Shown here: positions 1 through 64,000 of the stretch, piece by piece | How the letters are laid out: every line of letters begins with the position of its first letter | Position numbering within the stretch: position 1 is the stretch's first letter | Source of the DNA: a virus | Direction: 5' to 3' (one strand) | DNA: 64,000 nt | Virus record (IMG/VR): IMGVR_UViG_3300021247_000536 | Span: 115 to 64,114 of that record | The notes under the pieces: model-generated | The model's database searches: none | Told to the model about the DNA's origin: nothing | Seen by the model: only the letters and a program-made list of their open reading frames with translations | Position numbers and translations under genes: made by a program

Positions 1-1985
1 GCCACCAAAGCTCCATTCATTCCACCTACAATACCAGATATCAATGTCGTAATAAAAGCTGTCTCAGCAACTGTCTTGCCCCACTTCTCTCCAACATCAA
101 GGTTCGCCCCTGTTATCTGATTTGCCTTCATGTTAACGCCCCACTCTGCCATTTGCTGCATAAGCTCCTGTACGTTTTCAGCGGCAATGTTTCTGAAAAT
201 TTCTTTAGTGGCTTCCTTGCGAGCAAAAGATTTAGTACCTCCGTCTGCAAGTATTCTCATATACTCAGAAGCAGACTTTCTTGTAACTGAAGCTCCAAAT
301 GCAGCTTCAGGGTTAACCATCTCAAGCATACCTTGAACAAGTCCACTTACAATTGAATAACTCTCGGCGTCCGAATCAGACATGCCGGCTTCTTTTCCTG
401 CTCTGTAATACCCTTCCATTGTAGTTGCAGTTCCGGCTGCTGCCTGTCCAGCCATGAGGGCAAGTTCACTTCCACCCAATGCTGCTCCTGCTGCGTATCC
501 AGTGCCGACCATTATACCCATAGTTACTGCAGAGCTTACGACCTTAGAAACAATACTATCCTCTATTGGAAGTAAAGGAGCTACCATCGTCTCTGTCCCA
601 AACGCAGCCCTATTGTAAACGTCATCAGTCCAACTAAACTCATCTCCATCTCCAAAGGCTTTAGGAAGATAAGCGAATCCCATAGTTGCGTCAACAATAG
701 CCATCGCCGCTGGGTTGTCAATGTTCTTTGCCTTCCACTCGAACACAGGACCTAGCTGACTTAGTCTAGCTTGCTCTTCTGCAGAGCGCTGCTTAGCCTG
801 ATCTTGAGCAATAAAGTAAAGAGGGTTTTCTTTTATAGTTATAGACAATGCAGACTTAGCGTCAGCAATATCTTTTTGATCTTTTTCTACAGCCATCATA
901 GCAGAAACAAACCCTTCATCAGCTATCAAAAGCTTGTAGGTATTCATTGTCTCTGACAACTTTGTCTGCTCCTCTGAAGTATTGGCAATATAGATGCCAT
1001 CAGCATCTTTTGGCCATGCCATCAACGTGTCGTATGCGCTATCATATGCAAGCTTCTGAGCGCCGTAGTTATTATCCAGTTCTTTTTTATTTATATAAAA
1101 AGATTCAGCAGATGCTTTTGAATAAAGATTAAGTGCATAAATATCAGAAGTAGCTCTTGCCTTTTGAAGCATTAGCTCATTTGAATACTCTAATGCTGGA
1201 GCAATCGTGGGAGAAATGGCAGATTGAATAATACCGGGCTCTCGCCTCCACTCTTGAGAGTAATACTGTTCATTTTTCTTAAGGTCATTATAAGCAGATG
1301 GATTAGTATTAAGAAGATACCAATCACTAAACGCCCTTGCCTTATCAAGAGTATTTCGCTCTTGAACAACTGGAGCTACAGCCACGCCAGGATATTGCGC
1401 CGCTACTTTAGTTTGATACTCTGGCGTTCCGGGAGTATTTGCCCTTACATTTGCATTTTGAAATTCTGAATTTTCAAATTCATTTTTACTAGCAACTAAA
1501 CGCCTAGATTCATAGTCCTGAACTCTTAAATTGTAAGCTATCGTTTCTGGAGCTGTAATATTTTTTATTACAGCCGGAGCAGAGCCCATCATTGGCTCTA
1601 AAACATCAGGAACATAATCAAGAAATTTTACAGCTAACGATCTATCATCAACAGGCTTAGGCTCATTATATTGATATCCTCTTACACTAGGCTTAGTCCC
1701 AGTATTAAGATTGTTGTTGTAAATAAATTGAGGTAGCTGAGCTGGCTTATTTGCCGCCGGCTGTGGTGTTGAAGGCGATGTAGAAGGAACCGCGTTTACA
1801 TCCCACTTCCGCGACTGAGCGAATCCCGGCATCTGTCCTGAAGGAGATGGTGTAGATGGTGAAGTCTGGGATGGACCAGCTACGTCTTTTTTTTTTACTT
1901 CTTGAGCGTCTGGTACAAACGACGGTGTCGGCCCTTTTTTAGGAGCATTATCTGGAGTAAATGAAGGTGTTGGCCCTGATCCCAT
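1..1985 (-). CDS. Giant internal virion/ejected protein, N-terminal part (runs off the window start)
   Basis: Not in the ORF track (no stop in window). ATG at 1985 follows the TAA of the upstream gene; spot-read in frame at both ends (MGSGPTPSFTPDNAPKKGPTP... to ...AFITTLISGIVGGMNGALV). Pro/Ser-rich start, then Gly/Ala-rich hydrophobic helices typical of ejected proteins. Confidence 0.8.
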   Translation of the reverse strand, partial: MGSGPTPSFTPDNAPKKGPTPSFVPDAQEVKKKDVAGPSQTSPSTPSPSGQMPGFAQSRKWDVNAVPSTSPSTPQPAANKPAQLPQFIYNNNLNTGTKPSVRGYQYNEPKPVDDRSLAVKFLDYVPDVLEPMMGSAPAVIKNITAPETIAYNLRVQDYESRRLVASKNEFENSEFQNANVRANTPGTPEYQTKVAAQYPGVAVAPVVQERNTLDKARAFSDWYLLNTNPSAYNDLKKNEQYYSQEWRREPGIIQSAISPTIAPALEYSNELMLQKARATSDIYALNLYSKASAESFYINKKELDNNYGAQKLAYDSAYDTLMAWPKDADGIYIANTSEEQTKLSETMNTYKLLIADEGFVSAMMAVEKDQKDIADAKSALSITIKENPLYFIAQDQAKQRSAEEQARLSQLGPVFEWKAKNIDNPAAMAIVDATMGFAYLPKAFGDGDEFSWTDDVYNRAAFGTETMVAPLLPIEDSIVSKVVSSAVTMGIMVGTGYAAGAALGGSELALMAGQAAAGTATTMEGYYRAGKEAGMSDSDAESYSIVSGLVQGMLEMVNPEAAFGASVTRKSASEYMRILADGGTKSFARKEATKEIFRNIAAENVQELMQQMAEWGVNMKANQITGANLDVGEKWGKTVAETAFITTLISGIVGGMNGALV

Positions 1986-1988
1986 TGA

Positions 1989-3764
1989 TTATATTTTTGT
2001 GTAAATTGCTGGATCAAATTCAGTTGCATCAATAACCCCCTTTTCACCAGTTGAATTAATTTTAACTCTAATTTTATTTCCATCTCTTGGTTGAGTCCCC
2101 GAAGGTACGGCATTTTGTCCAGCTTGCTTATATTCCTCTCTAGTTTTTGCAGCATTAATATTAACACTGAAATCTTTCTTGGCGTTAAGTTCATCAGCCT
2201 TAGCCTGCATCTCAGCGACAGGTACACCTAGTTGAGTTTTACCATCAACTTCTTTCTTCACGAGAGCGTTCTTAACAGTAGAAGCTGGAGTATACACAGT
2301 TCTCTTTATCTCATTGCCGGATGCGTCTTTTTCAATATAAGTACCAGATGTTATTACGCTATACTGTATCTGAGATGGATAATTCTTCTTGTAATTTTCA
2401 ACTTCAGAATCTGGAATAATTACCCCCTCTTTTGTAGTAGGCACAATCCTAGTCTCTCCCCAGGTAATTACAGTTCCATTTGCAAGTTCGTTAGGGGCTC
2501 CAGTTTCATTGTTAATAAGCTTTTGACCCTTAGTAGTTTGAGTAGTTATAGGCGCAGTATGCTGCACACCTCCAACAGAAGTAACTGGAGATATTTCTGG
2601 AGTGGCGTCAGCTCTTCCGCCCATAGACCATCCAGTGTTATATTCAGATGGCTGATCCCATGAACTATATTTTTGTGTTGAGCCATCCGATGCTCCAGGC
2701 TGACGAGTGCTAGGCGTGCCGGCAAGTTTCACTTGAGTCACTCTTGGATACAATGATTGAACGCGAGATCGAATGTCTTCTTCTGTGAATATGTCACTCT
2801 TTCCTCCGTACTGATCTTTCCATATGCCAGCAGTGATGGCATTAACCTGCTCTTCGGACATACCTTTTTCTGACCATTCAGCCCATACATCGTAAACCCC
2901 CTCCTCTCCATACTTGCCCATGCTTGACGCCGTATCATTTGCAAAATTCTTAACAGCATCATTAACCGCAACGTCAAGATTTGTTTCGGCTTGAGCAGAC
3001 ATAAGATACGATCCAAGGTTGTGACCAGTAGGATCAAGAGGGTTTGATAATCCTCCAACTCCATTCATGAATGCAGCACTTGCATCAAGAGCATCCTGAG
3101 ACAAAACAAGGTCCGGATCATTCTCGAGCTCTTGCAGTTTAGCTACCTGCTCTACAATAGAATCTTCATATCGAGCTACCGTTCCCATTGAGTTAAGCCA
3201 TCCGTTGAATCCGACATCGTTTCTCAATGCCGTTGTCCAGTCATCTCCATATGCAGCCTTGGCATTGTCTTGCCACATCTGAAGTCCACGATAGAACTCG
3301 TCATTGAGTTCACCTTGAACAGCTACTCGCTTTGTTTGTGGTGGAGCAGCAAGCTTATAGAACGCATCAATCTCTTCAGCCTTCTTAGCTGCAGCGTCCT
3401 GTAGAGCTCTTTGCTTAGCGTCGAATACTCCAAATGGAGTGAGCATGCTGGGGGCGAATAGAGGAACACTTCCAACTACACTGCCGCCGTAGGTGCCCTT
3501 TAGGATAGGATTGTTTGCTGAAGGGAACATGGTCCCATAACTCATTTCTGGAAGACCGCCTTCGTATTGTTTTTGCTGAGCAAGTATTCGCTGCTGCTCA
3601 GGATTCATGGTGGCATTGTAATTATACTTCTGATCCATGTATCTCTGAAACGCAGATCCAGGACCGGCGAATGCAGCCACATCATTAGGGCCAGGTGTGC
3701 CAGAAGTACCCGTTGAAGGGGTATTCAAGGCCTTTGTCATATCTTGCTTTCCGTTTACTGCCAC
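1989..3764 (-). CDS. Putative internal virion (ejection) protein
   Basis: 591-aa ORF, GTG start, between tail gene and giant protein; Ala/Gln-rich helical N-half. Confidence 0.6.
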   Translation of the reverse strand: MAVNGKQDMTKALNTPSTGTSGTPGPNDVAAFAGPGSAFQRYMDQKYNYNATMNPEQQRILAQQKQYEGGLPEMSYGTMFPSANNPILKGTYGGSVVGSVPLFAPSMLTPFGVFDAKQRALQDAAAKKAEEIDAFYKLAAPPQTKRVAVQGELNDEFYRGLQMWQDNAKAAYGDDWTTALRNDVGFNGWLNSMGTVARYEDSIVEQVAKLQELENDPDLVLSQDALDASAAFMNGVGGLSNPLDPTGHNLGSYLMSAQAETNLDVAVNDAVKNFANDTASSMGKYGEEGVYDVWAEWSEKGMSEEQVNAITAGIWKDQYGGKSDIFTEEDIRSRVQSLYPRVTQVKLAGTPSTRQPGASDGSTQKYSSWDQPSEYNTGWSMGGRADATPEISPVTSVGGVQHTAPITTQTTKGQKLINNETGAPNELANGTVITWGETRIVPTTKEGVIIPDSEVENYKKNYPSQIQYSVITSGTYIEKDASGNEIKRTVYTPASTVKNALVKKEVDGKTQLGVPVAEMQAKADELNAKKDFSVNINAAKTREEYKQAGQNAVPSGTQPRDGNKIRVKINSTGEKGVIDATEFDPAIYTKI

Positions 3765-3765
3765 G

Positions 3766-4713
3766 TTATGCTGTCATTGTAGGAGATGCCAATCCGCTTC
3801 CGCCTAAGTCTGGAAGGTTTTGTCCTGGATTTATATTTGTTGGGTTATATATCCCTGTGCTTGATGGAAGAATTGGAGATTCTGGAGGAGTAGGTATAGG
3901 AGGTGTAATCGAAGGAGATCCTCCGCTAGAACTTCTCTTTAACATATCAGCCCAGTCCGACACACCCATTCCTCTTGCTGCTGCATTTGAAATGTTAGCA
4001 TAAGAATCTTGAGCTCCCTGAGCCCACTCTGCACGCTTCTGTAAACTTTTAGACAACGCTATTTCCATACGTCTCTGTGCAATCTTGTTTGTAAGATCGG
4101 ACGTAAAGGTATTGTAAAATTTCTGTTGTTCGTCAGCCCGAGCAAGAACTTGATTCATTGATCTTCCGACATTTGCTTGGCTACCTAATAGAGCCTGCAT
4201 TGTTCCGGCAACATCTCCTCCACCTGCCTGCACAATAGCTTGATTTGTTCCAGCTGCAGCCTGCTTAAGGTATCCCATGTCAGCTGCAAATTCAGATCCA
4301 GTATTCAGCGCCCGTCGCTTCTGGTTCATCTCCGCAAGAAATGCAAGCTGAGTAGGATCTGACGCGCCAGGCATGAGAGCCTCTGCCTGTTTCTTAGCTC
4401 TTCTTGCTTTTAATGATTGTAGAAATCCAAATGCAGTTCTTTCAATAGCACCTAGACCTTTATTATTTAAGGCGCCCGTTAACTTACCAATGATATCACT
4501 ATTACCTCCAGTAGCGCCACCGCCTCCTGGCTTCGATAAAAGCTTGCTCAATATCTGGCTTCCTCCGGCTGCGCCTGCTCCGCCTGCGGCTGTTCCTGCT
4601 GCCGCTCCTGCACCTGCAGCTATGCCACCTGCTGCCGCTGCACCACCTGCTGCTGTTCCTGCCGCTGCACCTGCTCCTGCAGCTATCCCTGCTCCTGATG
4701 CTATAAATGTCAT
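3766..4713 (-). CDS. Putative internal virion (ejection/pilot) protein with Gly/Ala-rich repeat
   Basis: Duplicated AGIAAGAGAAAGTAAGG N-terminus, helical AQ-rich core and Pro-rich tail; position typical of podovirus ejection genes. Confidence 0.65.
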   Translation of the reverse strand: MTFIASGAGIAAGAGAAAGTAAGGAAAAGGIAAGAGAAAGTAAGGAGAAGGSQILSKLLSKPGGGGATGGNSDIIGKLTGALNNKGLGAIERTAFGFLQSLKARRAKKQAEALMPGASDPTQLAFLAEMNQKRRALNTGSEFAADMGYLKQAAAGTNQAIVQAGGGDVAGTMQALLGSQANVGRSMNQVLARADEQQKFYNTFTSDLTNKIAQRRMEIALSKSLQKRAEWAQGAQDSYANISNAAARGMGVSDWADMLKRSSSGGSPSITPPIPTPPESPILPSSTGIYNPTNINPGQNLPDLGGSGLASPTMTA

Positions 4714-4720
4714 GCTTGTT

Positions 4721-5224
4721 TTATTTAGAGTTTAATCTTAAGTAACCAAATAATCTACCCATCAGAGATTTCTTTTTACTAATGAATGAATCGTATTCAT
4801 CGTAACTCTTGGCAATGATATTATCTTCAAGCTTTGCAATGTCTGTTGTGTTTTCTTTGTTCACATGGACAGTTATCCACACAGTATCTGTTATGGCGTG
4901 AACGACTCTCTTTGTTCCTGACTTTGATATCATGGATCTTGGAGCTTCGATTCTTTCTGATCCAAACTCTGTTACAACTTCAACTGTTCCTGACATCAAG
5001 AAGTTTGGGTGGTCATGCTTATGAATCTTTCCAACAAGTACAGTGCCGGCTGGGATGAATATCTCCCTGACGTATATCCCGTCCGAGAACGAATGTTTCA
5101 AGGGACAGTAATCTGTATCTCCAAAGAACGCACCCTCGACATTGGACAACATCTTTTCAAATTCAACTATAGACTCTCTGTCTACAGACTTTGAAATTGA
5201 ATTATTTGTAAGCTCAATATCCAT
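4721..5224 (-). CDS. Cupin-fold protein
   Basis: HSFSDGIYVREIFIPAGTVLVGKIHKHDHPNFLMSG...TVWITVH is a cupin beta-barrel with His motif, as seen in phage virion modules. Confidence 0.75.
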   Translation of the reverse strand: MDIELTNNSISKSVDRESIVEFEKMLSNVEGAFFGDTDYCPLKHSFSDGIYVREIFIPAGTVLVGKIHKHDHPNFLMSGTVEVVTEFGSERIEAPRSMISKSGTKRVVHAITDTVWITVHVNKENTTDIAKLEDNIIAKSYDEYDSFISKKKSLMGRLFGYLRLNSK

Positions 5225-5234
5225 ATAACAACCA

Positions 5235-8200
5235 TTACTTAAGAACCTTAGACTGCATGCCTGCTGTGTGCAGGATAAATTTCGATGCTAAGTTATGAAT
5301 AACTTTGCACTGAAGCAAACGATCTTGTATTCTGTCGTAAGGAGGATCTGCTTTTCTAGGGATGAACTGTTCCCATCCATCGTAGCGAAGTAGGTAGTTA
5401 GGACCCTGGATAGCCTGAGACATTGTAGCAAGGACATTGCCGGCGGTGTCTATAAACTCAATAGATGTAGGCTTGTCTGATCGGTCAGAGTTTATCCTTA
5501 CTCGAATAAATTCCTTCTCGTCAAATGTGCTAGGAGCCGAAGCCCATGTCACCTCAAACTGAATCGGATCTCCATTAAGAGTAAAGCCATGATCAAGGTC
5601 ATACGTTACTCCGTCTCTCGATCCTCTTGACTCATTGTTGTACGCACCCATGCGGTCGAACTTCATGTCATTCCATCCGTTCCATGATCCGTTACGAGGA
5701 GAGTAGGAGAAACATATTGACAGCGGAGGTTTACCTGAGTCATTGCCCGGGTCGTCTATGTGCAACCAATACTCTTGGTTTCTAGGATCATAATGACCCA
5801 CAACCTTTGTCGCAAGACCATTCTGTATTCTGTCAAGCACAGGTCTTATCCTTGAGTAGTAGTTAGCTCGTCCAATATTCTTAGGAGCTTGAGGTCCAGA
5901 TAACATGAACACTGAATCTTTGTTAGCAAAGAATAGCGCTGGCATAAGTATCTGTGCTCCGTTTGCATCCTGGCCCATAGGCACAGTGAACTCAGCGGCA
6001 GATCTCCACATCTCATCCTTCATGCCTATACGTCTATCGATCCAATATTCAGCTCCAATAAATGCTGTGTTGGCCATGTACGCAATCTCTCCACCGTTAA
6101 GATCGGATAGAATGGATTTGCCTGTAAGCAATAGACAGATTCCGGAATCAGTTATAGCATAAAGGTTCTCGCCCTTCTCATTCATTTCGCTGTATGCGTA
6201 CTTGATCTCTCCGTTTTTATCATCGATATCAAATGCGTTGTTAGCAGGAAACGTTCTTAATGATGGAGCATCCTGAACATTTATCTGTCTAGGCAATGAG
6301 TGCATCTCTCGTGTAGGGAAATGCGTCTGCTCTACAAAGCCGAACTCTGGCTTAGAGAATACATTCTTAGGTTTCTCATTCGAATACTCAGGGTTCACCT
6401 GCTGCAAGAATCTGAATCCGCCCCACTTCCACTGTTCCTTCTCCTGCTCTCCGTAATCAACAACATATTGTTTATAAATATTTTGCTCAGCAATTGTCTT
6501 GCTATCATCCCATCTATTAGGACGCATCACGTAGTTTACTGAAGGGAAGTATTGAAGTGGATATTCTAGGTTATATCCATAGACCGTGTTGATGCGACTT
6601 TCTACAGTGAACATCATGCATAGTTGACGAAGATACCCGAGGTTTAGCCAGTCTTGATCTTGAATGTGATTGACGCCTGTGGTTCTAGCTACTACATAGT
6701 GTCTAGGATTTAGCTGCATCTCTGCATATGGGAAACCTATACCAAATGCAAATTGAGTTGACGCTGCATCATCTTCAGCAGATGACTCTCTATCAATAGG
6801 AGCGAATATAGACTCTCCGATTGTAGCATCTCCACCCCAGAATCTTATTGGAGCAGTGTTGTCATATTTTACAATGATGAATGCCTTGTCTACTGGATAG
6901 AAGTTTGACTGATCAAACACAATAGTAAACTCTCTGTTGTTTGAGTTTGTATGAGTGTATGTTCCAGTGGCTCCGTTGGTATAAGCTCCGTTAGCGGCAA
7001 TGTAGTTTGCTATGGCAAGTCTTTGAACGTTTGTATAGAAGGTTACGTTCATCCACTTCTCTTCTGTTCCGTCAGTCTTCCTGATATATATGAATCGATC
7101 AGTGGTTGCAGTAGGGTGAGTGGACGTCAATGCCGGGATGCAATCTTCCCATCTCTCATCAACAAGAACATATGACTGACCAGAAAGTCCAGTACCTCTT
7201 CCGATAATACTTTCTATCTTCTGGTAGTGCACAGGTTTATATTGCTGAAGATTCACATCTCCAACCTCCGCAGCTGTTCTGATTATGTTAACGACATAGA
7301 TCGGCTCTGTCCAATCCTTCATCCCATCATCTGCAAACGCTCTGTCTGTAACTCCGCCAATGTTTCCTCTTCCGTACAACGATTGGTTTATGCTAAGCTC
7401 AAGGTACGTTCCTCGGCCCTCTGTTTTTCTGGCAAGACTTCTTATGGTAAACTCGTTGTTACCTCTGTCTCCTCCAGCAAATAATCCAGGTTGCTGATTG
7501 ATGTTGCGCCACTTTCCATAGCCAACATAGTTGTACCCATCTCCACCAGAAAATCCCATAGAAGCATCTTCTAATGGATTTATTTCTGCAGCCAATCCGA
7601 CTTTATCTTTTAGCATCCTCGCGTAAGATATCATATCAATGCAACGATCTCTCACGTTAAGATCAGCTGTAGCTTCAAAGCTATATACCTCAGAAAAGAA
7701 ACCAAGAGGAGAAACAAACTGCACAGCGTAGTTTTGTGGATTAGCTATGATATCATTGACAGTGTCAGGAGACACAATTCCGTTCTCAATGTCAGGAGAA
7801 AATAGCCAAATCTTTCCTGTATCTTTTGTGGTAAGAGATTGATTAGATGCAAAATTATATACCGCTGGGCTCATTGAATAACATCCTATGCCCTGAGCAA
7901 TCACACGTCCAGCAGCGTCTGTTCTAGCTATGCTAAAAGATTTCATCCACGCTGGGAAATTAGATATCCCGGCAAGAAGATTTCCTTGAGAATAATAGTT
8001 AGGTCCAAATCCTTTAGGACTGTAATCTACCTTATCGGTAGAATGGTTGTTTGTTGGAGAGACCCTGGTTGTAGGAATAAAGTTATGTCCAGACGTGTCA
8101 GGATCTTGTTGACTTGTAGGTGTGTATGGATGATAGTATGGAAATACCTGATCAAGAGCATCAACCCTAGCCCCATGATTCTCTATTTCTCCACTTGATT

Positions 8201-9713
8201 CGTTAGGGGTTACAGCGTCATTGACGGTAAGTTGAAATTTCCACCCGTCTACCAGCAAACCGCCAGCCTGATAAATATTTTTGAATGACGTTAGGTCAGT
8301 CTTTGATTCCGCATCTGTAAGGTCAAATACTTCGTGAGTATTGCCAATGGTGTTGTCAACTCGGGTTGCCTTGACAGTTCCTCCATACGAATACAGATCG
8401 GTTGTGGCCGATGTTGCATCTCGTCTATTTGGCATAAGGACATTGCCGCTGTTGTCAATCTTCTGCGCGAATCCTCTCCCCATGACTCCATCATATCCTT
8501 GTATTGCAAATCCAAATCTTTCACCGTGGTGATAGTGCTTTCTATTTACAAAGTTCCAAACATCTGTGTATCCAGCCTTACCCATATTTTCAATGACTGG
8601 GTGCATCTCCTTGCCGTCAATCTTGCTGAATATAAGCTCCGACTCCTTAGAGGCGAGACGAACATTCATTAGAGATAGTCGCTTGTTTATGAAGCGCATT
8701 GTCTTGGCTCCATCTACATAAGCGAGCTGTTGATTTTCTGTTGCGTCAGAAACAGAAATAGGAGGATCAATGTTTGAATCTGATGGATCTACAAAGTCAC
8801 GCACAGACACCTCGCCTCTTGCGATATCAATCTTTGATATCACTTCAGATGTAGGAGTAAATCCTAGGCCAGCGCCTTGGTTATAAGCCGTGCGCTTGAT
8901 CTCGATGTAATCGTAGTTATGCAGGTTGGTTACGCGGAATCTTATTGCAATACCAAATCCTGTAGAGAACTCAGGGTTTGGTCCGCCTCCAAATGTTTTT
9001 GATCCAGGATACTGGCTTGACTCGGATGAGTTTGTCTGAACCACTGGAATAAGAGGCGTTGACACCGACCAGTTTGTGCGATCCCCAGCAGATGTAACGT
9101 ATCTAAATGAGTAGTCATAAATACCTACAGGCAATCCACCTCCGCCACCAACAGGTACAAGCTCCACAAATACAGGAGAGTCATTCGAAGTTGCAAGGTT
9201 TACTGAGTAATCGTCAGGGTTGAATGCTGCAAAATATTTTGTAGGATCAAGCGTAAGCGAGTCCACCATATCTTGAACATTCAGTATCAGCGGAGTAAAC
9301 GACAATGCCGTGAGTCCTAGCAATCCGCCAAGACAGTCTTCGTCAACATCAAACTGAGGAGGATCGGATACAGTTACCGGAAACAGAGAGCTCTGAAGAC
9401 AGATAACTCCATCGATCCTAATCAACGGATCTAGTGCAGTTGTTGCGTCAGCCCACACCTCCACATAGTGTTCGTTCACTTGTGTTGATACTAGGCAAAC
9501 GTAATCCGTAGACGGGAGGTTGTCTGGGTATACAAGCTCTTCTCCGCCAATTTTTTGAATAGCACCATCAGCGCCACCGACAGAATTTACTCGAGCATTT
9601 CGAGCATCAACATATTTGCCATTGTTCTGAGCGCCAAGCAACTCTTTGCTTGTGTCGCTATCTGCTCCGGCAGTAAATGTTCGAACGTCATATGGCTGGT
9701 GCTCTTGCTTCAT
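5235..9713 (-). CDS. Large tail protein (tail stabilisation/nozzle-like)
   Basis: 1492 aa, beta-rich; N-terminus (TFTAGADSD...YVDARNARV) and position resemble P22 gp10/crAss muzzle-type proteins. Confidence 0.6.
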   Translation of the reverse strand: MKQEHQPYDVRTFTAGADSDTSKELLGAQNNGKYVDARNARVNSVGGADGAIQKIGGEELVYPDNLPSTDYVCLVSTQVNEHYVEVWADATTALDPLIRIDGVICLQSSLFPVTVSDPPQFDVDEDCLGGLLGLTALSFTPLILNVQDMVDSLTLDPTKYFAAFNPDDYSVNLATSNDSPVFVELVPVGGGGGLPVGIYDYSFRYVTSAGDRTNWSVSTPLIPVVQTNSSESSQYPGSKTFGGGPNPEFSTGFGIAIRFRVTNLHNYDYIEIKRTAYNQGAGLGFTPTSEVISKIDIARGEVSVRDFVDPSDSNIDPPISVSDATENQQLAYVDGAKTMRFINKRLSLMNVRLASKESELIFSKIDGKEMHPVIENMGKAGYTDVWNFVNRKHYHHGERFGFAIQGYDGVMGRGFAQKIDNSGNVLMPNRRDATSATTDLYSYGGTVKATRVDNTIGNTHEVFDLTDAESKTDLTSFKNIYQAGGLLVDGWKFQLTVNDAVTPNESSGEIENHGARVDALDQVFPYYHPYTPTSQQDPDTSGHNFIPTTRVSPTNNHSTDKVDYSPKGFGPNYYSQGNLLAGISNFPAWMKSFSIARTDAAGRVIAQGIGCYSMSPAVYNFASNQSLTTKDTGKIWLFSPDIENGIVSPDTVNDIIANPQNYAVQFVSPLGFFSEVYSFEATADLNVRDRCIDMISYARMLKDKVGLAAEINPLEDASMGFSGGDGYNYVGYGKWRNINQQPGLFAGGDRGNNEFTIRSLARKTEGRGTYLELSINQSLYGRGNIGGVTDRAFADDGMKDWTEPIYVVNIIRTAAEVGDVNLQQYKPVHYQKIESIIGRGTGLSGQSYVLVDERWEDCIPALTSTHPTATTDRFIYIRKTDGTEEKWMNVTFYTNVQRLAIANYIAANGAYTNGATGTYTHTNSNNREFTIVFDQSNFYPVDKAFIIVKYDNTAPIRFWGGDATIGESIFAPIDRESSAEDDAASTQFAFGIGFPYAEMQLNPRHYVVARTTGVNHIQDQDWLNLGYLRQLCMMFTVESRINTVYGYNLEYPLQYFPSVNYVMRPNRWDDSKTIAEQNIYKQYVVDYGEQEKEQWKWGGFRFLQQVNPEYSNEKPKNVFSKPEFGFVEQTHFPTREMHSLPRQINVQDAPSLRTFPANNAFDIDDKNGEIKYAYSEMNEKGENLYAITDSGICLLLTGKSILSDLNGGEIAYMANTAFIGAEYWIDRRIGMKDEMWRSAAEFTVPMGQDANGAQILMPALFFANKDSVFMLSGPQAPKNIGRANYYSRIRPVLDRIQNGLATKVVGHYDPRNQEYWLHIDDPGNDSGKPPLSICFSYSPRNGSWNGWNDMKFDRMGAYNNESRGSRDGVTYDLDHGFTLNGDPIQFEVTWASAPSTFDEKEFIRVRINSDRSDKPTSIEFIDTAGNVLATMSQAIQGPNYLLRYDGWEQFIPRKADPPYDRIQDRLLQCKVIHNLASKFILHTAGMQSKVLK

Positions 9714-10204
9714 TTCAGTAGTATTGTTGTTAATACGGCAGCAGCTGTCGCAGATGCCGCAGCAACAAATTTAACTCTTCTGTTCAACTTGGCAATGGTA
9801 TTCTTTTGATTGTTTATGATAGTATCTTTTGATGCTATCACATCTTTATAATCAGAAACTTGTTGTCGAAACAAAGAATCATTCCTAGAATATTGAGATG
9901 CAATAGAATCACATCTTACAACAAGACTATCGCAAAGAGCCACCTTGACAATTGTATCCTTAGTATTAACGTATTGAAGCACAATCTCTTTCACCTTCTT
10001 CGTTCTGTAAATGACGGTATCTCGAGGAACAATTATTGTGTCTCGAGCATGTATGGATTTCATAAGAGAATCTACTCTCGATTCGATCTTAGATCCATTG
10101 TCATGGATAGATCCAGGAGGACTCATCTTTGTTACATTACAAATGATTCCAAGCATGGCAATGATTGTTAGCACTAGGAATACCTTATAACTGCTCTTTG
10201 TCAT
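9710..10204 (-). CDS. Spanin-like membrane coiled-coil protein
   Basis: N-terminal TM helix, coiled coil, hydrophobic C-terminus; last gene of the lysis cassette. Confidence 0.55.
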   Translation of the reverse strand: MTKSSYKVFLVLTIIAMLGIICNVTKMSPPGSIHDNGSKIESRVDSLMKSIHARDTIIVPRDTVIYRTKKVKEIVLQYVNTKDTIVKVALCDSLVVRCDSIASQYSRNDSLFRQQVSDYKDVIASKDTIINNQKNTIAKLNRRVKFVAAASATAAAVLTTILLK

Positions 10205-10460
10205 CTCCCTTATTATTTTGCTTCAGATACTGATATGTAGTCATCCCAAGAAGTGCGGCAACAAATGCGTAGTCGGCATAAAGTATTGACACCATCAATG
10301 AGAAGTCTTCTTTTGAATAGGCATGTGATACCCACATAGCATGCATAGATACTACGCAAGACGTAATAGCAAAGGCGGTCAGCTTTCTAGCTGAGGCGCC
10401 CTTTGTAGTATGTTCCCACGAACTTTTTATCCAACGTGAGATGCGGCTGAGTCGTCCCAT
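10185..10460 (-). CDS. Holin-like membrane protein
   Basis: Two hydrophobic helices and charged C-terminus; likely start ATG 10460 (MGRLSR) overlapping the endolysin end. Confidence 0.55.
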   Translation of the reverse strand: MGRLSRISRWIKSSWEHTTKGASARKLTAFAITSCVVSMHAMWVSHAYSKEDFSLMVSILYADYAFVAALLGMTTYQYLKQNNKGDDKEQL

Positions 10461-11074
10461 TTTAAGCAGGCATTTGTTATTGCGTTGACAAGTTTGATTT
10501 TCCAATCATTGGTCATCATCTTCTTTACCTCAGATTCATTTGTATGGAACCCCGCTTCGATTAACACTGCCGGCATGGAGGTCTTTCTTAGGACATAGAA
10601 GTTTTCTTCCTTATCCTTATCTCCATCTAAAGCATCTTGTCTCCACTTTACAGATCCGCCAAACTCATGCTCAAGTTCAGAGATAAGCATCGTAGCAAAT
10701 GCATCAGACTTTGTCTGACCTTTTGATGTATACACTGATATTCCAGACGCAGGCATCCAGCTTTCACCGTTACCTTGAGCATCAGAATGAATTGAGATAT
10801 ACACAGACTTACGACCTAGGCCAATCTTATTAGCTGTAATAACTCTTTTCAGCAAAGGAACATCAAGGTCGCTTCCTCCAGTTACATCTACAGCCTCCAT
10901 GCCAATAGATGACAGGTGATATATAAGTCTTTTAGCATTGTCTCTGTTGTTCACGCCTTCGTAAAAGCGAGAACCGTCAGGAAATTTTGGAGAATACTTA
11001 CCATCTTTAGACTGGTTAACTCCATTGATAACTCCTCCGTGACCAGGGTCTACAATAAATAACGTTGAACTCAT
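10427..11074 (-). CDS. Endolysin, N-acetylmuramoyl-L-alanine amidase (Amidase_3)
   Basis: IVDPGHGG, FYEG, ISIHSDA, ENFYVLRKTSMPAVLIEAGFHTNESE are the Zn-amidase motifs. Confidence 0.93.
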   Translation of the reverse strand: MSSTLFIVDPGHGGVINGVNQSKDGKYSPKFPDGSRFYEGVNNRDNAKRLIYHLSSIGMEAVDVTGGSDLDVPLLKRVITANKIGLGRKSVYISIHSDAQGNGESWMPASGISVYTSKGQTKSDAFATMLISELEHEFGGSVKWRQDALDGDKDKEENFYVLRKTSMPAVLIEAGFHTNESEVKKMMTNDWKIKLVNAITNACLKWDDSAASHVG

Positions 11075-11340
11075 TGTTTCTTTTCTTTGTTTTTCTTACT
11101 GTGATGCGTCTTCCAAACTCCATAACACGTAAAGATACCAGCTAACATTGCCGCTGTCCATGCGCCCATCTGAAATAGTTGCATGAACACTAATGGTATG
11201 TGAGTTTCATTCTGAGTTACTTGAAGCATTAGCGCACCAATAACATGTGCGCCAGACAAGGCAAACCCAACGTAGGGGTGGTTTCCTAAATAATTCTCCA
11301 TTCTGTCTATGGTCATTTTTGTTTCAATTAATAATCCCAT
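11071..11340 (-). CDS. Holin-like membrane protein
   Basis: Two TM segments with basic C-terminal tail (HHSKKNKEKKQ), immediately upstream of the endolysin. Confidence 0.6.
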   Translation of the reverse strand: MGLLIETKMTIDRMENYLGNHPYVGFALSGAHVIGALMLQVTQNETHIPLVFMQLFQMGAWTAAMLAGIFTCYGVWKTHHSKKNKEKKQ

Positions 11341-12122
11341 CGGCCAATGTATTCCCTAAAGTCGTTCTTTTCCCCGTCACTCATTTTGGAAACACGTGTA
11401 GCCACCCTATGCCATGATCCATTATAACCTTCCTTATCCAATCGAGATGTGTATATTCTCCATAGATTAGAATACATCTGAGGGTTTTCTGTCATGAGCG
11501 CTCTTGATGCAGCTTCGCAAACATAGTCAACAACAGCCTGCTTGAAAATAGGAGGTATGAATGGCGTGTCTCCAAGGTTTGCAGATATACCAGAGAATCG
11601 CACATGGAGCATATCAAACTTACGAACAGAAGACGACACCATTATCGATCCATTCTCTACGTTGTAGTAGTGAAGATTGCTCGCAGGGTTCTCGTCGTTT
11701 CTTATTAGAAGATCTCCATATGGCTGAGTCTGGCTATATGTTCTTCCGTTTATAAAGAACGGGTCTGGAGATTTATCTCCGCGATTCTTTGCAACGACAC
11801 GACCTCCCTTTGTAAAGTAGTTTCTTTTGTGCCACAACTTAGTCATTGACCCTGGCTCACATATAGATCCGCTATATGCGTAAACTTCTTTTACGTTAAA
11901 TGTTCCAGCTGGAAGATCTACAGTAAGAGACTCTTTGTCAATTACAAGATCTTCTCTTCTTTCAAAGAATAGTGTGTCAAATGAAAGTTCTTGAAGGCAT
12001 TCTTGTATTTGGCTTAGGTACCATCCGTGGAATAGTTTCTTACCTTCACGGTCTCCCATATTTATGAGCACATCTTGTAGGATGTTCTCAGGGCTTAGCA
12101 TGTCATGTCTTGAGAAATCCAT
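11328..12122 (-). CDS. Tail ring/adaptor protein (third of three)
   Basis: Similar size and helix-beta-helix pattern (IPPIFKQAVVDY) to the two upstream genes; tandem ring genes as in crAss-like phages. Confidence 0.5.
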   Translation of the reverse strand: MDFSRHDMLSPENILQDVLINMGDREGKKLFHGWYLSQIQECLQELSFDTLFFERREDLVIDKESLTVDLPAGTFNVKEVYAYSGSICEPGSMTKLWHKRNYFTKGGRVVAKNRGDKSPDPFFINGRTYSQTQPYGDLLIRNDENPASNLHYYNVENGSIMVSSSVRKFDMLHVRFSGISANLGDTPFIPPIFKQAVVDYVCEAASRALMTENPQMYSNLWRIYTSRLDKEGYNGSWHRVATRVSKMSDGEKNDFREYIGRWDY

Positions 12123-12124
12123 CT

Positions 12125-12847
12125 TTATTCAGCTTGTTGTTGGTTTACGCTTGCTACCTTTTGAGTAGGTACTGCGCCTTGGTTTGCATTTGGATCGTCA
12201 CCAGTATTTTGTCTCTGACTTGGCACAAGTAGAATGAATCGTCCAAGATCAAGACACTGCCGGCGGAGGATGTCGATAAGCTCTTCCGGAAATTCGAAAG
12301 GAGCGTCAATGTCAATCTCTGTCACTGGCTTTATTGTTGAGTAGATACCAAACTCCACATTAGGCACGTTGATATTTTCGATGCCAAGATAGTTCACGTA
12401 ATTACCTGTACGAAAGAAGTATGGTCTTGACGGAGCTGGCATTGTGTATGGACTCCACGATAGAAGTCTTGATTCAGATGGAGATGTTCTTTCAAATCTA
12501 AGCTTGGTGAATCTAGGAGGACACCCAGGACCACCATCAGATTCATAAGCAATATATTCTATACCTCCGTCTTTATCAAAATCAAATATGCTTGCTGGCA
12601 ACTCAGAGTATTTTCTTCCAGCTACTATCGCAGTTTGTTGCGTAGTGGTTGGTTCAACAACAGGAACTTGTGGCCATATTGTAAGATAAGCCCCAGAATC
12701 TCTTTTGTCAATATGCTGAGATAGTATTCTGTTTGACAACGTAATAACCCAGAACGCAACATGCGATGGCTGGATCTCTCGGTCATCGATAGTCTGCTTC
12801 AGAGAGACAATTATGTCGTCTACTATTTGTCTTAACGGTGTTGCCAT
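12125..12847 (-). CDS. Tail ring/adaptor protein
   Basis: N-terminal helix, C-terminal FEFPEELIDIL matches IEFPELLTDMI in the adjacent gene. Confidence 0.55.
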   Translation of the reverse strand: MATPLRQIVDDIIVSLKQTIDDREIQPSHVAFWVITLSNRILSQHIDKRDSGAYLTIWPQVPVVEPTTTQQTAIVAGRKYSELPASIFDFDKDGGIEYIAYESDGGPGCPPRFTKLRFERTSPSESRLLSWSPYTMPAPSRPYFFRTGNYVNYLGIENINVPNVEFGIYSTIKPVTEIDIDAPFEFPEELIDILRRQCLDLGRFILLVPSQRQNTGDDPNANQGAVPTQKVASVNQQQAE

Positions 12848-13614
12848 TACTGAGTAAGTGTAGCGATGATTGTGCGTATATCAGCCTGCGTAACCGTATA
12901 TGCATTCGTCTGATCTCCCTGTTTGAATGATATGAAGTTGACAAGCTTGTCGACAATCATGTCAGTCAGTAGTTCTGGAAACTCTATTGAATCGTTTACC
13001 GAAGTCGGCATTTCAGGATACTTCAAATATCGAACACCAATAAGCTTGCGAGGAACAGAAGGTCTTATCTCTATTTCGAAATCTCCAGCAGGATTATATG
13101 TTGTAGACGTATAGTTTGCAAAGTCAAGGTATGCATACTGCTTGAATCCATTTGTAAGAGTCACATTGCCGGGCATGAAGATGTTCTTCTGGTTAATGTT
13201 CCACTGTTCAAATGTCTGACGTCCAGCCGAATACTCAGAAGATTTGAACGATAGATCCAAACGAACTTTTGATTGAGCGCCAGTAATAGTAGGATCTATT
13301 GTTCCTGGCTGGATAGTTGTAGCCTCTGGATGAATGCTAAGTATCGTCCAAAGCTTCTCACCTGATAGATCGGCAGAGTTGTATGAGAATCGAGAGTAAT
13401 TGTTTGTTTGCCAAATGCGAACCTTAACAAGCTCCTTCAGTGCTTCTGCCGGAGCTTTAGTGTCAGCGAACGCGCTGTTGATTATCGAAACAATAAACTC
13501 TATTGCATACGCAAGCCCAGGCTGATAGTCGCGATCAAAACGGTAGCGATCACTTCCTTCGGCATCGAGCATGGACTCTGCTCTTGAAATTACATCAGAT
13601 ACGAGTATTGGCAT
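12847..13614 (-). CDS. Head-tail adaptor/ring protein (P22 gp4-like position)
   Basis: YLKYPEMPTSVNDSIEFPELLTDMIV motif; first gene after the head genes. Confidence 0.55.
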   Translation of the reverse strand: MPILVSDVISRAESMLDAEGSDRYRFDRDYQPGLAYAIEFIVSIINSAFADTKAPAEALKELVKVRIWQTNNYSRFSYNSADLSGEKLWTILSIHPEATTIQPGTIDPTITGAQSKVRLDLSFKSSEYSAGRQTFEQWNINQKNIFMPGNVTLTNGFKQYAYLDFANYTSTTYNPAGDFEIEIRPSVPRKLIGVRYLKYPEMPTSVNDSIEFPELLTDMIVDKLVNFISFKQGDQTNAYTVTQADIRTIIATLTQ

Positions 13615-13630
13615 GGCGATGTAAAGTTAA

Positions 13631-13670
13631 TAAAAAAGGCCGGCTATTTTACTAGTCGGCCTTTATTTTT
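13631..13670 (-). terminator. Intrinsic terminator (bidirectional-type)
   Basis: AAAAAA-GGCCGGCTA-TTTTAC-TAGTCGGCC-TTTATTTTT. Confidence 0.8.
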
Positions 13671-14444
13671 TTATGCGCCTGTTGGTGCGGAAGAGATGTA
13701 TTTCTCTTTTGTGCTTTCGGCCACAATTTTTCTTGTAGCTTCAGACTCTGCATGCAATTCCTGATCAAGCATTTTATCCATGATCTCAATACGCATGTAC
13801 TCTACGTCTTGAGTTACTTGAACTCCGTAAGCTAATGCGTTTTGAGCAACCTGAACTGGAGTCCAAGCATTTACAGCGCCAGCAAATCTTGCTCGTCTGT
13901 TTGCACGCTTAATCTTTTCAGGATCAGCATTTAGCATCATCTTCTTTGTAATTACGCCAGACTTAAAGTCAGGATGGTTTTCAATCCACTTCTGCTCTTC
14001 TTTGCTGTATGATGTGTAAGCAGAAAGGATAATGTAGTTTGTCTCTCTTCCAGTGCCTGGTGTTGGCAAACTAGATTGATACTCAAACAAGATAGGACCG
14101 TTAGGAGGAAGCGGATATTCGACACCTCCTACCTTGGCCGTGTTAAGTACTCGGCAATATTGATAACAAAAATATGTCGCTCCGTTCTGATCGTAATCTT
14201 CTGGAGAGAACTCTTTCTTGTCTTTGTTGTTTGCAATTGCAGGTCCAGCCGATGACTGTACCGCATCTCTGATTGCTTCAGCAAGTTCTTTTGTGTCCGA
14301 CTTCGATGACTGAGCAGAAAGTTTCGCCTCTAGCTCTTCGAGTCGTTTCATCATTGCAGCATTCTGTTCTTCGAGAATTTCTGCCTTTGTTTTTTTTACC
14401 GGTTCGTCTTTTTGACCTGATCCTTTGATTGTACCTTCTGACAT
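13671..14444 (-). CDS. Hypothetical head-module protein
   Basis: 257-aa ORF directly after the MCP; charged low-complexity N-terminus. Confidence 0.6.
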   Translation of the reverse strand: MSEGTIKGSGQKDEPVKKTKAEILEEQNAAMMKRLEELEAKLSAQSSKSDTKELAEAIRDAVQSSAGPAIANNKDKKEFSPEDYDQNGATYFCYQYCRVLNTAKVGGVEYPLPPNGPILFEYQSSLPTPGTGRETNYIILSAYTSYSKEEQKWIENHPDFKSGVITKKMMLNADPEKIKRANRRARFAGAVNAWTPVQVAQNALAYGVQVTQDVEYMRIEIMDKMLDQELHAESEATRKIVAESTKEKYISSAPTGA

Positions 14445-14463
14445 GTTACTTTTTTTACGTTAT

Positions 14464-14498
14464 TAAATAAACCCTCCCCAGGTATTCTCCGGGGAGGG
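14464..14498 (-). terminator. Intrinsic terminator after the major capsid gene
   Basis: CCCTCCCC/GGGGAGGG 8-bp stem followed on the minus strand by TTTATTT. Confidence 0.85.
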
Positions 14499-14515
14499 AT
14501 TTGATTGAACTACGA

Positions 14516-15811
14516 CTAGATTACGTCGATAGTGAATGAACCGATTGGGTTGAAGAACTTCAATCCAAGGTTAGCTCCACACCAGTAATCCTTGTATTCC
14601 TCACGAGTACCGTTAGGTCCAAGCATGAGTGTACCGCCTTGCTCAACAGCTGGAAGACCCTGCATAACAACAGGCTTAACCATGTCAAGATCGACAACGA
14701 AGATCTTGTTAGCGAAGCTAGTTGGGAACAGAGAAGGTTCCTGAAGAAGCATTGTTGGAACGTTTACAAACTCAAGGCCTCCGAACTTGAATGAGTCAAG
14801 GTTCAAATCTGCAACTTTATCAGATGGAGCGTAACGCACCAACTGAGCTTTGTAGATCTTGTTCACCTCATTGATAAGACGTGGAGGAGCGATGATGAAA
14901 CGACGGCCAGTTTCTGACTTGTAGTCAGTTGCAAAAGCCAATGCTTCGAACGCAGCCTGAAGACCAGCGATAGTTGTTGTAGCAGAACCAGCACCAGCAG
15001 CAGTCATCAATGGGAAGATACCGCCCATTGCTTTTCCTGGGATACCAGCAGCTGTAGCAAACTCACCACGAGTTCCGTTGATGAACGAAGCAAACAAGTC
15101 CCAACGGATCTGCTTGATAACTTCTTCAACATCCTTCATCAAGTAGTCTGTAGTGCCAAGGTTCTGGAACTTCAACAATTCCACGCGACCCCACTGACGA
15201 GCACGCAAGAAACGCTGAACGTAGTTGTAACGCTCAATTGTGTTCAAACGCTGGTAGGTAGAGAAAGTGTTCTGGCTGTCAGCACGGAATGTTGACATTG
15301 GAACAAGAGTTTCTCCAGCTAAAATTGCCGGCAAGCTAACTCCAGTTTGTGATGTAATTGTCATCACACCTGTTGTGGTGTTAAGAGCAGTTACAATACC
15401 CTTTGTATTGTTAGCGTCGTTATAACAAACAACGTAATCAAGAGTTACAAACGGAATAGACGCAGCCGTAATTGTTACAGTTTGAGATCCAACGGTAGCA
15501 GGAGCAACAGCTACTGCAGCAGCGCCTCCAAGAGGAGCGATTGTAAGCGGTGTACGGCCAAAAGGCTGTTCGCGCCAGTAGTATTCATCGGAAGGAACCG
15601 ACTCCATTGGCTGCTCAAACAGAAGCTTTAGGATGTTGTACTTAGCAGGAGCTGCATCGATGATGGTCTCCTGGAGGGCGCGACGGATTAAGTCCGTTTC
15701 AGAAGCTCCGTATGCAGAGTTTGTTGCATAGTCAGAACCAAGTGCGTTGGCGAAGAGGGCGTTACCATATGGTGAACCGCCTAGGCCGGGTTGATAAACT
15801 GTAGTTGACAT
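14516..15811 (-). CDS. Major capsid protein
   Basis: 431 aa after a scaffold-like gene, followed by a strong terminator; DEYYWRE, MGGI and RRFIIA-type segments; strongly biased codons. Confidence 0.85.
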   Translation of the reverse strand: MSTTVYQPGLGGSPYGNALFANALGSDYATNSAYGASETDLIRRALQETIIDAAPAKYNILKLLFEQPMESVPSDEYYWREQPFGRTPLTIAPLGGAAAVAVAPATVGSQTVTITAASIPFVTLDYVVCYNDANNTKGIVTALNTTTGVMTITSQTGVSLPAILAGETLVPMSTFRADSQNTFSTYQRLNTIERYNYVQRFLRARQWGRVELLKFQNLGTTDYLMKDVEEVIKQIRWDLFASFINGTRGEFATAAGIPGKAMGGIFPLMTAAGAGSATTTIAGLQAAFEALAFATDYKSETGRRFIIAPPRLINEVNKIYKAQLVRYAPSDKVADLNLDSFKFGGLEFVNVPTMLLQEPSLFPTSFANKIFVVDLDMVKPVVMQGLPAVEQGGTLMLGPNGTREEYKDYWCGANLGLKFFNPIGSFTIDVI

Positions 15812-15841
15812 TTGTGTATTTGTTAATGGTTTCGGATTGGA

Positions 15842-17071
15842 TTATCCTCCATACACCGATTTGTTTCCGGTGATGTTCTTTAGGAGGTTGAGCTGGAACT
15901 CAGCTTCCGGAGATACCTTTTGACCTGAACCATTATGACCTGGAGCCTGGGCCGGATTAGGGTTGCCACGCTGAACGAAAGCCTCAGTTGTTTTTGACTC
16001 TGCCTGTTGCGAAACTCTCTTGACTAACACATCAATGATCGTCTGACCATGCTGTGCCAATGCCAAGCGAGATGCCGCGTCTGGAAGGAGCGTACCGTCG
16101 CTATTGAAAAAGGTAGAGGCAATAGGTGTGCGTGCCAATGGCTGCAAGTTCTTAAGCTGAGTTTCAATTTCAATCAGCTTAGTCTTGTCAGTAAAGAAAG
16201 GCAACGACTCCTGAATGCGGGACATTGAAGAAGAGACTGATGCGTCGAAAGATTCTTTCATCTTTCGGGCATTGTCAACTTCATTTTTAATGGCCGCATC
16301 GCGTACCATCTTCGTAGAGGCGAACTTATCCTTGGCTGCATCAATAGCAATCTGGAGTTCTCTCGAAGGGTTATCAATTTCCTCCAACTCTTCTGGACTG
16401 AATCTGTCTTTGAAGTATTCGGAAACCAATGATTTTACATCCTGTTTTTCAACAGGCTTTGAATAATCTATTTGAGATTTATTGGCAACAAGATCTTTCC
16501 ATTCGCGACCTTCAACTTCAGCAAGAAGAACTTGCTTAGCGTCTTCAGAAAGAACTTCAAGTGTCCCAATAACATCTTTGTATTGTTTATCAAGTTCAGA
16601 AAACTTTTGAGAGTCAGCACGCCAGTTCTTGATCGTCTTTGATTTCTCAATAAGATCTTGAGGCGTCTTAATTTCAAAACCGAAATCATCTTTGATGGCT
16701 GCAAATGCAGCATCAAATGTTTCAATCTTTTGAGGAGCAGCATTGTTGCCCTTTGCAATCTTGATTGAACCTAGTCCGGTTTCAATTTCTTCAAACTCTT
16801 CAGCTGTTGTAGTGGTTGCGGCTGGCGCTGCAGGGGCAGCCTGTTGTTGGCTTTCTGGAGCTTTTTGTTGCTGCTGTTGTTGTGCTGCTGCCTGATTCTC
16901 CGCTACCTTTGCTGCTAGTTCTTGAGCAGCTTTTGACTTACCTCCAAACAATGCCGCTGTTGCTGCTGCCTGACTAGAGAAAGCTGGCGTTGGCTGATCG
17001 TTATTAGGCGCACCATTTCCTGCCGGCTGTTGAGCCGGATTCTGTTGACTTTGAACCTGTGTGTTTTCCAT
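15842..17071 (-). CDS. Putative scaffolding protein
   Basis: Q/P/A-rich N-terminus and acidic helical body between portal and MCP; start ATG 17071 downstream of its own promoter. Confidence 0.65.
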   Translation of the reverse strand: MENTQVQSQQNPAQQPAGNGAPNNDQPTPAFSSQAAATAALFGGKSKAAQELAAKVAENQAAAQQQQQQKAPESQQQAAPAAPAATTTTAEEFEEIETGLGSIKIAKGNNAAPQKIETFDAAFAAIKDDFGFEIKTPQDLIEKSKTIKNWRADSQKFSELDKQYKDVIGTLEVLSEDAKQVLLAEVEGREWKDLVANKSQIDYSKPVEKQDVKSLVSEYFKDRFSPEELEEIDNPSRELQIAIDAAKDKFASTKMVRDAAIKNEVDNARKMKESFDASVSSSMSRIQESLPFFTDKTKLIEIETQLKNLQPLARTPIASTFFNSDGTLLPDAASRLALAQHGQTIIDVLVKRVSQQAESKTTEAFVQRGNPNPAQAPGHNGSGQKVSPEAEFQLNLLKNITGNKSVYGG

Positions 17072-17089
17072 GTCTATAACTTGATTTCG

Positions 17090-17120
17090 CAAATTTATTA
17101 ATTAAATTCTATTACTGCAA
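17090..17120 (-). promoter_or_regulatory. Bacteroidota-type promoter for scaffold/MCP
   Basis: Minus strand TTG-N20-TAAATTTG. Confidence 0.75.
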
Positions 17121-17122
17121 AA

Positions 17123-19336
17123 TTATTTTGCAGTCTTAGGATTGTAGATGCTATTGACTGCAGCCTTAGTTTGAATCTGTTCGAGCTTGTCAATCTGTTT
17201 GTCTTTACGAACGTAGTCTTCATATTGTTGCTGTTGCTGCTGCGCATCTCTCTGCATTTGAACCATTGCTTGAGTCGCTTCGGCCTGTTGCATAGCTTGC
17301 TGTTGCTGCTGCTCTTGCATAGCTCTTCCCATCTCAATCTTATCTTTCGCATACTGACGTATTGCGTTAGCGACTTCTTGTGGTGTAGCTCTTCCAAATA
17401 GGTTGGCAACATATGTATCGTCAAGAAGACCTTGCTGTCTAAGCGCAAGAAGCATTGCATTGCCGGCGTTGACAAGCGCATCATGATTTGCATCAAGTCT
17501 TACAAATACTCGGAACTCTTCTGCGTTCATCTCTTTTGATAGAGATATCGCTCTTGCTCCGTCGTCACCAACAGATGTTATCAGCTGAGTCTCGTTGTCA
17601 ATGTACATTCTCTTTCCTCTTGTAGCTATGGCCTGATATGACTGTAGCATAACTCGTCGGATGGCAGAATATACTGGCTCTTGAAGTAGTGACCCTTGCT
17701 GAATCATTGCCTGTGTTACGCCGACCAATTGCTCTGAGCTTCCTTGCTCACCTTGCATGGCCTCGTTCTGTCCTGTTGTTGTCTGTATGATATCCTTCAA
17801 TGCAGACACCAAGTTGAATAGAGCGTATGTCCCAGACTTAGGCGTTGTGTCGTATGTGCTAACCATGTTCTGAACTCCGCGACCGCGAAGATCTGCGAAC
17901 ACTGGTCTTCCTTCTTGCATTGCCTGTACTGCGTCTCTCTCTTCGTCTTTTGTTGAGAATGCAGATCTGTCAAGAACAACACCTGCTCCTCCTGACTGAC
18001 GAACCTGGCTATCTACAACAGATAGAACTCGGTTGATGAATCGCTGAGGGTTAATTGCATCATCAACAGGAGAATGTATTTCTCCATTTATGTATGACCA
18101 GCAGCTCATCTTATATGGGAATGGAGATACGTTGAAGTTGTTGATGTCAACTTCCTGATACGGCATCTCCCCGTATTCCAATGGAATGTCTGGTATGCTT
18201 TTCTTGTTTGTAGGATCTGGAACAGACTGGAATGGAACGTACTTGATGTATCGGATTACATCAGGGAAGATCCTCTTGATCTTCTTTCCGCCCATTGTCT
18301 TCTTAGCCTCTTCTGTCTTTGGTGGATCTACAACATCCTCTTCTGTATATCGAGGAGCATCTTCTCCTGGATATGTGTAGTCAAGTCTTTTGAGAACTGT
18401 ATCCCCAAACTCGTTTATTACATAGCCGACTTTGATTGGCTCTGTATCTCTCCAGTATACGTTGATAACAGGAACTCCTGTTCTAACAAATCTTCCAATG
18501 AATCCGGTAGACTGTCCAGGGAAGTTTCTCTGGTCATACGTTTCAAGAGCTTTCATTTGCTCGAACGTAAGTCCTGGCGTCAATTCATATATCTGAGCTG
18601 GAGACAAGTATTCTATGTGACCCATATATGCCGCGTCTTGCAGATCATACCTACGGGCATTCCTGTCAAAGAAAAAGTCTTTAGACTGTAGGACGTCAAA
18701 TCGTTGATGTCCTGATTGTAGATAGTTAAATTGTCCGCAAAGTCCTGACAATGCCAGGTGTTCTGCAAGACGGGGCACATTGTTCTGAAACTCATTCAGC
18801 TCAGATACATATTCAAGTAGATCATTAAGACCCTTGACAAAGTTATCTACGTAAACGTTTTCAAATATTTCTTCTGTCTCTGCTTTCGATGATCCAATAG
18901 GATATCGTTTCTTCATGGTCTCCGCAAACTCAGGCATCTTCATGGCAATTTCTGTCATGAAGATCATCTCGCCAAGTTTCTTTTCCTTGCGAGTTATTGA
19001 CAATGGAGATACAGATCTAGCTGTTGCTCCAAGCTTCATCGTCTCAGCGTTTCCGCGATATCCCTCTACCAGCTTACGAATCATATTCAAAGTTACCTGG
19101 ATACGATTTCGCGTATCTCCAGTAGCATCCTTCAAGAATATCTCAACATCTTCCGACGTTCTCCACTGATCACCTTGATAGAACATCTCGTTGATGAGTG
19201 TTCTGTTTAGCCACACTTGGTGTGCAGGGTGATTGTATCCAGCCATGAAAGCAAAACGACCCCATCTGAGATGGTAGTCCATGTCTTTCTTGTCAATAAG
19301 TCGATTTGGCCGTGTGTCTGAAATTGCGAATATCAT
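17123..19336 (-). CDS. Portal protein
   Basis: 737 aa near TerL; FYQGDQW, RIQVTLNMIRKLVEGYRG and Q-rich barrel tail match P22-type portals. Confidence 0.9.
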   Translation of the reverse strand: MIFAISDTRPNRLIDKKDMDYHLRWGRFAFMAGYNHPAHQVWLNRTLINEMFYQGDQWRTSEDVEIFLKDATGDTRNRIQVTLNMIRKLVEGYRGNAETMKLGATARSVSPLSITRKEKKLGEMIFMTEIAMKMPEFAETMKKRYPIGSSKAETEEIFENVYVDNFVKGLNDLLEYVSELNEFQNNVPRLAEHLALSGLCGQFNYLQSGHQRFDVLQSKDFFFDRNARRYDLQDAAYMGHIEYLSPAQIYELTPGLTFEQMKALETYDQRNFPGQSTGFIGRFVRTGVPVINVYWRDTEPIKVGYVINEFGDTVLKRLDYTYPGEDAPRYTEEDVVDPPKTEEAKKTMGGKKIKRIFPDVIRYIKYVPFQSVPDPTNKKSIPDIPLEYGEMPYQEVDINNFNVSPFPYKMSCWSYINGEIHSPVDDAINPQRFINRVLSVVDSQVRQSGGAGVVLDRSAFSTKDEERDAVQAMQEGRPVFADLRGRGVQNMVSTYDTTPKSGTYALFNLVSALKDIIQTTTGQNEAMQGEQGSSEQLVGVTQAMIQQGSLLQEPVYSAIRRVMLQSYQAIATRGKRMYIDNETQLITSVGDDGARAISLSKEMNAEEFRVFVRLDANHDALVNAGNAMLLALRQQGLLDDTYVANLFGRATPQEVANAIRQYAKDKIEMGRAMQEQQQQQAMQQAEATQAMVQMQRDAQQQQQQYEDYVRKDKQIDKLEQIQTKAAVNSIYNPKTAK

Positions 19337-19941
19337 CGTTCACTTGTTTTACTTCTACGTTCAAGAGCGATCTCGTGAGCTGTCTTACCAGAAGCAAGAT
19401 CAACAGACACAGCCGCGTTTATTCCGAAACCTTCTTCTCTGATCTTGATTACCTCTGGAAGTTCTTCGCGAACTTTTTGTATTGCCGTAACATACGAACT
19501 AACTGACGAAGCATCAAACACTTCAACGCCATCTACAGTTTTGTACATTACATTGTTAATATCTATTTTTGATATTGACAGAAGATTGTTAAAAATTTGT
19601 TCTACCGCTTCGTTTGCTCTTGATCTGTGATCAGGGCTAAAGCGCTGCATCACTTCATTTGCCTGCATTATCTCTGGTGAGAACTGGCAGTTGTAGTATT
19701 TTACTCTTACGCTTTGATCTGCGTTTGGTCCGAATGAATTGTCGAATGCGGCTCTTGCCTTTTCAAAGCGATCTTTTATTCCGGTCTCTTTGCTATTCAA
19801 CGGTGATGCTTGGCAGGCGAACCACCACACGAAGTCTCCTTCTGGCTTTGTTAGATCTCTAAACTCAGGCTTTGTTGCAAGCTCTGGGTATGCATCTACC
19901 AGCTTCTTCTTTCTGTCTGGAAAAAATAATGCTTCTTTCAT
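19333..19941 (-). CDS. Hypothetical protein between TerL and portal (possible small terminase)
   Basis: Helical 202-aa ORF translationally coupled to both neighbours; function inferred from position only. Confidence 0.5.
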   Translation of the reverse strand: MKEALFFPDRKKKLVDAYPELATKPEFRDLTKPEGDFVWWFACQASPLNSKETGIKDRFEKARAAFDNSFGPNADQSVRVKYYNCQFSPEIMQANEVMQRFSPDHRSRANEAVEQIFNNLLSISKIDINNVMYKTVDGVEVFDASSVSSYVTAIQKVREELPEVIKIREEGFGINAAVSVDLASGKTAHEIALERRSKTSER

Positions 19942-22271
19942 CGTGGTCTTACCGGTATTCTTCTTAATGATCCAGACTCATCTCTGACAAGCTTAAACCC
20001 TGTAAGGTTCGTGCTGTTCTTTCTTTGTTCAGCGCTTCCTTCCAGTGATTCAGTTATCCTGTGTGAGTAGCAGGAAGCACAAATATATGAATAAGTTAGC
20101 GCAAATAAAGCATCATCCCAGTTATATCTTTTATCTTGAGGCTCCCAAGTCTCAGATCGACCTATCATCTTGCAGACAAATGTCTTTAGCTGGTTGAAGA
20201 ATATAGGCATCCAGATACGATCTCCGAATGAGTCAAAGATCTGTTTCATGTAGTCAATGATGACTTTGTTTCGAAGTCCTTTGTTATCCACTCCAACTAT
20301 TACACTGCCGGATTTTGATTGTAGTGTCATCGGAAGTTCTGACCCAAGTACAAGTGATCGATCTAGCGCTTTGTTCTCTTTGTATTCTCGATAGGCTGTT
20401 CCGATGTTAGCTTCCACAAGTTCAGGTACTGCAACCTGAGATGGATCTGTATTATAATACAATCCAAGCAATACAGTCTGCAGGTATGCGTATCTGTAAT
20501 TGTTTGATCTGTAGTTCATTAAAGCTACCGGCATTGCGAAGTAAGAGTCCCATATTGCCGAGGCCATCTTGGAGTGTCCGTTGTCTGAGGCGATTGGGTC
20601 AGTGCCTTGGTAGTATCTGTTTGACCACTTTTTCGGATGTAGGAATATTACTGTGGTGGCTCTTTCGTCTCCGAATCTTACTGGTATGAAGTTGGCTCCT
20701 TTTATTTTGAATGGCACGTCACTGCCCTCGTGTGCTGGGCTGTCAAGATCGTATATTGGTTCGAAGTATCCATAGTCGCACGATACCTTTTCTCCTCCTG
20801 ATGATATCCTATCTAGGTTTGATTGTATGAACTCAAGTGGAGCAAGTGTGTTGCCTCCAGTTAAGAATACATCCTCTAGTGTTATAGGGAATGATTGATG
20901 GAATCTTATTCTAAGCTCTGCGGCCTTTGGTCCTTCTGTGGCGTATGCTTCAGATTTAAGCTGAGCGTATCGCTCCCTTGTCATACCTGGTCTCCACCAT
21001 GTGTTCATGAATAGAGGTATGATTCCTGACTGGTGTCTTCCTTCTTTCCACGCTTCCCAGTGCGACATAAAGATGGCGTGTAGTGCCACGCCGGCCTTGT
21101 CCATGTATCCGCCTGTTCCCCACATCACGATCTGTCGCATTAGCTCCTGCTGTTGTGTACGTGTGTTGTATCCGTACATTGTAGGCAGCAAGTCACTTAG
21201 TAGGTCGTTGAGGTCTGAGATGTTTCCTGTTTCGTCAATGAGTGTTACGGTAGGTGTCGTTGATGCGATCTTTGTTTTACCTGGACCCATCACATCTATC
21301 GATGAGTTGTTACCCGACGTGTCCCCCTTCTTATCTTTTTTACCAAAGAAGAATTGTAGGATATTGTCGTTTTTAACTACAGGCTTTAGCCATGCAGGCA
21401 TCTGACCGTATGGGTATTTGATCTTGTCTTCAGCTGTTACCTTTGCTTTGTTGACGTCTTCTGAGATGTACTTGATACCTACGTTTCTGTGGAATGCAGC
21501 TCTGCACAATGCCCAGAGACAGATTGTTGTCGTGAAGGCTACCTGTCTGGCTTTGGTGATGTCTAGCGAGTATCCGCAATCTAGCAGGTATAGGATTACT
21601 TTGTGACCCTTCGCTGCTTTATAGAACTTCATCCCGTCGACGTTCTCTTCCTTGATCTCTCCGTATTTGTCTAGGGCGTATAGCGAGTTCTCTGCGCAGC
21701 GGTCGTTCTCTTTTACTCTCCACTCCAGTATCTGCTCCTCGTTCATTGAGTCTGGCGTGGTGTCGTCCATCCACATCTGCGCTTGCTTGCAGTACATGTT
21801 GAATGGCTTGTAGTCAATGGAGTTGAAGAATCCGTTTTCTGTGTTTATGGAGTTTATCCACGCAACAAAATCATCCGTATGGACGATTTTGCTTTTTGGC
21901 TTCCACATGTCCGATGTTATATTTTCGGACCCAGAAAATACGGCATTGCTTGAGATTGATTTCTCAAACAATGCCGGTGTTAGGAACTTCTCTTGAAGCT
22001 TTTCTTCGGTATAGATTATGGAGATCCTTCGATCTGCAAGTATCGTCTTTTGAGATATTACAGTATCGTTAATGAGGTTTCCAACGGAGAGTTTTACTTT
22101 GTCTCCGTTCTCCGATGTAGCTACCAGATCACCATTGTCTTCCTTGATGAATCCGGATAGCTTGAGCTTCCGGATATTCTCTTCACCAATGTTTACCCCG
22201 TTACTGTAAAGATCAAATAGCAATTCTAGCTTAGCAACATCGGACTGTTGTATGGTCCGTTTACCAGCCAT
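19938..22271 (-). CDS. terL: Terminase large subunit
   Basis: ITKARQVAFTT Walker A, LIDETG Walker B, MWGTGG coupling motif, YQGTDPIASD and WDDALFA nuclease motifs. Confidence 0.92.
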   Translation of the reverse strand: MAGKRTIQQSDVAKLELLFDLYSNGVNIGEENIRKLKLSGFIKEDNGDLVATSENGDKVKLSVGNLINDTVISQKTILADRRISIIYTEEKLQEKFLTPALFEKSISSNAVFSGSENITSDMWKPKSKIVHTDDFVAWINSINTENGFFNSIDYKPFNMYCKQAQMWMDDTTPDSMNEEQILEWRVKENDRCAENSLYALDKYGEIKEENVDGMKFYKAAKGHKVILYLLDCGYSLDITKARQVAFTTTICLWALCRAAFHRNVGIKYISEDVNKAKVTAEDKIKYPYGQMPAWLKPVVKNDNILQFFFGKKDKKGDTSGNNSSIDVMGPGKTKIASTTPTVTLIDETGNISDLNDLLSDLLPTMYGYNTRTQQQELMRQIVMWGTGGYMDKAGVALHAIFMSHWEAWKEGRHQSGIIPLFMNTWWRPGMTRERYAQLKSEAYATEGPKAAELRIRFHQSFPITLEDVFLTGGNTLAPLEFIQSNLDRISSGGEKVSCDYGYFEPIYDLDSPAHEGSDVPFKIKGANFIPVRFGDERATTVIFLHPKKWSNRYYQGTDPIASDNGHSKMASAIWDSYFAMPVALMNYRSNNYRYAYLQTVLLGLYYNTDPSQVAVPELVEANIGTAYREYKENKALDRSLVLGSELPMTLQSKSGSVIVGVDNKGLRNKVIIDYMKQIFDSFGDRIWMPIFFNQLKTFVCKMIGRSETWEPQDKRYNWDDALFALTYSYICASCYSHRITESLEGSAEQRKNSTNLTGFKLVRDESGSLRRIPVRPR

Positions 22272-22278
22272 GCGCTAA

Positions 22279-22674
22279 TTATAATCCGTTGATGTAATCG
22301 TATTCTGATTGATATGCTGTATACAAACTTGAGATCAAGTCGATACGGGCAAGTCGTAATGCATTTGGATATCCAGAGTTTGGCGATGCGTATCCATTTG
22401 ATACATTGCCAGGGACCATGCTTTCAATTGCATTGATCACGCCTTGTAACTCGCTGAGAGCAGCCAATTGCTCGTCTGTAGTTCCTTCGATTGCATTTAT
22501 AGACAAAGGATTTAAGTCAACTTCTTCTCCAACTGCTGCGTATACCTGTTCTCTGTATGCGCTGATATCGCTAAGGACGTACTGGTAAGAGTCTGGTCCG
22601 AAGAATACGCCAATGATTTGACTTAATTTTTTTTCTAGCTCTACGAGCTGTGTTTGCATTGCAAGTGCTTGCAT
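22279..22674 (-). CDS. Hypothetical protein, first gene of the packaging operon
   Basis: 131-aa ORF downstream of the minus-strand promoter at 22707-22737. Confidence 0.65.
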   Translation of the reverse strand: MQALAMQTQLVELEKKLSQIIGVFFGPDSYQYVLSDISAYREQVYAAVGEEVDLNPLSINAIEGTTDEQLAALSELQGVINAIESMVPGNVSNGYASPNSGYPNALRLARIDLISSLYTAYQSEYDYINGL

Positions 22675-22700
22675 GTGTTTACGTTTTGAATTGTTGTATA

Positions 22701-22740
22701 GAATTGCAAATCTACAATATAGTTTCTATATTTGCAATTC
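22701..22740. promoter_or_regulatory. Overlapping divergent Bacteroidota promoters inside an inverted repeat
   Basis: Plus: TTG(22704)-N20-TATATTTG(22727). Minus: TTG(22737)-N20-TAGATTTG(22714). Inverted repeat GAATTGCAAAT...ATTTGCAATTC. Confidence 0.8.
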
Positions 22741-22784
22741 CAGGTTACAAGGTTTGTTAATTAACAACTTAAACCTACATCACT

Positions 22785-23030
22785 ATGTCGGCTATCGCTA
22801 AACCAATGGCGGCTTCTACGTTGGCTTCCAACACAAATCCGTCTATCCTAGTAGAGCAAGTTAAGAATGTTACTTCACTTACAGTTCCAGCGATTGGAAA
22901 CTATGGTCCGAAGTATCTTCTTGTCTTCACTCTTATGGACAACACGCAGGTGCAGCTTTCGTATGCAAGTTCTGCAAACCAAGCTACTGCACTTGCTGCC
23001 TACAAGGCTGCCTTCTCTACTAATTTCTAG
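22785..23030 (+). CDS. Small stand-alone protein (possible virion decoration)
   Basis: 81 aa with its own promoter and terminator; codon style like the MCP. Confidence 0.7.
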   Translation: MSAIAKPMAASTLASNTNPSILVEQVKNVTSLTVPAIGNYGPKYLLVFTLMDNTQVQLSYASSANQATALAAYKAAFSTNF

Positions 23031-23050
23031 TAGAAAGCTAAGTGTTTTGA

Positions 23051-23088
23051 AAATAAACCTGCTGATAATCAGTGGGTTTATTTTTTTC
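23051..23088 (+). terminator. Intrinsic terminator
   Basis: AAATAAACCTGCTGAT-A-ATCAGTGGGTTTATTTTTTT hairpin with T tract. Confidence 0.7.
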
Positions 23089-23090
23089 TC

Positions 23091-23122
23091 TTGACTTTTC
23101 ACATTTCATAATTGTATATTTG
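23091..23122 (+). promoter_or_regulatory. Bacteroidota-type promoter
   Basis: TTG-N21-TATATTTG. Confidence 0.8.
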
Positions 23123-23127
23123 TCAAA

Positions 23128-23510
23128 GCCGATGCAAGGAGGCAAAGACATTTGGATAGTGTAAAAAGCTATTCGACTTTCCCCCGGAGGTACCTGCATT
23201 ACCAAAGGGGGATTTTTTATTATGCGGTTGTAGTCCAGTCATACCCGCGATACATCACACAGTGTATCAAATATGACAGAAGTATTGTTCACTGCGCTAA
23301 CGTGAAAAGCTTGCACTGGTTAAAGGCCCAACAAGCGACTGCACACTCGAGAGGGAAGACGTTAGCACCCGGCCGCAGGTTACGGGATACTTGGTGATAG
23401 GATGCTTATCTAACTCTGAGTGTTGAAATACAGGGTTGATGATCTGAATCAGATGGTGGTTGAAGCTAGATAATGTAGGCTCTCCCCTCTGTGCAGGATA
23501 AGCCTTGCTA
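23128..23510 (+). ncRNA. Candidate structured RNA / long leader (attenuator-like 5' part)
   Basis: About 400 nt after the promoter with no convincing ORF; many stems (GTCATA/TATGAC, GATACA/TGTATC, GCTAACGT/ACGTTAGC, CTC-GAGA-GGG, AGGCT/AGCCT) and a terminator-like hairpin at 23180-23218. Confidence 0.55.
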
Positions 23511-23541
23511 TTGTTTGAATTGTAATAACAAAAAACAAAAT

Positions 23542-24003
23542 ATGAGACACCGGTCAAAAAGTAATTTCAAAGGGTTCTTTAATGGATATCCTTATGCCTT
23601 CAATGTTGTTGAAGAAGCTGCGTCAGAGAACAATGCCGAAGATGTTAACGAGGCTGCATGCGAGCAGATCAATACCTTGCTCTACGAATCCCTGCCTTTT
23701 GATCCAGAGGAGTTTGGGTTCAAGCCAAGCTCTGATCAGATGGTGTATACCAATTCTTCTGGAGACACATTCTCGAGATCTAAGAAGACGTATGGATACT
23801 GGAAGTTCTGTATTTTTGAAAAGCCAGAGTCTGAGATGGTGATGTACATTCCCAACATGCTCATCGCTCACATTGTGCTTACATCTATCGGTGTGCTAGA
23901 GCGTTGTGATCTCAACAAGTCAGACATGTGCCCAAACAATCCTGAAATTTCTGGAGTGTGCGCTGTGTGTGAAAGCGGAAAAAAGTGTAACTTTGAGCGT
24001 TAA
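23542..24003 (+). CDS. Hypothetical protein with C-terminal Cys cluster
   Basis: ATG 23542 after an A-rich leader; ends CPNN...CAVCESGKKC. Confidence 0.65.
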   Translation: MRHRSKSNFKGFFNGYPYAFNVVEEAASENNAEDVNEAACEQINTLLYESLPFDPEEFGFKPSSDQMVYTNSSGDTFSRSKKTYGYWKFCIFEKPESEMVMYIPNMLIAHIVLTSIGVLERCDLNKSDMCPNNPEISGVCAVCESGKKCNFER

Positions 24004-24014
24004 CTCAACGAGCT

Positions 24015-25934
24015 ATGCCATACGTAACAGAGACGCTGATTCAGAATACCGGCGAGACCGATTCAGATTTTGTAATTAGGGTTAACACGTTTATAGCTGA
24101 TCAGGCTTATTACTACGAAACTATTGGTGGAGGATACCCTCCTGCTCCATTTGGATCCCGATCATTCAAAGGGTTCCCGCCAGATAAGCCGTCATCTGAC
24201 ATAGTTTTCTATGATTCAGTGGCAGCTCAGGCGAAGCGTATCGTTACGTTTAGTTACGAAAACACATACTACTATATCTACATTGGGGCGTCGCCTCCGA
24301 TCCCTGGACCTCCGCCATCACCTACAGTTGGGAACATTGTCATATGGGGGCCTAGTGCTACTCTTAATGACGGTGTTCTTCAGATCAATACGCTGGCGCC
24401 AAACTTTATCAACCTGTCTCCAGCAACAGTTGCTGGTGAGGCTGTAGAGTATTCTCAGTTTACTAGTGCACTTTCTGGCTATGTTCCTACGTCGCGAAAC
24501 ATAACCATAAATGGGGTTACTCAAGATCTTTCGGTAGACAGAACATGGACAGTTGTTGGCGGCGTTACGTCTGTTGGCATGTCAATGCCGAGCGAATTTT
24601 CTGTTTCAGGAAGTCCAGTCACCGGGTCCGGGGTCCTTTCCGCATCATGGCTTCCAGTCACTGGAGGTTATGTGTTGGCCGGACCCGCTCCTGGATCTCC
24701 TTCAGCAATACCTTCATTCAGGCCTTTAAGCGCACTTGACATCCCAGATATTTCAGCGACTTATCTGAAGGTCAGCACCGCAGCACTGACTTACTATCCG
24801 TTGACAAACCCGTCAGGGTATATCAGTGGAATCACATCTTCTGATGTTACAACAGCCCTTGGGTATACGCCTTACAATTCATCAAACCCTGCAGGCTACA
24901 TAACAACAACCGCCCTTTCAGGGTATTTAACAACAGCTACAGCCGCAGCTACGTATCAACCGATAGGATCGTACCTTACAACTATCAGCGGACTGAATAT
25001 CAGTTTGTTGACAAACGACTCCGGATATATAACATCATCAGCCCTTTCTGGATATCTGACATCAGCTACTGCCGCCGCCACCTATTACCCATTAACCAAT
25101 CCATCCGGATATATTAGTGGCATTACATCTGGCGACGTTACCACGGCTCTTGGGTTTACTCCATACGACAGCTCCAATCCGGCTGGATATATCACCACCT
25201 CGGCATTGTCCGGGTATCTTACTTCTGTAACTGCGGCAGCCACCTATTACCCGCTTACAAACCCTAGTGGATATATCTCTGGCATAACTTCTGGTAATGT
25301 AACTACTGCACTTGGATATACTCCTGTGAATAAGGCAGGGGATACCATGACTGGTCTTTTGCAATTTAGCGGAACGAGTCATGCGGGAGTAAGGCTTAAT
25401 AACCTTACCACTGCTCAGAGAACAGCACTTTCTGCAACAGCTGGAATGACTGTTTTTGATACAGACCTTGGAGTTTTAGCTCAATACACAGGAACGTATT
25501 GGAAATACGAGCAGGAGAAGGTTGCTACCAACACAACGACCACTGTTACTACAGCGGCAAATATCACAGGGCTATCTCACCCTCTTGAGGCAAACTCGAT
25601 TTACAAGGTGGAAGGATATTATTCTGTAGCATGTAGCAGCACCGGGGGTATCAAGTTCACTCAGACAGTTCCGTCTGGGGCTACAGTGGAAGTAAACTAT
25701 GACGGCATCGCCGGAACTGCAGCAACATCTATCAAGATAAGATCTACAGCTTCTGGAACGCTAACTCCTAACGCCATAAACACAGCCAACTTATCGTCTG
25801 GAGTTATGGTTTCAGGAGTGATAACTACGGCAGCTACCGCAGGAACAGTGCAGTTTCAGTTTGCCTCTGGCGTTGCAACACAGACATCCACTATTACGCC
25901 TCGATCATTCGTTAAACTAACTAAGGTAGGATAA
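24015..25934 (+). CDS. Tail fibre/spike-like protein with internal repeats
   Basis: T/S/G/A-rich; three TYYPLTNPSGYISGITS-DVTTALG-TP units; GYTPVNKAGDTMTG fibre motif. Confidence 0.75.
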   Translation: MPYVTETLIQNTGETDSDFVIRVNTFIADQAYYYETIGGGYPPAPFGSRSFKGFPPDKPSSDIVFYDSVAAQAKRIVTFSYENTYYYIYIGASPPIPGPPPSPTVGNIVIWGPSATLNDGVLQINTLAPNFINLSPATVAGEAVEYSQFTSALSGYVPTSRNITINGVTQDLSVDRTWTVVGGVTSVGMSMPSEFSVSGSPVTGSGVLSASWLPVTGGYVLAGPAPGSPSAIPSFRPLSALDIPDISATYLKVSTAALTYYPLTNPSGYISGITSSDVTTALGYTPYNSSNPAGYITTTALSGYLTTATAAATYQPIGSYLTTISGLNISLLTNDSGYITSSALSGYLTSATAAATYYPLTNPSGYISGITSGDVTTALGFTPYDSSNPAGYITTSALSGYLTSVTAAATYYPLTNPSGYISGITSGNVTTALGYTPVNKAGDTMTGLLQFSGTSHAGVRLNNLTTAQRTALSATAGMTVFDTDLGVLAQYTGTYWKYEQEKVATNTTTTVTTAANITGLSHPLEANSIYKVEGYYSVACSSTGGIKFTQTVPSGATVEVNYDGIAGTAATSIKIRSTASGTLTPNAINTANLSSGVMVSGVITTAATAGTVQFQFASGVATQTSTITPRSFVKLTKVG

Positions 25935-25936
25935 TC

Positions 25937-26089
25937 ATGGTAATCATTAGAGCAGAAAACTACGACACAAGCGCAATACCCAAGCCGTGCGTTAGAGCGC
26001 ACTTCGATGGCGAGTTCTACTATTTCGCAGAGAATGAAAGCGACAACATTGCCATTGAGGAGATGATAGCTGTAACCATACCAGAATAA
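25937..26089 (+). CDS. Small protein after the fibre gene (possible fibre chaperone)
   Basis: 50-aa ORF MVIIRAENYD...VTIPE read by hand, below the track cutoff. Confidence 0.5.
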   Translation: MVIIRAENYDTSAIPKPCVRAHFDGEFYYFAENESDNIAIEEMIAVTIPE

Positions 26090-26135
26090 TTAGTCCTGGC
26101 AATCAACAACTTAAGATTATTTTTTGCTTCAGGTA

Positions 26136-26167
26136 TTGACATTCACATTTATTTGTTAGTATATTTG
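26136..26167 (+). promoter_or_regulatory. Bacteroidota-type promoter
   Basis: TTG-N21-TATATTTG. Confidence 0.8.
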
Positions 26168-26195
26168 CAAAGTATAAACGGTTAAAAATGGTTTT

Positions 26196-26726
26196 ATGGA
26201 ACTACGTAACAATGGTAATTATGACAGCCTTTCATTCATGGTGAAGGGTTTATCTGGCGATCAGCTGCAGCTGGCGCTTGCTGAGTATGTCGTGTCTGTC
26301 GCGGCAAGACATTTTGGAAATCACCCAAAGGAAGAGGTAAAGGGCAGTGGTCGTCACATACGAGAACATGTATATGCTAGGTGTGCTGTGTATCACATCC
26401 TGAAGGTTGAAATTCCAAAAATTATTGATCTTGAGATTCACTATACGCTGAACTATATGACTAAGTTCTTTTGTAAAAAGAATCATAGTTCAGCTATCCA
26501 CGGCATCAAGACTCACAACAATCTTTTTGACACAAAGGATAAGGGTTATTACCCTATTTACAATGCCGTGTTGGAGGAAGTGACGAATTGCATCCGGGAG
26601 TCAGTTATTATGGAGAGCCTTGAGGCTAAGCTTCAGTTCATTGACAACACTATTGCCGATCTTACGAAGACTCGTGCAGAGGTGATGAGTAAGATCGAGA
26701 AGATCAAAAGCGAAGTAAACCAATAA
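26196..26726 (+). CDS. DnaA domain-IV-like DNA-binding protein with coiled-coil tail
   Basis: YARCAVYHIL...TLNYMTKFFCKKNHSSAIHGIK resembles the Bac_DnaA_C helix-turn-helix (RDHTTVIH). Confidence 0.65.
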   Translation: MELRNNGNYDSLSFMVKGLSGDQLQLALAEYVVSVAARHFGNHPKEEVKGSGRHIREHVYARCAVYHILKVEIPKIIDLEIHYTLNYMTKFFCKKNHSSAIHGIKTHNNLFDTKDKGYYPIYNAVLEEVTNCIRESVIMESLEAKLQFIDNTIADLTKTRAEVMSKIEKIKSEVNQ

Positions 26727-26736
26727 AACAAAACAT

Positions 26737-27102
26737 ATGATGCAACATCAAGAGACGATGCTGAACTTTATTCACACGCTCGTAAATTCAAACAATGATC
26801 TTAGCATTGAGCACAAGCCAAATGACATTTTAGATTATGTCGATCACCTGATTACTATTTTTAAGAATGGCAAGCCTTTTTATCAGGCAAAAGGATCTGG
26901 TCCTGATTCAGCTTCCGCGCATGACGCAGCTGTAGCTCTTTTGTTCTCTCAGCTTATGCAGCGCCTGACGTTAGACGCCCACGGCTTTGTATTTATCCTT
27001 GACTCTGGAAGTATCGACTTGCGTTTTGACCAAAGCAAGATGGGGGCTATTGTGCTCGACCAAAGCTTAAAGACATTAACCGTTACGTTGGTATCCAAAT
27101 GA
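26737..27102 (+). CDS. Hypothetical protein
   Basis: 121-aa ORF with A-rich leader. Confidence 0.6.
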   Translation: MMQHQETMLNFIHTLVNSNNDLSIEHKPNDILDYVDHLITIFKNGKPFYQAKGSGPDSASAHDAAVALLFSQLMQRLTLDAHGFVFILDSGSIDLRFDQSKMGAIVLDQSLKTLTVTLVSK

Positions 27103-27575
27103 ATCCGCGCTACGGAACGTGTGTGAGATGTAGGAGGGTTGGGGACATAATTGTAAAGTCCCTGCCTTCTGAAGGATCTCTTTGCTCAGAGTGTAATGAG
27201 AAGAGGTTGCGCCTTGGTAAGGATGTGAAGAAGTCTTCTATTATAAAGAAAAAGGAGAAGCCTACAGGTGAGTCTGTGATGTTTGAGACGATATGGAATA
27301 CAAGGCCGAGGGTGTCGTTTATCACAGGTCTGCCTTTGGGCATGGAGGCTAGATCGTTTTTCTTTGCTCACGTCTTGCCTAAGAGCACCTATCCGGACTA
27401 CCGGTTGCTTATGGAGAACGTGGTGTTGCTTACCTTTGATGAGCACCAGAAGTGGGATCAGGGTGGCCGTGACATCCTTCGTGATGATCCTCGGTGGAGT
27501 AAGATGTTTGAACTTGAACGTAAACTAAAAGAACAGTATCATAATGAAAAAAATAGAGAAAAAAATCTACAATGA
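27099..27575 (+). CDS. HNH/NinG-like nuclease with Zn-finger N-terminus
   Basis: CVRC...CSEC; FAHVLPKSTYPDYRLLMENVVLLTFDEHQKWD fits a beta-beta-alpha-metal motif. Confidence 0.7.
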   Translation: MNPRYGTCVRCRRVGDIIVKSLPSEGSLCSECNEKRLRLGKDVKKSSIIKKKEKPTGESVMFETIWNTRPRVSFITGLPLGMEARSFFFAHVLPKSTYPDYRLLMENVVLLTFDEHQKWDQGGRDILRDDPRWSKMFELERKLKEQYHNEKNREKNLQ

Positions 27576-27876
27576 GATTGTCCTTCAGGCATACAATGAT
27601 TTTCCTGAAGAGGGTAAAATTGAAGTAGATGATCCAGAGAAGAAGCTATTTCGCGAGTGGGTAGGTGATCAAAAGAAAATATACATGTACACGGCATACA
27701 CTCCCGATAAGTTACGTGTAGGCGTTGTAGGTGTTCGTGGAATGCTTAAGTCGGTGCCGAACTGCACCTTTGCTTTTGGCGACCTACAGTCATTCTTTGA
27801 CTTCATCAAGCGCAACAACATCTCAGCTAAGTTCCCATTCATAAAGAAGGAGGAGGTTGCCAATGAGCCAGTTTAA
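27544..27876 (+). CDS. Hypothetical protein
   Basis: 110-aa ORF in a coupled operon. Confidence 0.6.
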   Translation: MKKIEKKIYNEIVLQAYNDFPEEGKIEVDDPEKKLFREWVGDQKKIYMYTAYTPDKLRVGVVGVRGMLKSVPNCTFAFGDLQSFFDFIKRNNISAKFPFIKKEEVANEPV

Positions 27877-28132
27877 GAAGGGCGTCCTTGACAAGGATAC
27901 GATGTATATCCTATCTAATGGCAGAAGAGCTCATGCAAACAATGATGAGACAAATCGTAAGATCAAGGCTGAGATAATCACCATGAGTGTGGGTGAGTAC
28001 ATTGAGTTTGAGAAGAAATATCTTAATGCGGTACGTGAGTTCTCTTCACGTCACCGCCACAAAAATCCTGAGAAGAAGTTTGCTGTGTACAAGCAGGGGA
28101 TGTCAGAGGCTAGGATCGCTCGTATTAAGTAG
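27863..28132 (+). CDS. Hypothetical small basic protein
   Basis: ATG 27863, coupled to the upstream gene. Confidence 0.55.
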   Translation: MSQFKKGVLDKDTMYILSNGRRAHANNDETNRKIKAEIITMSVGEYIEFEKKYLNAVREFSSRHRHKNPEKKFAVYKQGMSEARIARIK

Positions 28133-28748
28133 CGATGTGTTTGTTGAATGCCTCCTCGATGCTCTGAGGGATTACTGAGTAATCTTTTTGGAATGTCTTG
28201 GGGGCATTCTTTATTATCTCTTCGATGTACAGGGACTTATTTTTAGGAACCCACATACGTGACTTCTTCAGCCAGTAGTAGAAGTACATGTATGTGTTGG
28301 CCATCATGGTGTATCTCTTGATGTCGATGGGTAGTCCGTACTCTTTTATTTTCTTGACGCTTCTCTTCTCGCAGTCGAGTTCTATCTTGACGATCTCCTC
28401 CACGGCTTTGTCTATTCTTTTCTTCCACATCCTTTTCCCGGACAGCCATTCATCCAGTGACGCAGACTTATCCATTCCATCAAAAACAGCACGATCTTCT
28501 ATCCATTGGTCTAGGTGGCATGACTCATGTATGAGTATGATCAGCCAGTTCTCGCCCTTTACTCCTGTGGACACTGCCAGCTCGAGACTTCTAGGGTCTG
28601 AGCTGAAGAATCCAGAGGAGTAGATCTTGTGCCCGAGGTGGACCTTGGCTCCATTATGCATCCTGAATGTCACTCCATTCTCTATGCACGCCTTTGAGAC
28701 GTCAGCAATTAGCTTGGCAACAGCTGGGTGATTCGGGATGCTTTTCAT
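28125..28748 (-). CDS. Zincin-like metallopeptidase (HExxH)
   Basis: LIILIHESCHLDQW plus downstream IELDCE glutamate. Confidence 0.75.
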   Translation of the reverse strand: MKSIPNHPAVAKLIADVSKACIENGVTFRMHNGAKVHLGHKIYSSGFFSSDPRSLELAVSTGVKGENWLIILIHESCHLDQWIEDRAVFDGMDKSASLDEWLSGKRMWKKRIDKAVEEIVKIELDCEKRSVKKIKEYGLPIDIKRYTMMANTYMYFYYWLKKSRMWVPKNKSLYIEEIIKNAPKTFQKDYSVIPQSIEEAFNKHIAT

Positions 28749-28750
28749 AC

Positions 28751-29797
28751 TTAATAGATTTTGCCGTTGATGATCTGCTTCTGATCTACCGAGAAACCTC
28801 CTTTGTCATCGATGATGTCCACATAGCAGAAGCCATGGACGTGCTCATTGATCTCCATATAGCCAGGCTCCAGCTCACACAGACAGCCATTGCTCCAGCA
28901 TGTCAGCACCTCGCCATCGTACACCTTGCCGGAGTCTACAGTAAGCTTGTGGAAGTGGTTGACAACGACAGACCTCTTGTACTTGAGTCTGGCGTTACGG
29001 GCTGGGTTGACACCTCCTGTGCCAATCATCCTGTCGCCATGATCCACCAGAAGCTTCCCGAAGTACACCTTGCTTCTATAAGGTATGTATTCAATGCCAA
29101 GCTCTCCAAGTCGGAGCAGTACATCCAGCCTAAACTCCTCGACACCTAGAAGGTCCGCGGCTTTGTTGGCAAGGTAGCGCTCCATCCTACGCTCATGGTT
29201 CCCTGGAATGTAATAAATAGGTATGCCCTTGAAGACCTTTCTCATATTGGCTAGAAGCTCACGTGTGATCTCTAGCTCTTCAGAAAGAGGAATACGACGG
29301 TCAGGATCCTTCTCGTGAAACGATAGCACGTGGAAGTCTATAAGATCTCCGTTGATAAAAACAGCCTGAGCCTTGCTCTTCTTGGCATGGTGGTACGTAG
29401 CCTGGATAGCTTTCTTGTCATGGAACGGAGAGTGAAGATCTCCTATCAACAGAACTCTCTTAATAGACTTGGGTAACTGCCAGCGATTACGTGGAACACT
29501 CAGGGAATCTGGCACAGGATAGAGCTTGTCGTAGTCTACCGGAACATGCTTAGGGACGTCTGGGTTCCGGCGTTCGTTGGATATCCGGTTGCGTTTACCT
29601 AGCGCTGAGCGGTAGTAGCGGACTAAGCTGCGAACATTCTCCACACTTTCAACAATGTTCTTATGCTTCTTGAATATCATATTCGCCAAAGCATTTGTAC
29701 TAGTGCCCTTATACTCTTGACAGTAAGCTTTAACCTTTTCTCCAAGGACAGACTTCTTACGCCCGACCCGGCCAACCTTGTTTCCATTTAATGCCAT
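28751..29797 (-). CDS. Calcineurin-like metallophosphoesterase with N-terminal HTH-like region
   Basis: GDLHSPFHD, NGDLIDF, GNHE, DHGD, NHFH motifs; start ATG 29797 lies downstream of its promoter. Confidence 0.88.
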   Translation of the reverse strand: MALNGNKVGRVGRKKSVLGEKVKAYCQEYKGTSTNALANMIFKKHKNIVESVENVRSLVRYYRSALGKRNRISNERRNPDVPKHVPVDYDKLYPVPDSLSVPRNRWQLPKSIKRVLLIGDLHSPFHDKKAIQATYHHAKKSKAQAVFINGDLIDFHVLSFHEKDPDRRIPLSEELEITRELLANMRKVFKGIPIYYIPGNHERRMERYLANKAADLLGVEEFRLDVLLRLGELGIEYIPYRSKVYFGKLLVDHGDRMIGTGGVNPARNARLKYKRSVVVNHFHKLTVDSGKVYDGEVLTCWSNGCLCELEPGYMEINEHVHGFCYVDIIDDKGGFSVDQKQIINGKIY

Positions 29798-29823
29798 AAA
29801 GATCTTTTTAGTTGTGAATATCA

Positions 29824-29864
29824 CAAAGATATCTTGCATGTACCGTATTTCAAAATTATCTTTG
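29824..29864. promoter_or_regulatory. Overlapping divergent Bacteroidota promoters
   Basis: Minus: TTG(29853)-N19-TATCTTTG(29831). Plus: TTG(29834)-N20-TATCTTTG(29857). Confidence 0.75.
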
Positions 29865-29879
29865 TACAAACAACAATCA

Positions 29880-30017
29880 ATGGCTAAGTCATCATCAACA
29901 TCTCAGAAGTCTGTCCTCAACAAAAAGAAGGAGGGTAAGTCTAAACGTAAGTTCGGTCCCAAGGAAGATAAGCCCAAGAAGTACAGGGGCCAGGGCCGTA
30001 AGGCTATCATATTGTAA
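29880..30017 (+). CDS. Small Lys-rich peptide ending KKYRGQGR
   Basis: 45 aa from ATG 29880, directly after the promoter. Confidence 0.65.
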   Translation: MAKSSSTSQKSVLNKKKEGKSKRKFGPKEDKPKKYRGQGRKAIIL

Positions 30018-30029
30018 ATCAACATTTAT

Positions 30030-31514
30030 ATGTCAGCACTAATCACCCTGTTGCAGGGTCCTGGGTATATGTCCATAGGATATACATCCAACGGTTCCAC
30101 GAACAGCATGTCCATCCTTAAGGAGAACTTCACGTTCAACTACAACAGCTCAACGGCTTCATTCTCAATATATGATGAATCGAAGAGGGCTCTTGAGTTT
30201 ACTCTTGCCGACCTTGTCAGCCCTATTGTTGCTTCTGACGATCTTCTTATTGCCTGGCTTCAGTCTTTTATGGCTGACGCTTCCGGGACATCTACCTCTG
30301 CAGCTATGCTATACGATGCCTTTGGTCGTCAGCGTGTTTCTGAGCCGTATACTCTTGGTGACTACAAGCATCTGTACGGGTTGGATACTAACTTCCTGGA
30401 TGTGACAGCCAACGGCGGCAGTGTAACCTTTCAGCCTAACAAGGCCTGCGCTCGCCTTTCTGTAACAACAGCTTCAGGCTCCTCTGCAATTCACCAGACC
30501 AAGTTCTATCACCAGTACATGCCTGGTAAGAGCCAGCTTATATTCAGCACCTTCAACCTATACAATGCAGTTCCTAACGTAACAAAGAGAACGGGGTACT
30601 TCGACGCCTACAACGGTATCTTCTTTGAGCAGGACGGAACAGGAAAGCTTAAGTTCGTCATCAGGACAGATGTGAGTGGAACACCACTGGATTCAGAGTC
30701 CGTATCTCAGACCTCATGGAACGTAGATCCTTGTGACGGCTCCGGCCCTTCTGGCTTTCAGATTCAGATAGACCAGACACAGATCATGTTCATCGAGATG
30801 CAGTGGCTGGGCGTTGGTCGTGTACGTGTAGGATTTGTCCATGACGGTAACTTCGTGGTGGCTCACGAGTTCTTCCATGACAACCAGCTTCCTACTGTAT
30901 ATATGAGTAACCCTAACCTTCCTGTACGTTGCGAGATCGTGGCTGACGGTGTTACAGATGGGGCATACTTCGACCAGATCTGTTCAACTGTCCTTAGCGA
31001 AGGCGGCTATGTAGAGTCAGGCCAAGACTGGTCAGCATCTAATGGGTCAACAGTAAGATCCATAGCAGCCGGAGCCACCGTACCTCTGTTCGCCATCCGA
31101 CTTACCGGCACCTTCAACACATACCTCAACCGTATGATCGTGAGACTGCAGCAGTTCAGCGCCTTCTCGACAAAGGAGCCACTGAGCTTCAGCGTGGTAA
31201 AGCTCCCGGGCATCGCTCAGCTCACCACAGCATCGGCATGGGTAGACGTAAGCTCAGGCAAATCAGGAGTACAGTACAACACCGGAGCTACGGCCTACAC
31301 AGATGGAGAGGTGATATCCACAGGATACGTAGGAGCCTCATCATCAGGCAAGGAGTCAATAACATCAAACTCCAACCCGTCCACTGCCAAGAAGAACTAT
31401 ATCGTCCAGAACTATGCAAGCACAGACTCTGAGATATATGTCATCGTGGCAACCAACATAGGCACCACCACGACCACAGCAGGCGCTGCCATGCAGTGGA
31501 GGGAGATATACTAA
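30030..31514 (+). CDS. Putative virion structural protein (beta-rich)
   Basis: DAFGRQRVSEPYTLGDYKH...WLGVGRVRVGF...LPVRCEI family common in aquatic phages. Confidence 0.65.
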   Translation: MSALITLLQGPGYMSIGYTSNGSTNSMSILKENFTFNYNSSTASFSIYDESKRALEFTLADLVSPIVASDDLLIAWLQSFMADASGTSTSAAMLYDAFGRQRVSEPYTLGDYKHLYGLDTNFLDVTANGGSVTFQPNKACARLSVTTASGSSAIHQTKFYHQYMPGKSQLIFSTFNLYNAVPNVTKRTGYFDAYNGIFFEQDGTGKLKFVIRTDVSGTPLDSESVSQTSWNVDPCDGSGPSGFQIQIDQTQIMFIEMQWLGVGRVRVGFVHDGNFVVAHEFFHDNQLPTVYMSNPNLPVRCEIVADGVTDGAYFDQICSTVLSEGGYVESGQDWSASNGSTVRSIAAGATVPLFAIRLTGTFNTYLNRMIVRLQQFSAFSTKEPLSFSVVKLPGIAQLTTASAWVDVSSGKSGVQYNTGATAYTDGEVISTGYVGASSSGKESITSNSNPSTAKKNYIVQNYASTDSEIYVIVATNIGTTTTTAGAAMQWREIY

Positions 31515-32800
31515 AACCTCAGTCCCCCAGGATCCGGATCACCTAGGCAAACAGGTGGGCCGTTTCTTTTTATAGGATAGGGCAGACTCCCGCGGGAGTG
31601 TAACCCCATGAAGAAACAACCCCATATGTAAAAACCATACAGGTACCAGTACCACAAAACCCCTCCCCCCACCAAATTAACCGACAATGCCAGGAAGGTG
31701 ACAACATCCATAGGGCCCAGTATCTTTTAATTATATCAATATACGCAAAGAAAAAAGTCTCAAGCCCGTATCATATCGTATCATGCCGCATCAAAACACC
31801 AGATCCTTTGCATCAATTGATAATATTATATGTAGATACATGGAAACAAAAAATACAAAAAACGTTTCCATCGTTTCCATAACCCCAAAAACAAACACCG
31901 GTATAGCTACACGTCTGCAGCCAGGGACCGGTGGGTTCGCTATAGCTTATACCGTTCCGAGGGAAACTGACTTCGCTTGTGCGTGAAATGACCTCCACTA
32001 GTGAGCTGGTCTTGCGGGAAGCTTCAGAGGTACTGTTAGATACAAAGGTACAATGCCGACAGGAGATAGGCAAATGAGGGGTATGGGGATTATATGTGTG
32101 GGGCGGGGAGTGTATTAACGTATTGGGCCACACCCCCTAGCGAACCCGAAACGCGCATATGCACCCGAGGGCACGCGCGGTAAGGAATCCCTTATTCGGC
32201 TCAGCGCATGCAGGTAGGGTAGGGGAGGGCATACGCGCAGGTACGCATACGCACACACGCGTTTTGCTTCGCGCATACGCACGCAGGCAATGGATCGCGA
32301 GCAACAGCACAGGAAATCTGCACAGGAAATTTCACATGATCCGAATGCTATTTAACATAATGTAATTTATACAGCGCATCCATCGCGACAGGAATATGCA
32401 CAGGCAAGCGCATGACAGGACGCAGGAAAACACGCTGCAAACATCTGTAGGAATACGCGCACACACGTACACGCACGCACGCGGGTATGCATATTCGCGC
32501 GGGTGATCAGGCATGCGGGATTCTATACAGGGCAAAGTCGGTCCGGAAACGTTTTACACGAAAAACGTTTCCATAGTTTCCACTGTATAGGTAAAAATTG
32601 AACATTCCCCACCCCTCCTAACTCATTCACAATCAACACATTGCACACTCATATCGCTGTAACACATTGACACGCAACAAGTTATAAAAATCGTATTTTT
32701 TTGTATAAATTATTCGTCCTGATTTTCAGCACATTACGTCATTTCGACAACCAAAATTACGGATTTTTGGTTTCGACACTTGCAAATTCAAAACATATGC
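31515..32800. other. Non-coding putative genome terminus/origin region
   Basis: About 1.3 kb without credible ORFs; G/C tracts, repeated GTTTCCATNGTTTCC, purine-pyrimidine alternation; lies just before the early genes. Confidence 0.6.
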
Positions 32801-32812
32801 CTTTACTTTGTC
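32780..32812 (+). promoter_or_regulatory. Possible early promoter
   Basis: TTG followed after ~20 nt by TTACTTTG, an imperfect -7 element. Confidence 0.4.
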
Positions 32813-32816
32813 CCCG

Positions 32817-33216
32817 ACAACGGTCAGAAACCCGATTTCCCCTGAGTCACTCGTTCTTTCACACGTCGCGTAAAATGTTGCCCTGTACGGGTAGCCCCTT
32901 GGTTAAGCACATCTGCAATAGTGGTGTTAAACGATCAAGCGTGATACGGTTCTTTGACGTAATGAAGTTGCACAACTACACAGGCGGATATGCTGTTATC
33001 TGTTCTGAGAGTCGCGAATATGGGTTAGTAGCCCGCTCAACGGTCATATGTAAATTGCCTTACTGGCAGACCACAGAGTAGAAGCGATACGGATACGGGC
33101 AGTACCTGTGTAGTCAATTAGCGGATATCTTATCCGTGAAGTGGTGTGGCTGAAGGTTATGGATAAGTAACCTAGTCTCTATCGTGATGTTAAAGCATAG
33201 AGGCTGAAGTATTCTT
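32817..33216 (+). ncRNA. Candidate ~400-nt multi-stem structured RNA
   Basis: Long-range ACTACACAGG/CCTGTGTAGT helix enclosing three hairpins, plus three further hairpins; TGAAG linkers; no credible ORF. Confidence 0.6.
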
Positions 33217-33289
33217 TCCCTTGTTAATTCAGAATTGACCTTCTGCTACATTGCCGAAGGTGTGACTCGATTGTCACACAAGGGAACTA
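33217..33289 (+). ncRNA. tRNA-like cloverleaf element D
   Basis: TCCCTTG/CAAGGGA acceptor, TGTGA/TCACA T-stem, two inner arms, then A-CTA. Confidence 0.7.
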
Positions 33290-33306
33290 ACCAATCAACA
33301 ATCAAC

Positions 33307-33462
33307 ATGAACACGAACACAATTTACGTAACAGTGACCATCGACAACGTCACCTATGGAGCAAACGTTAACACAGTGACAGGTCACGTCGACTCTGCTG
33401 CTCCTGACAGTATCCACGATCTTCTCAGAGAGACAGCGCAAAGGTTAACTGAAGAGGCTTAA
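33307..33462 (+). CDS. Small early protein
   Basis: MNTNTIYV..., ATG 33307 after an A/C-rich leader. Confidence 0.6.
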   Translation: MNTNTIYVTVTIDNVTYGANVNTVTGHVDSAAPDSIHDLLRETAQRLTEEA

Positions 33463-33516
33463 TTAGCCGAAACTACAGGCATTGTCCTGTAGTCTTAACC
33501 AATAAAAATAACCATC

Positions 33517-33768
33517 ATGAGACTCAATTACAGTAAATTAACGGCAGCCGACCCTACAGTGTACCTAACGTTCACTAACTCGCTAGGTCAGGAAATTAAA
33601 CTGGTGGAGCATCCATCGCGAGGTGACGAGTATCCTGTTATCGCAGTATCTGACTATCATCAACTTGCGTTCGCAACAGACTTTTACGAGACTGGCGATA
33701 TCAACGAGGTAGGCGGAGAATATGAGGTTGGGTTCATAGACGGTGAACTTTTTCACGGGCTGAACTAA
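33517..33768 (+). CDS. Early hypothetical protein
   Basis: 83 aa acidic ORF. Confidence 0.7.
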   Translation: MRLNYSKLTAADPTVYLTFTNSLGQEIKLVEHPSRGDEYPVIAVSDYHQLAFATDFYETGDINEVGGEYEVGFIDGELFHGLN

Positions 33769-33775
33769 CACACCC

Positions 33776-33822
33776 TCCCATGCAGAGAATGGTCACTCGG
33801 ATCGATGCCGAGCATGGGAACT
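33776..33822 (+). ncRNA. Anticodon-less mini-tRNA element A
   Basis: TCCCATG-CAGAGAATGGTCA-CTCGG-ATCGATG-CCGAG-CATGGGA-A-CTA. Confidence 0.8.
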
Positions 33823-33837
33823 AACCAATCTAAAATC

Positions 33838-34005
33838 ATGATCATGAACACTTTATCAAAGTCAGTACGCTCAGAAGTGAGCCACATTGCAGAAACGTCA
33901 GTCAACACAGGCACTGCTCCTGTAGGTCTTATCGTGACAGTGGTCACAGCGGTGGCAGGTCTTATTGCGACAGCTATCACAGTCTTCGGGGTATCAATCA
34001 ATTAA
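33838..34005 (+). CDS. Small membrane protein
   Basis: C-terminal TM helix (LIVTVVTAVAGLIATAITVFGV). Confidence 0.6.
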   Translation: MIMNTLSKSVRSEVSHIAETSVNTGTAPVGLIVTVVTAVAGLIATAITVFGVSIN

Positions 34006-34020
34006 ATCTATCACACAGCC

Positions 34021-34329
34021 ATGAAAGTTACAAAAATCTATGTAGGTCACATCACATGTGATAAAAAAACGCAGTTCACCGAGATCGAGGTGTCTGCCTT
34101 CATTGACCTTGCCCTGAGCAAGCACAAAGTAGAGGGCGCGACCATCTACGACACTACAGGTTACTGGCGCGGTGACTCTGAGCCATGCTCAGTTATCGAG
34201 ATCATTCACCATTCGGTTGGTGACTCTGAGTACACAAACATTGTCAAGGTGGCATTGTTCCTTAAACGTTTCCTACATCAGGAGTCAGTCCTTTTGACCA
34301 CACAAGACGTGGAGGTATCATTCCTCTAG
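34021..34329 (+). CDS. PII-like fold protein, SAM lyase/DUF3574-like
   Basis: GATIYDTTGYWRGDSEPCS...FLHQESVL matches the G-x-[YW]...E...Q[ED]SV pattern of phage SAM lyases. Confidence 0.55.
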   Translation: MKVTKIYVGHITCDKKTQFTEIEVSAFIDLALSKHKVEGATIYDTTGYWRGDSEPCSVIEIIHHSVGDSEYTNIVKVALFLKRFLHQESVLLTTQDVEVSFL

Positions 34330-34337
34330 CAATTGAC

Positions 34338-34386
34338 ACTGCCGACGGAGGACGGAACTGGGGAGCGACACCCTACGGCAGTGCTA
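34338..34386 (+). ncRNA. Anticodon-less mini-tRNA element C
   Basis: ACTGCCG-ACGGAGGACGGAAC-TGGGG-AGCGACA-CCCTA-CGGCAGT-G-CTA. Confidence 0.75.
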
Positions 34387-34410
34387 ACGTAATTATCAAA
34401 AATATCCAGT

Positions 34411-34770
34411 ATGAAGAATGACTTTTTATTTACCGAACACCCATCCACGGGACTTGTTGAGTACAGAGACAAGCCACACGACAAAGGATGGAGAGTCGTA
34501 GAGACAGGCTACTTTGTGATAAACGAAGCCCGTGAGATTATCCAATGGAGACGATTTGACGAAAATCTAAGGGCTAAGTGTGAACAGGCGGGGTATCTAT
34601 TCACATACGTCGACCTTGATAAAATACAATCGCGTCTCGAATACCTTCGCACAGAGCTACGTGAAGAACGAATCAGCATGGGCGAATTAGCTGAATTACA
34701 GAATTTAGCGAAGCACATTGACCCTTCAGACCTTGAACTACTTGAGGCAGCAGGAATACCTGAAAACTAA
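34411..34770 (+). CDS. Early hypothetical protein
   Basis: 119 aa; C-terminus ISMGELAELQNLAKHID...LLEAAGIPE is a recurrent phage motif. Confidence 0.7.
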   Translation: MKNDFLFTEHPSTGLVEYRDKPHDKGWRVVETGYFVINEAREIIQWRRFDENLRAKCEQAGYLFTYVDLDKIQSRLEYLRTELREERISMGELAELQNLAKHIDPSDLELLEAAGIPEN

Positions 34771-34790
34771 CCATCCAAAATCAATCAACC

Positions 34791-35012
34791 ATGACACTCT
34801 ACGTACACGGAAAATCGAAGAAAGCACTTAACGAACTGCTCGCCAACGGCACAACAGTGATCGGCACTGAGTATTCGCTCAGACAGCAACAAAATTACAA
34901 CCTGAACAGTGACCTACCACACGGCACTGTGATCAAGGTATGGGAGAAAATAATCGGAGGCAGCCCATACGCCAAGGCATACGGCACATGGGATGGAAGC
35001 AAAATTAAGTAA
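34791..35012 (+). CDS. Early hypothetical protein
   Basis: 73 aa, A/C-rich leader. Confidence 0.7.
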   Translation: MTLYVHGKSKKALNELLANGTTVIGTEYSLRQQQNYNLNSDLPHGTVIKVWEKIIGGSPYAKAYGTWDGSKIK

Positions 35013-35156
35013 TATGGACTACGAGATCACCCTGTACACAACGTACAAAAAGTACACGACGTTTGTCAAGACCTTTACGTCGGAACAGCACATGACCAAT
35101 TGGACTAATGTGATGGCAAAGAAAGGTCACAAAGTAATCAACCTAACAAAATTATC

Positions 35157-35465
35157 ATGAGACAGATAACAGAAAATAGTGTAGACGCCTTCTATGCTAA
35201 AAAGAAGTTTAACTCAGGAAACACAATAGTGGATACTCAGCCATCACAGAAAGTGTTTGGAAAAACTGTGGTTTTTTTGAAACTTTTTGGAAATATTATT
35301 GCTTGTCTTGACGAGAACAATGTATTGTCAATAACATCCGCAGGATGGAAAACAAGCACAACAAAAGAAAGGTTGAACGCACTTCAAAATGTACGCATTT
35401 GCCAAAAAAAGGGCATTTGGTATCTTAACGGAGAACAATGGAATGGAGAATGGAAAACAATCTAA
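35157..35465 (+). CDS. Early hypothetical protein
   Basis: GWKTSTTKERLNAL motif common in early phage genes. Confidence 0.75.
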   Translation: MRQITENSVDAFYAKKKFNSGNTIVDTQPSQKVFGKTVVFLKLFGNIIACLDENNVLSITSAGWKTSTTKERLNALQNVRICQKKGIWYLNGEQWNGEWKTI

Positions 35466-35475
35466 CAAAATTATC

Positions 35476-35772
35476 ATGAAAGCAACAATCTTAATCAGCA
35501 ACGGACCATACGGGTTCGGCAAGACATGGACTCTTCAGGTAGAGACCAAGACACGTACAAAACAGTTCTTCCTAGGTCAGGATGGCAAGGTGTGCAGCCG
35601 GCTATTGCAGATGGACTCACGGTCTGTAGTTCAGGCAATTGGCACGAATGTACTCGATGAGAAGGGCTGCAAGAAACTGGCGAAGTTTATACTCAGCACG
35701 ATCAAGGAGCGACACCTTATCACCACAGCGAAGCTAATGAACATGGAGTCGTGGGCATTGGCAGTAGAATAA
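35476..35772 (+). CDS. Early hypothetical protein
   Basis: MKATILISNG...; FFLGQDGKVCSRLL. Confidence 0.7.
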   Translation: MKATILISNGPYGFGKTWTLQVETKTRTKQFFLGQDGKVCSRLLQMDSRSVVQAIGTNVLDEKGCKKLAKFILSTIKERHLITTAKLMNMESWALAVE

Positions 35773-35779
35773 ACAAACA

Positions 35780-35826
35780 TCCCGTGCAGAGAATGGCATG
35801 CAGATCGATACTGCACACGGGAGCTA
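35780..35826 (+). ncRNA. Anticodon-less mini-tRNA element B
   Basis: TCCCGTG-CAGAGAATGGCA-TGCAG-ATCGATA-CTGCA-CACGGGA-G-CTA. Confidence 0.8.
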
Positions 35827-35846
35827 ACTAATAAAAATCATGAACA

Positions 35847-36134
35847 ATGGCACGAAAAAGAGTAACATGTCCCGCCAGTGACTGGCATCACTCATGGGGA
35901 ATGGGCACAAATAAGATCGGCAAAGTACGTATCGTAGACGCCGAGCAGAACATCTACTCATGGTCAGGGCATTCTCAGGGACGCCACGGTCAGGTGTGGA
36001 ACAGAGGAGCAAAGGTAGTGTTCAGGGTAGTCAACCTAGAGCAGCGCACTGCCGAAGTAATTTCATCCAAGGGTATCACACTCTCCTTCGGTGACGATAT
36101 GTGGAAAGCAGTGGAGACACTTGCTAATCAATAG
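35847..36134 (+). CDS. Early hypothetical protein
   Basis: 95-aa ORF after element B. Confidence 0.65.
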   Translation: MARKRVTCPASDWHHSWGMGTNKIGKVRIVDAEQNIYSWSGHSQGRHGQVWNRGAKVVFRVVNLEQRTAEVISSKGITLSFGDDMWKAVETLANQ

Positions 36135-36140
36135 AAAAAC

Positions 36141-36380
36141 ATGGAAGTAGTAAACATGAAGGACACCAAGGCACGACACGCCGACCAGTTCGAGAATGGC
36201 GAAGAGGTCTTCCGAGCCACGCACTTTGACAGCGAGGTGAGAATCGTAGCTGAGTCGTGGAACGCTAACCACAAGGCATTCGTAATCTACCTAAATTGGG
36301 TGAAGATAACATCATCATCCAACTACATGAAAGCAATCGGAGAGGCAGTGTTTGTCCTCTGCTCAATAACTAACAGATAA
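36141..36380 (+). CDS. Early hypothetical protein
   Basis: 79-aa ORF in operon. Confidence 0.6.
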   Translation: MEVVNMKDTKARHADQFENGEEVFRATHFDSEVRIVAESWNANHKAFVIYLNWVKITSSSNYMKAIGEAVFVLCSITNR

Positions 36381-36393
36381 AACCATATCAATC

Positions 36394-36669
36394 ATGAAGA
36401 AATACACATTTGCCGTATGGTCATTCGGAGAACTCGCAGGAGTTGTATCTACTGACACCTTCAACGAGGCAATCACACAGACGCTGAATGCAATAATAGA
36501 TCATCTTGCTGTGGATAATGTAACAATCTCACCTAATGATGAGATTCGAGGAATACTACAACTAGACAGTCCTAGTGCCACCGACAACTATTCTTTCAGA
36601 GTATTCATCAAAGAGTTAATTACAGTTGAAAGTCAAGTTGAGCTCACGCCAGTATCCATCTATTCTTAA
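36394..36669 (+). CDS. Early hypothetical protein
   Basis: 91-aa ORF in operon. Confidence 0.6.
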   Translation: MKKYTFAVWSFGELAGVVSTDTFNEAITQTLNAIIDHLAVDNVTISPNDEIRGILQLDSPSATDNYSFRVFIKELITVESQVELTPVSIYS

Positions 36670-36682
36670 AACCATATCAACA

Positions 36683-36967
36683 ATGAACATACTCGTAATA
36701 GGGCACTACATATTTCCCGATCAGGAAATTAACCCAAGAACAATTCTTTACACTGCCGTGTGTAACTCTATCGAAGATGCTGTAAAGTTTATTCGAGACA
36801 ACTTCGACGGCAAGGAAACATTCGATGAGTATTACGCTCCCGAAATTACTGAACACCTCAGCACCTCGACAGAAGAGTATGCGCTCGACGACTGGTCAGC
36901 AGGGCAGTGGTTCTATGTGAGAGTCCTTGGCAACCCATTTGAAAAAGTAGAAGAGATACAACCTTAA
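36683..36967 (+). CDS. Early hypothetical acidic protein
   Basis: ATG 36683 after the same AAACCATATCAA leader seen before the previous gene. Confidence 0.6.
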   Translation: MNILVIGHYIFPDQEINPRTILYTAVCNSIEDAVKFIRDNFDGKETFDEYYAPEITEHLSTSTEEYALDDWSAGQWFYVRVLGNPFEKVEEIQP

Positions 36968-36983
36968 CACTAACACAACAGCA

Positions 36984-37526
36984 ATGAAAACATTCACCAA
37001 AGATTTCATCCGAGAGAACTCAGGATGCTACAGACAACAGGGTATTGCAGTAATCAACGCTCTAGACTTCATGTCAGAACAGGGAGATGCTATTCCATAC
37101 ACATGGGTTCTTGAATCATCCATTCCGACAAAGGATAAATATTGGTTCTTCTGCAAGAAAGTATTCACCAAAGAACAAAATCAACAAGTAGCTATCGGAG
37201 TAGCATGGATCGTTCTCGAAATATTTGAGAACAAATACCCTAACGACGACCGACCACGCAAGGCTATCATTGCAGCGGAGCAATACCTTGAAGGACTGAT
37301 CGACCGTGAGACGCTTATGGAAGCGAGACGTAAAGCCGCCTACGCCGCCACAGCCGACGACGACGCCTACGTCGCCACAGCCGCCGCCTACGCCGCAGCC
37401 GACGACGCCGCCTACGTCGTCTACGTCGACGCCGCTGCCGTCGTCGACGCCGCTGCCGTCGCTGCCGTCGAGTACCACGAGGCTCTACTTCTATTTCTTA
37501 TCATGTTCTGTAACGAAAACCTATAA
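36984..37526 (+). CDS. Imm5-like domain protein with Ala/Tyr low-complexity tail
   Basis: FENKYPNDDRPRKAIIAAEQYLEG followed by AAYAA repeats. Confidence 0.65.
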   Translation: MKTFTKDFIRENSGCYRQQGIAVINALDFMSEQGDAIPYTWVLESSIPTKDKYWFFCKKVFTKEQNQQVAIGVAWIVLEIFENKYPNDDRPRKAIIAAEQYLEGLIDRETLMEARRKAAYAATADDDAYVATAAAYAAADDAAYVVYVDAAAVVDAAAVAAVEYHEALLLFLIMFCNENL

Positions 37527-37531
37527 CACCT

Positions 37532-37768
37532 ATGACAAACTTCACTTACAATGACAACGAGGTGACCTATGCCACCATGACACGAACAAATGGCTATGGA
37601 AGATACCTCATGCAAGCAGACTGGATAGACGAGGACGGCAGAACACAGTCGTCAACGCATATCTCCAACTCAGCACCACTGTTTGACATGTACACAGAGG
37701 AAGACACAAAAGAAAAGGCAAGAAAGATCATTGCCGAGGCGGTTATCGACAATTACTATTCACTATAA
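37532..37768 (+). CDS. Early hypothetical protein
   Basis: 78-aa ORF. Confidence 0.6.
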   Translation: MTNFTYNDNEVTYATMTRTNGYGRYLMQADWIDEDGRTQSSTHISNSAPLFDMYTEEDTKEKARKIIAEAVIDNYYSL

Positions 37769-37781
37769 CAAACAATCAATC

Positions 37782-38108
37782 ATGAAAGAGATCAAAGAAC
37801 CTGTAAAGAAGACAGCCTACAACGGGCTGCAACAGAAGACTACATTCCTATCCCCTCCATCGGGTGGCACCAACACAGCACCTGACGTTGAGGTGGTGAC
37901 AATCAAGGGAAAAAAGAAAATCTATTCCGTGTTCCAATGGGGAAAGTATTGGGACGAGGGGAAGTGGACATCCTTCCAGTTCACCATGTTCCAAGATAAG
38001 TCAGGGCGAATCGCGGATGTATCATCACCACGTGTGACGGAGGCTGCCATCGAAAGATGCCACAAGAAGGCTGTCGATAAGTTCAAGGAAATGATGGGGT
38101 GGAGATGA
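37782..38108 (+). CDS. Early hypothetical protein
   Basis: ATG 37782 after an A-rich leader. Confidence 0.6.
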   Translation: MKEIKEPVKKTAYNGLQQKTTFLSPPSGGTNTAPDVEVVTIKGKKKIYSVFQWGKYWDEGKWTSFQFTMFQDKSGRIADVSSPRVTEAAIERCHKKAVDKFKEMMGWR

Positions 38109-38232
38109 GCAGCGAACAACTAATCATTGCCGAGCAGGGAGCTACCCATGTAGCAGAATTTCTTATCTTGCTCATCCAGTACATCACCCTGACGGCAATG
38201 ATCATACACTACACCTCTCAAAAAAATAGCCT

Positions 38233-38463
38233 ATGGTACCACTAAGAATCGGCAACTTCACATTCCTACTTGAGGATGTCGGCATGCGTAATGTACTAAG
38301 CTACATGAGCAGACCGAACAAGAAGGATAGTGAAGAGTCGGGAGACATACCCGACAGCCACTCACCCGTACACTTGCCACGCGACTACATTAGACACCGC
38401 GCGGAGCGTAGCCCGCACATGAGTATGTTAACTAGACAAACAATGAAAAGGGATATCTGTTAA
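38233..38463 (+). CDS. Early hypothetical protein
   Basis: 76-aa ORF. Confidence 0.45.
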   Translation: MVPLRIGNFTFLLEDVGMRNVLSYMSRPNKKDSEESGDIPDSHSPVHLPRDYIRHRAERSPHMSMLTRQTMKRDIC

Positions 38464-38468
38464 CACCA

Positions 38469-38506
38469 TCCCCTGATGGTTGGATTGTATCCAGTCAGGG
38501 GAGCTA
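38469..38506 (+). ncRNA. Minimal minihelix element E
   Basis: TCCCCTG-ATG-GTTGG-ATTGTAT-CCAGT-CAGGGGA-G-CTA. Confidence 0.6.
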
Positions 38507-38535
38507 AGTGAATTATCACCAATACAGAACGACAC

Positions 38536-38832
38536 ATGGCAAAAGAAACAGCAATCGAAAGATGCTCCGAGAGATTCGGACTCTTCCCCAATGGATTCAT
38601 CAGCTACAAGGAGACGCTGATTGAACTATCCCTCAGCGCAGGTGCAGAGATGCGACAAGAACGATCAGCCCTTATCGATAACAACGATAAGATGGGTGGA
38701 AGAGCAGGTCTCTATGATCTCCTCCACGACTGGGCAATGGAGTTCGAGCAGCAGAACAAGGGCAGGGAGTGGGACGGTGAGTTCTTCGACGAAGTAGACA
38801 AGTTCTTTAATCTTAAAATCAAATTAGTATGA
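38536..38832 (+). CDS. Early hypothetical protein
   Basis: WAMEFEQQNKGREWDGEFFDEV motif. Confidence 0.7.
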   Translation: MAKETAIERCSERFGLFPNGFISYKETLIELSLSAGAEMRQERSALIDNNDKMGGRAGLYDLLHDWAMEFEQQNKGREWDGEFFDEVDKFFNLKIKLV

Positions 38833-39278
38833 CAGAGACAATCACATTCCCTAACGGGTATTACTCCTACCATCAGACGTTCACAGAGATCGTTCGATTC
38901 ATCGATAGCCATGACTTGGATACGTATGACTACAAAAGGATTGGTAAGGTAGCTATGGATTTTGAAACCAAGAACAAGGGCAGGATAGTATGGATGGGCA
39001 GATGGCAGACAGAGCTACACGACTTCGTGTCAAGCAGCGGTCTCATCACACCTACGGTCACAGTAACTGTAACTATCAGATCGGTAGCTCTCAACTCGGA
39101 TGACAAGCGCACATTCCCTGCAAACGAACAGGGGTACATCGAGATGAATGAGTACCTGAAGAATATCAGACAGCTATACATGACAGCTGTTGGCAAGGAG
39201 ACTGGCTTCAGGATGGGAGCTGGCTTCGTTCAGCAGCAGGCGGATAAGTCGGCATCACTAACAATCAACATCTCATGA
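38829..39278 (+). CDS. Early hypothetical protein
   Basis: N-terminal half (IGKVAMDFETKNKGRIVWMGRW) resembles the upstream gene. Confidence 0.65.
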   Translation: MTETITFPNGYYSYHQTFTEIVRFIDSHDLDTYDYKRIGKVAMDFETKNKGRIVWMGRWQTELHDFVSSSGLITPTVTVTVTIRSVALNSDDKRTFPANEQGYIEMNEYLKNIRQLYMTAVGKETGFRMGAGFVQQQADKSASLTINIS

Positions 39279-39535
39279 ACTCGATAACAACGAAGATTGC
39301 CATGATATTAGCTGGCATCCTATCAGGCATTGTCATATTCAAGTACGCATCGTACATGCTAGTTGACACCACGCTGTATACAAATTTCAAGACTGAAAAT
39401 AAAGTGCTGTTCATAGCATCTATCCCAGTTGGATTTGTATCTTTGTCTTGCCTGATGCTTTTAGTGACAGTTCCTGTCATGATGGTTATGCAATGGCATT
39501 TGTCAAAGATTGAATCATTCAGAGACATTTGGTAA
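39275..39535 (+). CDS. Membrane protein (2 TM)
   Basis: Two long hydrophobic stretches. Confidence 0.65.
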   Translation: MNSITTKIAMILAGILSGIVIFKYASYMLVDTTLYTNFKTENKVLFIASIPVGFVSLSCLMLLVTVPVMMVMQWHLSKIESFRDIW

Positions 39536-40068
39536 TGAAAGGGTACTACACATATAGGGCTGCAATATTTGAGTTCGACAAGAACGGATCGACAGTAAAG
39601 ATCCCTGAAGATCTCAAGTACAAGACAAGGGGACACCTTGTAAACCCTAAGCACCAATACATACTAGTGATCTACGGGCTGTCGAGAGATGGCACACATG
39701 AGATAACGGACATGACCTCTGGAGATAACATCAAAGAGCTCATCGGCATGTCATCATGGTGCCCTCTCACGATAGTTGTGTCTAGCGGTAGAGCTATCGG
39801 ACCACTGGCTGCTCGCCATGCCACATGGTTCTTGCAGTCAGCTACGCCAAAGATCAGAGGCGTGCTGTCACCCATCAAGAATGTGTGGACTACCTCAACA
39901 AAGGGTAGAGACATTGAGAGTGCACGTGCTGCCATCAATGACACCAAGTACAAGCACATGAAGTTTGGAAGACAAAGCCGGAAGGTGATGAGACTCCACA
40001 GAATCAAGACAAAGAACAATAACTTCTACGTCATGCCACTCGATGACCGAAAGGCTTGGACGTACTAA
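39535..40068 (+). CDS. Hypothetical basic protein
   Basis: ATG 39535 overlapping the upstream stop. Confidence 0.6.
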   Translation: MKGYYTYRAAIFEFDKNGSTVKIPEDLKYKTRGHLVNPKHQYILVIYGLSRDGTHEITDMTSGDNIKELIGMSSWCPLTIVVSSGRAIGPLAARHATWFLQSATPKIRGVLSPIKNVWTTSTKGRDIESARAAINDTKYKHMKFGRQSRKVMRLHRIKTKNNNFYVMPLDDRKAWTY

Positions 40069-40079
40069 ACAAAAAAATC

Positions 40080-40454
40080 ATGGACGTAAACGAACTAAAG
40101 ATTCACCGACGCAACAAGAAGAGAGAGTCGTCAAGAAAGAGACTGCTCAAGTCAACAACTCCAATGACCATCGGTCAGCAGATAGCACTCATCAGGAAAG
40201 CTAGGGGGCTGACAACGGCAAAGATCGAGGAGGACTTCGACATCTCAAGACATACCATCCGCAGCATAGAGTCAGACAAGGGGTCGTCATCTATCAACAA
40301 CCTCTTGGCATACGCTGCATCTCTTGGGTGCGTGGTAATTGTGTCGCCAATACCATCGGTAGGTATACACAAGCCTGAGACTTTCAGATCAAAGCCACAA
40401 GTAAATCCATTCGGTAAAACAAACACCATCAAGTTCGAAGAAGATGCAGACTAA
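40080..40454 (+). CDS. XRE-family HTH protein
   Basis: IGQQIALIRKARGLTTAKIEEDFDISRHTIRSIESDKGSSSINNLLAYAASLG. Confidence 0.85.
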   Translation: MDVNELKIHRRNKKRESSRKRLLKSTTPMTIGQQIALIRKARGLTTAKIEEDFDISRHTIRSIESDKGSSSINNLLAYAASLGCVVIVSPIPSVGIHKPETFRSKPQVNPFGKTNTIKFEEDAD

Positions 40455-40764
40455 CTTCTATAACAGCACAAACGAGACAGGCAAGACCCTCGAGAAATAT
40501 TCAGCGACGGCACTGTCACAACAGGAACGTATCTACAACTACATGAAAGATCATGAGGGTGTAGGGTTCTCTCCATCTCAGATACTGGCAGCGGTATTCA
40601 AAGGAGAGGGCGTTCCCATCACATCGGTACGAAGAGCTATGACTACGCTGTCATCAGATAGCAATAGCAGTTTAATATTCAAGACAGACATCAAGTACAT
40701 CGGACCAATGGGTAGACCCGAGTACACGTGGATGTATGCAAGAAACACTAGGGCTGATTCATGA
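40444..40764 (+). CDS. Winged-HTH DNA-binding protein
   Basis: QERIYNYMK...FSPSQI...PITSVRRAMTTLS...GRPEYTW. Confidence 0.7.
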   Translation: MQTNFYNSTNETGKTLEKYSATALSQQERIYNYMKDHEGVGFSPSQILAAVFKGEGVPITSVRRAMTTLSSDSNSSLIFKTDIKYIGPMGRPEYTWMYARNTRADS

Positions 40765-40902
40765 GAGGTGTGGGCGAACCTGCCTAACCTTAATAGGGGG
40801 TATCCTCCACACACGTGGCAATGTCTCATCGGCCTGAGCTTACGTTCATTGTAAAGAGACAAAAGGATATCAACAGGTGACAGCTTGGAGAGACAGGCAA
40901 CT

Positions 40903-40994
40903 GGTCAGTTGGCGTAAGTGGGAATGAATACCACAGCAGAGCAACGTCTCGTATTATGATACGAGGGATGCGGGTTCGAATCCCGTACTGGCCA
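40903..40994 (+). tRNA. Aberrant tRNA-like RNA (expanded D-arm, 6- or 8-nt anticodon loop, no encoded CCA)
   Basis: GGTCAGT/ACTGGCC acceptor; canonical GCGGG-TTCGAAT-CCCGT T-arm; CTCGT-ATTATGAT-ACGAG anticodon arm; followed by A-CTA. Confidence 0.7.
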
Positions 40995-41249
40995 CTAACT
41001 TAAAACAAAGACACATGACACCAGACAACGTATACATATACGAAGGCGATGAAGAATTTGACCCTATCGTTTATTTCACTTACTATTTGCTTTGTATCGA
41101 AGCGGAATTGAATGCCTCCAATAAACTTTTCAATAAAGTTCAGGACGTTAAATTAAAATTAACAGTGTATAACCCATAAACAACAACTATATCCTACAAG
41201 ATATAGCAATCCCGTAATCAACTAAATTATATCCTAAAGCATATAACCC

Positions 41250-41459
41250 ATGAGCAACGAACGAACAATAGATCAATTATCTAACGAGGTTAAAAGCAAG
41301 GTCGAAGTTATTCATCAGTATCTAAAACATATTGAACAACTCGAAGCGGAGAAAGCGGAGTTGTTGGACGCGTTGATTGCTTCAAATCGCTACGTAAATC
41401 CAGCTCTAAGAAGACGTAAATATAACTTTGACCTTATCCAAAAACACGCCAAGAAATGA
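41250..41459 (+). CDS. Small coiled-coil protein
   Basis: IEQLEAEKAELLDAL. Confidence 0.6.
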   Translation: MSNERTIDQLSNEVKSKVEVIHQYLKHIEQLEAEKAELLDALIASNRYVNPALRRRKYNFDLIQKHAKK

Positions 41460-41746
41460 GCAACGAAACAAACAAAACCAACACGCCAATCACCAACGCC
41501 ACCCAGCAATCCCGCATATCTGAACTCGAACAACAAATTGCTAAGTCAGACAAAGAGGAACACGATCAATTTAGGCAGCAACAATCCCGAATAGCAGAAC
41601 TTGAGCATGATATTGAGAGGTTGAAGCAGAGTGTTGAGTATTGGAGAAACGAAAATAGTAAGACAGGCAATTCGTATCTGAAACTTTTGAGCGAACACAA
41701 TGAATTGAAATCAGAACTCGAACGCATTAAAACCGAAAGCAAATGA
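41456..41746 (+). CDS. Small coiled-coil protein
   Basis: Internal QQSRI(S/A)ELE repeat. Confidence 0.6.
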   Translation: MSNETNKTNTPITNATQQSRISELEQQIAKSDKEEHDQFRQQQSRIAELEHDIERLKQSVEYWRNENSKTGNSYLKLLSEHNELKSELERIKTESK

Positions 41747-42042
41747 CCAAACAGAACACACCCCTAACCAACGTCATCGAGTGGATTGATGAGAGGATTG
41801 AACAGTTAAAAGAGATCAACAGTGCCGTCATTAAAGAAGATTTGATTGAGGCAAAGATCAGCGACCTAAAACTACTCCGAAACCGCATCATCCAAGAACT
41901 CCAGAACGAGAGGGATAGGATTGAACAGGCGTACACCAATGGAAACAGACTTGAAGTGTACGATGCAACCGAAATGATCTGTAAAATTTACTTCACCCAA
42001 ACCTACAAAACCGAAGATGACAAAAACAATCAGAACAACTAA
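41743..42042 (+). CDS. Hypothetical protein
   Basis: ERDRIEQAYTNG...YFTQTY motif common in Bacteroidota phages. Confidence 0.65.
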   Translation: MTKQNTPLTNVIEWIDERIEQLKEINSAVIKEDLIEAKISDLKLLRNRIIQELQNERDRIEQAYTNGNRLEVYDATEMICKIYFTQTYKTEDDKNNQNN

Positions 42043-42052
42043 AACAAAAACC

Positions 42053-42265
42053 ATGAATCTACACTGGTCAAACGAACAACAAGAGTTCATCGAATTATCA
42101 GAGCTCGATCAATACAAGTTGAGCCTTCACATCTATCGGGACTTGCTGGTAGAATTTCGCCGCCATATTAGACGGACAGATTATGAATACACGATATTTT
42201 TCTTTAGAGATATTACTTGGTCACAAGACAACCTTAATCTCATCAATCAAATCTTATCTGAATAA
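42053..42265 (+). CDS. Hypothetical protein
   Basis: ATG 42053 after an A-rich leader. Confidence 0.5.
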   Translation: MNLHWSNEQQEFIELSELDQYKLSLHIYRDLLVEFRRHIRRTDYEYTIFFFRDITWSQDNLNLINQILSE

Positions 42266-42267
42266 CC

Positions 42268-42504
42268 ATGAGACACAACATCATAAGCACAGAGAAATAT
42301 CTACTTGTTGTAGATAAGTCGGAGATTAAAGAAGGTGATTGGATATATAACGAAGAAAGAGAACCATCTGTTTTACAATGTATTGGTAACGGTAGTTTAA
42401 GGGGTTGGGAAAAAATCATTGCTACTGCTGATAAGTCTTTATGTGATAGACATGAAGATTGTGATGGTACATTTAATAATAAATGTATATCTTTTAATCA
42501 CTAA
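42268..42504 (+). CDS. Hypothetical protein (possibly truncated)
   Basis: EIKEGDWIY...KIIAT motif of a Bacteroidota phage family. Confidence 0.5.
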   Translation: MRHNIISTEKYLLVVDKSEIKEGDWIYNEEREPSVLQCIGNGSLRGWEKIIATADKSLCDRHEDCDGTFNNKCISFNH

Positions 42505-42510
42505 CTACCA

Positions 42511-43014
42511 ATGGCAAAAAATAAGATTGAGCTACTGCTCACAGGAAGGTGCCTAGATGGCAAGATCGTATGGAACAATGCCGAAGAGGTGAAGAAGTTC
42601 TGCACACACTATCACGGTGATGACGTCATCGTTCGCATCAACAAGCTAACCGATATATCAAAGAAAGAAAAGCTCTTCGCCTATCTCTTCGGACCTCTGC
42701 TAGATACCCTGCAGACAGGGCTGGCACACAACGGCTATGGAGATCTATCCAAAAAGGACTGCTACATAATCATGAAGCAGAGGTATGGCTCGAAGCCTTG
42801 GTACAATCCGCTGACAAAGAAGGAGGAGACGGTCTTTGTCGACTTCTCGGATGACAAGACAACACAGGATGAGCTGCTAGAGTTCATCAACAACATCGTC
42901 ATGTTCATCGAGAAAGACCTAGAGGTTGAGGCTCCAGACTCTGAGGCCTACAAGATTCAGCTGAGGCTAGGGTCTTCGAAGAGAGTCATCAAAAATAATT
43001 TCGAAGACTATTGA
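42511..43014 (+). CDS. NinB-like recombination protein
   Basis: LFAYLFGPLL...TTQDELLEFINNIVMFIEKDLEVEAPD pattern. Confidence 0.6.
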   Translation: MAKNKIELLLTGRCLDGKIVWNNAEEVKKFCTHYHGDDVIVRINKLTDISKKEKLFAYLFGPLLDTLQTGLAHNGYGDLSKKDCYIIMKQRYGSKPWYNPLTKKEETVFVDFSDDKTTQDELLEFINNIVMFIEKDLEVEAPDSEAYKIQLRLGSSKRVIKNNFEDY

Positions 43015-43041
43015 CTTTAGAATTTATTTGTTGTAACATTG
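43011..43041 (+). promoter_or_regulatory. Bacteroidota-type promoter for the replication module
   Basis: TTG-N20-TAACATTG. Confidence 0.6.
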
Positions 43042-43071
43042 CATTCCTAACCCGAAACGTAACAAGGTAAC

Positions 43072-44142
43072 ATGTCAGAAATAATTAACACCAAAGGTCT
43101 GCCCTCTCCATTCGTTGAGGCCATCACCTACTCGGACTTCCTTCCTGCCGGAAACTTATCAGCATACAGACTGCAAGAGCCGCCTCAGATAACGAGACTC
43201 AAGAAAGAGAATCGTGTCGATGAGGATGTGGCAGACAAGGTATGGACTCTCATATCGAGAGCTCTAGTTCAGGTCATAGAGAATGGGTCATCAAGCCTTC
43301 GCAACGCTAGGTCCTTTGCCAATGTCATACAGTTCATATCCGACATCAGCAAGTCGGAACCTGACGAGAGCAAGAAGGCAGCCATGCTCAACATGATAAC
43401 CACCCTTGATGCCATATCTAGCGAGCACCTGCCTCTCGATGAGCGATACATCATGAGACAATCTTACGGCATAGACGTGGACACATCATTCACTGTATTC
43501 AAAGATACGCCCGAAGAAGCTACATACACTGGGTCTGTATCTGTCTTTGACACGATACCACTGTATGACAAGCAGGACAAGGTGCTGTACTACCCTCGGC
43601 TATGTGACACCATGCATGCCAAGAAATCTGAGATGAGAGAATCATGGGTTAGGGAAGCCAACATACAAGCCCTGATACTCCGATCCAATGGCTATGATGT
43701 AGAGTCTATACGCTGCATCATGGTGTTCAAGGATTGGACGAGAGCCAAGTCCCTTACCATGAAGGACTATCCAACGAAACAGATTGAGGTCATGTCTCTA
43801 CCTGTCAGGGACAATGCCAAGGTTAGTGCATTCGTAAAGGCAAGAGCTGCACAGCACCTACGTCTACAGCACGGAGATGTAGCGCCATGCTCACCATCAG
43901 ATCGATGGTCCGAGGCTGACCAGTACGTCGTTGTACGTAAGGGAAGACCTAGGGTAGAGAAGAGATCGCTTACATACGACGAGGCTGTGACATGGCTGGC
44001 CATGAACAGAGATAGGTTCTATGATGCAGAGGTCAGGACCCTACCAGGGAAGAGCAGGAGATGCGAATCCTATTGTCCTGTCAGAGACTTCTGCAAGCAG
44101 TGGGAAAAGATCAAGTCTGAGACCTACGAAGAAAGAGATTAA
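43072..44142 (+). CDS. Cas4-like PD-(D/E)xK nuclease, apparently catalytically degenerate
   Basis: LSAYRLQEPPQI...DVADKVWTL, FKDW, YP, CSPSDRW and CESYCPVRDFCKQW match phage Cas4-like exonucleases; catalytic residues are substituted. Confidence 0.75.
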   Translation: MSEIINTKGLPSPFVEAITYSDFLPAGNLSAYRLQEPPQITRLKKENRVDEDVADKVWTLISRALVQVIENGSSSLRNARSFANVIQFISDISKSEPDESKKAAMLNMITTLDAISSEHLPLDERYIMRQSYGIDVDTSFTVFKDTPEEATYTGSVSVFDTIPLYDKQDKVLYYPRLCDTMHAKKSEMRESWVREANIQALILRSNGYDVESIRCIMVFKDWTRAKSLTMKDYPTKQIEVMSLPVRDNAKVSAFVKARAAQHLRLQHGDVAPCSPSDRWSEADQYVVVRKGRPRVEKRSLTYDEAVTWLAMNRDRFYDAEVRTLPGKSRRCESYCPVRDFCKQWEKIKSETYEERD

Positions 44143-44145
44143 AGT

Positions 44146-44262
44146 CCACCATCCAAAGGTGGCGTCGGCAGCTACCTCAAACACCTGTTCTGTTTCGTCG
44201 GGTTTCCGAGCAGGTGGGCTGTCGAATTAACTAAACCCGTAAACAACTAAACCCGTAAACAA
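44146..44262 (+). promoter_or_regulatory. Structured leader with 16-nt tandem repeat
   Basis: Nested stems TCGGCAGC/GCTGTCGA and CACCTGTTC/GAGCAGGTG; AACTAAACCCGTAAAC x2 before the ATG. Confidence 0.55.
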
Positions 44263-45624
44263 ATGACAAACAATCACGAAGGATTGCGAGTGGTATTCGC
44301 AGAGATCCAGAATTTCAAAGGAGTATCACATCAGGTGCTAGAGCTTGATGGCCAGTCTGCATGGCTATGCGGTGGCAACGGAAAGGGTAAGTCATCTCTT
44401 ATCGATGCGCTACTCAGCACAATAGATTCACAGTACATCCCATCTCAGCCCATCAAAGAGGGTGAGGAGAGGGGTGTGGTGAACATAAAGATCGCTGGCA
44501 ATGACAATGGCAAGGATGAGGAGTATGAGATCTCAATAACGTTCACTCCATCCATGCGCACAGGAAGGGTGAAGCTAAAGCACAACGGTCAGGAGGTTAC
44601 TCGAGCTCCAAAGGATATGCTCAAAAGTATCTTTGGAAAGATATCATTCGACATCTACGAGTTCATCTCATCGCCTAAGCGCGATCAGGTGAAGACGCTC
44701 AAGGCTCTTACTGGCGTAGAGGACCAGCTCAACTCATTGGACTTCAAGATCCAGCAGGAGCGAGAAGAATACCGCAGGATCAGCAAGAACCTCGAAGATG
44801 CTAAGGCTGTAAACAAACGAGAGAACAGACCGTTCAACGATGAGGACATCCGTAAGTTTGGGTCAGCACCTGTTGATGAGTCGGCTATCATGGATGAGCT
44901 GCATTCTATTACAGCTAGTGGACACAAGTGGATGGAGAGTCACAGCAAGGCTACTGCTGCCAAGGCGAACCACAAGCGACTAGAGCAAGAGCTTGCAGAC
45001 AGAGCCGCTGAGTTGGAGTCTATCAAGGCAAGTCTCAAAGCATGCCAAGAGAAGTATGACCTCAAGAAGTCTGAGATCGAAGAGTCGAGCCAGAAGGTGG
45101 AGAAGGCTGACGCTTGGCTGCAGCGTAACCCTAGCGCTCCATCGTCTGACCATGTCATGAATAAGCTGTCGGAAGCTAAGCAGCACAACCAGATGTACAA
45201 CATCATCGCTGAATACAAGAAGCGTCAGGACATGATCCTCGAGCAGCAAGTCAAGGTAGACTCCATGAAAGATCGTATCTCTAAACTAGAGAAGGACAAG
45301 GTGGATCTCATCAGCAACTCGCAGCTACCAGTGGAAGGGCTGTCGTTCACAGATGATGACGTAACACTCAACAACATCCCTCTTGATCAGGTCAATACAG
45401 CCACCAAGCTAGACGTGGCAGTGTCCATCTCTATGGCCATGAACAAGAAGCTCAAGCTAGTGATGATCCGCGAGGGATCGCTGTTTGATCTGCCTCACCT
45501 GAAGGATGTGCTCATGAGATTACATGATGCTGGATTCCAGTACATCGTAGAGTGGGTAGATCCTACCGGAGGAGACCTTGAGATTAAGTACGAAGAGGTT
45601 CCATTTCAACATCAGCAACAATGA
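44263..45624 (+). CDS. SbcC/Rad50-like ABC ATPase with coiled coil
   Basis: IQNFKGV, GGNGKGKSS Walker A, long coiled coil, VMIREGSLFD C-terminal lobe. Confidence 0.85.
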   Translation: MTNNHEGLRVVFAEIQNFKGVSHQVLELDGQSAWLCGGNGKGKSSLIDALLSTIDSQYIPSQPIKEGEERGVVNIKIAGNDNGKDEEYEISITFTPSMRTGRVKLKHNGQEVTRAPKDMLKSIFGKISFDIYEFISSPKRDQVKTLKALTGVEDQLNSLDFKIQQEREEYRRISKNLEDAKAVNKRENRPFNDEDIRKFGSAPVDESAIMDELHSITASGHKWMESHSKATAAKANHKRLEQELADRAAELESIKASLKACQEKYDLKKSEIEESSQKVEKADAWLQRNPSAPSSDHVMNKLSEAKQHNQMYNIIAEYKKRQDMILEQQVKVDSMKDRISKLEKDKVDLISNSQLPVEGLSFTDDDVTLNNIPLDQVNTATKLDVAVSISMAMNKKLKLVMIREGSLFDLPHLKDVLMRLHDAGFQYIVEWVDPTGGDLEIKYEEVPFQHQQQ

Positions 45625-45797
45625 GATACATAAAACTATACATCTTGATATCAGTAATGACCTATGTCATAGGCATGCTGACAATGATGAAGATGCCGTT
45701 CGAAGAGACGGTGCACAATCAGGTGGCATTTGCTGCCATACTTATCAACACATTCGTGGCAGTGGTGCTGGCGATAATCAAATGGAGGAAGCTATAA
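45621..45797 (+). CDS. Small 2-TM membrane protein
   Basis: MRYIKLYILISVMTYVIGML...AVVLAIIKWRKL read by hand; coupled to both neighbours. Confidence 0.6.
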   Translation: MRYIKLYILISVMTYVIGMLTMMKMPFEETVHNQVAFAAILINTFVAVVLAIIKWRKL

Positions 45798-47497
45798 TGT
45801 ACGACATCGATATCATCGGAGACAAGTTGATAATGAAGAAGGGGATATGGGATGAGCAGGAGCTTTTCCTAGCATCATGTCTGTGGTGGGATTACAATCC
45901 ATCGTCTGGACTTATCACTGCCGACTTGAGCTCTACACTTAAGAAGAGCGTCAAAGAGTTTCTTGGCGTAGCCTTCCCTACTTTCATGAACAACATAGCC
46001 TATGAGAGTGAGCGCAAGGCTTTGTCAAAGGATCTCAAGACAGTATACTCTGGCATTGAAGCTAAGACAGCAGCTATCGCTAGGACAAAGGTACCGTACT
46101 GGGACAAGATGTACGCTCACCAACGAGAGGCAGCTATTGCCATGTACTCTAGGCGTGTCACCTTCCTTGCATTTCAGCAGCGCGTAGGTAAGTCACTGAC
46201 CATGATGTCTCATTCTTTGATGACAAGCCGCCAGCGTACAGTCATCGTATGCATGGATGTAGGTAAGTGGAACTACATGAAGGACATGACATCCAAGACA
46301 TGGAACCAACCTGTTGAAGCGTTCTCTCCGTATGACTTCACGATCCTAGACAGTCAGAAGCGTAAGTGTGTACAGGCATTCCATGAGAAGTATGTTATCA
46401 TCAACTACGAGGCTATGCCAAAGTATTTCGACTACATTGTCGACGGCTCTGGCACGCTTACAGATCACATCGTATTCGATGAATGTCAGGCCATCAAGAA
46501 CACCACATCAGCCAGACACAGACTTGCCGACAAGTTAATTGACGCATGTCCAGACGCTAGGATAACACTCATGAGTGGAACTCCGGTGATGAACAGGCTA
46601 GATGACATGTTCGCCTACTTCAAGCTATCGAGACATCCTCTCGGAGCTAACAGAAAGAAGTTCGATGACATGTTCATTCGTCGATCATCAGGAAGGTACA
46701 GCAAGGTTGTTGGATCTAAGGACAGTGCCAAGCTATACTCTATGTCCTCCAACTTTATGATTCGCAAGAGACTAGATGAATGCTCTGACATCCCTGCCAA
46801 GTCACACGTCAAGATGTACTATCCTATCGGAGATTGGAAGGAGCAGTACATGACAGCGGTTCGAGAGGCTATCATGAATAAGGGTTCGAAGGTTAGAGAG
46901 TCGTCGATACATTCGATCAATAACATCATGGCTCAAGCCAAGATCCCCGGTACGTTTGACTTCATCAAGCAGCTTGTTGATCAGGATGAGAAGGTTGTTG
47001 TCTTCACCTCATACAGCGAGCCGCTGAATAAGATGGAGCAGCTACTCAAGGACAACAAAATACGCTACGTCCGTATCGATGGAAGCATAGACGGCAAGGA
47101 GAAGGTGGACCGAGCCTTTGCCTTCAATGAAAATCCTGAGATCATGGTGGCGATATGCAACATGAAGGCAGCGGGGCACTCTATCAACCTGTCAGCAGCT
47201 TCGTACATCAACGTCATCAACTACCCTCTATCTCCTATGGAGCTTGATCAAGCCATCTTCCGTACCGATACGGTGGACAAGAAGAACAAGACCACGGTGT
47301 ACTACTCGACATGTGTTGGTGACGATGGAGAGAACACGGTAGACATGAGACTTGCCGACCTCAACGAAAGCAAGGTCCATGATATCAACAACTTCGTAGA
47401 CAAGGGCAAGGATGTGGACGACATCCTCAACGCTACAGACGCAATCTATTCAGAAATCTTAAAGCAATACGGCAATGATAACAGTAAACAGGAATGA
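45797..47497 (+). CDS. SNF2-like helicase (divergent motifs)
   Basis: MYAHQRE Q-motif, QQRVGKS, VFDECQ, MSGTPVMN, KVVVFT, GHSINLSAA; start moved to ATG 45797. Confidence 0.85.
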   Translation: MYDIDIIGDKLIMKKGIWDEQELFLASCLWWDYNPSSGLITADLSSTLKKSVKEFLGVAFPTFMNNIAYESERKALSKDLKTVYSGIEAKTAAIARTKVPYWDKMYAHQREAAIAMYSRRVTFLAFQQRVGKSLTMMSHSLMTSRQRTVIVCMDVGKWNYMKDMTSKTWNQPVEAFSPYDFTILDSQKRKCVQAFHEKYVIINYEAMPKYFDYIVDGSGTLTDHIVFDECQAIKNTTSARHRLADKLIDACPDARITLMSGTPVMNRLDDMFAYFKLSRHPLGANRKKFDDMFIRRSSGRYSKVVGSKDSAKLYSMSSNFMIRKRLDECSDIPAKSHVKMYYPIGDWKEQYMTAVREAIMNKGSKVRESSIHSINNIMAQAKIPGTFDFIKQLVDQDEKVVVFTSYSEPLNKMEQLLKDNKIRYVRIDGSIDGKEKVDRAFAFNENPEIMVAICNMKAAGHSINLSAASYINVINYPLSPMELDQAIFRTDTVDKKNKTTVYYSTCVGDDGENTVDMRLADLNESKVHDINNFVDKGKDVDDILNATDAIYSEILKQYGNDNSKQE

Positions 47498-48635
47498 CCT
47501 TGTAAAGGTTAGTAACAGATGTGTGATGTTTGTAGACAAGAAGCCTGTGCTTCCAGCTCTCGGATCATTCAAGGTACAGGTTAGTGGTGACAAGATGCAG
47601 ATTACCGGTTCCGATCAGCGATCATGGATCACCTCCTCATGTGGAGTAGTAAGCGATAAGGACTACTCGTTCTGTATCCCCGCCATACGATTCAATGCCA
47701 TCTTGAATGTGATGAGTCAGACATACACAGAGAATGAGAACATAACCATTGACGTCAAGAAGACAAAGGTGGTCATCAAGTCAGGGGATAGCAAGCACGA
47801 CCTGCCGCTGTTCGATGCCAACGAATATCCTGTGACAAAACCGGTAGAGTCTGACTCTGTATTTACTGACAAGGGAAAGGTTGTCAATAGCATCTTCCGC
47901 AACATGACCAAGCTTGTTGGCGATGACAACGACAGCAAGACACAGCTCGAGGGCATCTACATACAGTACGATGCCGAACGTCAGCTCGTCAAGATGTCTG
48001 GTGGTAATGGCACACGCTTCTGCCTATGTTCTGTGTATTGCCCTGTGCCAATAGATCAAGGGTTCGAGCCAGCGCTAGTGCACCACGCGGCAGTGAGACA
48101 TATGGAAAAGATCTTTGAACCACACTCAGAGATATCCATAAGATCCAATGGACGTAACGTATCCATCAGCGACCACTCTACATCCATCATCTCAAGGACT
48201 ATCGATGAGAAGTTTCCTGACATGTGGAGGCTGTTCAACCTTTCTCCTAAGCAGGCAAACATCAAGATGAGTACAGTGAATCTCATGCAATGCATCAACG
48301 AGGCTAGGATACATAAGTCTGATCTGAACATGATAGCGTCCATGATAATCAACGATGACAATGTAAAGCTTGAGATGGTTAATAACGAAGAAGGATCATA
48401 CTCAGAGAGTTACATAAAGAATGTTTCTGGAACATTTATTCCTGCTAAATTAGGCCTCCATATCGATGCGCTCAAGGAAGCTATCGAAGCCACCAACTCT
48501 ATAGCTGTAGAGCTGGTGTATGGCTCAAACAATGGGAAGACTTCTGGAATAATATTCAATGCCGTGGAAAGCAATGACCATGGATTTGATACGACAGTAA
48601 TGTTAGCAGTATATAAACCATCAACAACAGTGTAA
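47475..48635 (+). CDS. dnaN: DNA polymerase III beta sliding clamp-like protein
   Basis: 386 aa; KPVLPAL, MQITGSD, FDANEYP, SRTIDEKFPD match DnaN landmarks. Confidence 0.8.
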   Translation: MITVNRNDLVKVSNRCVMFVDKKPVLPALGSFKVQVSGDKMQITGSDQRSWITSSCGVVSDKDYSFCIPAIRFNAILNVMSQTYTENENITIDVKKTKVVIKSGDSKHDLPLFDANEYPVTKPVESDSVFTDKGKVVNSIFRNMTKLVGDDNDSKTQLEGIYIQYDAERQLVKMSGGNGTRFCLCSVYCPVPIDQGFEPALVHHAAVRHMEKIFEPHSEISIRSNGRNVSISDHSTSIISRTIDEKFPDMWRLFNLSPKQANIKMSTVNLMQCINEARIHKSDLNMIASMIINDDNVKLEMVNNEEGSYSESYIKNVSGTFIPAKLGLHIDALKEAIEATNSIAVELVYGSNNGKTSGIIFNAVESNDHGFDTTVMLAVYKPSTTV

Positions 48636-50416
48636 TGAAGGTATCGATCTATAAGAATGCGAAGGACAACAAAGGGGCTATCAGAGATGTGTCCCTTGTG
48701 TTGTCGGCTATAAAGAGTGGCAAGTATAGAGAGCATGTGCGTGCTCTTCGTGACATGAGTAAGGAGGAGTATGATGACAAGAAGAAGGAGATGCTTCCTG
48801 CTGTCACATTCTCTGGGACGTTTTCTCCTGTGAGATCGATCAACAACTGCGTAACATACAACAGCATTGTCACAATAGACATTGATAACTTGGATGACGA
48901 GAAGATCATGGACATACAGGACAGAGTTAAGTCAGATCCCTATGTTATGTGCATGTTTGTATCCCCATCTGGAGAAGGGCTCAAGATGTTGGTTCCGGTA
49001 TCCTCTGGCAAGGATAACCACTACGATGCATTCAAATGTCTGGAGCTTTACTTTAAGACGAACTACGATATCACTATCGATCCGTCAGGTAAAGATCCTT
49101 GCAGGCTTTGCTTTGTATCTTTTGATCCTGAGCTTTACTACAATGGCTCAGCTCAACGGTTTCCTGTTGAGATATCAGAAGAGTCTCGCAACAGAGTGTA
49201 TTCAGATAGAGAGGTTGCCTACAAAGGGTTTACCATTACTGCCGATGACGAGAAGAAGTTTGCGGTATGTAAGGAGTGGGCCAACTTCTATAAGCCATAC
49301 CAAGAAGGGAACAGAAACAACCACGTCCATAAGTTATCGTGCGACATGAACAGATGTGGTATTCCACAGGACAATGCCGTATTGATGATCGCCAGAACTT
49401 ACACCGACTTTCCGGTGGCTGAGATCAAGGACTGCGTGCGTAATGCCTACAACAACAAAGATCAGCACAACACCATCAGCGTCTTCGACTTCGAATCTGA
49501 ACAAGATGGGATGCGTGGCATGATGGAGTTCCATACAGCATCATCTCTCATCGACAAGATCATGTCCAATCCAGTAGGCGATCTTATCCCTACAGGGTTC
49601 TCAAAGAGAGACGCTGTACTTGGAGGAGGTCTTGCAAGAGGATCGCTGTATGCATACGTAGGTAGAGAGAAGACGTTCAAGTCTGTCGATGCTATGTGCA
49701 CAGCTCTTTATCTAGCCAAGCAGGGCAGGTCTGTGCTGTATCTAAACGGCGAGATGAGTGACAGACAGTTCCTTATGATCGTAGCTCAGCAAGAGATGGG
49801 CATCAAGCGCATGGACTTCGACAAGCACCTTCCTGAGATTGCCAAGTACATGAAGGAACATCTATCATCATTGTGTGTGGTGTCTGGCTCGGACTTTACT
49901 CAGGACAACATCATCAAGACATGTGATTCTATCAATCATTCGTTGAAGAAAGAGGTTGATCTAGTTATCCTAGATGGTCTCACTCACATGAAGTGGCCAG
50001 ACAAGGATGAGATCAGGTCAGCCATTAACAACTCAGTGATCTGTAAGGAGATTGTCAAGAAGGCCAATGCCGGAAAGGGTGTAGCTATGATCGTTCTCAT
50101 CCACACCAACTCACAGTCTCAGATGTGGAACCGAGGTCCTCAGCAGTTTGTTCGAGGAGGCATGAAGGTTATGGCCAACATGGACGGCAGTGTAGGTTTC
50201 AGCAAGTTCATCGAGCCATCATCATTGTCAGATGAGTCATCACCAGAGTTTAGGAATGACATATATCACGTGAGAGTTATTGACTACCGTATGACCGGAG
50301 ACTCAGTCAACACTGTCATGGACATAGATCACCAGCGAGTGAGACCATCTGAGTCGGACACTGAACCATTCATGTATGAAATAAAACAAGAAGAAGAAAA
50401 CAAATATAAGAGATAA
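48635..50416 (+). CDS. Primase-helicase (BT4734/VirE_N-like primase + PriCT + RecA/DnaB-like helicase)
   Basis: LPAVTFSGTF, TIDIDNL, FVSPSGEGLK, DPSGKDPCRLCFVSFD; GNRNNH PriCT; IPTGFSKRDAVLGGG, GREKTFKS, YLNGEM, ILDGL. Confidence 0.88.
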   Translation: MKVSIYKNAKDNKGAIRDVSLVLSAIKSGKYREHVRALRDMSKEEYDDKKKEMLPAVTFSGTFSPVRSINNCVTYNSIVTIDIDNLDDEKIMDIQDRVKSDPYVMCMFVSPSGEGLKMLVPVSSGKDNHYDAFKCLELYFKTNYDITIDPSGKDPCRLCFVSFDPELYYNGSAQRFPVEISEESRNRVYSDREVAYKGFTITADDEKKFAVCKEWANFYKPYQEGNRNNHVHKLSCDMNRCGIPQDNAVLMIARTYTDFPVAEIKDCVRNAYNNKDQHNTISVFDFESEQDGMRGMMEFHTASSLIDKIMSNPVGDLIPTGFSKRDAVLGGGLARGSLYAYVGREKTFKSVDAMCTALYLAKQGRSVLYLNGEMSDRQFLMIVAQQEMGIKRMDFDKHLPEIAKYMKEHLSSLCVVSGSDFTQDNIIKTCDSINHSLKKEVDLVILDGLTHMKWPDKDEIRSAINNSVICKEIVKKANAGKGVAMIVLIHTNSQSQMWNRGPQQFVRGGMKVMANMDGSVGFSKFIEPSSLSDESSPEFRNDIYHVRVIDYRMTGDSVNTVMDIDHQRVRPSESDTEPFMYEIKQEEENKYKR

Positions 50417-50575
50417 CCTATGAACATATTGCTAGTATTCAAGGACTTCATAAAGTCCTTCAGTAAGAAGAAGGAAGTGTACAAGCCAGAGATTAAACTC
50501 AAGAGCACGTACACTCCAAAGAATGGGTTCAAGTTCGCAAAGGACTTCCCTGTAAACTCAGCTCAACTATAAGCT

Positions 50576-51019
50576 ATGGCAAAGAACAAGAAGTCAGAAC
50601 AGAAGCTACAGACCAGGATCTCGGATTACATCAACAAGAAGTACCCGGGGACTATGTTCAAGTGTGACGTAGCTGCAGGCATGAAGATGTCAATAGGTAT
50701 GGCTGTGCTTGTCAAGAGGTGGAGATCATCCACTGGATTCCCTGACGTAGATATCTATGAACCCAAAGGACAGTGGAGCATGCTATGCCTAGAGCTTAAG
50801 ACAGAGGCCGGCAACCCATTCAAGGTTGATGGCACACTACGCAAGGATAGTCACCTAGAAGATCAGGCACAGACACACGAAGCTCTTAAGAGAAGGGGCT
50901 GCATGGCACTGTTCACTATAGGGTTCGAGCACACCGCCGCTGTGGTGGACTGGTACATGTCAGGATGCGATGGCAACCACCCTGTATATGTTAAGAAAAA
51001 AGATAGTAAATTATTTTGA
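50576..51019 (+). CDS. VRR-NUC/Holliday-junction resolvase-like nuclease
   Basis: SEQKLQ...GFPDVDIYEP...LCLELKTE. Confidence 0.8.
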   Translation: MAKNKKSEQKLQTRISDYINKKYPGTMFKCDVAAGMKMSIGMAVLVKRWRSSTGFPDVDIYEPKGQWSMLCLELKTEAGNPFKVDGTLRKDSHLEDQAQTHEALKRRGCMALFTIGFEHTAAVVDWYMSGCDGNHPVYVKKKDSKLF

Positions 51020-51044
51020 TATCAAAATCTAATTACTATTTTTG
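51014..51044 (+). promoter_or_regulatory. Bacteroidota-type promoter overlapped by a 14-bp palindrome
   Basis: TTTG-N18-TATTTTTG; TTTTGATATCAAAA at 51014-51027. Confidence 0.6.
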
Positions 51045-51058
51045 CCAAAATAACAATT

Positions 51059-51358
51059 ATGTTTCTGCTGGTAAAGCTCGTTATAAAGGATAAGAAATCT
51101 CCGGTACCTATGTTTGGCATAGTAGAGAAGTCTATCGAAGTCTCTAAGATCCACAACTTTAGACCTTGGCATAGAACACCTAGCCATCAAGGCATCGAGG
51201 GTGAGATGATCAAGGTGAATATGGTGGAGTGTAATCCTGACGGCACAGAGAAGAAACGTTATTTCGAAATAGTGAATGAGTCACTTGAGTCGTTCACTGA
51301 AAGGGTAAACATGTTAAAGAATGGTCAATGGAACAATTCCCAAAAGACATCATTGTAG
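51059..51358 (+). CDS. Hypothetical protein
   Basis: 99 aa after the promoter. Confidence 0.65.
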   Translation: MFLLVKLVIKDKKSPVPMFGIVEKSIEVSKIHNFRPWHRTPSHQGIEGEMIKVNMVECNPDGTEKKRYFEIVNESLESFTERVNMLKNGQWNNSQKTSL

Positions 51359-51618
51359 CAAGCAAGAAGCTGCAGCAGTTCTTCAAGCAGAGATGCGTAG
51401 AGCTAGATGTTACTCCAGAGCACGTATGCCACAAGGCTAACGTAGATTTTAAGAAAGTAACTAACTGGATTCAGTCTATTGATCCGGACACATGTTCTAT
51501 ATCTCAGAGTGAGATCGTGAAGATATTTGATATCATGCATGTGAACATAAGCCTAACGGTGGGTGTGCTTCCGGTTAATAACATAACAGAAGATCAGTTG
51601 AATGAACTTAGGAGCTAG
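51328..51618 (+). CDS. XRE-like HTH protein
   Basis: LDVTPEHVCHKANVDFKKVTNWIQS helix-turn-helix pattern. Confidence 0.5.
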   Translation: MEQFPKDIIVASKKLQQFFKQRCVELDVTPEHVCHKANVDFKKVTNWIQSIDPDTCSISQSEIVKIFDIMHVNISLTVGVLPVNNITEDQLNELRS

Positions 51619-51883
51619 GCCATCTGAGCACCACATCGTACTTCATGTAGAGAAGATCGTGTCTATGATGCAGCAGGCGTATGCTGACGCTGCCATGATA
51701 GATCACAGTGGAAAGTTTTCCTCTGTCAACTCAGTCAAGAAGTCGATATCGGATGTAAGGTCAGCGCTCAAAGATATGGAGCGAGACTTAAAGCTTAGGG
51801 CTCTGGCTATACGTAAGTTAAAACAAGGCATGGGTCAGGTCGATGAGTTCGACGAGCCTATAGACGACCCAATGGAATCGTAA
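51602..51883 (+). CDS. Hypothetical helical protein
   Basis: 93-aa coiled-coil ORF. Confidence 0.55.
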   Translation: MNLGARPSEHHIVLHVEKIVSMMQQAYADAAMIDHSGKFSSVNSVKKSISDVRSALKDMERDLKLRALAIRKLKQGMGQVDEFDEPIDDPMES

Positions 51884-51917
51884 TCACTAATCAATTCACA
51901 ATAAAAACAAAACAACT

Positions 51918-52451
51918 ATGGCACGTACAAGCCTCAATGACGCCAAGAATGGCACAGACTGGAAACCGGAAGTAGCTGCAGACGGAGCTCCAAAGATGAC
52001 AGCTAACGCTAACGACTACATCGAGGGATACCTCATGAAGAAGAAGGACAACATCGGAATGCACGGCAGCACAGTGTATGAGATTCAGATCGCAGAGACG
52101 GGAGAATACAATGGCTTTGGATCTGAAGGTAACATGATTAACGTGTGGGGATCTGCTGTTATCAATGAGCTTATGTCTCAGGTTCGCGTAGGTCAGTGGG
52201 TTCGTATTGAGTACAAGGGCAAGAAGCTCAAGAAAGCATCCGAGAAGAAGCACCCTCAGACTCTTGGCATGAATGACTACATCAAGATGTTTGATGTTAT
52301 TGTAGATGACGAGATCGCTGACATTGCCGTGAGTGGTGCTCCTGCCTACAAGCCAGCATCTGTGTCAGCTCCTCAGCCTTCAATGAATCATCAGTCTATC
52401 CCTGTTGATCTTGGAGTGCCTGAGCCCACCAATGATGATCTCGACTTCTAA
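51918..52451 (+). CDS. Putative single-stranded DNA-binding protein (OB fold)
   Basis: IEGYL...VWGSAVINELMSQVRVGQWVRIEYKG; acidic tail ending NDDLDF. Confidence 0.75.
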   Translation: MARTSLNDAKNGTDWKPEVAADGAPKMTANANDYIEGYLMKKKDNIGMHGSTVYEIQIAETGEYNGFGSEGNMINVWGSAVINELMSQVRVGQWVRIEYKGKKLKKASEKKHPQTLGMNDYIKMFDVIVDDEIADIAVSGAPAYKPASVSAPQPSMNHQSIPVDLGVPEPTNDDLDF

Positions 52452-52789
52452 TGAGTAAGAACAAAGAGTTCAAGACTGTAACCCTGGACATGAGCAATCC
52501 GCGTCATGCCAGGGTTGCTTTTAAGTATTTGTGTGAAGAGGTCCTTGGTGTCTCGACAATAAAAGTTCCGCGCAGCATTGTCAAAACCAAGGGTAAGTAT
52601 GACGCAGAAGATCTTGTAAGGTTAATTGATCACCTAGGAATATACGCTCAGCTTACCATAACATTCAACCCTAAAGACCTGAGAGATCATGTCAAGAACT
52701 CGGGCTTTGGTAAAAAGAAAAGGGACCAACTTCCGCCGATCCCTTTAATCACTGTCGAAGATGTCGACACATTCACAATAAAAGACTAA
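52451..52789 (+). CDS. Hypothetical protein
   Basis: 112 aa, last gene of the replication operon. Confidence 0.6.
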   Translation: MSKNKEFKTVTLDMSNPRHARVAFKYLCEEVLGVSTIKVPRSIVKTKGKYDAEDLVRLIDHLGIYAQLTITFNPKDLRDHVKNSGFGKKKRDQLPPIPLITVEDVDTFTIKD

Positions 52790-53016
52790 TCATCTTCCTC
52801 TTCTTCCATCTCCATCTCTCCGCCTGCTGTCTTGTAAAGTTCAGCAACACGAGCGATAGCCTTGTTGGCTTCCTTTGATGTGAAGACTTCCTTTACTTCT
52901 TTGTACTGCATTTGATCATATGGTCCAGATCCTGGAGCCTTATACTTCTCGCAGTAGCATACGATGAACCCATTCTTTGCGGGCTTCAACATTACTGATT
53001 CGCAATCCATTGACAT
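52786..53016 (-). CDS. Small acidic-tailed protein
   Basis: PAKNGFIVCY...EEEEDD. Confidence 0.6.
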   Translation of the reverse strand: MSMDCESVMLKPAKNGFIVCYCEKYKAPGSGPYDQMQYKEVKEVFTSKEANKAIARVAELYKTAGGEMEMEEEEDD

Positions 53017-53028
53017 ATCCTAATTGGT

Positions 53029-53346
53029 TTAGAGTGAAGCCGCAATGTCGGCCATGAATGTATTGCAAGCAGCCTGATCTCCAGCTGTCCACGCTAAGTG
53101 CGCTGCGTCACCTACGTCCTGCAGTTCAAAGGCGATCTCTCCTGCATCATGCAGAACAATACGAGCCCATGTCTTTGTAGGGTAAGGGTATGAAGATCCT
53201 GGATTTGCAATGTACACAGCCGTGAAGTCTCGGATCTGTGACTTCACAATGTTGTGAAGCATTATTGTATACCCAGCATCGGCAGCAACCTTCATTACAA
53301 GGTCAGCCGGTACTCCTTCATCGATATAGATCTTTGTTCCTGGCAT
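53029..53346 (-). CDS. Putative virion protein
   Basis: 105 aa in the late minus-strand operon. Confidence 0.6.
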   Translation of the reverse strand: MPGTKIYIDEGVPADLVMKVAADAGYTIMLHNIVKSQIRDFTAVYIANPGSSYPYPTKTWARIVLHDAGEIAFELQDVGDAAHLAWTAGDQAACNTFMADIAASL

Positions 53347-53350
53347 GGTG

Positions 53351-53686
53351 TTATGGTGTTACTGATTGAATCTGAAATGTTCCTGTAGGAGTAGTAACCT
53401 GAAGCCCTGCAGCAAGGATTGTTCCGTACTCTGTAGCGGTAACAACACCTGTAAGCAACGCCTTGTTCCATGCGCATGCTGTTTCCTGAAGGATGTTGAG
53501 AGCTTCGTTAGAAGTTCCTGACACTCCATTGTCTGACAAATAAACATTGCCAGCGTCGTCCTTGTATGACAACAGGTTCCCGTTTGTTGTGTCGAAGAAA
53601 TATGTCACGTATCCTGCAGCCGGAGTAGCGATACTAGCTGGAGCAGATACTGTGATAGTGTTTGTGTTTAAGATAGGAGTTGCCAT
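53351..53686 (-). CDS. Putative virion/tail protein
   Basis: IATPAAGYVTYFFDTTNGNLLSYKDDAG resembles fibre-head motifs. Confidence 0.6.
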   Translation of the reverse strand: MATPILNTNTITVSAPASIATPAAGYVTYFFDTTNGNLLSYKDDAGNVYLSDNGVSGTSNEALNILQETACAWNKALLTGVVTATEYGTILAAGLQVTTPTGTFQIQSVTP

Positions 53687-53692
53687 GTCTTA

Positions 53693-53998
53693 TTATGCAG
53701 TTAAGAGTAAGTAATCGGAAGGAGTTACGAAGCCCATGAAGACGCCGGCATTGACCCAACGAACATATCCAGCAGGAGGAGGACATACGTTAAGCATATA
53801 TCCTTCTGCATCGTTAGGAGTAAGGCACCCTACAATTTTGTTTGTTGATGGATCTCGAACTTCTACAAGTCCAGGAGCGCAACATCCACATTTATTTTCC
53901 TCGCACCCACATCCATTGTCATGAGAATGAGTCTCTGTTGTATTGCACCCACAGTCTGAGCTGTATAGGTTTTGGTTTGACCAAGCAGTGAAAGCCAT
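53693..53998 (-). CDS. Cys-rich putative virion protein
   Basis: DCGC...GCGC...KCGCCAPG. Confidence 0.6.
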   Translation of the reverse strand: MAFTAWSNQNLYSSDCGCNTTETHSHDNGCGCEENKCGCCAPGLVEVRDPSTNKIVGCLTPNDAEGYMLNVCPPPAGYVRWVNAGVFMGFVTPSDYLLLTA

Positions 53999-54183
53999 TA
54001 TAATTGCTTTTTAAGATTTGAAACAAGGATCTTTACCAATTCACCATCCTGAATAGCAAACATGTACGCACTCTCGCTAAGAGATGTAAGTGTACGAACA
54101 CTTGCGATATCAGTCATCATTGGAGGTACGCAATTATTATTGGTACACTCATTGCATTTTCCGTTACATTTTCCGTTACACAT
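53998..54183 (-). CDS. Small Cys-rich protein
   Basis: MCNGKCNGKCNECTNNNC. Confidence 0.55.
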   Translation of the reverse strand: MCNGKCNGKCNECTNNNCVPPMMTDIASVRTLTSLSESAYMFAIQDGELVKILVSNLKKQL

Positions 54184-54186
54184 ATC

Positions 54187-54561
54187 TTAAGCGCAGTTAC
54201 ATGAACACCCTCCGCAAATTACGGATATCTGTTCAAAGATTTTATTTACTTCTTCCTCTGTTACGCAGTTAATGCAATCAGGCTCAACAAATATGGACCT
54301 GTTTGCACCAGACAAATATAACGCTTTTCCGTTTAATGAAAGGAATGATCCTGAATATTTAATATACCCAGTGTGATCTACGCATACCCACGGCTCGGCA
54401 TTGTAACGCTCCAAGGTGTTTAGGTAAGCGTCCAGTAACATTAGAGTGTTAAACATTTGATCAGTAGCTTCTCCGTGCGACATTGCCACGACGTACTTGT
54501 TAGAGTATGCGAGGGCGCAGCACTGAGCCTTACTAAGTCTTTCTTTGAAACACTCTACCAT
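54187..54561 (-). CDS. Cys-rich putative virion protein
   Basis: Ends CGGCSCNCA. Confidence 0.6.
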   Translation of the reverse strand: MVECFKERLSKAQCCALAYSNKYVVAMSHGEATDQMFNTLMLLDAYLNTLERYNAEPWVCVDHTGYIKYSGSFLSLNGKALYLSGANRSIFVEPDCINCVTEEEVNKIFEQISVICGGCSCNCA

Positions 54562-54562
54562 G

Positions 54563-55366
54563 TTATGCTACTTTCATTATGTACATCAAGCTGTAATAAG
54601 GAGGACGATTCTCGTGAGCTCCACCTAAACCTGCGTCACCTAGAGTTATTCCTGTAGTAGCAGAAGATGCAGATGTGATGCCAGTAGTATTTGTCTGAGC
54701 AGACACTCCTGTATATGCTGGATCTACTGACACTGCCGGTGTTGCTGAGTCTGTAGTTAACTCGTGAGAGTGATCTCCAGCGTCAGCCATTCCGTCTGAG
54801 TCATTAACCTGAATGCCTGTTGCAGCATCAAGGAATGTTCCGTTGTTATCTGATGTCACCCATGAGTTACCAGCTCCACTCAATGGAACGTGGTGGTGAT
54901 CACCTGTTGTATTTGTAGTTCCAGTATGACTGTGAGCTACCTGTGAAGCAGCATGTGTATGACCCGAGTCAGTAACAGGGTGCGTATGTCCAGGATCTGT
55001 AATAGGGTGAATGTGTCCAGGATCTGTAACCGTGTGCGTGTGCACAGGGATCTCAGATGCAATCAGGGTATGAGTATTCTCTCCCCCTATGTCATTGACG
55101 TTGTAAGACAATCCTGATCCAACGACAAACTTATCACGGAGGTCAGGTGTTGTTATTCCGCTATGGACGTTACCGTCACATGCAGCCCACTTAACCCATA
55201 CGCCAGTACCATTACCGTTAGAGTCAAAAGCATTTAGGTCGTCAGGATTTTGGATCATGACAATAGGATGCCCATCGATAATAGGAGCGAGGTCAAGCAT
55301 AACCTGATTCAAGGTATCCTGAATCTGAGCTATCTGTGTAGTGCAATTGCAGCAGTTTCCACTCAT
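54563..55366 (-). CDS. Tail collar/short tail fibre (T4 gp12-like tip with HxH repeats)
   Basis: TPDLRDKFVVGSG, GGENTHTLIASEIPVHTH, DPGH-x-H repeats, HENRPPYYSLMYIMKV. Confidence 0.85.
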   Translation of the reverse strand: MSGNCCNCTTQIAQIQDTLNQVMLDLAPIIDGHPIVMIQNPDDLNAFDSNGNGTGVWVKWAACDGNVHSGITTPDLRDKFVVGSGLSYNVNDIGGENTHTLIASEIPVHTHTVTDPGHIHPITDPGHTHPVTDSGHTHAASQVAHSHTGTTNTTGDHHHVPLSGAGNSWVTSDNNGTFLDAATGIQVNDSDGMADAGDHSHELTTDSATPAVSVDPAYTGVSAQTNTTGITSASSATTGITLGDAGLGGAHENRPPYYSLMYIMKVA

Positions 55367-55367
55367 G

Positions 55368-55880
55368 TTAGTTGAATGTTATTGTTAATGAAGATATTGC
55401 AACCTCTATTGCAACACCACGATTCTCTCCTCTTACCTGAATTTCAAGTACGGCTGGAGATGTACTTGGAATCTGTATAGTGACATTAAGGTTGTCGATG
55501 TTAGTATCAAGAGCAGATGATATTCCTGTGGCTGCAGCTATTGTCTGAGAGTTGGTGACGTCATATACTCGAACATCAAATGTACCTACTCCGCTAGGCC
55601 CCCAGATGTTTGCCAACATAGATGAAAACATTCCAGTACCAAGAGCTGTCCCTGGCCAAGTAAATCTTGCCACTCCAACAAATGTAATTGAAGACTCAAT
55701 CTTATATGTGTTAGTATCGCCATGAATAGGAATAGTTATCCAGTTCTGAGCACTGTCTCCAGCAGGACCAACAGGTCCAGTAGGGCCAGCAACTCCACGA
55801 TCTCCTTTAGGCCCTTGTTCACCACGTATGGTTTTTGGGCAACAGCTAGTGCACGATTTTTTTCCGCAAGATTTACACAT
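55368..55880 (-). CDS. Collagen-repeat virion protein with Cys-rich N-terminus
   Basis: MCKSCGKKSCTSCC then GEQGPKGDRGVAGPTGPVGPAGD. Confidence 0.75.
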   Translation of the reverse strand: MCKSCGKKSCTSCCPKTIRGEQGPKGDRGVAGPTGPVGPAGDSAQNWITIPIHGDTNTYKIESSITFVGVARFTWPGTALGTGMFSSMLANIWGPSGVGTFDVRVYDVTNSQTIAAATGISSALDTNIDNLNVTIQIPSTSPAVLEIQVRGENRGVAIEVAISSLTITFN

Positions 55881-55888
55881 GATCTTTA

Positions 55889-56464
55889 TCAGCAAGCACA
55901 CCTGCAGTTAAGCCGCAAGTATGTTATGATGTTGTCGGCGCTAACCATATCGTCGCAACAGATAGCCCTTTTTACCCTGTTCAAAAGAGCGCTCATCTCT
56001 GCAGTCTTGCGGCTCTTATCCTCACGGAATACATCGTCAAACTTAACGTTGTATGTCTTGGCTGTCATCTTATCAACACAGCATTCAACTTCTTTGATGA
56101 ACACTGCCGAAGCTGTGGCACTAAACTTGAACGTCAATCCCGCCTGAGCATGACCCGTAGGGTACGTACCCTCCATCTCTACTCGCACAGTCCACTTGCC
56201 AGACACAATACCATTGGCATTGACATCCCACGGCATGATCTGAAACTCAGACCCATCTCCAGGAAACTGAGAACCTAGATCTTTTACGATCTCGTATAGG
56301 TTTACAGGAGATTTGATATACGCTACGCATGATGTTACATACGAAGGAAGTATATTCAACGGACCATATCCATACGGATACTCAAACGTATAGTTTCCGG
56401 TGACGTCTTTGATCACGAATGATCCAACACGTTCTTCTAATTCTATTTTGGATACTAATGACAT
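55889..56464 (-). CDS. Putative virion protein
   Basis: 191 aa; ends CRCAC. Confidence 0.6.
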   Translation of the reverse strand: MSLVSKIELEERVGSFVIKDVTGNYTFEYPYGYGPLNILPSYVTSCVAYIKSPVNLYEIVKDLGSQFPGDGSEFQIMPWDVNANGIVSGKWTVRVEMEGTYPTGHAQAGLTFKFSATASAVFIKEVECCVDKMTAKTYNVKFDDVFREDKSRKTAEMSALLNRVKRAICCDDMVSADNIITYLRLNCRCAC

Positions 56465-56518
56465 TGGCGTAAAGTTAGTAATTATTATTACAAGTACACA
56501 TTGTTACCATCATTTTTT

Positions 56519-59500
56519 TTAGAACTTACCAGGCGCCGAACCTGATACACCAGACTGTATTTTAAGGAGTCTAGGGGTATCCATTATGAATTGAGTCTTT
56601 GAAATCTTGGCAGCCTCAGAGTAGAGCCTATCTAGCTTTTCAGCTCTATCCTCTATGCTGTCGTTATTCCAATCGTCGCTTCCTACATAGTGAGATACCA
56701 TCTCCTTACGCTTAGTGCCTACCAAGATCTGATATTGCTCGTACTCAGCTCCTGTGAGCATGACATCCTGCTTTGCTACAGTAATCTTCTGATCCGGCTT
56801 TGAAGGAATCATCTTGTTGCGGACATCAGACATGGACTTAGGGGTATCAAAATACATCTGCTGAATCTTGAATCCAACTGTCTCTGTGTCAGGACTATAA
56901 GACTGAACAGGATCGAACATGTAGTAAACCCAAGGGTTGGTGCCGGCAGGGGTAGAAGATACCTTCTCTCCCCATAGGGTGATCTTGCTAGGTAGTTCAT
57001 CGGCTGTCCCCATGATGCCAAGGTCTACACGAAGTCTGTTAAGGACCATGTCGCTAAGTTCTGTATCCTTACCTTCTGTTCTTGTCTCCTTGGTAAAGTC
57101 CATGCTCGCCTTACTTACGGATGATACAGTGTTTGGTATGAATATTTTTGACAGCGCTACTACGGTGTTAGTCTCAAACTTCTTAACCTTGTTTCCTTGC
57201 TCATCTCTAATTGCATCGATAACCCCGGCTATACCAGTCATGAACGATTGGTCAACCATAGCTTTGATGTTTGTAGAGGTGATGCCACCAAGTCCGCCTA
57301 GGCTCATCAACTCATCTATTCCATTGTCAATCTGGGTATCGTCTTTGTCTCTGTAGAAGTCAGCCCATGAAGATAGCGCAAGACCCATAGTTCCCATCTT
57401 TGAGTAGTTGATGGTGAAGTCTCCCTTTCGGAACTCGGCCCAGTTATTATCTCCAGATCCCATTCTGAACAATGCCGACAAGTTGAGTGATCTTGCGCGT
57501 ACATTCTCATACTGCATAGACTTTGCATCGTACTTCATCTCATCCTCATCTCCAGTCATCAAACCGTTTTTGATAAGGTTTGCAGCGAGCATAGCTACAC
57601 CCATAGCAACTGTAGCTCTTGAGAAGTATCTTATTGATTCTTCTTTATAATAAGCTGCCTTGAGTTGATTTCCAGCCTTCTCTTCCTTGACAGACTTAGC
57701 GGCAAATCCTGCAGAGTATGCAATTCCGAAAGCTGGATTAGTAAACTGGAATGTCTCAGTTAGCAAGTTTACAGGAGTTTTTGTAAACGGAATCACTGTA
57801 CCTATAAGCAGGTTAGCAAATCCAGAGATATGTCTACCCACTGCACCTTGTGAAAATTCAGCCATCTTTTTAGCGATGTCCGCCTGAGATCTATTCACAA
57901 GATCGGACATAATATTCTTCTGCTGGTATGTCATTTTCTCAGCATATTCATCGGCAATTGCGGCAGCGTCAGCAGGAGGATTAAATATAAATTCTAGCTT
58001 CTCGGCATTGTTCATATTGCGCAAAGAGCCATCTTTATTTTTTACATATGTTTGCTCAGCCAACGACACTAGCTTGCTTGATTTCGATATCTCAAAAGGA
58101 ATCTTATCACCTATAGCAAGTAGTCTTGACATAGCATCTGCTGGCATACCGAATGTAGCCTCAATGAATGCTGAGATTTTATTCTCTACATTGTTCAGTT
58201 CTACAGGAGACTTCTTTGAGAACAAATCTCTCCATGCCTGGAACGCATTCATAGAGTGACGCATGTTATACTTCTCTACGTCTTCGGATGTAGATCCGTA
58301 CTTGATCTTTCGAAGCCCTTCGCTAACGCCATAAGCAGCACCATATTTTATTCCTCCGAATATATCAAAGAATCCTTTAGAGTACCCAAGTGTAGATATA
58401 AACCCTTTGTATGGAATTGGCTTAGATTCTTTTCCAGAAACGTATCTTACAGCTTTCATTGCCAGTGCTGCCGACCAATGGATAGGCGAAGATATAGATA
58501 CAACAGCACCTCTAAGAACAATGGCTGGAAGGTATCCAAATACGTTGACAAGAATTGTTTGAGGGGTAAGCATGTTGAGCTTCATGATAGAAGCCAACGA
58601 CTGCCACACATCTCTTCCTTCTCTCATCTGCCTTCCGAGTCTTTCTCCTTCAAGTCTAGCTTTGAAGTCAGCATCTCTAACTGCATTGGCAGCATCTTCC
58701 GCTCTCTTTTCGTACTTGTCGACAACAGCTTTATATGCCGGAGACCCCTCTTGTAATCCAGAAAGAGCTGCCTTGTATTCATCTATGATCTTGGTGAATG
58801 CCTTCTCCTTCTCTCCCATATCCTTGATTGCAGATGTGTGAGAAAGGATAGCATCCTTCATCTTGTCATTCATCTGAAGACCAGAGTAGTAAGACGTAAG
58901 CGCCTCTTCAAGATTCTTCTTGTTTATTTGACCATTGGCATTGATAGCATTCGACAGATGCCCGTCGATACTTGTCTTGAATTTATCATCAAGCTTGGCA
59001 TAGCCAGGCATAAGGTTATCCATGATGGACTTCTTAGCGTCTGCAGCATTGCCGGTCTTGGAAGCGTTGATGATAGCCTTCTTGATCTTTCTTTGCGTTC
59101 TATTTGCCTTGATAAATTTCTGAGACTTCATCTTAACCTGAGCGTCAACAAACAGCTCAAGACCTTTAGGACTCATAGCTACAATCTGCTTCATTCGCTT
59201 GCTGGCGATAGAGACGGACTTAGCATATTGCCCGTTGATGGTAGAGAAAGATATGGCCGTACTAGCAGCTCTGTCTGCTGCAGCTTTCTTCGCTTGATCA
59301 GAAACATTCGGATCGTTTGCTATAGAGTCAGAATACTTAACTCGCTTGTCAAAGATCTCTGCAAGGATGAGGGCACGAGTGTGAGGCATCACATCAGGAG
59401 ACTTGGATACATCTGTCATATTAGCCTCAAGAATATCCATTGCCCCTTCTGCTTCGAAGTAATCGACGATAGCTTGTGCGTCAGAAACACTTGCAGCAAT

Positions 59501-62500
59501 AGTGTCAGGGATGTATGTTATCCCTTGCGCATTCAGAGAGTCTTTAACTTCAGTAGATACTAGATTGCTTCCAGCTATACGCTCGAGAGTCTTACTTGCC
59601 TTTGGACTAGCAGTCTTATTTTTTAAGGCATTAGCCTGAATAAGCTTTGCAATCTCAGCGTCAAGCATTGCCTCGAACTCTCCCTCTGAGATAACATTGT
59701 TGGCAATGTTATTCTTAATCGTAGGGTGATTCATCAGAGCCGACTTGAAGTTACCAAGGGCAACAGCTAGATCAACTCCTTTGTCAACAGCTTTCTTGAT
59801 AGCGTCTGTGGCAAAGTTTACTGTAGCTTCAACATCAAAGATGCTAGACTTAGAGATCTTTATTTTCTCTCCAGTCTCAGGGTTAGTAACGTACTGTCCT
59901 TCTGGATTGAAAAGAAACTTAGAAACTGCGTCTCTGATCTTGTCAATAGATTCTTTGATAGATGTTTTAGATGCAGCAACCTTCTCATCGTATGATTTAA
60001 TTGCATCGTCAACAACCTTCTTGGCTGTAGCGTCGGAGATTAGCCCATCCTCTACAGCTTTGATAACCTGATCTTTCAGCTGAGAGATCTTAGAAGGTCC
60101 ATTGATTATAGATGATGACTTAGCTTCTTCTGCTGTTGTATTGATAGCAGATAGAGTATCGGCATCATCCTGTACTTTAGCGTCAGCTCTTTCTGAGATA
60201 GCTTTGTCTACAGAACTCTTAGCGTATTCAGTTGACTTGGTATCTACTGCTGATTGAGCCACGTATGATGAGTCAACTTTTGTATCAAGATCAAGCCCAA
60301 CCTTGAATCCCATTACATTGCCGTCTTCGGTTCTGATAGCCGAAACGTAGTTGGCTTCAGGATTAGATGGATCTTCATTGAATGAATCTTCTTTAACAAC
60401 ACGAGGATTCATTGTACCATCCTGATAAACCATTCCCTCGTTAGTTACAACGCTATCCTGGTTGAATGTTTTAGTAAACTCTACAGCGTCAGAAACTGTA
60501 AGGCCAGGAACAAAGAAGCTATTCTCTGTCTGTCCGTACTTACCTGTCACTGGAGCTATCTCGTATCCGCGAGACTCTAGCCACTTAACAGCTTTCCCGT
60601 TTAGCTTTGAGTTTGCTGACGAAACAGTAGGAGTACCCATAGGGTTCTCACCGGTAATGATACCGAAGTTCTCCTCTTTAATGATACGCTCAATCTCATC
60701 CTTGTCAAAGTCTGACTTAGACATCTTGGCAACAGCATTGTCGAAGAATGATTTCTTAGATCTCTTCTCGCGTAAAGCTTCTTGAGCATCAACTGAAAGT
60801 TCGGTATACTTAACTCCTGCAACTTCCATTCGTTTGCCCATAGACATCTGCCCAGTCTTAGATACCATGTTGGTAATCTTCTTAGGCATGCCCTTCATGA
60901 GAGTCTTCATCTCTTGCTCTGTAGGTACCTTGTTGTACATGTACATGTCACGAGCAATCTCATAAGCATCATCGTATCTACCCTTCTCAGAAAGGTAATC
61001 ATAAGCTGCTTCTCCTATTGCTTCGTATTGAGCAGACTCTTTGTATTGAGACTCTTCCGGATGAGCTATGCGCTCCATGCCAGACTCTTCGTTTGAAGTG
61101 AAGTCTGATGCTGACTCATTGGTAGGCTTCAATGGAACAAGGGCGTCAGCTCTGAACTCAGGCATGTCAGTCTTCTTTCCTGTGCGGCTGTAATACCATT
61201 CGCCAACAGCCATCTGGTATCCATCCTTAGCGGCAAGATCAGCCATCTTCTTCTTGATAACCTCAGCTCTGTATGGAGTGTTCTGAGGTACGGTCTTTTC
61301 TACTTGCGCCTTGTATCCTTTTGGATCTGTATCCATAGGATACACTTTATCTTTTGATACACGGACAACATACTTATCTCCTCCAACCATACGCTCTCCA
61401 TCTGTTGGCTTTGTGTAGAATGAAGCTACCCCATACTGAGTTCCCTTCTCTGACTTAGATGTGCGAGTAGAGTAGAAATTACGACTGTCTATTCCCTTGC
61501 GGACAGACTTCTCATCAGCACTTGATACGTGGAAGAATACATAGTCATTGCCGTCTTCGGTGAGTCCAGATTGAACGTATGTATCGGCAACAACATCCAT
61601 GCGCTTACCGCGAGACTCTTGCATTGATGACACCCGCTCAGGCAGAAGACCTATCTTCTGCTCTGCGAATGGCCTATCTTTCATAGGGACAGACTTGATG
61701 GAACCATCTTCGTTTCTCATGTGAGGACCGAAGTTAACCCAAGAGTTTTGACCTCTTGTCTCTGTGGTCATAGCTCTTGCAGCTAATGGGCTGTACATAC
61801 GAACGTGAACATCCCATGCGTTTTCTTCTCCGATAGGACCAAAAGAGTTACCCCTTTCGCCATGGCCGAATGCATCGTGAACAAAACGGAACACGTCATT
61901 AGTCAACAAGCTTTTGCCGTTGATGTCTTTACGTCCGCTGTCCTTTAACAATGGGTTGTCGTTACGCTGCTTATCTGTTATCTTGTTTTGTCCAAAGTCT
62001 TTTTCAGTAGACAATACAAATAAATGCTTGTTGTTTCTTAAATCGTCAAGCATCTCTTGACTGTTGGCGTATGGCTCTCCCTTTCCTTCATATATCTCTA
62101 CAGCGTACCCTGCCTTAGTAAGCTCATCGAACTGATCAATAGTCTCAGTTGCCATAGCCTGATAAGCCGCCTTCACTTGAGGATCGTCTGGCGTATTCTG
62201 CATCTGTTCAAATGCGTCAGCTCTACGCTTTGCCTCTTCTACGTCTACTGTAGTTATCTTTTCTCCTGGGCCTGTTGTTATGCCATTGCGGTCCTTATAT
62301 GACTTAGATACATTGGCAATGTCTTCTACCGGCTCAGAGAACAATCTCCTTCCGCGAGACTCTTGGCCCTTTTTCCCATATGCCAATCCCTTAACGCCTT
62401 CAGATAAATTACCTCCATAGTAAATACTTCCAGCAGACATCTGAGAAGCTTTGGTATCATACAATTTACCAGATGGGCCAACTATAGTATTTGGATTAAA

Positions 62501-64000
62501 CAATTCATCTATAAGATATCCTCCATCCAAGTTGAAAGGATTCTTTCCAGGGAACTTAGCATTGAATAATGGATGCTTAACTCCTTTGTCCTGTATTGCA
62601 TTTGCGTCAGAGTTAGGGTCATTTTCAAATCCGTTGATAGCTACACCCCACAATCCTTCACTCATGTATAAGTCCGCGATCTGCTTAATACCTACCTCAT
62701 TAAAGATCTTCTCGGCATTAATTCCAAATTGATCATAAAGAGCTTTTGCTATAAACTTGTTTGGATTTTTTGAAATATATCCAGCCTGACCCTCCATCCC
62801 TTTCCTACTTGACTTGCGCGCTATTCCTGCAATTAGGTTTTCATTAATAGCACGTCTTGCCTTGAATGAAGCCGGAGCGTTCCCGCCTAAGTTGTAAGCT
62901 AAATCCTCTATCATCTGATCGATAATTTCTTTCGATGATAGATCTGCTGCTTTGTATTTATTTACAAAGTCATTGTACTTCTTTTCTCCAATAGCTTTTT
63001 TAAGAGACGCAATATCTTTACCGAAAAACTCCGACTTAAATTTGCTTGAGGATCGAATAGACTTTGGAAGCTGAGATATTCCATCGAGGATATATCTTAA
63101 TGAGTAAGAGTTGCCAAGCAAACTTACAGGGGCTTGAACTCCAACAAGAGTAACCCCGTCCTGTCCTTTATACAAATCTTTTATTAATCCAGAATGCGAA
63201 TTAACTTTACCAATGAGTGTACTAGCGAATCCAACTCCGTTGTCTACATTTTCTTTTATAGACATGTATCCTGGTCCGCCATACATAAATATCTTTTCTC
63301 CTGAAGGAAGAGTTAAGTTGCCCACCCTTGTAGGATCAGAGTTTATAATCGTAACCTTATCTTCGAACTGATCAAGAACATCTTCAAGTGATCTAGTCGG
63401 AAGCTTTACAGTTTCCTTTTCTTCATATACAGATTCAACAGGAGATGTTATAACCCTCGCCTGTCCAACTTTTTTTCTATCTATTGAACCAGCTATAATA
63501 TCAGATCCAGGAATATCTGTTTCAAGATCATAATTTATAGTATCCTCAAACTTCTTCACGTTCTCAGCACCAACAACTTCAGACATATCTCTTCCAGACT
63601 TAAGTACATCAGAGACTGCTTTGGCTTTGTTGATCAAAGTCTGCGTGTCGGTATCATTCATTACAGTGCCGAGGCCTAGCTTTGTTGCAACGGAATTGAT
63701 GAAGTTAATTACATTCTGCTTGAAAGATTTTGGCAACGCATCAAGATCAATCACTCCAGATCCAACTCGACCTATAAACTCAGCCACAGATTCATCGTCA
63801 ACACCTTCCTGTCCACCCTTTTTACGGTACGCTTCAGCAAACTTAATAGTGTCATCTATCTGAATCTTATTATCACCCTTAGCATTCTGAGATAGATTCT
63901 TTAGCCCTCTCACCATTGCATCGTAAGTAGGCTTATCTGTATTGCGTATGATGTTAAGAATAGGGTGAGCGCCTTCGTGCCAAACAACGGTAGTCCCCCA
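56519..64000 (-). CDS. Giant polyvalent virion protein, C-terminal >2490 aa (runs off the window end)
   Basis: Frame stays open upstream of the track's M at 63916 (WGTTVVWHEGAHPIL). Domains seen: HExxH, HDxxGH, ART-like, SAM-lyase-like and a long helical C-terminus. Confidence 0.9.
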   Translation of the reverse strand, partial: WGTTVVWHEGAHPILNIIRNTDKPTYDAMVRGLKNLSQNAKGDNKIQIDDTIKFAEAYRKKGGQEGVDDESVAEFIGRVGSGVIDLDALPKSFKQNVINFINSVATKLGLGTVMNDTDTQTLINKAKAVSDVLKSGRDMSEVVGAENVKKFEDTINYDLETDIPGSDIIAGSIDRKKVGQARVITSPVESVYEEKETVKLPTRSLEDVLDQFEDKVTIINSDPTRVGNLTLPSGEKIFMYGGPGYMSIKENVDNGVGFASTLIGKVNSHSGLIKDLYKGQDGVTLVGVQAPVSLLGNSYSLRYILDGISQLPKSIRSSSKFKSEFFGKDIASLKKAIGEKKYNDFVNKYKAADLSSKEIIDQMIEDLAYNLGGNAPASFKARRAINENLIAGIARKSSRKGMEGQAGYISKNPNKFIAKALYDQFGINAEKIFNEVGIKQIADLYMSEGLWGVAINGFENDPNSDANAIQDKGVKHPLFNAKFPGKNPFNLDGGYLIDELFNPNTIVGPSGKLYDTKASQMSAGSIYYGGNLSEGVKGLAYGKKGQESRGRRLFSEPVEDIANVSKSYKDRNGITTGPGEKITTVDVEEAKRRADAFEQMQNTPDDPQVKAAYQAMATETIDQFDELTKAGYAVEIYEGKGEPYANSQEMLDDLRNNKHLFVLSTEKDFGQNKITDKQRNDNPLLKDSGRKDINGKSLLTNDVFRFVHDAFGHGERGNSFGPIGEENAWDVHVRMYSPLAARAMTTETRGQNSWVNFGPHMRNEDGSIKSVPMKDRPFAEQKIGLLPERVSSMQESRGKRMDVVADTYVQSGLTEDGNDYVFFHVSSADEKSVRKGIDSRNFYSTRTSKSEKGTQYGVASFYTKPTDGERMVGGDKYVVRVSKDKVYPMDTDPKGYKAQVEKTVPQNTPYRAEVIKKKMADLAAKDGYQMAVGEWYYSRTGKKTDMPEFRADALVPLKPTNESASDFTSNEESGMERIAHPEESQYKESAQYEAIGEAAYDYLSEKGRYDDAYEIARDMYMYNKVPTEQEMKTLMKGMPKKITNMVSKTGQMSMGKRMEVAGVKYTELSVDAQEALREKRSKKSFFDNAVAKMSKSDFDKDEIERIIKEENFGIITGENPMGTPTVSSANSKLNGKAVKWLESRGYEIAPVTGKYGQTENSFFVPGLTVSDAVEFTKTFNQDSVVTNEGMVYQDGTMNPRVVKEDSFNEDPSNPEANYVSAIRTEDGNVMGFKVGLDLDTKVDSSYVAQSAVDTKSTEYAKSSVDKAISERADAKVQDDADTLSAINTTAEEAKSSSIINGPSKISQLKDQVIKAVEDGLISDATAKKVVDDAIKSYDEKVAASKTSIKESIDKIRDAVSKFLFNPEGQYVTNPETGEKIKISKSSIFDVEATVNFATDAIKKAVDKGVDLAVALGNFKSALMNHPTIKNNIANNVISEGEFEAMLDAEIAKLIQANALKNKTASPKASKTLERIAGSNLVSTEVKDSLNAQGITYIPDTIAASVSDAQAIVDYFEAEGAMDILEANMTDVSKSPDVMPHTRALILAEIFDKRVKYSDSIANDPNVSDQAKKAAADRAASTAISFSTINGQYAKSVSIASKRMKQIVAMSPKGLELFVDAQVKMKSQKFIKANRTQRKIKKAIINASKTGNAADAKKSIMDNLMPGYAKLDDKFKTSIDGHLSNAINANGQINKKNLEEALTSYYSGLQMNDKMKDAILSHTSAIKDMGEKEKAFTKIIDEYKAALSGLQEGSPAYKAVVDKYEKRAEDAANAVRDADFKARLEGERLGRQMREGRDVWQSLASIMKLNMLTPQTILVNVFGYLPAIVLRGAVVSISSPIHWSAALAMKAVRYVSGKESKPIPYKGFISTLGYSKGFFDIFGGIKYGAAYGVSEGLRKIKYGSTSEDVEKYNMRHSMNAFQAWRDLFSKKSPVELNNVENKISAFIEATFGMPADAMSRLLAIGDKIPFEISKSSKLVSLAEQTYVKNKDGSLRNMNNAEKLEFIFNPPADAAAIADEYAEKMTYQQKNIMSDLVNRSQADIAKKMAEFSQGAVGRHISGFANLLIGTVIPFTKTPVNLLTETFQFTNPAFGIAYSAGFAAKSVKEEKAGNQLKAAYYKEESIRYFSRATVAMGVAMLAANLIKNGLMTGDEDEMKYDAKSMQYENVRARSLNLSALFRMGSGDNNWAEFRKGDFTINYSKMGTMGLALSSWADFYRDKDDTQIDNGIDELMSLGGLGGITSTNIKAMVDQSFMTGIAGVIDAIRDEQGNKVKKFETNTVVALSKIFIPNTVSSVSKASMDFTKETRTEGKDTELSDMVLNRLRVDLGIMGTADELPSKITLWGEKVSSTPAGTNPWVYYMFDPVQSYSPDTETVGFKIQQMYFDTPKSMSDVRNKMIPSKPDQKITVAKQDVMLTGAEYEQYQILVGTKRKEMVSHYVGSDDWNNDSIEDRAEKLDRLYSEAAKISKTQFIMDTPRLLKIQSGVSGSAPGKF

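Follow-up and report, generated by a model that had tools for sequence, protein, structure and literature searches.

A short stretch of phage DNA in which a promoter is followed closely by a terminator-like hairpin, with co-oriented genes beyond it, raises the question of what the stretch is for. An earlier note on this DNA had proposed that a kissing contact between two hairpin loops, or an alternative fold, could gate transcription into a fibre cassette or release a small RNA of ~90 nt. Judging from the locus and its relatives, we conclude that the leader is a real RNA element and that it probably gates transcription.

The window (the whole 64,000-nt stretch of DNA that was analysed) comes from a 64.6-kb virus record that is 92% complete. 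Its minus strand encodes a large terminase and a portal protein, and a crAss-type muzzle protein is also present; the lake-water phage is classed from its sequence as crAss-like because these three proteins are encoded. A search of INPHARED phage DNA gave no match, and a tRNA/tmRNA scan found none.

Methods

Related loci were collected from IMG/VR by a terminase alignment search, which yielded 160. In distant clades, the same genomic site was located by homologues of the 81-aa gene that precedes the leader and of the first downstream ORF. Across all loci, the interiors of 489 distinct terminator-like hairpins were compared with the 150 nt that precede each of them to find exact complements; the 46 hairpins with a TAnnTTTG box 45-135 nt upstream formed the promoter-proximal set. 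Downstream genes were examined for 23 modules, 22 of which had readable downstream sequence.

Results

Anatomy of the leader

The features of the locus are collected in Table 1.

Table 1. Features of the leader and its surroundings, in window coordinates
Feature	Position	Strand	Remarks
81-aa gene	22785-23030		between the divergent structural block and the plus-strand cassette
Hairpin with A run before and T run after	23049-23085	+	found by terminator scan
Promoter	23091-23122	+	10/12 matches; overlaps -7 box TATATTTG at 23115-22
Hairpin 1	23128-23143	+	3-bp stem, 10-nt loop; -2.5 kcal/mol alone
Linker AAAGACAUU	23144-23152	+	conserved, single-stranded, directly 5' of hairpin 2
Hairpin 2	23152-23176	+	23152-60 with 23168-76; 9-bp stem, 7-nt loop; -6.9 kcal/mol
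Two-tier terminator-like hairpin	23180-23218	+	-15.1 kcal/mol
Conserved structured RNA, ~290 nt	23224-23510	+	starts 5 nt after the U tract
153-aa ORF	ATG at 23539	+	first downstream co-oriented ORF; syntenic homologues in relatives
639-aa repeat-rich fibre-like ORF	24015-25934	+	second downstream co-oriented ORF

The consensus promoter that the earlier note had placed directly upstream of the leader is there, with TTGACT at 23091-96, an 18-nt spacer and TATATT at 23115-20. The consensus of the Bacteroidota -7 box is TAnnTTTG, and Bacteroidota use such promoters together with hairpin-plus-U terminators (PMC7366714). A TAnnTTTG box also stands upstream of the leaders in L088, L032, L007, L019, L021, L098, L103 and other related loci. 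Transcription would be expected to start at about 23125-23128. The hairpin at 23049-23085 is predicted to end the 81-aa gene and to insulate the leader promoter, and an equivalent hairpin with a T run follows the homologue of this gene in every related clade.

Both hairpins described in the earlier note are present as well. In the GCC...GGC hairpin (hairpin 1), 23128-30 pair with 23141-43 around the loop at 23131-40. The terminator-like hairpin with its T tract occupies 23180-23218 and consists of a 6-bp GC basal stem (23180-85 with 23207-12), a 3x3 internal loop, a 4-bp apical stem (23189-92 with 23200-03) and a 7-nt apical loop (23193-99). Six U residues (23213-18) follow it directly, and it thus has in its sequence the GC-rich stem-loop and U run of an intrinsic (Rho-independent) terminator. 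A simple terminator scan missed it because the scan limited loops to 3-8 nt and the hairpin is two-tiered. The minimum free energy fold of 23121-23225 contains exactly three hairpins (-30.8 kcal/mol, z = -2.84), and none of 200 shuffled sequences folded as well.

The loop-loop complementarity reported in the earlier note could also be traced. Positions 23132-36 pair with 23195-99 and 23138-39 with 23193-94, so that the kissing helix has five plus two pairs around one bulged A (A23137) and a duplex energy of -7.2 kcal/mol. In the window alone, the duplex energy of the hairpin interior with the upstream leader was no outlier against shuffles, and by our own count a 5-mer match between loops of such sizes is expected by chance in ~2-5% of cases. 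Because the match within the window is no better than chance, the significance of the kissing pair has to come from the relatives. No other copy of the leader module was found within the window, and the phage has one copy.

Two further readings of the leader were considered and rejected. A leader-peptide attenuator was rejected because the sole leader frame (TTG at 23152) extends over 81 codons as far as 23397, and indels disrupt it in the close relatives L082 and L083. The other concerns a perfect Shine-Dalgarno-like AAGGAGG at 23137-23143, which runs from the loop of hairpin 1 into its 3' arm. L021 likewise has this heptamer before its AAAGACAUU, and other family members lack it; a Shine-Dalgarno use was rejected because the heptamer is not general in the family. 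Bacteroidota seldom use a Shine-Dalgarno sequence.

On the minus strand, a TAGATTTG box lies at 22707-22714, ~33 nt upstream of the ATG at 22674, and is likely the promoter of the terminase/structural operon. Since the box is only ~33 nt from the ATG, the leader of the minus-strand operon would be short and have no kissing-loop module.

Substitutions in close relatives

The metagenome contigs L082 and L083 are 88% and 85% identical to the window, respectively, over 22600-24100, flanking genes included. Over the non-coding stretch 23020-23560 both are 94% identical to it, and 1-nt indels break the only long frame there. Because of this identity and the frame-breaking indels, we regard 23020-23560 as non-coding and constrained.

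In the 94-nt leader, L082 differs from the window by seven substitutions, none of which breaks any of the 29 proposed pairs. The pair A23132-U23199 is replaced by G-C, a compensatory change in which both kissing partners changed together. In hairpin 2, G-U has become A-U at 23155/23173 and U-A has become U-G at 23157/23171, with pairing kept in both cases; the remaining three substitutions are in loops. When seven random substitutions were simulated, leaving every pair unbroken had P = 0.026, a double compensatory change within the kissing helix had P = 0.016, and both outcomes jointly had P = 0.004. Clustering for more pairs of close relatives in which within-clade covariation might be read found none further.

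Pairing in distant clades at the same genomic position

Gene order is kept in the distant clades: the gene, a terminator, a TAnnTTTG promoter, a leader of 95-165 nt and a GC hairpin with a U tract follow one another. The leader sequences are unrelated, and nhmmer alignments start only at the terminator. The hairpin and U tract are kept at the same position, with covarying stems, in the clades of L086, L088, L032, L005 and L007.

Complementarity to the terminator recurs in these clades with other letters. In L088 a 7-nt hairpin loop matches the terminator loop with seven perfect pairs (10 with one wobble), and in L032 two 7-nt loops match at 7/7 positions. A leader segment pairs with the terminator loop at eight positions in L005 and at 11/11 positions in L007/L093. 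The L086 clade alone departs from this pattern: the partner of its first hairpin loop is a small hairpin immediately ahead of the terminator and not the terminator loop; a GAGGG/CCCUC helix in this clade could compete with a terminator arm. The compensatory change in L082 and the unrelated but complementary letters of at least five same-position clades indicate that the loop-loop pairing is under selection.

A wider family in terminase-related phages

Pairs of 7-13 nt were found elsewhere in L008, L019, L021, L052, L053, L069, L079, L098, L102, L103 and L108. The upstream partner typically lies 60-75 nt before the terminator hairpin, and a TAnnTTTG box precedes most cases. In the majority of members this partner occupies a hairpin loop, frequently one of exactly 7 nt, and a middle hairpin comes next. 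The family sequences could not be sensibly aligned with MAFFT, and family counts were taken from a home-made, script-based architecture scan, by which 19 of the 46 promoter-proximal hairpins form at least seven perfect pairs with the transcribed leader, compared to 4.0 expected (maximum of 8 in 200 shuffles), and six form at least nine, compared to 0.34 expected. At least seven pairs occurred at a rate of 43% in promoter-proximal hairpins vs 13% in other terminator-like hairpins, the terminator finder being crude and the latter control class holding many chance hairpins in coding DNA.

These results bear on the simplest explanation of the locus, an ordinary promoter-proximal terminator whose loop complementarity is coincidental. 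Such a terminator would account for the lack of significance of the match within the window, but it leaves unexplained the compensatory change in L082, the fact that the pairing recurs in many clades with other letters, and the surplus relative to shuffles. We consider it extremely unlikely.

The exact 9-mer AAAGACAUU immediately precedes the middle hairpin in the window clade and, although their leaders are otherwise unrelated, in L019, L021, L098, L103 and L027 as well; forms with one mismatch occur in L102, L147 and others. It was found in seven independent non-coding contexts; the other 46 occurrences in the data are mostly in coding DNA, where we read several copies as a conserved terminase peptide. 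A role for AAAGACAUU as a DNA promoter element at a fixed distance was rejected, its distance from the -7 box ranging from ~19 to 37 nt by our own count. One further copy, in L019 at ~296 (minus strand), is preceded at a distance of 18 nt by a TATATTTG box, and the start codon of the 81-aa homologue comes 4 nt after it; because this copy has no terminator, AAAGACAUU may have a role of its own in 5' leaders.

Exact-pattern scans of IMG/VR with the terminator hairpin and with the core of the downstream RNA returned only loci that were already known. Two of the related contigs carry other RNA genes. L069 has three tandem tRNA genes at 425-694 (plus strand), on the strand opposite to its kissing-loop leader. 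At 969-1164 (plus strand), L008 matches the Rfam permuted tmRNA RF04321 with 52.1 bits (gathering score 47); the large terminase of that contig lies ~0.7 kb further downstream.

Operon genes downstream of the modules

In the window, no TAnnTTTG box was found between the terminator (U tract 23213-18) and the 153-aa and 639-aa ORFs. The same arrangement is general: in 21 of the 22 readable modules the hairpin is followed at a distance of 10-442 nt by a co-oriented ORF, and the gap contains no TAnnTTTG box. Since co-oriented genes without a promoter of their own usually follow it, we regard the module as an operon leader and not as a free-standing gene. The operon headed by the module contains the large terminase in L019, L108 and L147, and other first genes after modules encode RNase H and a PAPS-reductase-like protein. 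Because the genes that follow are of such mixed kinds, a 'late-gene gate' is not a general description of the module. A position ahead of promoterless co-oriented genes fits gating and the release of a ~90-nt RNA alike.

The second of these outcomes may be the whole purpose of the module. It could be a free-standing gene for a trans-acting small RNA, with the ~90-nt terminated transcript as its product and read-through as incidental. The kissing fold would then tie the 5' part to the 3' hairpin and stabilise the RNA, and the exposed AAAGACAUU linker would serve as a seed or bind a protein. In Bacteroides, promoter-to-terminator units of such a size are typical small-RNA genes (PMC7366714), the short tR'-terminated transcript of Stx phages is the regulatory RNA StxS (PMC7547250), and the conserved single-stranded 9-mer is indeed seed-like. 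In addition, one module, that of L096, has a promoter box and an ORF on the opposite strand behind it, the surroundings expected of a free-standing small-RNA gene. However, because 21 of the 22 readable modules precede co-oriented genes with no promoter box in the gap, read-through must occur, and the complement of the 9-mer is absent from every transcribed strand of the nearly complete phage genome. We judge a small-RNA gene of this kind fairly unlikely as the sole explanation, although it is compatible with a cis-acting gate, as StxS would suggest by analogy.

The conserved ~290-nt RNA downstream

In the phage of the window, the leader is followed by a second RNA, which is 94% identical to L082/L083 with frame-breaking indels; of its 50 predicted pairs, 28 show compensatory changes. 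A T-loop-like GGUUnnAGUCCAG stands at its start, and it matches no Rfam family. Model R1 recovered the RNA at full length in four clades alone, those of the window, L086, L088 and L032; behind the modules of L102 and L010 the model matched in part. Since the leader module occurs without this RNA, for example in L005, the two are independent.

In the conserved 3' part of the RNA, GUGCAGG at 23491-23497 is complementary to the apical loop 23193-99 of the terminator-like hairpin, with six pairs and a wobble in the window, whereas in L082 all seven pairs are perfect. This may represent a third pairing site or a coincidence (~8% by our own count). In L086, whose clade has 55% identity, the conserved RNA is separated from the 153-aa ORF homologue by an extra ORF at 4011-4616 (minus strand) that, read by eye, carries an HNH-endonuclease motif. 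This ORF makes the interval 0.7 kb longer than that of the window.

The proximity of the two RNAs could point to another function for the leader. RNase E sites are of the type R-N-W-U-U, and the linker AAAGACAUU fits this type. The pseudoknotted leader could guard read-through RNAs from decay that depends on the 5' end or, in another form of the same idea, a cleavage site could be marked at the linker, with the U tract as a weak stop only. The hairpin and U tract lie 5 nt before the first helix of the 290-nt RNA in four clades, as a processing or stabilising module might. Against this, the module also stands immediately ahead of ORFs, and it occurs in phages that lack the 290-nt RNA (L005), and its hairpin and U tract resemble the gene-end terminators of the same phages. 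Stabilisation or processing is therefore, in our estimate, a quite unlikely function.

Discussion

What can be read from the phage sequences themselves is the anatomy of the leader, its position, the conservation of the linker and a pairing that persists while its letters change. On balance we lean towards the view that the module is a conserved leader RNA of crAss-like Bacteroidota phages that acts in cis as a transcription gate; what we infer are the termination itself, which way the pairing would act on it, and the part of any factor.

Under this cis-acting gate, host RNA polymerase would start at ~23126 at the sigma-A-type promoter and would first transcribe the weak hairpin at the 5' end, then AAAGACAUU and the middle hairpin. 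The two-tier intrinsic terminator would come next, and most transcripts would end by default at 23213-18 to give an RNA of ~90 nt. The loop of hairpin 1 and the apical loop of the terminator would kiss, forming a complex that coexists with the terminator stem and compacts the leader. Since neither the 290-nt RNA nor the fibre cassette has a promoter of its own, read-through alone would reach them. The loop-loop lock, together with the linker and middle hairpin, would set the share of polymerases that pass, or would let a factor change that share.

Of the two forms of gate in the earlier note, the kissing contact has gained from the comparison of relatives, in which it is selected and covaries, whereas the alternative fold has lost ground, as the pairing uses the loop of the terminator and not its arms. 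Because the loop and not the arms is engaged, the pairing does not compete for base pairs with the terminator stem. Neither terminator arm is sequestered, and mutually exclusive helices therefore offer no obvious switch. The kissing complex and the full terminator should be sterically compatible, since a middle hairpin and linkers of 10-25 nt separate the partners.

Among known systems, the lambdoid PR' - 6S/StxS - tR' unit produces a short RNA by default, and StxS has its own function (PMC7547250). The leader of the window resembles PR'-tR' in having a constitutive host-type promoter, an intrinsic terminator within ~100-200 nt and phage genes downstream that would be reached by read-through. 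Unlike the lambdoid unit, which is released by the antiterminator Q, no Q-like protein or Q-binding site was identified here, and Pfam and PHROG scans found no antiterminator gene among 20 ORFs. The linker and hairpin 2 do resemble the linear box and hairpin of lambda-type antitermination, in layout alone. The pairing between a 5' hairpin loop and the terminator loop is a further difference, the lambdoid unit having no such conserved pairing, and the hosts of the phage module are Bacteroidota, with a promoter type different from that of the lambdoid unit.

Pairing between an upstream loop and a terminator hairpin is also found in riboswitches. In the guanidine-IV (mepA) riboswitch, an upstream hairpin loop kisses the loop of the terminator-forming hairpin, as in the phage module, and this favours read-through; the conserved loops are the ligand site, the hairpins are adjacent, and kissing sterically hinders completion of the terminator stem (PMC11611296). 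The phage module, in contrast, has free loop letters, a middle hairpin and long linkers between the partners, and no Rfam match. In the cobalamin riboswitch, an L5-L13 kissing loop couples the upstream domain to the regulatory hairpin of the expression platform. That riboswitch needs a large conserved cobalamin aptamer, which is absent from the phage module.

If the leader were a ligand-sensing riboswitch of either kind, in which a loop kisses the terminator, it would have a working part of known design, since such kissing is what operates guanidine-IV (PMC11611296). The riboswitch scan named in the earlier note came out empty, with no Rfam match in the window at the gathering score. At E <= 10, the interval 22600-24400 matched only unrelated families at chance level (snoRNAs, a miRNA and a 3' UTR) and no riboswitch, and the modules of 10 related loci matched nothing. 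The loop letters, which are the ligand site in the guanidine-IV class, vary freely here, and the conserved part is the 9-nt linker only; the long linkers and middle hairpin would also make steric exclusion of the full terminator stem unlikely. Because there is no conserved ligand pocket and no competition for the stem, a riboswitch or a simple alternative fold is unlikely, and we rate the riboswitch as highly improbable.

In P4 immunity, RNA pairing favours termination; the P4 CI and P1/P7 c4 RNAs are processed, act in trans and serve prophage immunity. The phage module shares with them short complementary segments within one leader transcript, through which premature termination is controlled in those systems, and letters that vary among related phages. 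It differs in that both partners are hairpin loops ~60 nt apart on a ~90-nt RNA, in a crAss-like phage of lytic type. Trans-acting control of this immunity type would have the loops of released leaders pair with nascent leaders and alter termination, with a self-titrating timer or a phage-specific 'address' as the outcome. Its appeal lies in pairs that are free in sequence yet strictly complementary, with letters that differ between phages and between copies, much as heteroimmune RNA-based systems vary their complementary pairs (P4 CI seqB with seqA/seqC; P1/P7 c4). However, both partners lie on one 90-nt molecule, so intramolecular pairing should win; the phage has one copy of the module and therefore no second target; and neutral compensatory drift would account for the varied letters too. 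The family models of the C4 antisense RNA and P4 CI RNA gave no match in Rfam searches of the window and of 22600-24400. We regard control in trans as very unlikely.

The phi29 pRNA, whose loops pair between molecules to form a ring on the portal of protein-primed phages, offers a parallel in that its sequence is hardly conserved while its secondary structure is, and its complementary loops covary. Unlike phi29, the present phage has a classical large terminase, and the pairing seen here is within one predicted RNA. The family model of the phi29-type pRNA had no match in Rfam searches of the window and of 22600-24400.

It is also conceivable, if distinctly improbable, that the module is an RNA-only, address-coded switch in which the released leader RNA pairs with nascent leaders or multimerises as pRNA does. 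If this were true, read-through of operons would be timed without a protein antiterminator, and the free loop letters would keep operons or co-infecting phages from cross-talk.

Conclusions

The kissing-loop terminator leader module is uncatalogued: Rfam 15 has no matching family for it, and a full-text literature search found no description of such a leader. To our knowledge, natural kissing-loop terminators are few and are all ligand-sensing riboswitches; the module would join these. At ~90 nt it is compact, which suits direct biochemical and structural study. We know of nothing that has been established on the timing of host-polymerase-dependent genes in crAss-like and other Bacteroidota phages. 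Being free in sequence, strict in pairing and placed at the head of many operons, the module offers a testable handle on gene timing in Bacteroidota phages.

Follow-up and report, generated by a model that had tools for sequence, protein, structure and literature searches.

What kind of element stands at the head of the early region of this phage, in some 400 nucleotides where no gene is apparent? The window (i.e., the whole 64,000-nt stretch of DNA analysed here) comprises bases 115-64114 of a 64,634-bp IMG/VR record that is classed as linear and estimated to be 92% complete. It encodes the proteins expected of a tailed phage (portal, large terminase, virion proteins, helicase, primase-helicase, sliding clamp and exonuclease), and a 1492-aa protein (5235-9713, minus strand) gave a weak, above-threshold Pfam match to the crAss-virus muzzle protein (PF25731, E = 2.7e-11), which hints at a distant link to crAss-like podoviruses. 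The region of interest lies in a 1.8-kb gene-free stretch between the gene for a 494-aa virion structural protein (30030-31514, phrog_1645) and a block of small ORFs that starts at 33307 and forms a long plus-strand run leading into the replication genes. Relatives of the virion protein (43-71% identity) occur in 80 viral contigs of 5-200 kb, and its gene appears to be a widely exchanged module, with neighbourhoods that differ among the closest loci checked. Within the gene-free stretch, the sole conserved gene call is a 66-aa ORF (31511-31711, minus strand) that is found in the same place in several relatives (L085, L086 and L101). The ~1.1 kb at 31712-32800 contains short GC-rich repeats of the ACGC type (32150-32510), a perfect 11-bp palindrome (GGAAACGTTTT/AAAACGTTTCC, 32545-32572) whose surroundings have a 79% direct copy at 31842-31879, and an AT-rich run (32680-32715); it could be an origin, terminus or operator region.

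The signals of the window point to a particular host phylum. The word TAnnTTTG is enriched (72 occurrences vs 40.5 ± 6.7) and precedes several operons, and Shine-Dalgarno-like words are found upstream of only 6% of ORFs vs a 15% background, with ORF-upstream regions that are 43% A. Because this -7 box and a scarcity of Shine-Dalgarno words have both been described for the Bacteroidota (PMC6847099), the host is probably a member of that phylum. A giant virion protein was also considered as a candidate RNA polymerase and rejected, as it matches no such family, which makes a host promoter the simplest reading for the early region.

An initial annotation, made from the sequence alone, had proposed that 32817-33216 is a multi-stem RNA. 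All of the stems it named are present, including a perfect 10-bp helix (32975-32984/33105-33114). However, on a single sequence these stems are no more than chance: the 400-nt stretch folds at -116.6 kcal/mol vs -112.1 ± 5.7 in dinucleotide shuffles (z = -0.79), and perfect 10-bp inverted repeats within 200 nt are equally common in shuffles (19 in the window vs 16 ± 5). The minus-strand fold of the same stretch gave z = 0.0.

Relatives were supplied by the contigs of a 90%-identity cluster of 12 variants of an 83-aa early protein (33517-33768), together with a scan for exact words of the leader that returned three JGI contigs and none in IMG/VR. The RNA is present in five further lineages (L085/L086; L098/L099/L108; L100/L106; L111; and L109/L110), and the comparative set consists of six closely related lineages including the window, at 67-100% identity. 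In the most distant of them (L109), identity to the window is 85% in domain 1, 87% in the core, 92% in the tRNA-shaped element D that follows the RNA and 83% in the first two ORFs; the RNA region is thus conserved as much as, or more than, the neighbouring genes. Early-gene content varies among close relatives in several other places, and L085 (3556-3780) and L086 (2514-2738) have an extra 74-aa ORF in a 224-nt insertion between element D and the first ORF that the window does not have.

We predicted the fold from the window sequence alone and then scored the substitutions of the relatives on the predicted pairs, with 300 column shuffles as the reference. This revealed that 35 of 44 varying pairs (80%) are canonical in every relative, compared to 31% ± 6% in shuffles, none of which (0/300) reached the observed value. 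Pairs in which both bases had changed numbered nine vs 2.4 on average in shuffles, where the number never exceeded 8 (0/300). On the minus strand, only 13 of 40 varying pairs survived (33%), which is the shuffle level. The ~14 covarying pairs are spread over seven helices and represent non-independent events, because several lineages share ancestry. Alifold z-scores of the domains ranged from -4.2 to -6.1 on the plus strand and from -1.9 to -3.1 on the minus strand, vs +0.6 for a coding control. It is the preservation of pairing in relatives that lifts the observation above chance, and these comparative data confirm, by alignment, a conserved and folded non-coding plus-strand RNA of ~400 bases. 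The multi-stem RNA of the initial annotation is thereby borne out as a structure under selection, and the comparison demonstrates that substitutions in the six lineages, being compensatory or wobble-compatible, have preserved the predicted three-domain fold (Table 1).

Table 1 Positions of the RNA, its predicted parts and the flanking signals in the window
Feature	Position	Strand	Remarks
Candidate Bacteroidota-type promoter	32780..32810	+	From alignments; putative function
Near-invariant 5' RNA segment	32811..32862	+	90-100% identity in all relatives; retained in the core-less lineage
boxA-like word 1, GTTCTTTCA	32853..32861	+	Invariant in all lineages, including core-less L101; putative function
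Domain 1, three-way junction	32865..32945	+	Eight covarying pairs
P1 and P1a (domain 1)	32865-70/32940-45; 32877-82/32890-95	+	
P1b (domain 1)	32898-904/32933-39 plus 32909-15/32921-27	+	
boxA-like word 2, GTTCTTTGA	32949..32957	+	Linker between domain 1 and core; invariant in six lineages, flanks vary
Core domain, rod ending in a small junction	32966..33151	+	Long closing helix, including 32975-84/33105-14
P3 and P4 (core)	32991-33003/33089-33101; 33011-15/33084-88	+	P3 covaries (GC, GU, AU)
P5 and P6 (core terminal junction)	33022-26/33030-34; 33035-38/33076-79	+	
P7 (core terminal junction)	33042-45/33069-72 plus 33056-59/33065-68	+	
Optional hairpin GCGGATA/TATCCGT	33115..33136	+	Within a 28-nt insert between repeats GTGTAGT and GTGAAGT
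Hairpin P8 (AGGTTAT/GTAACCT)	33154..33173	+	Invariant loop GGATAA; one covarying pair, two one-sided compatible changes
Hairpin P9 (CTCTAT/ATAGAG region)	33174..33205	+	Final stem before element D; two covarying pairs
Element D, cloverleaf-like and tRNA-shaped, then (A/G)CTAAC	33217..33289	+	Candidate processing site; would define the RNA 3' end
First early ORF, 51 aa	33307..33462	+	50-52 aa homologues called in relatives

Most of the originally named stems are conserved. The 10-bp helix is retained in all six lineages, three of which have a 28-nt deletion that leaves it intact, as the junction rebuilds its 3' arm as CCTGTG(A/C)AGT. The hairpins GGGTT/AGCCC and GGTC-TGCC/GGCA-GACC are conserved across lineages, as are AGGTTA/TAACCT and CTCTAT/ATAGAG with compensatory changes, the last of these having a 56-nt extension in every relative. 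The stem CGGATA/TATCTG exists, but its TATCTG arm is better paired with a downstream CGGATA (33089-33101), because position 33002/33090 covaries across lineages from G-C to G-U to A-U. The hairpin GCGGATA/TATCCGT is real in the window, yet lineage-specific: the insert that holds it is present in the window, L085 and L109, and missing from three lineages (L098/99/108, L100/106 and L111). TGAAG does recur four times in the window, but only the copies at 32964 and 33137 are conserved; as 2/4 copies are window-specific, we rejected it as a junction motif. Elsewhere in the fold, two adjacent pairs of P6 (GCUC/GAGU) are swapped in L109. Alifold z-scores were -5.2 to -5.4 for domain 1 (-1.9 to -2.1 on the minus strand), -4.2 to -4.5 for the core (-1.9 to -2.3 on the minus strand) and -5.3 to -6.1 for P9, at whose tip the 56-nt extension is itself structured. 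The indels between lineages (the 28-nt hairpin, the 56-nt P9 tip and a 3-nt loop deletion in L111) are located where a structured RNA tolerates them.

The relatives also bear on where the RNA begins. The published consensus of Bacteroidota sigma-A promoters consists of a -33 element TTTG and a -7 element TAnnTTTG with G at -5 (PMC6847099). In the window, a -33 element TTG lies at 32780-32782 and a -7 box TTACTTTG at 32803-32810, the latter matching 5/6 key near-invariant positions (T-12, A-11, T-8, T-7, T-6 and G-5). Five related lineages read TATCTTTG at the -7 box and have a TTTG 21 nt 5' of it, and L100/L111 read TAGCATTG. Sequence conservation starts abruptly at this box: L109 is 67-68% identical to the window in the upstream non-coding DNA and 100% identical over the 5' segment of the RNA. 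Because conservation begins at a -7 box whose G is -5, we infer an RNA start near 32815-32817, in agreement with the 32817 given by the initial annotation, whose placement of the RNA at the head of the early region likewise holds (i.e., directly 3' of a candidate host-type promoter and heading the small-ORF block). The support for transcription consists of this promoter-like site and the conservation boundary. The predicted hairpins of the 5' segment offer no variation for a comparison of pairing, and its alifold z-score is -0.5. A leftward promoter-like pair (TTTG-N23-TAATTTTG, 32752-32786, minus strand) shares a palindromic TTGCAA with the candidate rightward early promoter, and its -33 part is unconserved in relatives.

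Two short words in the leader resemble boxA, the antitermination signal of rRNA operons. The E. coli boxA consensus is UGCUCUUUAACA. The gamma-proteobacterial consensus has been given as GYTCTTTAANA (PMC5725501), and that of B. subtilis as AUGAUCUUUGAAA, with the core UCUUUGA in common (PMC13753749). Word 1 matches GYTCTTTAANA at 10/11 positions. To obtain the boxA of the host phylum, we derived a leader motif from the 16S loci of about 80 mostly Bacteroidota genomes (L112-L191), in which (A/C)GTTC(T/A)TTGA(A/C) recurs and is probably the Bacteroidota boxA. GTTC(T/A)TTGA or GTTCTTTNA is found in 33/59 rRNA leaders, mostly 85-175 nt before 16S, and GTTCTTTGA is among the most enriched leader words, occurring as the identical 9-mer in 18/54 Bacteroidota rRNA-operon leaders. 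Word 2 therefore is identical to a leader word of the host phylum, and flanks in L109 turn it into AAGTTCTTTGAT; word 1 differs from the Bacteroidota rRNA leaders in having C in place of G, and TCTTTCA was found in 1/54 leaders. Both words occupy a leader position, ~38 and ~134 nt 3' of the inferred start, and are the only plus-strand boxA-like copies in the 2-8 kb locus of each relative. Word 2 could instead be conserved as one arm of a modelled helix whose other arm is 32823-32832, but some pairs of this helix are broken and none covaries. Rho would be expected to act on an untranslated transcript as long as 490 nt; reading these words as a putative rRNA-type antitermination signal, placed where the leader begins, is therefore sensible.

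The 3' boundary is marked by element D, which abuts the RNA at 33217 as originally described. It has a conserved acceptor-like stem (33217-24/33278-85) stacked on a T-arm-like hairpin (33262-66/33273-77), and an inner hairpin is also kept. Pairing is preserved at 8/9 varying pairs, all through plus-strand wobble-compatible changes, vs 0/9 on the minus strand. ARAGORN called no tRNA genes in the window and left element D uncalled, and the Rfam tRNA model did not match element D at E<=10. Its 3' end is ACTA or GCTA in most lineages, and GCCA/ACCA only in L100/L106 and L109/L110. RNase P is known to mature several phage RNAs (P4 CI, P1/P7 C4 and phi80 M3; PMC5499578), and cleavage by this enzyme at element D is plausible by analogy. 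The initial annotation had compared the arrangement to MALAT1/mascRNA; as element D is unrecognised as a tRNA and mostly ends in CTA rather than CCA, that analogy stays an inference. Two mini tRNA-shaped elements, A and B (33776-33823 and 35780-35826 in the window; 4260-4328 and 5557-5623 in L085), share TCCCNTGCAGAGAATGG, and each precedes (A/G)CTAAC followed by an A-rich run before an ATG. The copies in the window and in L085 match each other (80-83% identity) with their positions exchanged, which is the behaviour of a repeated family. A scan for words of the mini-tRNAs returned three contigs that otherwise have nothing in common with the RNA region.

One lineage, recovered from three samples (L101-L103), is a natural deletion variant. 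Some 300 nt of the RNA are missing from it: the sequence passes from the loop of the first domain-1 hairpin straight into the distal P9 extension, so that the core and half of P9 are lost, while the candidate promoter, element D and the first 75 nt, boxA word 1 included, are retained. An orphaned 5' arm of the first hairpin remains, and this state is therefore a deletion. Because L101-L103 do without these ~300 nt, the folded body appears to be an accessory module, like many early phage genes, that is dispensable in cis for early expression. The initial annotation had noted neither this dispensable part nor the boxA-like words. A near-full-length 62.7-kb ENA contig of a relative (L105) ends at window-equivalent 32877, 13 nt before the boundary of this deletion polymorphism; the contig end is probably an assembly break from strain variation rather than a physical genome end.

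We think it probable, with moderate confidence, that 32815-33216 forms the untranslated and structured beginning of the early-operon transcript, in which a boxA-equipped leader carries an accessory RNA that is released at element D. The segment would effectively be a non-coding RNA gene embedded in a leader. In this model, host RNA polymerase would start near 32816, and the boxA-like words would recruit NusB/S10, making the polymerase resistant to Rho across ~490 nt of untranslated folded RNA in a manner resembling rRNA operons and lambda nut. RNase P would then cut at element D, freeing the leader as a stable RNA of ~400 nt, and the early mRNA would continue downstream of element D after the cut. 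For the released RNA we favour, speculatively, a role in trans, which would most likely be to bind or decoy a host factor early in infection. A bolder version holds that the whole early operon is built like an rRNA operon (i.e., host promoter, boxA, large folded RNA and tRNA-shaped punctuation) and that the stable 400-nt RNA released by RNase P would be the earliest phage product and would target the host in trans, for example by decoying a defence nuclease or an RNA-binding factor. This would explain why some strains have lost the accessory module; we consider the combination unlikely.

The main rival is a purely cis-acting leader, which would tune mRNA stability, folding or translation of the first ORFs, or serve as an antitermination platform, with no role for a free RNA. 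There is no terminator between the RNA and the first early ORF (33307), as expected of a leader, and the boxA-like words point to a co-transcriptional role. Invariance is greatest in the 5' 50 nt, and the deletion lineage has kept these too. On the other side, tens of nucleotides would suffice for a 5' stabiliser or an antitermination site, which would not call for three covarying domains, and the loss of ~300 nt with the operon otherwise intact indicates that the folded body is unneeded in cis. The presence of a conserved tRNA-shaped element exactly at the boundary also speaks against this rival, which we regard as possible but doubtful. That the inverted repeats act as DNA, in a replication origin, packaging site or genome terminus, is highly improbable. 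The RNA does lie at the edge of the 1.8-kb gene-free stretch with its GC-rich repeats, palindromes and AT-rich run; however, DNA hairpins would be strand-symmetric, and here pairing is kept through G-U wobbles on the plus strand only (80% vs 33% on the minus strand). The contig end at window-equivalent 32877 might suggest a terminus, but strains vary at that very site, where a variable hairpin arm meets the boundary of the deletion, and an assembly break explains the contig end. Least credible of all is a non-functional spacer with chance stems or a small protein-coding gene: the single-sequence statistics would allow the former, but pair retention, alifold scores and conservation that equals or exceeds that of neighbouring genes oppose it, and the 126-aa TTG ORF that overlaps the region (32701-33081), and would suit the latter, was rejected as a gene because 1-nt indels break it in relatives and it has no PHROG match. 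No ORF shared among lineages was found over the RNA, given 28-, 56- and 3-nt and several 1-nt indels between them, and the claim that the RNA is non-coding thus stands.

To date, the RNA has been found only in a single group of phages from freshwater and sediment. The initial annotation had suggested a comparison with large RNA families (GOLLD, ROOL, OLE and 6S); membership in any Rfam 15 family, ribozymes and riboswitches included, is not supported, as no gathering-score match was found in the whole window, and at E<=10 the region 32500-33400 yielded only snoR111 and mir-722 noise. A blastn search of 50,697 phage records found no match to the region. The RNA was found in none of the 80 loci reached through the neighbouring 494-aa virion protein, whose contexts are unrelated, and IMG/VR scans with the portal protein and two early proteins returned no relatives. 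The 83-aa early protein also has remoter homologues (52-73% identity), which are located in different surroundings where the RNA is absent. When 1.03 Mb of other phage loci were searched with R1, a covariance model built on the inner core, only the window's own copy was recovered. Among 151 Bacteroidota genomes, R1 gave a single 27.6-bit match, which we rejected as a chance hit because it falls within a gene for an ABM-monooxygenase and was not found in 40 relatives of the genome concerned. In all, about 190 Bacteroidota genomes yielded no R1 homologue. Within the window and the phage, no paralogues or antisense targets were found beyond 12-nt chance matches. Small shares of the region's words are contained in 20 sequencing runs, two of them metatranscriptomes, and run X19 contains 14% of the words of 32810-33300; no inference is drawn from these runs.

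How does this locus compare to known systems? The early leader of T7 is reportedly released by RNase III at R0.3. As is proposed for the RNA described here, it is an untranslated 5' piece, several hundred nucleotides long, of an early transcript made by host polymerase, with a structured processing site before the first gene and sites of the same kind recurring between early genes. Unlike T7, where these sites are RNase III hairpins, the recurring sites here are tRNA-shaped and point to RNase P/Z, and the leader has a covariation-supported multi-domain fold; we are aware of no evidence that the T7 leader has a conserved fold. With rRNA leaders and lambda nut, the locus shares a boxA-like word soon after the promoter (here a candidate) of a long, structured, untranslated transcript with tRNA-shaped elements, and the 9-mer GTTCTTTGA is identical in Bacteroidota rRNA leaders. 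In contrast to those systems, no boxB/N-type hairpin partner and no phage antiterminator protein have been identified, and the cargo is mRNA. MALAT1/mascRNA and MEN-beta likewise place a long non-coding RNA directly 5' of a tRNA-shaped element, but they are eukaryotic nuclear RNAs with a triple-helix 3' end, whereas here the plain hairpin P9 and a 13-nt tail precede element D. P4 CI, P1/P7 C4 and phi80 M3 are phage regulatory RNAs that host RNase P cuts from an operon leader (PMC5499578), as is proposed here for a candidate site. However, they are 70-80 nt long, hairpin-like and themselves the substrate of RNase P, whereas the candidate product here is a 400-nt RNA upstream of the substrate, and they have no sequence similarity to it. 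Finally, the RNA resembles GOLLD, ROOL, 6S and OLE in being over 300 nt, multi-domain, non-coding and phage-borne, but differs from them in its operon-leader location, its lack of an Rfam match and its restriction to one phage species-group.

Few large structured non-coding RNAs are known from bacteria and phages, and new biology has followed from every class discovered. Even if the RNA described here is a leader only, it would still be a useful annotated RNA family for freshwater phage genomes. Its position makes it the first thing that host polymerase would transcribe, and the natural deletion variant offers a comparison. It also has two mechanistic handles, namely the boxA-like words (of which word 2 is identical to the rRNA-leader motif of the host phylum) and the tRNA-shaped boundary element. 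If the proposed reading is true, this would be the first case known to us of a Bacteroidota phage that uses rRNA-type antitermination signals, and the formation of a long non-coding RNA's 3' end at a tRNA-like element would have a counterpart in a bacterial virus.

Follow-up and report, generated by a model that had tools for sequence, protein, structure and literature searches.

In plant mitochondria, t-elements (Forner et al. 2007, PMC1920247) act as cis signals for cleavage by RNase P and for 3' processing, as do the tRNA-like 3' elements of MALAT1 and MEN-beta (PMC4919922). RNase P gauges the stack of the acceptor and T stems from the elbow, and any RNA with such a stack is cut (PMC4919913). 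The C4 antisense RNA of phages P1 and P7 is, as cited in PMC4919922, also an RNase P substrate (Hartmann et al. 1995), and RNase P also cuts one YrlA, whose acceptor has 7 bp and to which CCA is added (PMC4201824).

Here we describe a tRNA-like RNA from a freshwater phage and the RNA family to which it belongs. The window, meaning the whole 64,000-nucleotide stretch of DNA that was analyzed, covers nearly all of a 64.6-kb virus record estimated to be 92% complete. The TAnnTTTG promoter motif occurs 72 times in the window versus 40.5 expected, the gene starts are A rich and lack Shine-Dalgarno sites, and the BT4734-like primase of close relatives is 94% identical to that of the window; therefore, we infer a Bacteroidota host. 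RNase P RNA was detected in all five Bacteroidota genomes tried, and RNase Z scored above the cutoff in two of the five.

RESULTS

An intact acceptor and T arm with a hairpin in the D loop

The features of the element and of its surroundings are listed in Table 1. The initial annotation had described a tRNA with a canonical acceptor and T arm, and both were confirmed, with 7/7 acceptor pairs and a 5-bp T arm that is the sole perfect T arm in the window. The T loop matches the U54-U55-C56-R57-A58 tRNA pattern, completing a 12-bp acceptor-T stack with elbow nucleotides. U8 and G9 are present, A40994 is followed by CTA, and A-G at 40940-40941 replaces G18-G19 in this copy. The hairpin that had been proposed within the D loop was found in its expected place, and all four of its pairs show two-sided changes in the family. 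The anticodon arm had been said to close a loop of either 6 or 8 nt. The 6-nt reading, TTATGA at 40954-40959, stood and is closed by five pairs beyond C26-G44, whereas the 8-nt loop can be drawn only by sacrificing position 26 and opening an A-U pair. The element also precedes the ATG at 41015, as had been noted.

The fold z-score of the element was -2.1. Family model R1, which has the element itself in its training set, gave it 88.6 bits. ARAGORN called no tRNA at 40903-40994, Rfam returned nothing there at gathering score, and the tRNA-Sec model matched with 16.3 bits (E of 3.8) against a gathering score of 47. The only other R1 match above noise in the window was at 33218-33288, the element labeled D in the initial annotation, with 19.3 bits (E of 0.005).

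Table 1. Coordinates of the tRNA-like element and of neighboring features in the window
Feature	Position	Strand	Remarks
106-aa gene, phrog_9069	40444..40764	+	Anchors the slot in relatives
Conserved multi-stem RNA	40764..40880	+	Predicted cut would define its 3' end; no Rfam match
Conserved hairpin, GAGAGA loop	40881..40899	+	Just 5' of the predicted cut; exchange boundary among relatives
Predicted RNase P cut	between 40902 and 40903	+	Putative
tRNA-like RNA, D-loop-hairpin family	40903..40994	+	Predicted released form, +1 to base 73
Acceptor, 5' strand	40903..40909	+	7/7 pairs with 40987-40993; all 7 covary in the family
D arm	40912..40947	+	4-bp stem 40912-40915/40944-40947; 28-nt loop 40916-40943
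Inserted hairpin	40918..40934	+	4-bp stem 40918-40921/40931-40934; 9-nt loop 40922-40930, consensus GAAURAAUA
Lower arm, shortened, not a working anticodon arm	40948..40965	+	6 pairs including C26-G44
Variable loop	40966-40969	+	Read from the sequence
T arm	40970..40986	+	5 bp, canonical T loop
Acceptor, 3' strand, with A73 and C74	40987..40995	+	No encoded CCA
A-rich leader and ATG of the next gene	40996..41017	+	Gene 41015-41179, 54 aa, differs among relatives

Five other assemblies, which come from ENA, JGI, and Logan (L037, L038, L070, L072, and L076), carry the element without a single letter changed, and an indel error is therefore very unlikely. In L073 and L081, one-base stem variants leave the 6-nt loop unchanged and keep or improve pairing. 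The failure of ARAGORN, and of Rfam at gathering score, to recognize the element, together with vestigial anticodon-like loops that persist in a few members of the family, would fit an assembly error or a decaying tRNA pseudogene. However, the five identical assemblies, the pairing retained in both variants, and covariation across the whole family argue against these origins, which makes either exceedingly improbable. The vestigial loops suggest that the family probably descends from tRNAs.

A widespread family of phage RNAs

The RNA family is widespread in phages, well supported, and non-decoding. Members were collected by pattern scans of viral and metagenome contigs, which yielded at least 148 distinct sequences. 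The search patterns fixed the start of the D stem and, mostly, the hairpin loop, and the invariance of these parts is thus partly built in; one scan left the hairpin loop free, and another left the stem free. In an alignment of 42 members, 99.2% of cells were paired and two-sided changes were observed in 21 of 25 pairs. Covariation in this alignment far exceeded that of shuffled and slid controls and was present in all five helices, the D-loop hairpin included. With model R1, ordinary tRNAs scored 35 to 48 bits and family members 69 or more. Members were usually present as a single copy per locus.

Rfam holds no dedicated family, and members match RF00005 only, some of them above its gathering score. 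Neither an exact search of viral contigs for the 3' half of the element nor a protein-anchored search for the locus returned a match, and a cultured-phage collection gave T-arm matches only, none covering 80% of the element. The family pattern was not found in the 401 Bacteroidota genomes searched; among 401 Verrucomicrobiota genomes it was found in two, once in a prophage and once beside a HipA-like gene. An all-genome pattern scan had chance matches among the matches listed. No description of the family was found in a literature search, most subscription papers being outside its reach.

Several variant groups were observed. A GC-rich subgroup (L276 4423-4542, L149, L156, L111, and L458), mostly with a further D-loop arm, lies antisense to both neighbors, and its L276 member sits in a Verrucomicrobia prophage, between a portal-like and a protease-like gene. 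Branched members (L044, L047, L049, L055, L062, L098, L110, L118, and L454) carry a second conserved hairpin in the lower arm, with the loop AUAGYAU followed by UUAA and a faint likeness to the other 23S L1-stalk loop. In a further large group of tRNA-like phage RNAs (L003-L036), the acceptor and T arm hardly change but the interior varies widely, and most of these RNAs lack the GAAURAAUA hairpin; other D-loop hairpins occur in L008 and L012.

The lower arm cannot decode

Frameshift-suppressor tRNAs of the +1 or quadruplet class (sufD type) have an anticodon arm one base longer than normal. The initial annotation had proposed that the element might be such a tRNA, and a decoder with an 8-nt loop reading CAUA finds some support in the drawable 5-bp stem and 8-nt loop, with U in the second and A in the seventh position, and in the intact tRNA core. 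However, an ordinary tRNA has 19 bases from position 26 to position 44 and a +1 suppressor needs 20, whereas the window copy has 18, one base short of normal, and no quadruplet is conserved in the family. An 8-nt loop could be read in only 10 of 148 members, which showed seven different quadruplets, and the would-be UAUG anticodon was confined to the allele group of the window element. No frame-switched gene was found between 34 and 51.6 kb in comparison with relatives without the element. Aminoacylation identity is also not conserved, with A (63), G (34), U (29), and C (20) as discriminators, 70 acceptor types, and no G3-U70; since discriminator and acceptor vary freely, amino acid identity is not kept. 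On this evidence, the proposal was not upheld, and we regard a working decoder as very improbable.

The loss of the anticodon arm extends across the family. Where the lower arm is unbranched and shorter than 19 bases, the distance from position 26 to position 44 ranges from 10 to 18 bases, most commonly 16. Four members have a 19-base arm with loops that lack U33, and 27 have a long, branched lower arm. Not one of 148 members has a canonical anticodon loop (7 nt on a 5-bp stem, with U33 and purine 37) in the conserved register, and nine have one in any register, with unrelated triplets. Positions 26 and 44 are paired in 143 of 146 parsed members. A role as an anticodon-nuclease decoy, also suggested previously, appears weak, as nothing is conserved in the anticodon loop of the family. 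These data show that the element is not a decoder.

ARAGORN calls members tRNA-Lys, -Glu, -Met, -Leu, -Tyr, or -Pyl (CUA), taking the linker after the hairpin for the anticodon; the member at L144 1607-1697 is among those mislabeled. Such labels could create false calls of stop-codon suppressor tRNAs.

Conservation of the top half, elbow, and 3' end

The feature shared by the tRNA-like folds of the slot is the top half and not the anticodon. The acceptor is fully paired (7/7) in 141 of 148 members and the T stem (5/5) in 145, while U54-U55-C56-A58 is present in 147 and U48 in 142; the search patterns account in part for all four counts. The family also keeps U8-A14, A15-U48, and, in the linker of the D loop, a G. 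The G18-G19 position reads GG in 131 and AG in 13 of the 146 parsed members. C74 is present in 114 of 148 members (77%) and in 112 of 113 ordinary phage tRNAs of the same loci; only three members encode CCA.

Bacterial tRNA-Sec and tRNA-His have an 8-bp acceptor. In the family, bases -1 and 73 form a pair in 87 of 148 members versus 40 expected, a covariation absent from ordinary phage tRNAs, and many members may therefore have an 8-bp acceptor. Such -1:73 pairing could shift or slow cleavage by RNase P. The window copy has a U-1/A73 pair, but this pair is usual in ordinary phage tRNAs as well.

A near-invariant loop on a covarying stem

The stem of the D-loop hairpin occurs in 16 types, and the loop GAAURAAUA is near-invariant; the search in which the loop was left free returned the same loop. 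The hairpin was seen almost only within a tRNA-like body and appears to be an added conserved module that would stabilize the fold or bind a factor. No encoded protein partner was general to the family, the largest cluster of neighboring genes accompanying 18 of 148 members. No antisense target of the loop was found in the window or in an rRNA operon, and none was in excess in the family loci. The commonest hairpin matches the two strands of 23S rRNA helix 77 at 14 of 17 bases, a likeness that was noticed after the fact, has no helix 78 counterpart, and is equaled by 1.6-3.6% of random hairpins (P about 0.02-0.04). Helices 77 and 78 form the binding site of ribosomal protein L1. A likeness to the 16S 790 loop was dropped, as the pairing register differs. 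Mini elements, which are simpler, apparently serve the slot well enough, so that the invariance of the 9-nt loop cannot be put down to processing alone, and the hairpin may bind a host factor.

The element occupies an exchangeable slot between sense genes

The element lies among small sense genes, 3' of an HTH gene and the 106-aa gene and 20 nt ahead of the next ATG. The upstream multi-stem RNA has a three-way junction and perhaps also a pseudoknot of 4 bp (CAAT/ATTG in the window; CAAA/TTTG in L039 and L041), with copies at L069 6361-6480, L039 10316-10440, and L041 6316-6440 and three diverged versions. The hairpin that follows has a GARAGA loop, and 11 of its 14 distinct copies are succeeded by a tRNA-like acceptor within 4-13 nt. 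Copies outside the window were found in L034, L060, L085, L456, and L506-L510, and the hairpin may be a motif that generally accompanies tRNA-like elements in phages.

In relatives, what follows the 106-aa gene and the hairpin is the element itself, a short type of 63 nt, a long type with branches, or a tandem pair, as in L069, which has two elements in tandem. A homologous downstream gene follows either element type, and the same element precedes three unrelated genes; the downstream gene switches at the leader, and exchange begins exactly after the 40881 hairpin. An identical element was present in two lineages although their upstream genes are only 76% identical, which indicates exchange by recombination, and both lineages also carry the short type. 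The initial annotation had linked the element to the mini elements of the window, and this link gained support from L039, L041, and L042, in which the site of the window's mini element 38470 is taken by a family member. The 38470 site holds no element in several close relatives, and real tRNA-Met genes occupy similar slots in relatives.

Across the family, members often lie a few bases after a stop codon and 12-25 bases before an ATG. An ATG open reading frame lies within 40 nt of 33 of 63 members, and 24 of 59 start within 40 nt of a stop. Among 97 members with both flanks, 71 are sense to both and six are antisense to both, and the latter suggest that the RNA of one subgroup or more acts in free form. 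No Bacteroidota -7 motif was found on the plus strand between 39446 and 41422, and no plus-strand terminator was found nearby; these absences, which are weak evidence, led us to infer cotranscription of the element with its neighbors.

Other differences were noted among the relatives. The variable block after the element holds differing cargo (L077 2792-3178 and L039 11957-12424), including an Lcl_C-domain gene and a CHAP-domain gene. An intein is present in the SNF2 helicase gene of L070 (8051-10864) and L072 (7158-9971), and the window copy of this gene (45782-47497) is intein free. Within the 180-aa gene at 36984-37526, the window has an Ala/Asp/Tyr-rich repeat with a 9-nt period (37334-37465), and relatives have a PF27050 gene of variable length nearby.

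DISCUSSION

We consider it probable that the element is a cis-acting tRNA mimic that is cut by host RNase P within a long early transcript, releasing a non-decoding RNA. Within such an early or middle transcript, the mimic would fold into an L shape, with its intact 7-bp acceptor on the 5-bp T stem and elbow, and host RNase P would cut at 40902/40903. The cut would give the upstream structured RNA and the upstream mRNA a defined 3' end. The mimic might then remain as a paired, protective 5' end of the downstream mRNA; alternatively, it might be trimmed to C74, gain CCA, and be freed in uncharged form, about 95 nt long. The initial annotation had listed a processing signal among the possible roles, and slot exchange, the kept top half and elbow, and the tight placement between sense genes support it indirectly. 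Points against this reading are the antisense members, the element-less 38470 slots, the -1:73 pairing, the A-G in place of G18-G19, and the detection of RNase Z in only two of five Bacteroidota genomes.

The main job of the RNA might instead be performed in trans, by a stable, uncharged molecule whose hairpin binds and titrates a conserved host factor, e.g., L1 or a tRNA-sensing defense protein. This explanation is compatible with processing and moves the purpose from the cutting of mRNA to the small RNA. It would account for a near-invariant loop on a covarying stem that is found almost only in a tRNA-like body, for the antisense-oriented members, and for the retention of C74, and the lack of an encoded partner that travels with the element points to a partner in the host. 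The match of the commonest hairpin to both strands of helix 77 would also fit; however, it is post hoc, random hairpins match as well at the rate given above, and helix 78 has no counterpart. Moreover, close relatives swap the element for folds that lack the hairpin, and the loop might serve structure alone, as a docking motif. We regard a main role in trans as rather unlikely. A more specific form of it, in which a phage-wide class of free, CCA-tailed, non-decoding tRNA mimics would titrate or recruit a conserved host translation or defense factor through an invariant hairpin that binds protein and is displayed at the elbow, perhaps copied from helix 77 as the L1 site, seems to us distinctly unlikely.

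The same exchange that supports a processing signal might be explained by largely neutral cassettes that are spread by recombination and tolerated through clean excision by the host, their flanks serving as exchange points of modules. The identical element in two lineages with 76% identical upstream genes, the short type in both, the start of exchange right after the 40881 hairpin, the L069 tandem, and the switch of the downstream gene at the leader are all consistent with such cassettes. Nevertheless, selection on the RNA is needed to account for the strong two-sided covariation and for a loop that stays invariant across many unrelated phages, members usually occur once per locus, and no mobility gene is linked to them. 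Neutrality is thus quite improbable, and processing by host RNase P remains the reading that we prefer.

The analysis shows that many odd phage "tRNAs," members of a family without an Rfam model, are not decoders. A single slot presents a natural series of a real tRNA, the mimic, branched mimics, and minis reduced to the top half, which could serve to test tRNA-style punctuation of phage mRNA, and the invariant hairpin points to a further interaction.

The element was compared with each of the known systems, and it could not be assigned to the tRNAs, suppressor tRNAs, tRNA-Sec, Y RNAs, or C4 RNAs. It resembles the canonical tRNA (RF00005) in its 7-bp acceptor, 4-bp D stem, U8-A14, A15-U48, T arm, and C74, but it lacks a 7-nt anticodon loop and a fixed amino acid identity, its lower arm is short, its D loop has 28 nt, and positions 26 and 44 are paired throughout most of the family. 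The covariation of base -1 with base 73 recalls tRNA-Sec and tRNA-His; unlike these, the element has no UCA or GUG anticodon and no long variable arm. Like YrlA and other bacterial Y RNAs, the element is a tRNA mimic without a working anticodon, but its genome (as noted, a record estimated to be 92% complete) has no Ro60/TROVE gene, and its parts stand in the non-permuted order of a tRNA. C4 RNA is, similarly, a phage RNA, and release from a longer transcript by host RNase P is predicted for the element as well; in contrast to C4, the element has no C4 match in Rfam, the complement of its loop is absent from the window, and this complement shows no excess in the family loci.

The closest likeness is to the t-elements and the MALAT1 type, with which the element shares a non-canonical cloverleaf, an intact T arm and acceptor, and a position at RNA boundaries. 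As in t-elements, it would set the 3' end of the upstream RNA, and it lies in sense orientation between units that are probably cotranscribed. It differs from these eukaryotic RNAs in being a phage element with a conserved D-loop hairpin, in being exchanged as a unit, and in that its cleavage is a prediction. From this comparison, the element most likely works like a t-element or a mascRNA-type signal.
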